Source of the DNA: Candidatus Aenigmatarchaeota archaeon
Lineage (GTDB): Archaea > Aenigmatarchaeota > Aenigmatarchaeia > GW2011-AR5 > JAGGXF01
Direction of reading: 5' to 3'
NCBI GenBank assembly: GCA_029932645.1
Contig: JAOZPR010000003.1
Coordinates: forward strand, 17,987 to 28,030
Length of the DNA stretch: 10,044 nucleotides
This document shows positions 1 to 10,044 of this stretch, piece after piece. Position numbers and translations under genes: made by a program. How positions within the stretch are numbered: position 1 is the stretch's first letter; each line of letters starts with the position of its first letter. The notes under the pieces are model-generated. The model worked only from the letters and a program-made list of their open reading frames with translations, searched no databases and was not told where the DNA came from.

Positions 1-44
1 AGTTTTATATTCATGAGAGTTATAATTAAATAAAGGTGATTGAA

Positions 45-137
45 ATTCCTTGCGGTAAGAAAAGAAAGAGAAAGAAGATGAAGAAGCATAAGCTGAAGAA
101 GAAAAAGAAGAAAATGCGACATAGAAAGAAGAAATAG
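45..137 (+). CDS. Small basic protein, putative bS22/mS38 (COX24/AURKAIP1-like) small-subunit ribosomal protein
   Basis: Manual translation: (I/M)PCGKKRKRKKMKKHKLKKKKKKMRHRKKK*. From memory it resembles bacterial MP(S/C)GKKRKRHK...HKRKK...RHKKK proteins and the COX24 KKMKKHKL motif. SD GGTGA at 35-39; TATA-like TTTTATAT at 3-10; T-rich tract after the stop. Start is ATT at 45 or in-frame GTG at 36. Confidence 0.75.
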   Translation: MPCGKKRKRKKMKKHKLKKKKKKMRHRKKK

Positions 138-167
138 TTTTCTTTTAATGTGGTGGGTGTAGTTAGC

Positions 168-1211
168 GTGAAGTGTGATTTTAGACGTAGGTTACGTTCT
201 GTTAGAAAAATTATAGAAGAGAAGAAGCTTGACGGCATTCTGCTGTTTTCCCGGCCTTCGTCCAGCGAATCGTGGACAACAACACCGAACATATTCTATT
301 TTACCGGTTTTTATGATAATTGGTTTACTGCTCTGCTTCTGGAGAAAAATAAAAAAACAATATTCACGTCTTCTGATAAAAAAACCTTATCAGGAATTAA
401 AGTTGAACCGTGGAAAAAGCATCTGGAGAATTTAAAGAGGCTGAAGGGGAAACGGGTTGGTATAGAAAAACACACGGCTTTCGGTATAGTTAGAAAACTG
501 AAACGGTTTGGTGTAAAAATCGTGTTGCTGAAAGATGAACTGGAAGATATAAGAATGATTAAAGATGCTGAAGAAATAAAAAAGATAAAGAAGGCGTCGA
601 CAGCCACTAAAAAAATATTTGATGACTTGTTGAAACAAAACATAAAACGCGCATTCAAAACAGAAGCTGATGTTAAAAAATGGTTGGTTAAAAAAATATT
701 TGAGAATGAAATGACAACAAGCTTTGCGCCGCTTGTTGCATCTGGCCCGCATTCTGCGATAATCCATGCAAGGCCCGGACAGCAAAAGCTGAAAGACCAT
801 CTGCTGCTGGATTTTGGCTGTTGTTTCAAGCATTATCGGTCAGACTTTTCCAGAACTGTTTTGCTGCGCAAAAACAAAAAACTGGAAAAGATAATAAGCA
901 TTGTTCAAGAAGCCCAAAAAGAAATTATTGCTGCATTGGGACCTGGCGTGTCCTGCAAGGTTCTTCTTGATTTGGCCAGAAAAAAATTCAAAAAGGCCGG
1001 ATTGGCAAAAAAATCTTTCTTAAATTATCATGCACTTGGACACGGGCTTGGCCTAGAGATACACGAACCTCCCCGAATAGACGAAAAGGCAACACTAAAA
1101 AAGAATATGGTCTTCACGATAGAACCTGCTGTTTATGACAAAAGGCTCGGCGGCGTGCGCATCGAAGACACCATCCTGCTGAAAAATAAGGCTAAAATAC
1201 TGACAAAATGA
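168..1211 (+). CDS. Xaa-Pro aminopeptidase/prolidase, peptidase family M24B
   Basis: Metal-ligand motifs LLLDFG, YRSDFSRT, GHGLGLEIHE, FTIEP and GVRIEDT, plus an N-terminal creatinase-like domain (NIFYFTGF). GTG at 168 was chosen because GGGTGT precedes it; the ORF is open from 150. Confidence 0.92.
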   Translation: MKCDFRRRLRSVRKIIEEKKLDGILLFSRPSSSESWTTTPNIFYFTGFYDNWFTALLLEKNKKTIFTSSDKKTLSGIKVEPWKKHLENLKRLKGKRVGIEKHTAFGIVRKLKRFGVKIVLLKDELEDIRMIKDAEEIKKIKKASTATKKIFDDLLKQNIKRAFKTEADVKKWLVKKIFENEMTTSFAPLVASGPHSAIIHARPGQQKLKDHLLLDFGCCFKHYRSDFSRTVLLRKNKKLEKIISIVQEAQKEIIAALGPGVSCKVLLDLARKKFKKAGLAKKSFLNYHALGHGLGLEIHEPPRIDEKATLKKNMVFTIEPAVYDKRLGGVRIEDTILLKNKAKILTK

Positions 1212-1281
1212 AAAAAAGCTGTTTCTAAAAAACGTTAAAATTATTAAAATATGTGGCCGGTGGCAACCGTTATATCATAGG

Positions 1282-2460
1282 TTATGTGTTCAAATTTTTC
1301 GGCGTCAATACCCTGACAGAACGGAAGCTGACGCGCTCCTTGAATCCTGCGCCTACCAGGAATTTGATGTTCTTCTGCGCTGCCAAATCGACCATGGGTT
1401 GGTCAATTTTTCCGTCAAACACTAATGCAAAGACATTAGAAAAATCGTGAATAACGTTCTGAAGCTCGGCAACAGGAATCTTACTTATGGTTTTGAGGTT
1501 CTCGTCTATCAGGAATGCAGCATGTGTGCCAGTCAGCTGTTCCAAAAGGCCCTTGAAAAATCTTGCTTTCTTGTCATCTACTAGCTTTCTTGGTTCTGGT
1601 GCTTGTTCTTTGACATCTACAAATTCACCTGCGGCTTTCATCTGGTCAACTACCTGGTCAACCGGTATTTTTTCTCTAAGTGCCTTATAAATTTGCTTTT
1701 TTGAGAGTTCTTCAACCTCTTTTCCTTCATCTGCCCGCGCAACAAAATCTATGTCAGCCACGCTTAGCAGTTTTTTGAGGTCCAGATCACCGCCGCGGTC
1801 TCCATCTAAGAATGCTGTTGTTATCTTTTCTTTTGTTAGAGTTGTAATGGATTTTGGTATTTTAGAGCCCTCTATAGCTATCACATTTCTTATACCGTTC
1901 TTGAGCAGGGTGATGACATCTGCCCTGCCCTCTACAATAATTATCTCATCGTAATCCCGAATGTTTGGACCGCAGGACAAACCGTTGAAAGAAGAAACCT
2001 CCCAGCTTCTGACAGACTGTTTAATCATCTCCGAGATTTTCTGAGAATCTGGTATTCCTTCTTCCATCAGTTGTTTGAGTATCTCCTTGGCACGGTCAAC
2101 AACATATCTTCTTTTTTGCGACCGCACGTCTTCAACGCGATTAACAACAATCTTTGCGTCGCACGGACCGACCTTTTCTATGGTTTCCAGAGAAGACGCT
2201 ATCAATGACGTTTCTGATGCATCCAGACTAGAAGGTATGACTATTGACGCTTCGCTGCTTCCTTTTCTTGTGGTTACCCTCACTTCTATTCGGCCAATTC
2301 TACCTGTTCTTTGCAGCTCTCTTAGCTCTAGGTCTGTACCAAGCAGCCCTTCTGTCTGACCAAATATTGCACCTATAACGTCTGGTTTTTCAATAACACC
2401 CTGTGCCACGAGTCTGGCGTGTATTAAATACTTAGCAAAATTTTGGGCTAATTTAGCCAT
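1282..2460 (-). CDS. dnaG: Archaeal DnaG (DnaG-type primase-like protein, exosome-associated)
   Basis: Archaeal N-terminal signature EKPDVIGAIFGQTEGLLG..LRELQRTGRIGRI and Toprim motifs IIVEGRADV and FLDGDRGG. SD GAGGTGA (2473-2467) precedes ATG 2460. Confidence 0.96.
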   Translation of the reverse strand: MAKLAQNFAKYLIHARLVAQGVIEKPDVIGAIFGQTEGLLGTDLELRELQRTGRIGRIEVRVTTRKGSSEASIVIPSSLDASETSLIASSLETIEKVGPCDAKIVVNRVEDVRSQKRRYVVDRAKEILKQLMEEGIPDSQKISEMIKQSVRSWEVSSFNGLSCGPNIRDYDEIIIVEGRADVITLLKNGIRNVIAIEGSKIPKSITTLTKEKITTAFLDGDRGGDLDLKKLLSVADIDFVARADEGKEVEELSKKQIYKALREKIPVDQVVDQMKAAGEFVDVKEQAPEPRKLVDDKKARFFKGLLEQLTGTHAAFLIDENLKTISKIPVAELQNVIHDFSNVFALVFDGKIDQPMVDLAAQKNIKFLVGAGFKERVSFRSVRVLTPKNLNT

Positions 2461-2618
2461 AAATATCACCTCTTCGTATATGAAAAGGCCAGAACCTAGT
2501 TTAATCTGGACAGCACAACGCTGTTTTTTGTCTCAGGTATAAAAACATACACAAAACCGAAATGAATATAATAAACTATGAAATTCTGGCTTTAACTATA
2601 ATCTAGTTCATGGAAAAT

Positions 2619-2632
2619 TATATAAACCTTTT
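2619..2632 (-). promoter_or_regulatory. Candidate BRE-TATA promoter for dnaG
   Basis: The minus strand reads AAAAGG-TTTATATA, a purine-rich BRE followed by a consensus TATA box. This implies a TSS near 2595 and a leader of about 135 nt. Confidence 0.55.
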
Positions 2633-2661
2633 GTTTTTCTTGTTCGTTTTCTGCCGAATCA

Positions 2662-2874
2662 TTATTCATCAATAAGTAAAGTTTTTCTCCTTGAGTGAAA
2701 ACCGCGTAAAATCTTTGCGTCCTTGTACATCTTCCTAAACTCCGCTATTAGTTCACGATTGGCAGCATTGTTCTCTGGTTTGGAACGAAGAAATACAAGG
2801 GTTCTGCCCTCTTCTTGTTCGACGCGGAATTCTGGCTGGTCTGTTCTGACAAACACTTCTATGGTTCTTTTCAT
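2662..2874 (-). CDS. DUF167 (YggU/UPF0235) family protein
   Basis: 70 aa from ATG 2874. LRSKPENNAANREL and ILRGFHSRRKTLLI match the family pattern PxxGxAN...GxxSRxK. A TATA-like TTATTAAA about 23 nt upstream suggests a leaderless mRNA. Confidence 0.85.
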   Translation of the reverse strand: MKRTIEVFVRTDQPEFRVEQEEGRTLVFLRSKPENNAANRELIAEFRKMYKDAKILRGFHSRRKTLLIDE

Positions 2875-3010
2875 AAATAATAATTGGCCGGAAGATTTAA
2901 TAAAATAATTATAGTAAGCCCGGCTGCGTTTGGTCACTACCCGACTTGACAACCCTTTGCTTCTGGTTTATTTCCTTTTGCTCTTGGTGGCGCTTTTCTT
3001 TTGGTTTTAT

Positions 3011-3364
3011 TTATTGTTCTTTCCAGCTCTCCACGCATGCCTTCTCAAAAATCTTCTTAAGTAGTATGCGCGCCTTTTTATTCACTTTAACATGCCGCTG
3101 TTCGAGCATTTTTGTGAGCTGGGCACAAATCTCTTTTCCTTTTCGGTCGAAATCTGATAAAACAACAACAGATCCACATTTTCCAGCGAGCTCATCTGCA
3201 ATGGCAAAAAGCGCCTTGCCCCTATTAATCTTAATTATTCTTTCAAAGCCAAGTCGCTCTAGCGCTACTTGGTCTTTTTCGCCCTCTACGAGCACAAGCT
3301 CTTTTTTAATCGCCTCTAGAAAACTGCTTTTCTTTACGCCGTTGCTGTTTGTTTTTTTGGACAC
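3011..3364 (-). CDS. Small stand-alone Toprim-domain protein (small primase-like / RNase M5-like)
   Basis: Toprim motifs VLVEGEKD and VLSDFDRKG. Start uncertain: GTG 3364 chosen because the longer 3418 start runs through the K-turn hairpin. Confidence 0.85.
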   Translation of the reverse strand: MSKKTNSNGVKKSSFLEAIKKELVLVEGEKDQVALERLGFERIIKINRGKALFAIADELAGKCGSVVVLSDFDRKGKEICAQLTKMLEQRHVKVNKKARILLKKIFEKACVESWKEQ

Positions 3365-3386
3365 AAAAACCACGCTGATTAGAATG

Positions 3387-3455
3387 GCCCACCAGTAACG
3401 CTGTTCATCACTGCACACAAAACGTGTTAGCTCAGACAGTTGAGGGCTGGTGGGC
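3387..3455 (-). ncRNA. Candidate H/ACA-like K-turn hairpin RNA
   Basis: 9-bp stem GCCCACCAG/CUGGUGGGC, internal loop CCCUCAA/CGUUA, upper stem CUGU/ACAG, box D CUGA (3435-3432) and box C GUGAUGA (3411-3405) in K-turn geometry. TATA TTATAAAAA at 3485-3477. No canonical ACA (3' end reads GGGCCAU). Confidence 0.55.
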
Positions 3456-3513
3456 TAATAAATAACTGATGAGAAATTTTTATAAGCAGTTTTATAGCCT
3501 GTTTTATATCTTT

Positions 3514-3957
3514 TTATAGCCTGCCAATTTCATCATTAATTTCTTGTATTATTTTTTTGGCTTCTTCGTTTGCAATCTTGTCCATGTTCCTTTTGTGATA
3601 TATCTCACTCATATAAAAATCTCGGAACACCCCAGAAAAAAAACCTGTGGTTGTCTTGGGCGCGAGAACAGACTCGACCTGTATATCAACAGAGAGCTCA
3701 GCAGTATTACCCACGTCCTTTTTAATCCCTTCTATATCGAAAAAAAAGACTATCCTAGAGGAACTGTCTATTGTTTTGGTTATATTAAACTTTGATATTG
3801 TTTTGAGAATCGGCCCGTCTGACAACATCCTGTCTTCTTTTTCTTTAAGTCTTCCGTGTCTCGTGCATATCTCTTTTATTTTTTCAGTAGCGAGGTGCGG
3901 CTCAGACACGCTAAAGAATAATTTTTCATTAAGCATCTTATCTATGATTTTTGTCAT
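3514..3957 (-). CDS. Hypothetical protein (147 aa)
   Basis: Long ORF with typical composition, GAGG upstream of ATG, and an ATGA overlap with the upstream small ORF. No family recognised. Confidence 0.75.
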   Translation of the reverse strand: MTKIIDKMLNEKLFFSVSEPHLATEKIKEICTRHGRLKEKEDRMLSDGPILKTISKFNITKTIDSSSRIVFFFDIEGIKKDVGNTAELSVDIQVESVLAPKTTTGFFSGVFRDFYMSEIYHKRNMDKIANEEAKKIIQEINDEIGRL

Positions 3958-4073
3958 TTTTTTCCTCTTTTTTCTGTTCTGATTTTAATATAGAAAAGTG
4001 CCGTGGCTAAAGCTATCAGCACCGCTTCTATAGAACCAAACAATATCAAAAGTATGCAACAGTCCTGCACCAT
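3954..4073 (-). CDS. Small single-pass membrane protein (39 aa)
   Basis: Manual translation MVQDCCILLILFGSIEAVLIALATALFYIKIRTEKRGKK*: one hydrophobic stretch then a basic tail. It fills the gap after the CBS gene and its TGA overlaps the next ATG. Confidence 0.6.
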   Translation of the reverse strand: MVQDCCILLILFGSIEAVLIALATALFYIKIRTEKRGKK

Positions 4074-4087
4074 TTAAACACGACCGC

Positions 4088-4606
4088 TTAGGTCTTCGCT
4101 TCTCTACACTCTTCGCATAGCCACTGACCCTCTACCTCTTCAAGGTCGTCTGAATAGTTGCCACAGGATTCACACTGGCCAAAATCTCCGCCCCGCTCAA
4201 GGAAAGCACCTTTGCCCATCTTCAGGCCTTCTAGTATGTTTTTATATAGCTCTGGCTCTGCCTTAAGGATGTCTGTTGTTGATATAATACCAACAAGCTT
4301 CCCATAGTGTATCACTGGTAGTCTTTCGATGTGCTTAGCCACCATTAATGCGGCGGCATCTTCTATGTTTTTGTTTGGCGATACTGTTACTAGAGTGGTT
4401 GTCATTATGTCTTTTACTGTGTTTCCCTTTCCTTCTCCAAGATGCTTGTACACGATGTCCCGCGTGGTTACTATTCCTTGTGGTTTTTTGTTTTTGATCA
4501 CGACACAACCGATCTTCTTCTCTTTCATGAGTTTAACTACTTCTTGTATTGTGGTGTCTGGTTCTACGAAAACCGGGTTCTTATCCATTATCTCTTCCAC
4601 TTTCAT
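4088..4606 (-). CDS. CBS-domain pair protein with C-terminal zinc ribbon
   Basis: Two CBS repeats (MKVEEIM..GIVTTRDI; VKDIMT..RLPV..GIISTTDIL) and C-terminal CESC...CEEC. Start ATG 4606 (alternative 4618). Confidence 0.9.
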   Translation of the reverse strand: MKVEEIMDKNPVFVEPDTTIQEVVKLMKEKKIGCVVIKNKKPQGIVTTRDIVYKHLGEGKGNTVKDIMTTTLVTVSPNKNIEDAAALMVAKHIERLPVIHYGKLVGIISTTDILKAEPELYKNILEGLKMGKGAFLERGGDFGQCESCGNYSDDLEEVEGQWLCEECREAKT

Positions 4607-4836
4607 TTGATACCGCATGTCATCACTAAAAACACTTTCGATGCCAAAATTAATAAAGTTAATGAAAAGTCAGGAAAGAAGAAAGTTATTAATAGTACTG
4701 AGAAATTAAAAGAGAATAAATTTAAGCGGCTCGGCTTTGATTAGACATCGTTTCTCATATTGTTTTTCAAATCCTGCGGAAAGCCATTAAAAGCGTGGGT
4801 GACATATTATTCATAGTGTGTTTTTGGTGCGTGGTT

Positions 4837-5211
4837 ATGGTAAAGACGTATAGAAAGGGATATGCTGCTGAGAATCAGCTGGTTCATTTGCTTTATGCGC
4901 GCGGCTATGCGGTCATGCGCGCGCCGCGGTCTGGCCGCGTCGGCCTGCCAACGCCGGACCTTGTTGCGATTAAGGGCAAGAAGGTTTTGGTCATAGAATG
5001 CAAGTCGCGAAAGACTGGTTTTACTGTGGAACGCGAACAACTAGAACAGCTGAAGGAATGGAAAAGGCGTACTGGCGGCGCTGCGTATATAGCATGGAAA
5101 CGGACACGGCTAGGCTGGCTGTTTCTGAAGTTAGCGGACGTTATAAAAAACAAAGGTAACGTCGGAAAAAAGTTCGCTGAAGAATATGGTATAAAGATTG
5201 ATGATATATAA
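4837..5211 (+). CDS. hjc: Archaeal Holliday junction resolvase
   Basis: KGYAAENQL, AVMRAPRSG, PDLVA and IECKS form the Hjc PD-(D/E)xK signature; about 124 aa. Confidence 0.92.
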   Translation: MVKTYRKGYAAENQLVHLLYARGYAVMRAPRSGRVGLPTPDLVAIKGKKVLVIECKSRKTGFTVEREQLEQLKEWKRRTGGAAYIAWKRTRLGWLFLKLADVIKNKGNVGKKFAEEYGIKIDDI

Positions 5212-5294
5212 GAATAAAAAATGAGGAATAGCAAACAAAGCATAACAAATATCTGCTCTTGGCGCCATCAGCGCACATTTGTTTTACTGTTTTA

Positions 5295-5316
5295 GCACTG
5301 TACCTGCACTGTACCT
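5295..5316. repeat. 11-bp perfect tandem duplication GCACTGTACCT x2
   Basis: Read directly; a degenerate third unit (ACTGT in register) lies at 5284-5294. Confidence 0.8.
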
Positions 5317-5342
5317 GGCATATAAAAAACCTTTAAAAACAT

Positions 5343-5373
5343 TTCGACGTTTATAAAACTAGTATTCGACGTT
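5343..5373 (+). promoter_or_regulatory. Direct repeat TTCGACGTT x2 flanking a TATA-like TTTATAAA, upstream of the HTH regulator
   Basis: Copies at 5343-5351 and 5365-5373 (22-bp spacing), with TTTATAAA at 5350-5357. Confidence 0.6.
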
Positions 5374-5456
5374 GTTTTTGGGTGTTAATTTTGACAGAAA
5401 ACAAAAAAGAAGTGGAAAGAACACATAAAAAAGCAGGAGGAAGTGAAAGTCAAAAC

Positions 5457-6173
5457 ATGGTAGAAGAATTTGAGCTAGCTAGAGACAGAATAGCCAAAAA
5501 AATCGCTGGCGAGGTTTGTTTGGCTGATCGACCGGGCGCTGTCATAAAGAAATGGCGTCATATCATGAAGATAGCACAGCGGGAACTGGCTGAAGAAGTC
5601 GGCGTCATGCCTTCTGTTATCAGTGATTATGAATCTGGTCGAAGGAAGTCTCCTGGTATCAGGGTTGTAAAAAAAATTGTTGATGGTCTATTAAGCATAG
5701 ACGAAAAGCACGGTGGCAAGCTTATCAAAGAGTTCTCAAACTTTCCTGAAACCGCAGCGATAAGTAATGCTATACTTGATATACGAGAATTCACAGAAGC
5801 CGTGAGTATTAAGAAGGTTGCAAAGGCTGTGGATGGCGAAATTATCCTGAATTTTGGCGAGAAAGACATATACGGCTATACAATAATAGACTCACTAAAA
5901 GCCATTGTTGAGTTTTCTCCAATGGAACTGGTAAAACTTTATGGCCTGACCACAGAAAGGGCGTTAATATTCACAGGCGTCTCGACAGGCCGGTCACCAA
6001 TGGTTGCGATTAAAGTCACCAATCTAAGGCCGGGTCTTGTTGTCATGCATGGAACAAACCGGGTCGATGAAATAGCCAAGAGGATTGCAAATGCTGAACA
6101 GATACCACTAATTCTCTCGAAGGCAAAATCTGTCAAAGAACTTATGAATAGCCTTAGAAAAAAATTCACATAA
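5457..6173 (+). CDS. XRE/Cro-type HTH transcriptional regulator with C-terminal DRTGG-like domain (archaeal COG1709-like)
   Basis: IAGEV..PG..IKKWR..QRELA..PSVISDYESGRRKSPG is the HTH; RALIFTGVSTGRSPMVAIKV..P.LVVMHG is the C-domain. ATG 5457 chosen; the ORF is open from 5382. Confidence 0.88.
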   Translation: MVEEFELARDRIAKKIAGEVCLADRPGAVIKKWRHIMKIAQRELAEEVGVMPSVISDYESGRRKSPGIRVVKKIVDGLLSIDEKHGGKLIKEFSNFPETAAISNAILDIREFTEAVSIKKVAKAVDGEIILNFGEKDIYGYTIIDSLKAIVEFSPMELVKLYGLTTERALIFTGVSTGRSPMVAIKVTNLRPGLVVMHGTNRVDEIAKRIANAEQIPLILSKAKSVKELMNSLRKKFT

Positions 6174-6205
6174 ACATAAGGTTGGACATAAATAAGAACT
6201 AAAAA

Positions 6206-7030
6206 CTAAACAAGAACTTCTAACCAGGCTGCTATAATTATTAAAACCTCTGCCGCCACCAAAAACAAGAAGGCGTCCCTAAAAACCTCTTTGAATTCTG
6301 GCGTTGTGAACTTTTCCCTGGTTATTGCCACGGACAGAATACCACCACCTATACCAACCAAGAAATATGCTGCTACCTCTGGTATACCATGAATTAAAAT
6401 CTGGCCAAGGCCCAAAGGAACGCCGTATAGATATGCCACATGTGTAGCCATTCCTGTTTTAATCAAAGATTCTATAAACAGGCCGACAAACACACCGATA
6501 ACAGAAGCGTTCCATGCCAAAATAAAGACAGCTCCAGAACCGAACAACACACTTGTAAGAAAAATTAAAACGAGAACGCTTGTGTTGTTTATGAGTATGC
6601 GCCAAAATGCTGCGTCAAACAATGCATGTCCTGTTGCCTGTGTTGATATGCTCTCAAGTGTTTTTGCTTGCAAAGAAAAAACATTCTCACCAATTCCCGG
6701 CAAGAAGATATAAACAAAACTGGTTGCAACTATTATTCCAAGGAAAAAATACGAAAAAATTGTTATGATTTGTCTGTGGCGCTGAAGAAGCCCCTGGTGT
6801 ATCTTTCCTTCTGCTTCTTCTTCATCTTTTCTCTCCTCTATCGAAAACAAATGTTGAAAAAACGGAACGAATAGAATGGTTATAAAGGCTATTGTCAATA
6901 TTGAAATTTCGGATGGGAATAGCACGTTGGAAATAAAAATGGCTATGAATGTGAATATTACTGCTATAAAAAAAACGTGCCACGGCTTTTTTTCAGCATT
7001 GTGTGGGTCTATGATTGACTCGAGGACCAT
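6206..7030 (-). CDS. SpoIIM-like (DUF95) integral membrane protein
   Basis: Several hydrophobic helices with ILINN, WNASVIG and HGIPEVAAY motifs typical of the family. Confidence 0.82.
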   Translation of the reverse strand: MVLESIIDPHNAEKKPWHVFFIAVIFTFIAIFISNVLFPSEISILTIAFITILFVPFFQHLFSIEERKDEEEAEGKIHQGLLQRHRQIITIFSYFFLGIIVATSFVYIFLPGIGENVFSLQAKTLESISTQATGHALFDAAFWRILINNTSVLVLIFLTSVLFGSGAVFILAWNASVIGVFVGLFIESLIKTGMATHVAYLYGVPLGLGQILIHGIPEVAAYFLVGIGGGILSVAITREKFTTPEFKEVFRDAFLFLVAAEVLIIIAAWLEVLV

Positions 7031-7065
7031 GTTAAACTAATATCAGCCGGATAATAAAAAGGTTT

Positions 7066-7425
7066 CTAGAAAAGATGATATGCTTTACCAATCCTGTGGC
7101 CTGGTATATATTTTATTCCTGTGTCGAACAACTCTTGTTTGCTCATTGGTTTTTTGTCTAGCTTCTTTAAATCGGTCTCCTTAACAACCCAGAAGTGGTC
7201 TATACCAGGGAGTGCGTTTGTTTTAAAAAAGGCCTTATATTCTTTTACTTTTTTTACGTCGATTTTTTCCCTATATTCTTCTAAATTTATTTCTTCTGTT
7301 AGTTCTCGGTTGAAAAAGAATTGAAAATATTTTGGCAACCCCTCTGCTTTAAGAGCAGCAACGAGTGCTTTGTTGTCTTCGACACCGGTCCAACCGTCTT
7401 TTTTTCGGCCAAAACCAAGACGCAT
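7066..7425 (-). CDS. Hypothetical protein (119 aa)
   Basis: SD GGTGA about 7 nt before ATG 7425; divergent from HMG-CoA synthase. No family recognised. Confidence 0.7.
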   Translation of the reverse strand: MRLGFGRKKDGWTGVEDNKALVAALKAEGLPKYFQFFFNRELTEEINLEEYREKIDVKKVKEYKAFFKTNALPGIDHFWVVKETDLKKLDKKPMSKQELFDTGIKYIPGHRIGKAYHLF

Positions 7426-7496
7426 ATTAATCACCAATTAAATATGCTCATGAAAATTATTAATCCGTGTCGTCGTAATGCAGGCGTACTTCGTTT

Positions 7497-7551
7497 TTCG
7501 ACGTTTGGCGTGTTCGACAATTTTTTATTCGACAGCGCAAAGGACTTAAAT
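7497..7551 (+). promoter_or_regulatory. Three TTCGAC boxes followed by a candidate BRE/TATA for the HMG-CoA synthase operon
   Basis: TTCGAC at 7497, 7513 and 7528, then GCAAAGG-A-CTTAAAT ending about 24 nt before ATG 7575 (leaderless spacing). Confidence 0.55.
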
Positions 7552-7574
7552 CCGCCTGCCGTAAGAAATAACTT

Positions 7575-8621
7575 ATGTTTGATATGGTTGGTATAGTTGG
7601 CTGGGGTGCCTACATTCCACGCTACAGGATAAAAACAGGGGAAATCGCACGCGTGTGGGGTAAGGACCCAGAAACTATTACAAAAGGCTTAGGAATTATT
7701 GAGAAATCCGTGCCTGCTTTGGACGAGGACACAGTAACCATATCAGTCGAAGCTGCTCGGAATGCGCTTGCACGTGCTGGTATAGACCCAAAAGACATAG
7801 GGTCTGTTTATGTGGGGTCAGAATCGCACCCATATGCTGTAAAGCCCTCTGGAACAATTGTTGCAGAGGCGTTGGGATGCGGCCCTGAACTGACCACAGC
7901 AGACCTTGAATTTGCCTGTAAAGCTGGCACAGCCGGCATGCAAATTATATTGGCACAGGTAAAGGCAGGTATGGTAAAATATGGTTTAGCTATCGGCGCA
8001 GACACATCCCAGGGAAGGCCGGGCGATGCACTAGAATATTCGGCTGCAGCAGGCGGCGCTGCATTTATAATCGGATCCAACCCTGCTGTGGTTATGGAAG
8101 AAACATATTCTTACACAACAGATACGCCAGATTTTTGGAGGCGCGAAGGACAGGACTACCCAAAACATGGTGCGCGCTTCACAGGCACGCCTGCATATTT
8201 CAAGCATGTCATAAATGCCACACACGGCCTCTTGGAAAAGGTGGGCCGAAGCATGGAAGAATATGATTATGTTGTTTTTCACATGCCCAATGCAAAATTT
8301 CCAATCAAAGTGATGAAACATTTTAAAATACCAAAAGAGAAATACCTACCCGGTCTTGTTGTAACCCGCGTTGGTAATTGCTATTCTGGTTCGTCGCCAC
8401 TCGGCTTAAGCGCGGTTCTAGATATCGCAAAACCAGGCCAAAAAATATTAATGACCTCGTTTGGGAGTGGGGCAGGTTCTGACTCTTTTTCATTTTTAGT
8501 AAAGGAAAGCATCTTGGAGAAGCAAGACAGGGCTCCAAAAACAGAAGAATATATCGAAAAGAATAAGCAGTATATTGATTACGGCACTTATGTGAAGATG
8601 AGAAAAAAGCTGAAAATATAA
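7575..8621 (+). CDS. mvaS: Hydroxymethylglutaryl-CoA synthase, archaeal type
   Basis: [11 protein letters not shown] (catalytic Glu), EFACKAGT (Cys), VFHMPN (His), [14 protein letters not shown] and SFGSGAGSD. Alternative start ATG 7584. Confidence 0.96.
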
Positions 8622-8648
8622 CTGAAAAAAATTGAAAAAAACATAAAA

Positions 8649-8701
8649 ATAGCGTTGCGGGATAGCGTTATGGAATAGGTGTTGTGAAATAGTGTTGTGA
8701 A
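8649..8701. repeat. Four degenerate ~13-bp tandem repeats (ATAGYGTTRYGRR)
   Basis: ATAGCGTTGCGGG / ATAGCGTTATGGA / ATAGGTGTTGTGAA / ATAGTGTTGTGAA, starting at 8649, 8662, 8675 and 8689. Confidence 0.65.
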
Positions 8702-8705
8702 TATT

Positions 8706-9872
8706 ATGAGAGATGTTGCTGTTGTTGGTGTTGGTGAAACCGCATTTGGCGAGCACTGGGAAAAGTCTCTGAGAGACTTGTCAGTAGCTGCAGGTGTGGC
8801 AGCCATCAGAGACGCGGGTATAGAAGGCGCTGATATTGAAGCCATGTATATTGGTAATATGAGCGGCGGTCGGTTTGCAGGACAAGAACACCTTGCTGCT
8901 CTGGCCGCAGACCAGTCAGGGCTTGTCGGTATTCCATCAACCCGTGTTGAAGCTGCCTGCGCATCCGGAGGCCTCGCATTCAGGCAGGCGTGCCTGGCTG
9001 TTGCATCTGGTAGGTATGATATTGTTATAGCCGCAGGCGCCGAAAAAATGACAGACCTTCAGACAGTAGACGTAACAACAACGCTTATGGGAGCAGGAGA
9101 CCAAGAATGGGAAGGATGGCTTGGAATGTCTTTTCCTGGGCTTTACGCTCTAATGGCCAGAAGACACATGTATGAATACGGCACAACAAAAGAACAAATG
9201 GCGCTTTTCTCTGTTAATGGCCATAAAAATGCTGTGCTGAACCCAAATGCCCAGTTCCGGTTTGAAATCACAGTAGAAGATGTTTTGAAATCTGCGCTTG
9301 TTGCTGACCCGTTGCGGCTTTTAGACTGTTCTCCTATTACAGACGGCGCTGCTGCTGTTATAGTAGCCTCAAAAGACATTGCTAAAAAATTCAAAAATCC
9401 AATATGGCTTCTGGGGTCTGGGCAAGCAACAGATGCGCTGGCGTTACATGATAGAAAAAGCTTGACATCGCTCCGGGCCGCAAAAATTGCTGCTAAGCAG
9501 GCGTATAAACAGTCCAGAACCGTACCAGAAAAAATAGACGTTGCAGAGGTCCATGACTGCTTTTCTATAAACGGTTTGATTGCTCTGGAAGATTTGGGCT
9601 TTTGTGGGGTTGGAAAATCTGGAAAATTTATAGAAGAGGGTAATATAAAGAGGGGGGCCGCGGTTTCTATAAACACAAGCGGCGGCCTGAAGGCAAAAGG
9701 ACATCCTGTCGGCGCAACTGGGGTGTCGCAGATCGTTGAAATAGTGAAGCAGTTGCGTGGGGATGCAAAAAAAAGGCAGGTGCACGCAGACTTTGGGTTG
9801 ACGCATAATGTTGGCGGTTCTGGAGCAACTGTTGTTGTGAATATTTTAGGCAAGGACCCAATAGAGCGGTAG
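8706..9872 (+). CDS. Acetyl-CoA acetyltransferase (archaeal acetoacetyl-CoA thiolase)
   Basis: RVEAACASGG (catalytic Cys), GAEKM, EVHDCF, GHPVGATG and HNVGG; lies between HMG-CoA synthase and DUF35. Confidence 0.95.
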   Translation: MRDVAVVGVGETAFGEHWEKSLRDLSVAAGVAAIRDAGIEGADIEAMYIGNMSGGRFAGQEHLAALAADQSGLVGIPSTRVEAACASGGLAFRQACLAVASGRYDIVIAAGAEKMTDLQTVDVTTTLMGAGDQEWEGWLGMSFPGLYALMARRHMYEYGTTKEQMALFSVNGHKNAVLNPNAQFRFEITVEDVLKSALVADPLRLLDCSPITDGAAAVIVASKDIAKKFKNPIWLLGSGQATDALALHDRKSLTSLRAAKIAAKQAYKQSRTVPEKIDVAEVHDCFSINGLIALEDLGFCGVGKSGKFIEEGNIKRGAAVSINTSGGLKAKGHPVGATGVSQIVEIVKQLRGDAKKRQVHADFGLTHNVGGSGATVVVNILGKDPIER

Positions 9873-9880
9873 TGGTGAAA

Positions 9881-10044
9881 ATGACTCATAGATCATCTGT
9901 TGCATTATACTGGCGATTGTTTGAATCTAGATATAACTTAGTCGGTAACAGGTGCCTTGTTTGCGGAGAATGTTTTTATCCAGCAAGAATCGTCTGCCCG
10001 AACTGCAGAAGAAAGGGCGTCTTAAAAAAAGAAGTGTTGTCTGG
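9881..10044 (+). CDS. DUF35 Zn-ribbon/OB-fold scaffold protein (5' part, truncated by the window end)
   Basis: Manual translation MTHRSSVALYWRLFESRYNLVGNRCLVCGECFYPARIVCPNCRRKG..., with CxxC-x10-CxxC. SD GGTGA at 9874-9878. Confidence 0.92.
   Translation, partial: MTHRSSVALYWRLFESRYNLVGNRCLVCGECFYPARIVCPNCRRKGVLKKEVLS

Follow-up and report, generated by a model that had tools for sequence, protein, structure and literature searches.

The locus and its host genome

A very small, strongly basic protein is encoded at the beginning of the window, the 10,044-nucleotide stretch of DNA that was analysed (G000:C26:17987-28030, from an assembly of 718,593 bases in 43 contigs, 89% complete). The open reading frame proposed for positions 36..137 by an earlier, sequence-only reading was found to be present, and the 29 residues quoted for it all lie inside a 33-residue, GTG-started frame of the plus strand. 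The TATA-like box, Shine-Dalgarno (SD) sequence and T-rich tail of its own that had been ascribed to this frame can all be read directly in the window sequence. The TATA-like box TTTTATAT (3..10, plus strand), a presumed promoter element, lies 24 nt 5′ of the putative SD sequence GGTGAT (35..40, plus strand), which precedes an ATT codon by 4 nt. The preferred, bS22-type coding sequence (45..137, plus strand) consists of 30 codons and a TAG stop, reading ATT (45-47), then CCT TGC GGT, with TAG at 135-137, whereas the alternative coding sequence of 33 codons (36..137, plus strand) starts at a GTG in frame with the ATT at 45. Counted from the ATT, the peptide has 30 residues, 21 of them (70%) Lys or Arg. 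The T-rich tract TTTTCTTTT (138..146, plus strand) stands immediately 3′ of the stop codon and is a likely archaeal terminator. The same TTTTATAT was found 23-24 nt 5′ of the SD sequence in the related genomes G001 and G018, which also carry a T-rich tract in the same place after the stop (TTTTCTT and ATTTTTT, respectively). The gene of the window is stand-alone and monocistronic.

Directly 5′ of the window, a scaffold gap of 100 N separates the gene from an upstream M29 aminopeptidase gene. A 9245-base metagenome contig from an independent run (X2) covers window positions 1-600 with 2 differences and reaches about 7.9 kb 5′ of the window, beyond the start of the 100-N gap; a 19,985-base contig of another study covers the same region with ten differences. 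As for the M24 peptidase gene that follows (window 150-1211), comparison with G001 indicates that it probably starts not at the first GTG (150) but at the one at 168, which is preceded by GGTGGGTG at 153-160.

The host genome is archaeal. The window also encodes an archaeal Hjc Holliday-junction resolvase, a Toprim protein of archaeal DnaG length, an HMG-CoA synthase and a thiolase; elsewhere in the genome eS1 (S3Ae) is present, and bS6, which was looked for in the same genome, is absent. The NurA and Cbf5/TruB-PUA genes that adjoin the gene in other lineages also agree with an archaeal host. The 16S gene is absent from the G000 assembly, and the SD comparison below uses that of G001, a genome of the same genus, which was assigned to the archaeal SSU model by clan competition. 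Genome sizes across the phylum range from 0.4 to 1.9 Mb, and such small genomes would fit DPANN-type archaea. In three 16S genes (L173, L174 and L175, from G345, G002 and G248, respectively) the sequence past the conserved AAGTCGTAA near the 3′ end differs from the usual end seen in G001, and the matches are 1506-1863 bases long against a model of 1478 positions; this may reflect insertions or introns in the rRNA genes.

Relationship to bS22

The identity of the peptide was evaluated with a profile made of five archaeal copies only (A1). Searched against the whole PDB at E ≤ 10, this profile retrieved four sequences, of which three are bS22 chains of solved bacterial ribosomes: 8fmw_V (bS22; E 3.6e-6, 28 of 28 columns), 9i5v_10 ('AURKAIP1/COX24 domain-containing protein'; E 6.7e-5) and 7jil_5 ('ribosomal protein S22'; E 1.6e-4). 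All three alignments are gapless and full length; the fourth sequence is unrelated (E 2.2), and no further ribosomal chain was matched. We take the 8fmw ribosome to be from Borreliella and the 9i5v ribosome to be from Porphyromonas. The third chain, 7jil_5, is the bS22 of Flavobacterium johnsoniae (PMC12123416). These matches support the bS22-type identity that had been suggested for the peptide. A second profile (A2), built from 33 sequences (23 archaeal copies and 10 bacterial bS22 relatives), gave E values of 2.3e-11, 4.1e-11 and 2.4e-10 for the three bS22 chains and 0.0059 for an mS38 chain; since A2 contains bacterial bS22 relatives, only its mS38 match is additional evidence. The earlier description of the peptide as a bacterial or mitochondrial type was thus borne out on the bS22 side by the A1 matches, whereas the link to mS38/COX24 is weak, an mS38 chain being reached with A2 only.

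None of the 33 rows of A2 departs from K6, H15, K16, K19 or R25, and at least 90% of them retain P2, G4, R7, K8, K11 and K18. C3 is replaced by S or N, M12 by I, V or N, and H26 by Y in some rows; across all genomes, the replacement of H26 by Y or F occurs in one family. The P-C/S-G, M and H positions, which had been predicted to be shared with bS22 and conserved among relatives, are therefore kept across archaeal and bacterial copies: H15 is present in every row and P2 and G4 in 90% or more of them, while C3, M12 and H26 vary in some rows. Family f36 carries RY or RF near the C-terminus where others have RH. In four loci (L159, L160, L161 and L162, from G305, G308, G304 and G264, respectively) the N-terminus reads MPNLRKRRRKK or MSNLRKKRRKK instead of carrying the PCG motif, and in some genomes one or two residues are inserted after the Met (MCPCG, MPPCG, MAPCG, MCPPCG). 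One locus (L138, G351:C2:423948-425261) contains two copies about 750 bases apart, one with an altered C-terminus (...MTPSKKVMALTKYHYF) and the other with an altered N-terminus, and one of the two may be decaying.

A polybasic helix of 30 residues has a low information content, and a match caused by Lys/Arg bias alone was an obvious concern of the sequence-only reading. When 20 distinct bacterial copies, taken from the matches listed, were scored with an HMM built from 23 distinct archaeal peptides, they reached 50.0-64.5 bits, and none of 4000 composition-preserving shuffles of the bacterial copies attained the lowest of these scores (maximum 41.1 bits); the bacterial copies had been retrieved with motifs of the archaeal alignment, and the comparison shows order beyond composition and is not an independent sample. 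AlphaFold predicted a single helix over residues 4-29 of the window peptide, with a mean pLDDT of 88.6. Among ESM Atlas features, the COX24_C-carrying set made up 22 of the 30 nearest clusters, with top scores of 0.95-0.96, which serves as a lead only.

The curated models were less responsive. In the COX24/AURKAIP1 profile search that had been proposed as a check, the gathering cut-off of 23 bits was reached neither by the window protein nor by its relatives: Pfam COX24_C (PF08213) gave no match to the window protein at E ≤ 10, two of three archaeal relatives scored 9.2-9.3 bits (E 1.4-1.5), and of six bacterial copies of this bS22 type four scored 7.6-12.2 bits (E 0.18-4.9) and two nothing. 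Similarly, NCBIfam returned no family for two forms of the window protein and no model for six bacterial and three archaeal copies. As COX24_C and NCBIfam fail equally on bacterial copies of the bS22 type represented by the chains of solved ribosomes, the misses of the window protein are uninformative. For eL41, Pfam PF05162 had no match in G000 at E ≤ 10, with a model that stays below its cut-off even in archaeal control genomes; over the 371 genomes of the phylum this insensitive model gave 22 sub-threshold partial matches, most of them in longer open frames. The other Lys/Arg-rich small frames of G000, 50 in number, include none that is eL41-like. Neither A1 nor A2 matched an eL41/eS32 chain at E ≤ 10 in the PDB, which includes archaeal and eukaryotic ribosomes.

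Bacterial genes of the MPCG type were encountered in at least 24 loci (L009-L032), from Marinimicrobia, Omnitrophota, Planctomycetales, Fidelibacterota, Treponema and Bacteroidota MAGs, a range wider than the phyla named in the available portions of the literature on bS22. A further subgroup (P0013-P0018 and P0020) combines the archaeal-like core KKHKLKKRRK with the tail RDRHKKKLR; it is not among the 110 positive genomes of the phylum described below, and a metagenome search with P0013 gave six loci, with all four recovered peptides bacterial-type.

Distribution and selection

In a single-protein search of 60 relatives, copies were found in four, with identities of 91% (G001), 81% (G002), 74% (G034) and 67% (G018). 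With A1, at a genome cut-off of E ≤ 0.01, matches were obtained in 110 of the 371 genomes of the window's phylum (~30%), and presence across the phylum tracks clades. The gene was most frequent in the order of G345, where it was found in 82 of 91 genomes and in 22 of the 23 high-quality ones, with family counts of 23/23 (f39), 5/5 (f35), 13/14 (f36) and 39/47 (f38); all 17 genomes of family f40 were also positive. In the window's own order the gene is sparse (f1, 2/2 plus G000; f7, 2/9; f2, 1/44), and A1 matched no genome of the large families f23 (0/70), f20 (0/23), f9 (0/21) and f24 (0/19). The broader profile A2, applied at E ≤ 10 to the 70 genomes of f23, gave three noise matches inside long open reading frames and no real one. 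With 261 of 371 genomes lacking a match, the protein is not required by every ribosome of the phylum.

The open reading frame at 36-137 is a genuine protein-coding gene, and the purifying selection acting on it is strong. In pairwise comparisons of 105 genomes (5460 pairs) the mean pN was 0.123 against a mean pS of 0.927, a saturated value, for a pN/pS of about 0.13. Additionally, all eight variants found within the coding sequence in independent metagenome contigs are synonymous third positions (59, 62, 77, 83, 86, 98, 107 and 119). The gene neighbours in other lineages encode a HAD hydrolase, ArsA, Cbf5/TruB-PUA, an M29 peptidase and NurA, and in the synteny comparison the neighbourhood was conserved among close relatives only. 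Of 23 gene calls in databases most are over-extended, and the ten clusters checked were all unnamed or labelled 'hypothetical protein'.

Start codons and expression signals

Of the 110 positive genomes, 109 yielded the gene, and for these the codon at the Met1 position was tabulated. It was found to be ATG in 66 genomes (27 of which have an SD-like motif and 39 of which lack one), ATG with an insertion of one or two residues in 11, ATT in 15, ATA in 10, ATC in 1, GTG in 5 and TTG in 1. The initiator position is thus non-ATG in 32 of 109 genomes (Ile codons in 26, GTG or TTG in 6), and all 32 have an SD-like motif; in total, 69 of the 109 genomes carry such a motif ahead of the gene, and none of the 40 SD-less loci is non-ATG. 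Loci with weak starts include L034, L036, L037, L039, L042, L045, L048, L051, L056, L059, L097 and L143. Where Val occupies the Met1 position its codon is GTG in five of five cases, though GTG accounts for 21% of Val codons in G000; in two of these five loci an ATG lies one or two codons upstream. In five Ile-codon loci from three genera (G285, G311, G314, G316 and G317) the frame contains no ATG, GTG or TTG between the Ile codon and the stop upstream of it, and their codons 2-11 differ synonymously, including CGN/AGR swaps for Arg, which indicates that this stretch is translated.

Among the 32 non-ATG loci, 26, the window being one of them, have an in-frame GTG inside GGTGAT, three codons upstream. 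The 3′ end of the 16S of G001 is GGATCACCTCCT, which makes GGTGAT a perfect SD sequence; in G000, GGTGA followed by ATG 4, 5 or 6 nt on opens frames of at least 80 codons 39, 23 and 20 times, respectively (82 in total). When the gene is aligned with the MPCG... copies of other families and of bacteria, the ATT at 45 falls on their ATG, and it appears more likely as the start in the window than the GTG at 36. TTTAWA lies a median of 22 nt from the SD sequence (n = 20), and in SD-less loci it lies just as far from the ATG (median 22 nt, n = 18); this equal spacing suggests that the transcript probably begins at the SD sequence itself, with an mRNA leader that is probably only ~10 nt long. A TATA-like box about 22 nt before the ATG suggests leaderless mRNAs for the SD-less loci. 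In family f40 the SD sequence is absent from 17 of 17 loci (L040, L089, L090, L098, L100, L109, L115, L117, L118, L121, L123, L134, L137, L150, L151, L153 and L154), and the other families mix leaderless forms with forms that have a ~10-nt leader starting at the SD sequence. The weak initiator codons could be a regulatory device.

Proposed function and origin

The window peptide is considered, with a probability of about 0.8, to be a homologue of the bS22-type small-subunit protein, placed by homology in the decoding-centre pocket. It would occupy the cavity that 16S helices h27, h44 and h45 enclose in the small subunit, close to the decoding centre, and would form an intersubunit bridge there, its basic helix touching h44/h45 and the large subunit; the cavity would be the one occupied by eL41/eS32 in other archaea and eukaryotes. 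Ribosome binding of the archaeal peptide is expected by homology with the systems described in the available portions of the cited papers. There, bS22 sits between h27, h44 and h45 at the eL41 site, and archaeal eL41 fills the h27/h44/h45 cavity, touching P-site-linked modified bases (PMC7005279). The 30-residue bS22 of Porphyromonas and Flavobacterium forms an extra bridge via h44, h45 and H70 (PMC12123416), and mycobacterial bS22 shapes the aminoglycoside pocket and is dispensable in M. smegmatis (PMC10081302). Free bS22 was also reported to be antimicrobial, and free bS22 and eL41 to inhibit growth and translation in vitro (PMC10085706). As the aminoglycoside site and the decoding centre both adjoin the pocket, whatever occupies it would be relevant to start-codon selection and subunit joining.

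The most substantial alternative is that the peptide is a vertically inherited eL41/eS32 that has drifted, with the same function and another origin. In its favour, bS22, mS38 and eL41 share the pocket and a universal family 'uS22', uniting bS22 and eL41, has been proposed (PMC10085706, PMC10081302); moreover, neither G000 nor any of the 371 genomes showed a separate eL41. The latter point is diminished by the insensitivity of the eL41 search, which stays below its cut-off even in archaeal controls, and the profiles themselves speak for the bacterial family, with three bS22 chains matched over their full length and no eL41/eS32 chain at E ≤ 10. The N-terminus MPCGRKRK, identical to that of bacterial copies, the lack of an eL41 chain match and the patchy distribution in the phylum (110 of 371 genomes, 0 of 70 in f23) favour a bacterial-type sequence over a drifted eL41, which is accordingly regarded as rather unlikely. 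Whether the gene was actually acquired from bacteria stands at roughly even odds on the sequences at hand, with 30 columns too few for a reliable tree and a search that covered the window's phylum among archaea.

An activity exercised mainly off the ribosome, as a nucleic-acid chaperone, in DNA compaction or as a secreted antimicrobial, is improbable for this conserved polybasic peptide. The in vitro inhibition by free bS22 and eL41 (PMC10085706) and the lack of a conserved ribosomal neighbourhood around the gene (HAD hydrolase, ArsA, Cbf5, M29 peptidase, NurA) are in keeping with such an activity; nevertheless, the match to bS22 is positional (H15, K16, K19 and R25 invariant) and specific within the PDB, and the presence of the gene as a single copy throughout nearly all of one order (82 of 91 genomes) is what would be expected of a core component. 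Hardly any weight is given to a chance frame in an A-rich spacer or to a translated leader regulating the downstream M24 peptidase. AAG/AAA-rich DNA does yield many Lys-rich frames (the 50 of G000) and the peptidase gene begins within ~30 nt, but the peptide is kept while its neighbours change between families, its amino acids are retained at saturated synonymous sites, and the gene has its own T-rich tail.

Beyond the bS22-type assignment, a wider scenario can be drawn, which is speculative and quite unlikely as a whole: a bacterial gene would have crossed to small-genome archaea, ousted eL41/eS32 and become core in whole orders, its expression being curbed in many lineages in a feedback loop by AUU, AUA or GUG starts behind a 5′-terminal SD sequence. 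The protein would lie next to the P site, and ribosomes devoid of it would read weak start codons differently, a loop comparable to that of infC, which in bacteria is autoregulated via its AUU start.

On its sequence, the peptide is a bS22-type addition to a known family, which the available portions of the literature on bS22 do not report from archaea. Those portions treat bS22 as bacterial and mitochondrial and archaea as using eL41/eS32 at the site. No report of bS22 in an archaeon was found in what was available of the literature naming both, and no paper was found naming both bS22 and DPANN. The occurrence of a bS22-type gene in almost all genomes of an archaeal order would represent either a cross-domain transfer of a ribosomal gene or a sequence bridge for 'uS22', in organisms whose translation has scarcely been studied. 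The sampled gene calls overlook the gene or get its extent wrong, and it would therefore escape censuses of ribosomal proteins in small-genome archaea.

Comparison with known systems

Compared with eL41/eS32 (PF05162), the window protein is likewise small and basic, and the expected binding site is shared (PMC7005279, PMC11724365), but it matches neither the Pfam model nor the PDB chains of eL41/eS32. Actinobacterial bS22 and mS38 resemble it in consisting of a polybasic helix bound in the same pocket, according to the available portions of the papers (PMC7005279, PMC10081302, PMC10085706), and the archaeal relatives show weak matches to COX24_C positions 5-30 in the same register; A1, however, reaches neither mS38 nor actinobacterial bS22 chains at E ≤ 10. 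The closest likeness is to the bS22 chains of the MPCG/MPSG type, which, like the archaeal peptide, have 28-30 residues and align with it gaplessly over the full length. Common to these chains and the archaeal copies are M/I1, P2, C/S/N3, G4, K/R5, K6, R7, K8, H15, K16, K18, K19, R25, H26 and a basic tail, and the N-terminus MPCGRKRK of archaeal copies recurs unchanged in bacterial ones. Both are encoded by stand-alone tiny genes that are missed or left unnamed in annotation (PMC12123416, in its available portions). The differences lie in the core, which reads K-K-H-K-L-K-K-R-R-K-K-M-R-H in the archaeal clade and x-T-H-K-R-K-K-R-L-R-x-N-R-H in the ten bacterial rows of A2, in an identity of 53-63% between archaeal and bacterial copies, in the host, which is archaeal and not bacterial, and in the start codon, which is often non-ATG in the archaeal copies and ATG in 24 of 24 bacterial loci among the matches listed.

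Follow-up and report, generated by a model that had tools for sequence, protein, structure and literature searches.

Pseudouridines in helix 69 of 23S rRNA have been reported in bacteria, E. coli among them. In archaea they are described for positions 1940 and 1942 of H. volcanii 23S rRNA, both of which are guided by stem-loop 2 of sR-h45 (PMC7075261). sR-h45 is presented in that report as a double hairpin with H and ACA boxes, and its natural stem-loop 2 as a Cbf5-dependent guide which leaves UNUN unpaired, makes two pseudouridines and needs the ACA. According to the same source, an engineered "perfect 1940 guide" with the typical unpaired UN was still active after its ACA had been changed to UGU, and the ACA is dispensable in H. 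volcanii for single-hairpin guides with typical unpaired UN (PMC7075261).

A lower stem of 7-9 bp is given as an H/ACA determinant, a stack of 10 layers that begins at the closing pair and reaches up to the sheared G.A pairs as a major one, and 14-15 nt as the distance from the closing pair to the ANA box (PMC4652768). The canonical single-hairpin H/ACA sRNAs of Pyrococcus (types 10/5/9 and 10/6/9) are described there with a 9-bp lower stem, a bipartite pocket, a K-turn in the upper stem and 10 layers. Atypical guides reported from Pyrobaculum and Sulfolobus islandicus are K-turn hairpins which work without ACA and are also missing the lower stem (PMC4652768, PMC11077068); for S. islandicus their function is stated to be confirmed in vivo as well as in vitro (PMC11077068). 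N. equitans is described as having one two-hairpin H/ACA RNA with ACA motifs, and a box C/D guide is located in the intron of its tRNA-Met (PMC3491384). Among the matches listed by a full-text search we found none dealing with DPANN H/ACA guides or with such guides in introns of rRNA, and a pseudouridylation guide borne by an intron of its own host rRNA was an arrangement not found in the literature searched.

The stretch of DNA analysed here (10,044 nt, further on called the window) comes from a 718 kb genome in 43 contigs with a completeness of 89%. It carries a hairpin on the minus strand (3387-3455, read directly from the sequence) which is likely to work in the manner of an archaeal box H/ACA pseudouridylation guide. 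Like sR-h45 stem-loop 2, as far as the latter is described, the window RNA combines a lower stem, a pocket and a K-turn hairpin and is matched to the same helix 69 loop; like the engineered 1940 guide, it has the typical UN pairing. Unlike sR-h45, it is a single hairpin naturally devoid of ACA, it pairs with the second U, and a single pseudouridine is predicted. Its 9-bp lower stem, bipartite pocket, upper-stem K-turn and 10 layers are those of the Pyrococcus guides in the published description, but there is no ACA or ANA, the 3' guide strand has 4 nt instead of 5-6 nt, and the 10 layers require an A.C or G.U closing pair and a bulged base. Like the atypical guides it is a K-turn hairpin that would work without ACA, whereas the lower stem, which those guides are reported to have lost, is retained here as a covarying 9-bp helix.

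Since the lower stem is kept and the ACA is absent, the window RNA is intermediate between the classic and the atypical guide types, and it fills the gap between guides with lower stem and ACA and crenarchaeal guides with neither. The dispensability of ACA reported for H. volcanii, together with the functional guides of S. islandicus, makes an ACA-less guide plausible, and the window RNA constitutes a natural test of the laboratory result that ACA can be dispensed with when the target pairs typically. Box C/D guides in archaeal tRNA introns, such as that of N. equitans tRNA-Met, are similar to relatives of the window RNA in being located in a bulge-helix-bulge (BHB) intron, predicted in the latter case, of the RNA class acted upon; here, however, it is the 23S rRNA gene that serves as host, the guide would direct pseudouridylation and the window copy is free-standing. 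What is unusual in this case is the missing ACA beside an intact lower stem, along with the two kinds of location.

Structure and conservation of the hairpin

The hairpin and its flanks include the following elements, in order of transcription:

3477..3485, minus strand: TATA box TTATAAAAA, ending 21 nt before the first stem base
3447..3455, minus strand: 5' strand of the lower stem, GCCCACCAG, pairing with CUGGUGGGC over 9 bp
3446-3440, minus strand: 5' loop strand CCCUCAA, with the guide element CCCUCA at 3441..3446
A3440 and C3400, minus strand: putative closing A.C wobble pair (A..C/G..U alternation in homologues)
3436..3439, minus strand: 5' strand of the upper stem, CUGU, pairing with ACAG 3401-3404
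3432..3435, minus strand: non-bulged strand of the K-turn, CUGA, box D-like, GA invariant in 20/20 copies
3413..3431, minus strand: apical stem-loop GCUAACAC GUUUU GUGUGC (canonical stem of the K-turn and loop GUUUU)
3405..3412, minus strand: bulged strand of the K-turn, AGU-GAUGA (3-nt bulge AGU, then GAUG, then bulged A3405)
3401..3404, minus strand: 3' strand of the upper stem, ACAG, pairing with CUGU 3436-3439
3400-3396, minus strand: 3' loop strand CGUUA, with the guide element GUUA at 3396..3399
3387..3395, minus strand: 3' strand of the lower stem, CUGGUGGGC, pairing with GCCCACCAG
3365..3386, minus strand: 3' tail without ACA, CAUUCUAAUCAGCGUGG and the first U5 run (3369-3365), a likely terminator; the tail overlaps the first candidate Toprim starts, GTG 3373 and GTG 3364

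The layout given in the original prediction (9-bp stem, loop strands, 4-bp stem, K-turn with 3-nt bulge, apical stem-loop) is present as described. So is the TATA box that had been placed about 21 nt before the 5' end: it occupies 3485-3477, and the distance is 21 nt. With the box in this position, transcription would be expected to begin with the first base of the lower stem or right beside it. The K-turn consists of the sheared pairs G3409.A3432 and A3408.G3433, followed by U3407.U3434 and G3406-C3435. As also foreseen, the stem is followed by CAU instead of ACA (C-AUU in the window copy). We regard the element as a single-hairpin small RNA gene of about 70-90 nt. The Rfam search proposed as a check gave no match at 3365-3485 with Rfam 15, even at E up to 10; Rfam misses this small RNA, and the practical value of the present description is better annotation.

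Minimum-free-energy folding recovers the lower and upper stems at -27.1 kcal/mol (z = -2.3), and 3 of 200 shuffled sequences fold as well. The single-sequence fold alone is modest support; the decisive evidence is comparative.

BLAST against 61 genomes (the window's genome, G000, and 60 relatives) found a copy 91% identical in a member of the same genus (G001); in another genus the match was split. From these two matches and the window copy a covariance model was constructed, and it has found homologues in 19 out of 70 genomes of the order, at 20 places, all 20 of them confirmed at E <= 2e-6. There is one copy per matching genome except for G033, which has two, both in 23S rRNA genes.

Standard pairs make up 94.0% of pair cells in the 20 homologues, compared to 72.5 +/- 1.3% in shuffled alignments, and none of 500 shuffles reached the observed value. 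Sliding the partner strand by 1-3 columns lowers the pairing to 32-55%. Changes on both sides of a pair were registered for 18 of the 19 pairs in the 20-copy alignment. Fitting this alignment to the model gave the structure an advantage; the compensatory changes are nonetheless plain in the raw sequences. All nine pairs of the lower stem have both-sided changes, with 98.2% of cells paired in the 20 homologues, and the same is true for all four pairs of the upper stem (CUGU/ACAG; 96.3% of cells paired). The C-G pair below the K-turn GA of CUGA covaries, and so do four apical pairs.

The persistence of the C and D boxes in relatives had been named as something to be checked, and the part of them that forms the K-turn core is fully retained: both GA dinucleotides, the UGA on the bulged strand and the 3-nt bulge are each found in 20/20 copies. 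In most homologues one bulged base follows the fourth K-turn pair. The apical part is free in length and sequence: at its shortest it has 12 nt and resembles a K-loop, and at the other extreme it holds inserts of some 70 nt. Covariation and conservation throughout the order rule out a chance hairpin; judged by sequence comparison, the hairpin is a real and conserved structure.

A loose sequence pattern was also run over 371 genomes of the phylum, where a reversed control pattern matched many genomes as well. Within the order, the copies already known were picked up again, along with two further ones, in G041 and G046, recognised by eye. In its matches outside the order the stem complementarity was absent by eye, and we make no claim beyond the order. 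In one locus (L049, G007) the last 20 nt or so of the guide, GUGACGGGAAAUAUUUUCAU, are repeated about 50 nt downstream, which looks like a duplication, e.g., one left by an insertion.

The proposed guide strands and their match to helix 69

The loop strands are conserved in a different way from the stems. The 5' guide element is CCCUCA in 19 homologues and UCCUCA in the remaining one, while the 3' element is GUUA in all 20. As the stems and the apical part vary freely and the guide strands do not, this is the pattern expected of antisense elements facing an invariant target.

The base after CCCUCA and the base before GUUA occur in just two combinations, A..C in 9 and G..U in 11 of the 20 homologues, and each combination turns up in several, scattered families. 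An A.C wobble pair has the same shape as a G.U one. Since no other combination is found, we read the loop-top bases (A3440 and C3400 in the window) as a wobble pair closing the upper stem, which is what their alternation suggests. It follows that the pocket is CCCUCA/GUUA, one base shorter on each side than the CCCUCAA/CGUUA of the original prediction: the two strands had been read correctly, their extent had not, as the terminal A and C would pair. For the same reason the top of the pocket, which had been put at 14 nt from the end of the stem, lies at 13 nt once the wobble pair is counted.

This shift by one base has consequences for the target. The string predicted earlier, UAACG-U-N-UUGAGGG, was searched for as U[AG][AG][CU]GUNUUG[AG]GGG, i.e., with G-U pairs allowed, and had no match in the 23S and 16S loci of G001, G002, G003 and G031 or in the window's own genome. 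Scored on the rRNAs of G001, that register gave best partial matches with 2-3 mismatches and is one base off on each side. The complement of the shorter pocket is UAAC-UC-UGAGGG, with 4 + 6 perfect Watson-Crick pairs and UC left unpaired: CCCUCA pairs with UGAGGG and GUUA with UAAC, both in helix 69 of 23S rRNA. TAACTNTGAGGG is found exactly once in the 23S rRNA, in helix 69, in each of G001 (same genus as the window), G002 and G003, compared to a chance expectation from base composition of 0.0014 matches in the 4553 nt of G001 rRNA. The same target sequence is present, likewise as a single site, in helix 69 of G038. TAACTNTGAGGG was not found in the 16S rRNAs of G001, G002 and G003, in the 23S rRNA of G031 or in the window's own genome. 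No contig of the latter (89% complete) carries rRNA genes, so the target was read from relatives. The proposal of a non-canonical H/ACA guide thus holds as regards the guide itself, for which the fold covaries, Cbf5, Nop10 and L7Ae are encoded and rRNA offers a perfect target, while the target string that came with it does not.

The target site is the helix 69 hairpin, GGCCC-UAACUCUGA-GGGUC. We take its unpaired U to be U1915 in E. coli numbering. By its sequence context it would be the equivalent of U1940 of H. volcanii, as the loop segment is given there as UAUG 1940-1943 (PMC7075261). Helix 69 pseudouridylation thereby gains a concrete, testable guide candidate, and this in a lineage for which metagenomes are the sole source.

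The 23S rRNA of G031 (L029), which is without the string UAACUCUGAGGG, has a different sequence just before UGAGGG, and this difference may be due to a further insertion, here in helix 69; G031 yielded no guide copy in the model search.

How much weight a complement to rRNA can bear was apparent from a whole-genome descriptor scan. With the A.C pair allowed, it returned 107 hairpins of the general layout, among which the window element alone has 10 layers together with a lower stem of 9 bp and a perfect complement of 10 bp in rRNA. Without the lower-stem filter or the strict target filter the scan yields hundreds to thousands of chance candidates, which shows how readily 9-bp complements come about once G-U pairs are permitted; a descriptor too strict to accept the A.C pair missed the window element. 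As weak complements arise easily, we rely on the combination of a perfect match, guide strands that stay constant and the particular site that is matched.

Compared to the rules set out in PMC4652768, the lower stem, at 9 bp, is of canonical length (7-9 bp). Counted from the A.C pair up to the second sheared G.A pair, 9 pairs and one bulged base add up to 10 layers, a count which needs both the A.C/G.U wobble pair and the bulged A to stack; compensation of a missing layer by a stacked bulge is described for other guides (PMC4652768). With the wobble pair included, the distance from the closing pair to the stem end is 4 + 9 = 13 nt, against the 14-15 nt of the rule. An ACA box is absent from the expected place in all 20 copies. 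An A-N-A triplet is found in 4 of them at 14-nt spacing and in one more at 15 nt, and the triplets that follow one further base past the stem are AUU (the window's genome), AAU, GAU, AAA and similar. Because the defining ACA box is absent, the RNA is not a canonical member of the class and we file it as an ACA-less H/ACA variant.

The proteins whose presence had been suggested as a check, Cbf5, Nop10 and L7Ae, are all encoded in the window's genome. Cbf5 (319 aa) has the domains TruB_N, TruB_C_2, PUA and DKCLD and matches P. furiosus Cbf5 (3lwo) at E = 1.8e-85. The Pfam model of Gar1 detected nothing in the 70 genomes of the order, the window's included; the sensitivity of this search is limited, as it also missed the control Sulfolobus, and Gar1 may be divergent rather than absent.

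From the observed fold, covariation, guide elements, target in relatives and protein genes we infer the course of transcription, protein binding and modification, which we consider likely as a whole. None of the sequencing runs listed for the stretch is recorded as RNA. The small RNA would have a TATA promoter of its own; its transcription would begin at the foot of the lower stem and stop in the U-rich tract that follows the stem. L7Ae would bind the K-turn and Cbf5-Nop10 the 9-bp lower stem and the pocket; in an RNA devoid of the ACA box, the lower stem would be the sole anchor for Cbf5. The pocket would then be paired with nascent 23S rRNA in which helix 69 has yet to fold (UAAC with GUUA, UGAGGG with CCCUCA), leaving the dinucleotide UC unpaired beneath the A.C-closed upper stem, and the U of this dinucleotide, the presumed counterpart of U1915 and U1940, would be isomerised to pseudouridine.

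Free-standing genes and copies within 23S rRNA genes

Thirteen of the 20 copies are free-standing: nothing resembling rRNA lies closer to them than about 1.5 kb. Eleven of these have a TATA-like hexamer whose first base is 28-33 nt ahead of the stem, and the other two have ATTTAAC in the same place (by eye). Eleven of the 13 have a run of at least four U within 20 nt of the stem, which begins within 6 nt in seven of them. In the window's genome and G001 the first U run comes 17 nt past the stem, within the first codons of a small Toprim ORF.

The other seven copies are located in insertions in 23S rRNA genes of six genomes:

L047: copy in a 23S rRNA gene insertion of G003
L045: copy in a 23S rRNA gene insertion of G023
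L051 and L054: two copies in 23S rRNA gene insertions of G033
L052: copy in a 23S rRNA gene insertion of G038
L050: copy in a 23S rRNA gene insertion of G043
L046: copy in a 23S rRNA gene insertion of G063

None of the seven has a TATA-like box, and none has such a U run. By our reading of the flanking conserved sequence, the insertion sites are the tips of helix 89 or helix 91 of 23S rRNA. At both sites the junctions fold into a BHB-like motif: GCAG/CUGC flanked by the bulges CAA and AU(G) at helix 91, and GUUC/GGAC flanked by UUG and AAA at helix 89. A predicted cut after the second base of each bulge restores the loop of the intron-less rRNA of G001 in helix 91; in helix 89 the same predicted cut gives a loop of equal length, one base different from that of G001. 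An insertion in helix 91 of G063 is without the guide hairpin, while seven insertions carry the guide.

The intron copies retain the pocket and the K-turn, and the covariance-model search found no free-standing copy in the genomes that have an intron copy. With no free-standing gene beside it, the intron copy would be the working one. The intron-borne copies suggest that an intron in an rRNA gene can hold a guide directed at that same rRNA; excision of the inserts is predicted.

A broader scenario appears possible, and we put it forward tentatively. The order of small DPANN-type archaea as a whole, with Gar1 undetected in the 70 genomes searched, may rely on a naturally ACA-less H/ACA guide to make the helix 69 pseudouridine. 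This guide may switch between a free-standing gene with its own promoter and BHB introns placed in helices 89 and 91 of the same 23S rRNA that is its target. The intron form would then act as a guide in cis or be released as a spliced, possibly circular intron. If this is true, a circular intron without a free 3' end could explain the loss of the 3'-terminal ACA signal.

Neighbouring genes and alternative readings

The RNA gene of the window lies between two protein genes:

3011..3373, minus strand: gene of a small Toprim-domain protein (Pfam Toprim, E = 2.3e-6), directly 3' of the hairpin
3514..3957, minus strand: conserved gene of a 147-aa protein without a Pfam family, directly upstream of the RNA

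No ATG start is present in the Toprim ORF; first among the in-frame candidates come GTG 3373 and GTG 3364 (window 3362-3373, minus strand), which flank the U5 run 3369-3365, the probable terminator of the small RNA. A 16-nt stretch at the ORF start, GTGGTTTTTGTGTCCA, is identical in the G001 copy.

The original prediction had considered the hairpin as a possible L7Ae-responsive element in the 5' UTR of the Toprim gene. As such a cis-acting leader of the Toprim mRNA, it would control translation or read-through by K-turn binding, and the arrangement in the window's genome and G001 lends itself to this reading: the hairpin ends 13 nt before the first in-frame GTG, the first U5 run lies inside the ORF start, and there is neither space nor a TATA-like sequence for a separate promoter in between, so the RNA's promoter probably drives the Toprim gene in this genus. 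These two genomes, however, are the only ones with Toprim as the downstream neighbour. In other genera the hairpin is followed by an HD-domain gene (G051, G037) or a DnaG-type primase gene (G006), and the ORF that comes next in G002 belongs to the Ham1 family and lies on the opposite strand. Of the 20 copies, seven are inside 23S rRNA genes, most of the free-standing copies have a U run close behind the stem (see above), and a leader would leave the invariant loop strands and the perfect helix 69 match unexplained. We therefore find the leader very unlikely, and unsupported as a conserved function; the Toprim gene is outside the conserved unit, although the hairpin may have a secondary effect on Toprim expression in this genus.

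An L7Ae-bound K-turn RNA could also pair with helix 69 without pseudouridylation, as an assembly chaperone of 23S rRNA or as a decayed guide which has kept binding only. The lack of an ACA box, the failure to detect Gar1 in the order and the copies in 23S rRNA introns, placed to act on the same transcript, would fit such a role, but the hairpin is shaped like a working guide (a lower stem of 9 bp, 10 layers, unpaired UN at a uridine modified in another archaeon), Cbf5 retains its full domain set, and ACA is reported to be dispensable for typical guides both in vitro and in vivo in H. volcanii. We hold this role to be unlikely. A chance hairpin or a box C/D methylation guide is highly improbable. 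Although the single-sequence fold exceeds shuffles only modestly (z = -2.3), chance is refuted by the comparative evidence given above; CUGA and GUGAUGA do correspond to the box D and box C consensus, yet there is a single pair of boxes, located in a hairpin and in D-then-C order, with no C'/D' pair and no guide of 10-12 nt beside box D.

The 147-aa protein gene belongs to the surroundings of the small RNA more consistently than Toprim does: a homologous ORF of about 148 aa lies on the same strand directly upstream of the RNA in 10 free-standing loci from several families. It is a syntenic neighbour of the RNA gene, and we draw no functional link between the two. Its product was considered as a substitute for Gar1, and this idea was dropped, as it belongs to no Pfam family and its fold gives no support for an RNA-binding or Gar1-like role: the AlphaFold model (pLDDT 83) has START/Bet v 1-like structures as its best PDB matches, all weak, with TM-scores of 0.16-0.33.

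Between the stop of this ORF and the RNA gene there are four consecutive TATA-like boxes (window 3477-3520, minus strand), including two occurrences of GGCTATAAAA. The last of the four is the sole one correctly spaced from the stem. Elsewhere in the window, at 308-379 on the plus strand, there is a weak box C/D-like Rfam match to snosnR61 (27.6 bits compared to a gathering score of 45, E = 0.7); it lies inside an M24 peptidase ORF and is probably due to chance.

Follow-up and report, generated by a model that had tools for sequence, protein, structure and literature searches.

The window, which is the whole stretch of 10,044 nucleotides analysed here from a 718,593-bp Aenigmatarchaeota genome, carries on its plus strand a putative regulator gene (5457..6173) coding for an XRE-type helix-turn-helix (HTH), a helical linker, and a DRTGG-like alpha/beta C-terminal domain, as judged from Pfam HTH_3, the orthologue alignment, the AlphaFold model, and VIA-align. 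On the minus strand it is followed by a SpoIIM-like membrane protein gene (6206..7030; PF01944, 46.8 bits), which is conserved next to the regulator in Aenigmatarchaeota, the order Hjc, regulator, SpoIIM being common to eight loci. Further downstream, on the plus strand, lie the genes for mevalonate entry. Specifically, an archaeal-type HMG-CoA synthase (HMGS; 7575..8621) is recognised by TIGR00748 (562.6 bits, cut-off 353.35) and NF003274 (560.1 bits), and is directly followed on the same strand by an acetoacetyl-CoA thiolase (8697..9872; Thiolase_C_1 150.9 bits, Thiolase_N 108.2 bits), as expected of an operon, and by the start of a DUF35 gene (9872..10044) with its rubredoxin-like zinc ribbon (PF12172, 27.7 bits, cut-off 23.2); this last gene continues beyond the window, and its OB-fold part coincides with a run of N in the assembly. 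A divergent small ORF (7066..7437, minus strand, likely start ATG 7425) shares the intergenic region with HMGS; it matches nothing in Pfam or NCBIfam, and an Atlas search with it returned only scores of 0.81 to bacterial clusters, which gave no lead.

The longest ORF of the regulator starts at GTG 5382 and codes for 263 aa; orthologues align only from approximately residue 21-35 of this form, so that ATG 5457, which gives a protein of 238 aa, is the likely start. HTH_3 (PF01381) matches residues 55-101 of the 263-aa ORF with 33.2 bits (cut-off 23), and in the 238-aa form the XRE-type HTH spans approximately residues 26-60 and the C-terminal domain residues 113-238. In the AlphaFold model (pLDDT 83.7), residues 21-80 superpose by VIA-align on ClgR, DdrO, C.AhdI, SinR, and P22 c2 (Z 6.7-7.6, rmsd 1.9-2.8); lambda-repressor-like fold scores of this size (Z 6-7.6) are common, and the modelled similarity supports the Pfam HTH_3 match while being insufficient alone. 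The modelled C-terminal domain (residues 109/115-238) appears to adopt the three-dimensional fold of solved DRTGG domains, matching 2ioj_B (Z 13.3, rmsd 2.4, 113 aligned) and 3l31_A (Z 12.0, rmsd 2.4, 114 aligned), the next unrelated VIA-align rows reaching only Z 7-8. This assignment comes from VIA-align: Foldseek placed 2ioj_A as the best match (TM 0.74 on the target) and returned nothing at E 0.001 or below, and a PDB sequence search matched the HTH part alone. DRTGG itself (PF07085) is absent from the Pfam scan of the regulator at E <=0.01, and the domain is therefore named DRTGG-like in fold and is not treated as a Pfam DRTGG member. A two-copy complex prediction scored 0.01 and gave no answer.

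The earlier note placed the hexamer TTCGAC ahead of the HTH gene at 5343 and 5365 and ahead of HMGS at 7497, 7513, and 7528, and it is found at each of these positions. Likewise, 5342-5352 and 7496-7506 both read TTTCGACGTTT, a word that appears nowhere else in the genome when both strands are searched. At the regulator promoter, box 1 (TTCGACGTT, 5343..5351, plus strand; matrix score 12.2) shares 2 nt with the TATA box (TTTATAAAA, 5350..5358, plus strand), in the place expected for a BRE, and box 2 (again TTCGACGTT, 5365..5373, plus strand) follows box 1 at a distance of exactly 22 bp and lies between TATA and a transcription start that the TATA position predicts near 5380, with a leader of ~75 nt to ATG 5457. 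Two boxes bracketing TATA at the regulator promoter are also present in the same-genus genome G001, in the relatives G002, G008, and G025, and at five further loci. At the HMGS promoter, three boxes follow one another on the plus strand: box 1 (TTCGACGTT, 7497..7505; matrix score 12.3), flanked by a degenerate TTCGTT box at 7490 and reading TACGACGTT, an allowed variant, in G001; box 2 (TTCGACAAT, 7513..7521; matrix score 14.2), in the consensus form; and box 3 (TTCGACAGC, 7528..7536), which is conserved in G001, reads ATCGACTGCGCAAA in G014, and ends 9 nt before the TATA hexamer TTAAAT (7546..7551, plus strand). The latter is at -29 from the HMGS ATG, and the HMGS mRNA is probably leaderless. 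The earlier TATA assignments hold for both promoters; in this genome, TATA-like hexamers upstream of 250 genes peak sharply at -30..-26 (82 in this bin vs ~20 in other bins), the range in which TTAAAT falls.

The window is rich in the hexamer, with 11 copies on both strands against a mean of 3.63 (sd 1.76, largest 10) in 200 dinucleotide-preserving shuffles, none of which reached 11. Beyond the five promoter copies, the earlier note had seen by eye a single other plus-strand copy at 7378, which needs correcting, as a second one is present at 2818; four more are on the minus strand (3146, 5638, 7123, 7746), and all these extra copies are inside called ORFs. Genome-wide, TTCGAC shows no intergenic enrichment (21/230 copies, intergenic DNA being 10.8% of bases), and the window is not enriched in TTCGACGTT when 2 mismatches are allowed (30 seen vs 28.3 expected). 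Clustering sets the two promoters apart: three of the five TTCGAC pairs closer than 40 bp in the genome are in the regulator and HMGS promoters, as are three of the six genomic copies of the exact 9-mer TTCGACGTT, and among 746 upstream-150 regions 717 hold no hexamer, 25 hold one, two hold two, and two hold three. Lone TTCGAC copies occur upstream of genes for an RFC-like AAA protein, glutamate dehydrogenase, a phosphoribosyltransferase, and ribosomal protein S13; each is a solitary box unconnected to lipid genes, and they were treated as chance occurrences.

Comparison with other archaea redefines the predicted operator. The hexamer proposed by the earlier note stands as the core, and the unit around it is an asymmetric box of ~9 bp (W-T-C-G-A/T-C-R-W-T, with the core form W-T-C-G-A-C-R-W-T), canonically present as two copies 22 bp apart at TATA. 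As anticipated, a motif of this kind is enriched in orthologous promoters: an unbiased k-mer test of 42 regulator-orthologue promoters, with 338 further upstream regions from these loci as background, put CGACAAT first among 7-mers (14/42 vs 5/338; Fisher p 3.6e-11, 3225 words tested). Counted with one relaxed 8-nt box pattern, pairs spaced exactly 22 bp apart occur in 11/42 regulator promoters vs 1/747 other upstream regions of this genome, in 9/30 Methanosarcinales regulator promoters, and in 18/24 Thermoplasmata HMGS promoters, and none of the remaining spacings between 14 and 31 bp yields more than three pairs. The regulator promoter of this genome fits the 22-bp arrangement; its HMGS boxes, spaced 16 and 15 bp, do not. 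A 13-column matrix trained on 40 regulator promoters, with this genome and G001 left out, ranks the HMGS promoter 1st (14.2) and the regulator promoter 4th (12.2) among the 750 upstream-120 regions of this genome, only 20 of which reach a score of 7, and the best intergenic match of the genome is HMGS box 2. The box is low in information, and seven of the eight top matches in the genome are in coding sequence. Two further approaches were set aside. The alignment of the two same-genus promoters conserves entire blocks and does not single out the boxes. Strain variants in the DNA contigs of four runs are too few to serve as a footprint: none falls inside the boxes, 10 sites are in the upstream region of the regulator, and the 6 variant sites of the HMGS intergenic region all belong to one strain and lie beside a replaced segment.

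The neighbourhood of the regulator links it to HMGS in three phyla. The family is present in 44/61 genomes of the Methanosarcinales order, in 50/51 genomes of a Thermoplasmata order, and in 73/101 genomes sampled from the wider phylum. In the Methanosarcinales-order sample, the regulator is directly upstream of HMGS on the same strand at 30/30 loci; the adjacency recurs at 19/21 further loci of that phylum, and one more regulator is beside HMG-CoA reductase. In one Thermoplasmata order, 28/30 loci have the thiolase ~430 bp upstream of the regulator on the same strand (HMGS-thiolase-DUF35-regulator), and every one of the 24 Thermoplasmata HMGS promoters examined has AATCG[A/T/G]CA[A/T]T directly against TATA (matrix scores 7.7-14.4). 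Within the order of this genome, HMGS is found in 33/41 genomes and a full-length regulator in 12/41; the regulator is less than 5 kb from HMGS in 6/10 relatives having both genes, and in G002 it lies between hmgA and HMGS. Among these relatives, the HMGS promoter scores at least 7 in 5/10 with the regulator vs 1/21 without it, a difference (Mann-Whitney p 2.9e-4 on the scores) that is not corrected for kinship and, the compared genomes being kin, overstates their independence; with the two same-genus genomes removed, the counts become 3/8 vs 1/21 (Fisher p 0.052). The one regulator-less exception with an HMGS box, G038, has a weak HTH match. Conversely, the HMGS promoters of three of the ten regulator-bearing relatives (G002, G018, G007) lack a box and score <=2.9.

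The same survey sets bounds on the role of the regulator. The 21/31 examined HMGS-bearing genomes of the order without a regulator, the three families whose 23/23 genomes have HMGS but never the regulator (0/23), and the two regulator-bearing genomes in which no HMGS was found (G008, 87% complete, and G025, 85% complete, which has both boxes), indicate that the regulator is no general requirement for HMGS expression. Moreover, HMGS is within the examined flanks of just 5/37 regulator loci, so that in most Aenigmatarchaeota other or additional roles must fall to the regulator. The check at hmgA proposed earlier turned out negative: the upstream region of hmgA has no box, and the boxes thus do not cover the whole pathway.

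The boxes might be the real operator of another transcription factor, with the HTH gene and the HMGS operon merely its co-regulated targets, given that the box is short and poor in information and that other DNA-binding proteins are encoded in the genome. Against this, the box recurs at the promoter of the regulator itself in three phyla, and autoregulation is what a site kept next to a factor's own gene over distances of this kind usually signifies; the box is also almost missing at the HMGS promoters of the 21 regulator-less relatives, so that another binder is unlikely.

Also improbable is the explanation that autoregulation works through the 22-bp pair and that the three HMGS boxes of this genome are non-functional for HMGS, either fortuitous or serving the small ORF at 7066-7437. 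Their non-canonical spacing, their position in a divergent intergenic region, and the three regulator-bearing relatives without a box at HMGS speak for it; the first rank of the HMGS promoter under a matrix trained elsewhere and the operon linkage of regulator and HMGS in other phyla speak against it. The small ORF itself is probably not the target of the boxes: they lie 39-78 nt from the HMGS ATG vs 72-111 nt from that of the small ORF, which is confined to the two same-genus genomes and reads in two frames in G001; strain contigs replace or skip the ORF while the boxes stay unchanged, and another family of the order keeps HMGS boxes without it.

Lastly, that the boxes are a lineage-typical core-promoter feature (BRE-like, next to TATA) or chance words of AT-rich intergenic DNA, to which the proximal box exactly at the BRE place in Thermoplasmata and Methanosarcinales and the missing intergenic enrichment of the hexamer would lend themselves, is very hard to reconcile with the rarity of CGACAAT in other promoters of the same loci, the few upstream regions that reach the matrix threshold, the A-rich BRE-position consensus of this genome, which has no CG, the boxes that are 22 bp away from TATA or downstream of it, and a window count that the shuffles never reach.

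The earlier proposal, namely that the boxes are the operator through which the HTH protein controls itself and HMGS-thiolase-DUF35 as a candidate isoprenoid-lipid regulator, therefore draws strong support from the comparison, thanks to the conserved boxes, the cross-genome matrix, the rarity of boxes where the regulator is missing, and the adjacency in three phyla. Autoregulation together with control of the HMGS operon is thus a well-supported prediction, and the best explanation as a whole, to which we assign a probability of roughly two in three, is that the 238-aa protein is a transcription factor acting via the boxes at its own and at the HMGS-operon promoters.

In mechanistic terms, the protein would be a sequence-specific transcription factor with the ~9-bp asymmetric box as its operator half-site. 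At its own promoter, the two boxes bracketing TATA are 22 bp, or two helical turns, apart, and hence on the same face of the DNA, one where TFB would contact the BRE and the other between TATA and the transcription start; judging from these positions, the bound protein may compete with TBP/TFB or RNA polymerase, resulting in negative autoregulation. The HMGS-thiolase-DUF35 operon lies 1.4 kb away, and the three boxes immediately preceding its BRE/TATA would bring the first committed mevalonate-pathway steps under the control of this factor too, in either direction. The combination of self-repression and HMGS activation put forward earlier follows from box position only, and in Methanosarcinales and Thermoplasmata the box abuts TATA in the promoter from which HMGS is expressed, a place more typical of repression. 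Core-promoter strength, tried as a clue to activation or repression, gives no hint: HMGS is at the 52nd and the regulator at the 46th percentile of this genome, and an HMGS core promoter of such average strength gives no reason to suppose that an activator is required. The C-terminal domain probably oligomerises and/or senses a metabolite; ligand sensing is compatible with the DRTGG-like fold of the model, which indicates no particular ligand.

Transcriptional control of archaeal isoprenoid membrane-lipid synthesis is largely unknown, and a full-text literature search returned no archaeal mevalonate-pathway regulator and nothing on this protein family. More broadly, and only tentatively, the XRE-DRTGG family could be a widely conserved metabolite-sensing regulator of mevalonate entry in DPANN (Aenigmatarchaeota), Thermoplasmatota, and Halobacteriota, which would bind a TCG-A/T-C-A-A-T array with 11/22-bp phasing at the TATA of HMGS-thiolase-DUF35 and thereby set the supply of isoprenoid precursors. 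If true, no dedicated regulator of precursor synthesis for archaeal membrane lipids would have preceded it. The hint of a single window thus becomes a widely testable hypothesis that names a family (XRE HTH and DRTGG-like domain), a 22-bp-phased box, and a target, and direct study is feasible because cultivated, genetically tractable methanogens (Methanosarcina) carry the regulator-HMGS operon. The 0.7-Mb DPANN genome keeps HMGS, thiolase, HMG-CoA reductase, a GHMP kinase, and a polyprenyl synthase, and the retention of these pathway genes with a candidate dedicated control element argues for a pathway still in use, as opposed to a relic.

Among known systems, the XRE/lambda-repressor-type regulators SinR (1b0n), ClgR (3f51), DdrO (6rnz/6jq1), and SaPI Stl (7p4a) share the HTH_3 fold with the regulator (Z 6.7-7.6; PDB sequence matches), as well as an N-terminal DNA-binding domain followed by a second domain and, as predicted here, several operator repeats with sites at their own promoter. 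None of these four has a DRTGG-like C-terminal domain; they bind palindromes at sigma-70 promoters, whereas the regulator would use direct repeats of an asymmetric site, spaced 22 bp, beside an archaeal TATA, and its predicted target, a lipid-precursor operon, also differs from theirs. The fold of residues ~113-238 is matched by AF1212 of Archaeoglobus fulgidus (2ioj) and by the regulatory region of the Clostridium perfringens CBS-pyrophosphatase (3l31/3l2b), at a sequence identity of 11-15%; to our knowledge, neither is a transcription factor, and we know of no established function of the DRTGG fold from which a ligand could be predicted. The nearest HTH in sequence is that of aMBF1 (PDB EDF1/MBF1, E 6e-4 to 3e-3; TIGR00270, E 2.9e-4), but membership of this family was rejected, as the regulator scores 20.7 bits vs an equivalog cut-off of 110, and the C-terminal domains of the two differ.

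The archaeal repressors Phr, MDR1, and LrpA control their own genes from sites at TATA or at the transcription start. The regulator resembles them in that the sites at its own promoter overlap or flank TATA/BRE and the predicted start, as in autoregulated repressors acting at TATA or the start site, an arrangement implying that TBP/TFB or RNA polymerase is occluded; they belong to winged-helix, DtxR-like, and Lrp families, unlike the regulator, whose proposed mechanism is deduced from site position. COG1709, COG1395, and MJ1545/MJ1546 are possible names or neighbours of the regulator family. COG1709 and COG1395, to neither of which the regulator could be mapped, appear among the archaea-specific regulators in Table 2 of one paper (PMC1852104), and a literature search for MJ1545 found no paper. 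A search for archaeal regulators of lipid metabolism returned only FadR of Sulfolobus acidocaldarius, an experimentally characterised TetR-family protein that controls genes of fatty-acid metabolism (PMC6449355). FadR differs in its TetR fold and in acting on fatty-acid metabolism, not on isoprenoid precursor synthesis, and the protein described here is a predicted regulator; the two are alike in being archaeal factors encoded beside the lipid-related cluster that they control, as is predicted here for the HMGS operon.

The regulator of the window, an XRE-type HTH protein, lies in a forward-strand ORF (5382-6173, HTH_3 match) of a genome of 718,593 bp (43 contigs, 41% G+C), whose contig C26 supplies the window at 17987-28030 and which is assigned to the Aenigmatarchaeota (DPANN) by named homologues of the regulator; since orthologue alignments begin only at residue 21-35 of this ORF, the ATG at 5457, giving 238 aa, is the likely start. 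On the reverse strand, a gene resembling SpoIIM and a family-less 123-aa ORF (7066-7437) separate it from a forward-strand series: the archaeal HMG-CoA synthase gene (HMGS, 7575-8621; TIGR00748, 562.6 bits), a thiolase gene (8697-9872) and a DUF35 ORF that starts with a zinc ribbon (PF12172, 27.7 bits) and continues into a run of N. Elsewhere the genome carries further isoprenoid genes, namely HMG-CoA reductase (hmgA, contig C32), polyprenyl synthase (C9) and GHMP kinase (C27). The order Hjc resolvase, regulator and SpoIIM-like membrane protein (the last on the opposite strand), at 4795-7030, is kept across many Aenigmatarchaeota (public loci L039, L050, L054, L056, L057, L059, L061 and L074), some of them genomes without HMGS nearby. 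Just past the right end of the window (C26:28335-34155), orc1/cdc6, NUDIX, Metallophos/PolD-small-subunit-like and family B DNA polymerase genes come directly after DUF35, with a run of N within the gap preceding orc1/cdc6; this could be a replication origin region.

Upstream of regulator orthologues, drawn from 41 relatives and 37 public loci, a recurrent element W-T-C-G-A-C-R-W-T was read (TTCGACAAT, TACGACAAT, ATCGACAAT), with TTCGAC as its core. In an unbiased word count of 42 regulator promoters (-120 to -1) against 338 other upstream regions of the same loci, the top 7-mer was CGACAAT (14/42 vs 5/338, p 3.6e-11, 3225 words) and the top 6-mers were GACAAT and CGACAA, an enrichment in line with the earlier note, which had read the TTCGAC boxes as an operator of this protein. 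With one relaxed 8-nt pattern, pairs exactly 22 bp apart were present in 11 of the 42 regulator promoters and in 1 of 747 other upstream regions of the source genome, and counts for all remaining spacings in the 14-31 bp range stayed at three or below. The regulator promoter of the window has the textbook layout, consisting of a box (5343), the TATA element (TTTATAAAA, 5350-5358) and a second box 22 bp past the first (5365). In 250 genes of this genome, TATA-like hexamers peak at -30 to -26 from the ATG (82 vs about 20 per other 5-nt bin), so that regulator transcription is expected to start near 5380, which would place box 1 where the BRE is expected and box 2 between that start and TATA. The sharpness of this peak also implies that many mRNAs are leaderless; an SD-like word at -18 to -4 is found in 97 of the same 250 genes.

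The TTCGAC coordinates of the earlier note were all correct on recheck, as was the identity of TTTCGACGTTT at 5342 and 7496, which has no further copy in the genome; its count of a single extra plus-strand TTCGAC was too low, having missed one plus-strand copy at 2818 and four on the minus strand. Counting both strands, there are 11 copies in the window (3.63 expected; 0/200 shuffles reach 11). Across the genome, intergenic DNA shows no general enrichment of the hexamer (21/230 copies, 10.8% of bases), 717 of 746 upstream-150 regions lack it, and only five pairs have their members 40 bp or less apart, three of them in the regulator and HMGS promoters; clustering, rather than intergenic enrichment, is its outstanding feature here. 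The sequence TTCGACGTT has six genomic copies, including one within the NUDIX coding sequence past the window and one (C9:2626) that falls in the coding sequence of the polyprenyl (GGPP-type) synthase, antisense to it, the latter probably by chance. At C32:13520-13552, GTCGAA...TTCGAC forms an inverted pair with a spacing of 27 bp, 1.1 kb downstream of HMG-CoA reductase and ahead of a phosphoribosyltransferase gene; the contig ends 70 bp away.

At the HMGS promoter, the three boxes (7497, 7513, 7528) stand 39-78 nt upstream of the ATG at spacings of 16 and 15 bp, not 22, and the last ends 9 nt ahead of TTAAAT at -29. A 13-column matrix trained on 40 regulator promoters, leaving out this genome and its genus-mate G001, has its best intergenic match in the source genome at HMGS box 2 (14.2); coding DNA contains matches with scores that equal those of the promoter matches. 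Ranked over 750 upstream-120 regions, of which only 20 score 7 or more, HMGS comes first and the regulator fourth. The scan for a box at hmgA proposed in the earlier note turned up none upstream of this gene in the source genome. The second-best upstream site (C24:40235-40252; L182:2736-2753) is formed by two inverted boxes that overlap, TTCGTCAATTGTCGTA; it lies in the gap that separates a TP_methylase-family gene (-) from a divergent 93-aa ORF (+) belonging to no family. The same 16-mer form recurs in the Methanosarcinales regulator promoters L108-L110, and the site possibly marks a further regulon member.

The HMGS boxes also stand ahead of the divergent 123-aa ORF, which is an unlikely target: the ORF is found only in the source genome and G001, where the alignment of its homologue is split over two frames, it is absent beside HMGS in family-f7 genomes that keep the boxes, and it varies between strain contigs with unchanged boxes: X4 has 298 other letters instead of 7065-7390, replacing the ORF, and X2 joins 7066 to 7439, skipping it. 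Neither a family nor an Atlas lead was obtained for it.

The association of the regulator with HMGS extends across phyla. For the Methanosarcinales, genomes were sampled from the order to which the Methanohalobium MAG (L065/G041) belongs; 44/61 of them carry the regulator, and 30/30 loci fetched have it directly ahead of HMGS in the same orientation. A wider sample of that phylum has it in 73/101 genomes, with regulator-HMGS-thiolase in 19 of 21 additional loci and one more adjoining HMG-CoA reductase. In a Thermoplasmata order (50/51 genomes), thiolase lies about 430 bp upstream of the regulator on the same strand (28/30 loci) in the order HMGS-thiolase-DUF35-regulator, seen complete in L070, L072 and L075, so that the regulator occupies opposite operon ends in the two groups and the linkage is nonetheless kept. 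The linkage is looser in Aenigmatarchaeota, where the two genes are within 5 kb in 6 of 10 genomes with both, one of the relatives (G002) having the order hmgA-regulator-SpoIIM-HMGS. At the promoters, AATCG[A/T/G]CA[A/T]T abuts TATA in all 24 distinct Thermoplasmata HMGS promoters fetched (matrix 7.7-14.4), with a second box exactly 22 bp upstream, at a TCGTT-N4-AACGA palindrome, in 18 of them, and Methanosarcinales regulator promoters score at least 7 in 24/30 cases, at -64 to -68, with a CG..22..CG pair in 28/30, typically TTCGTCAAATGACGA, then ATTCGTTAGG and TATA. These layouts indicate a common half-site in 11/22-bp phasing, with the proximal copy at the BRE position of the promoter driving HMGS, and, judging from the promoter sequences, the box travels with the regulator-HMGS neighbourhood across phyla.

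Relatives with and without the regulator offer a natural control. Among 41 genomes of the same order, HMGS is found in 33 and the full-length regulator in 12 (by single-sequence and profile searches), the latter being absent from most HMGS-bearing genomes. The HMGS promoter scores at least 7 in 5/10 regulator-bearing and 1/21 regulator-less genomes (Mann-Whitney p 2.9e-4), and in 3/8 and 1/21 without the source genome and G001 (Fisher p 0.052), p values that overstate independence since the genomes are kin. Near-matches recognized by eye (a palindrome, GTCGAAaaaattTTCGAC, in G028; TTCGTCAAT and ATCGACTGCGCAAA in G014; a box just beyond -120 in G022) lift the regulator-bearing set to 7-8 of 10 promoters with a box. 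HMGS was not detected in the regulator-bearing G008 and G025, nor seen within the flanks of most Aenigmatarchaeota loci of the 37-locus public set; these two genomes, and those with HMGS and no regulator, count against a role that is both dedicated and universal. In family f8 of this order, G009, G015 and G019 have no HMGS match and encode a shorter relative (open frames of 200-202 aa) whose similarity to the regulator profile is confined to its HTH third, positions 8-85.

The AlphaFold model of the regulator, built from a 35-sequence alignment (pLDDT 83.7, pTM 0.71), opens with an N-terminal helix and the HTH (26-60), from which a pair of linker helices leads to an alpha/beta domain (106-236). 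The HTH fold matches XRE-type repressors (Z 6-7.6), and the C-domain matches DRTGG domains (AF1212, Z 13.3; CBS-pyrophosphatase, Z 12.0) well above the next rows; DRTGG was not detected by Pfam at the sequence level. The modelled fold suggests a regulatory or dimerisation module and points to no ligand.

Taken together, the best reading, at about two chances in three, has the regulator bind the boxes, repress its own gene and control the HMGS operon. Specifically, at its own promoter it would occupy the BRE and TATA-to-start positions, leading to repression; at the HMGS operon, it would act through the boxes with either sign. In the source genome, the HMGS core promoter has average strength and its boxes are placed upstream of the BRE, as activation, the sign proposed in the earlier note, would allow; the overlap of the box with the BRE position in other phyla suggests repression. 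The reading is limited by the 16- and 15-bp spacings at HMGS, by the equally high coding matches and by the box-free region upstream of hmgA.

Full-text searches, whose coverage excludes subscription journals, found no description of the regulator, its box or the HMGS link, and neither did passages of the HMGS/ACAT/DUF35 papers PMC12960953 and bioRxiv 10.1101/2024.07.05.601840; a prior description may exist in those journals. An autoregulated HTH factor adjoining its target operon is a familiar kind of system, whereas its target pathway, its combination of domains and the arrangement of direct repeats 22 bp apart at an archaeal TATA are new as far as could be seen.
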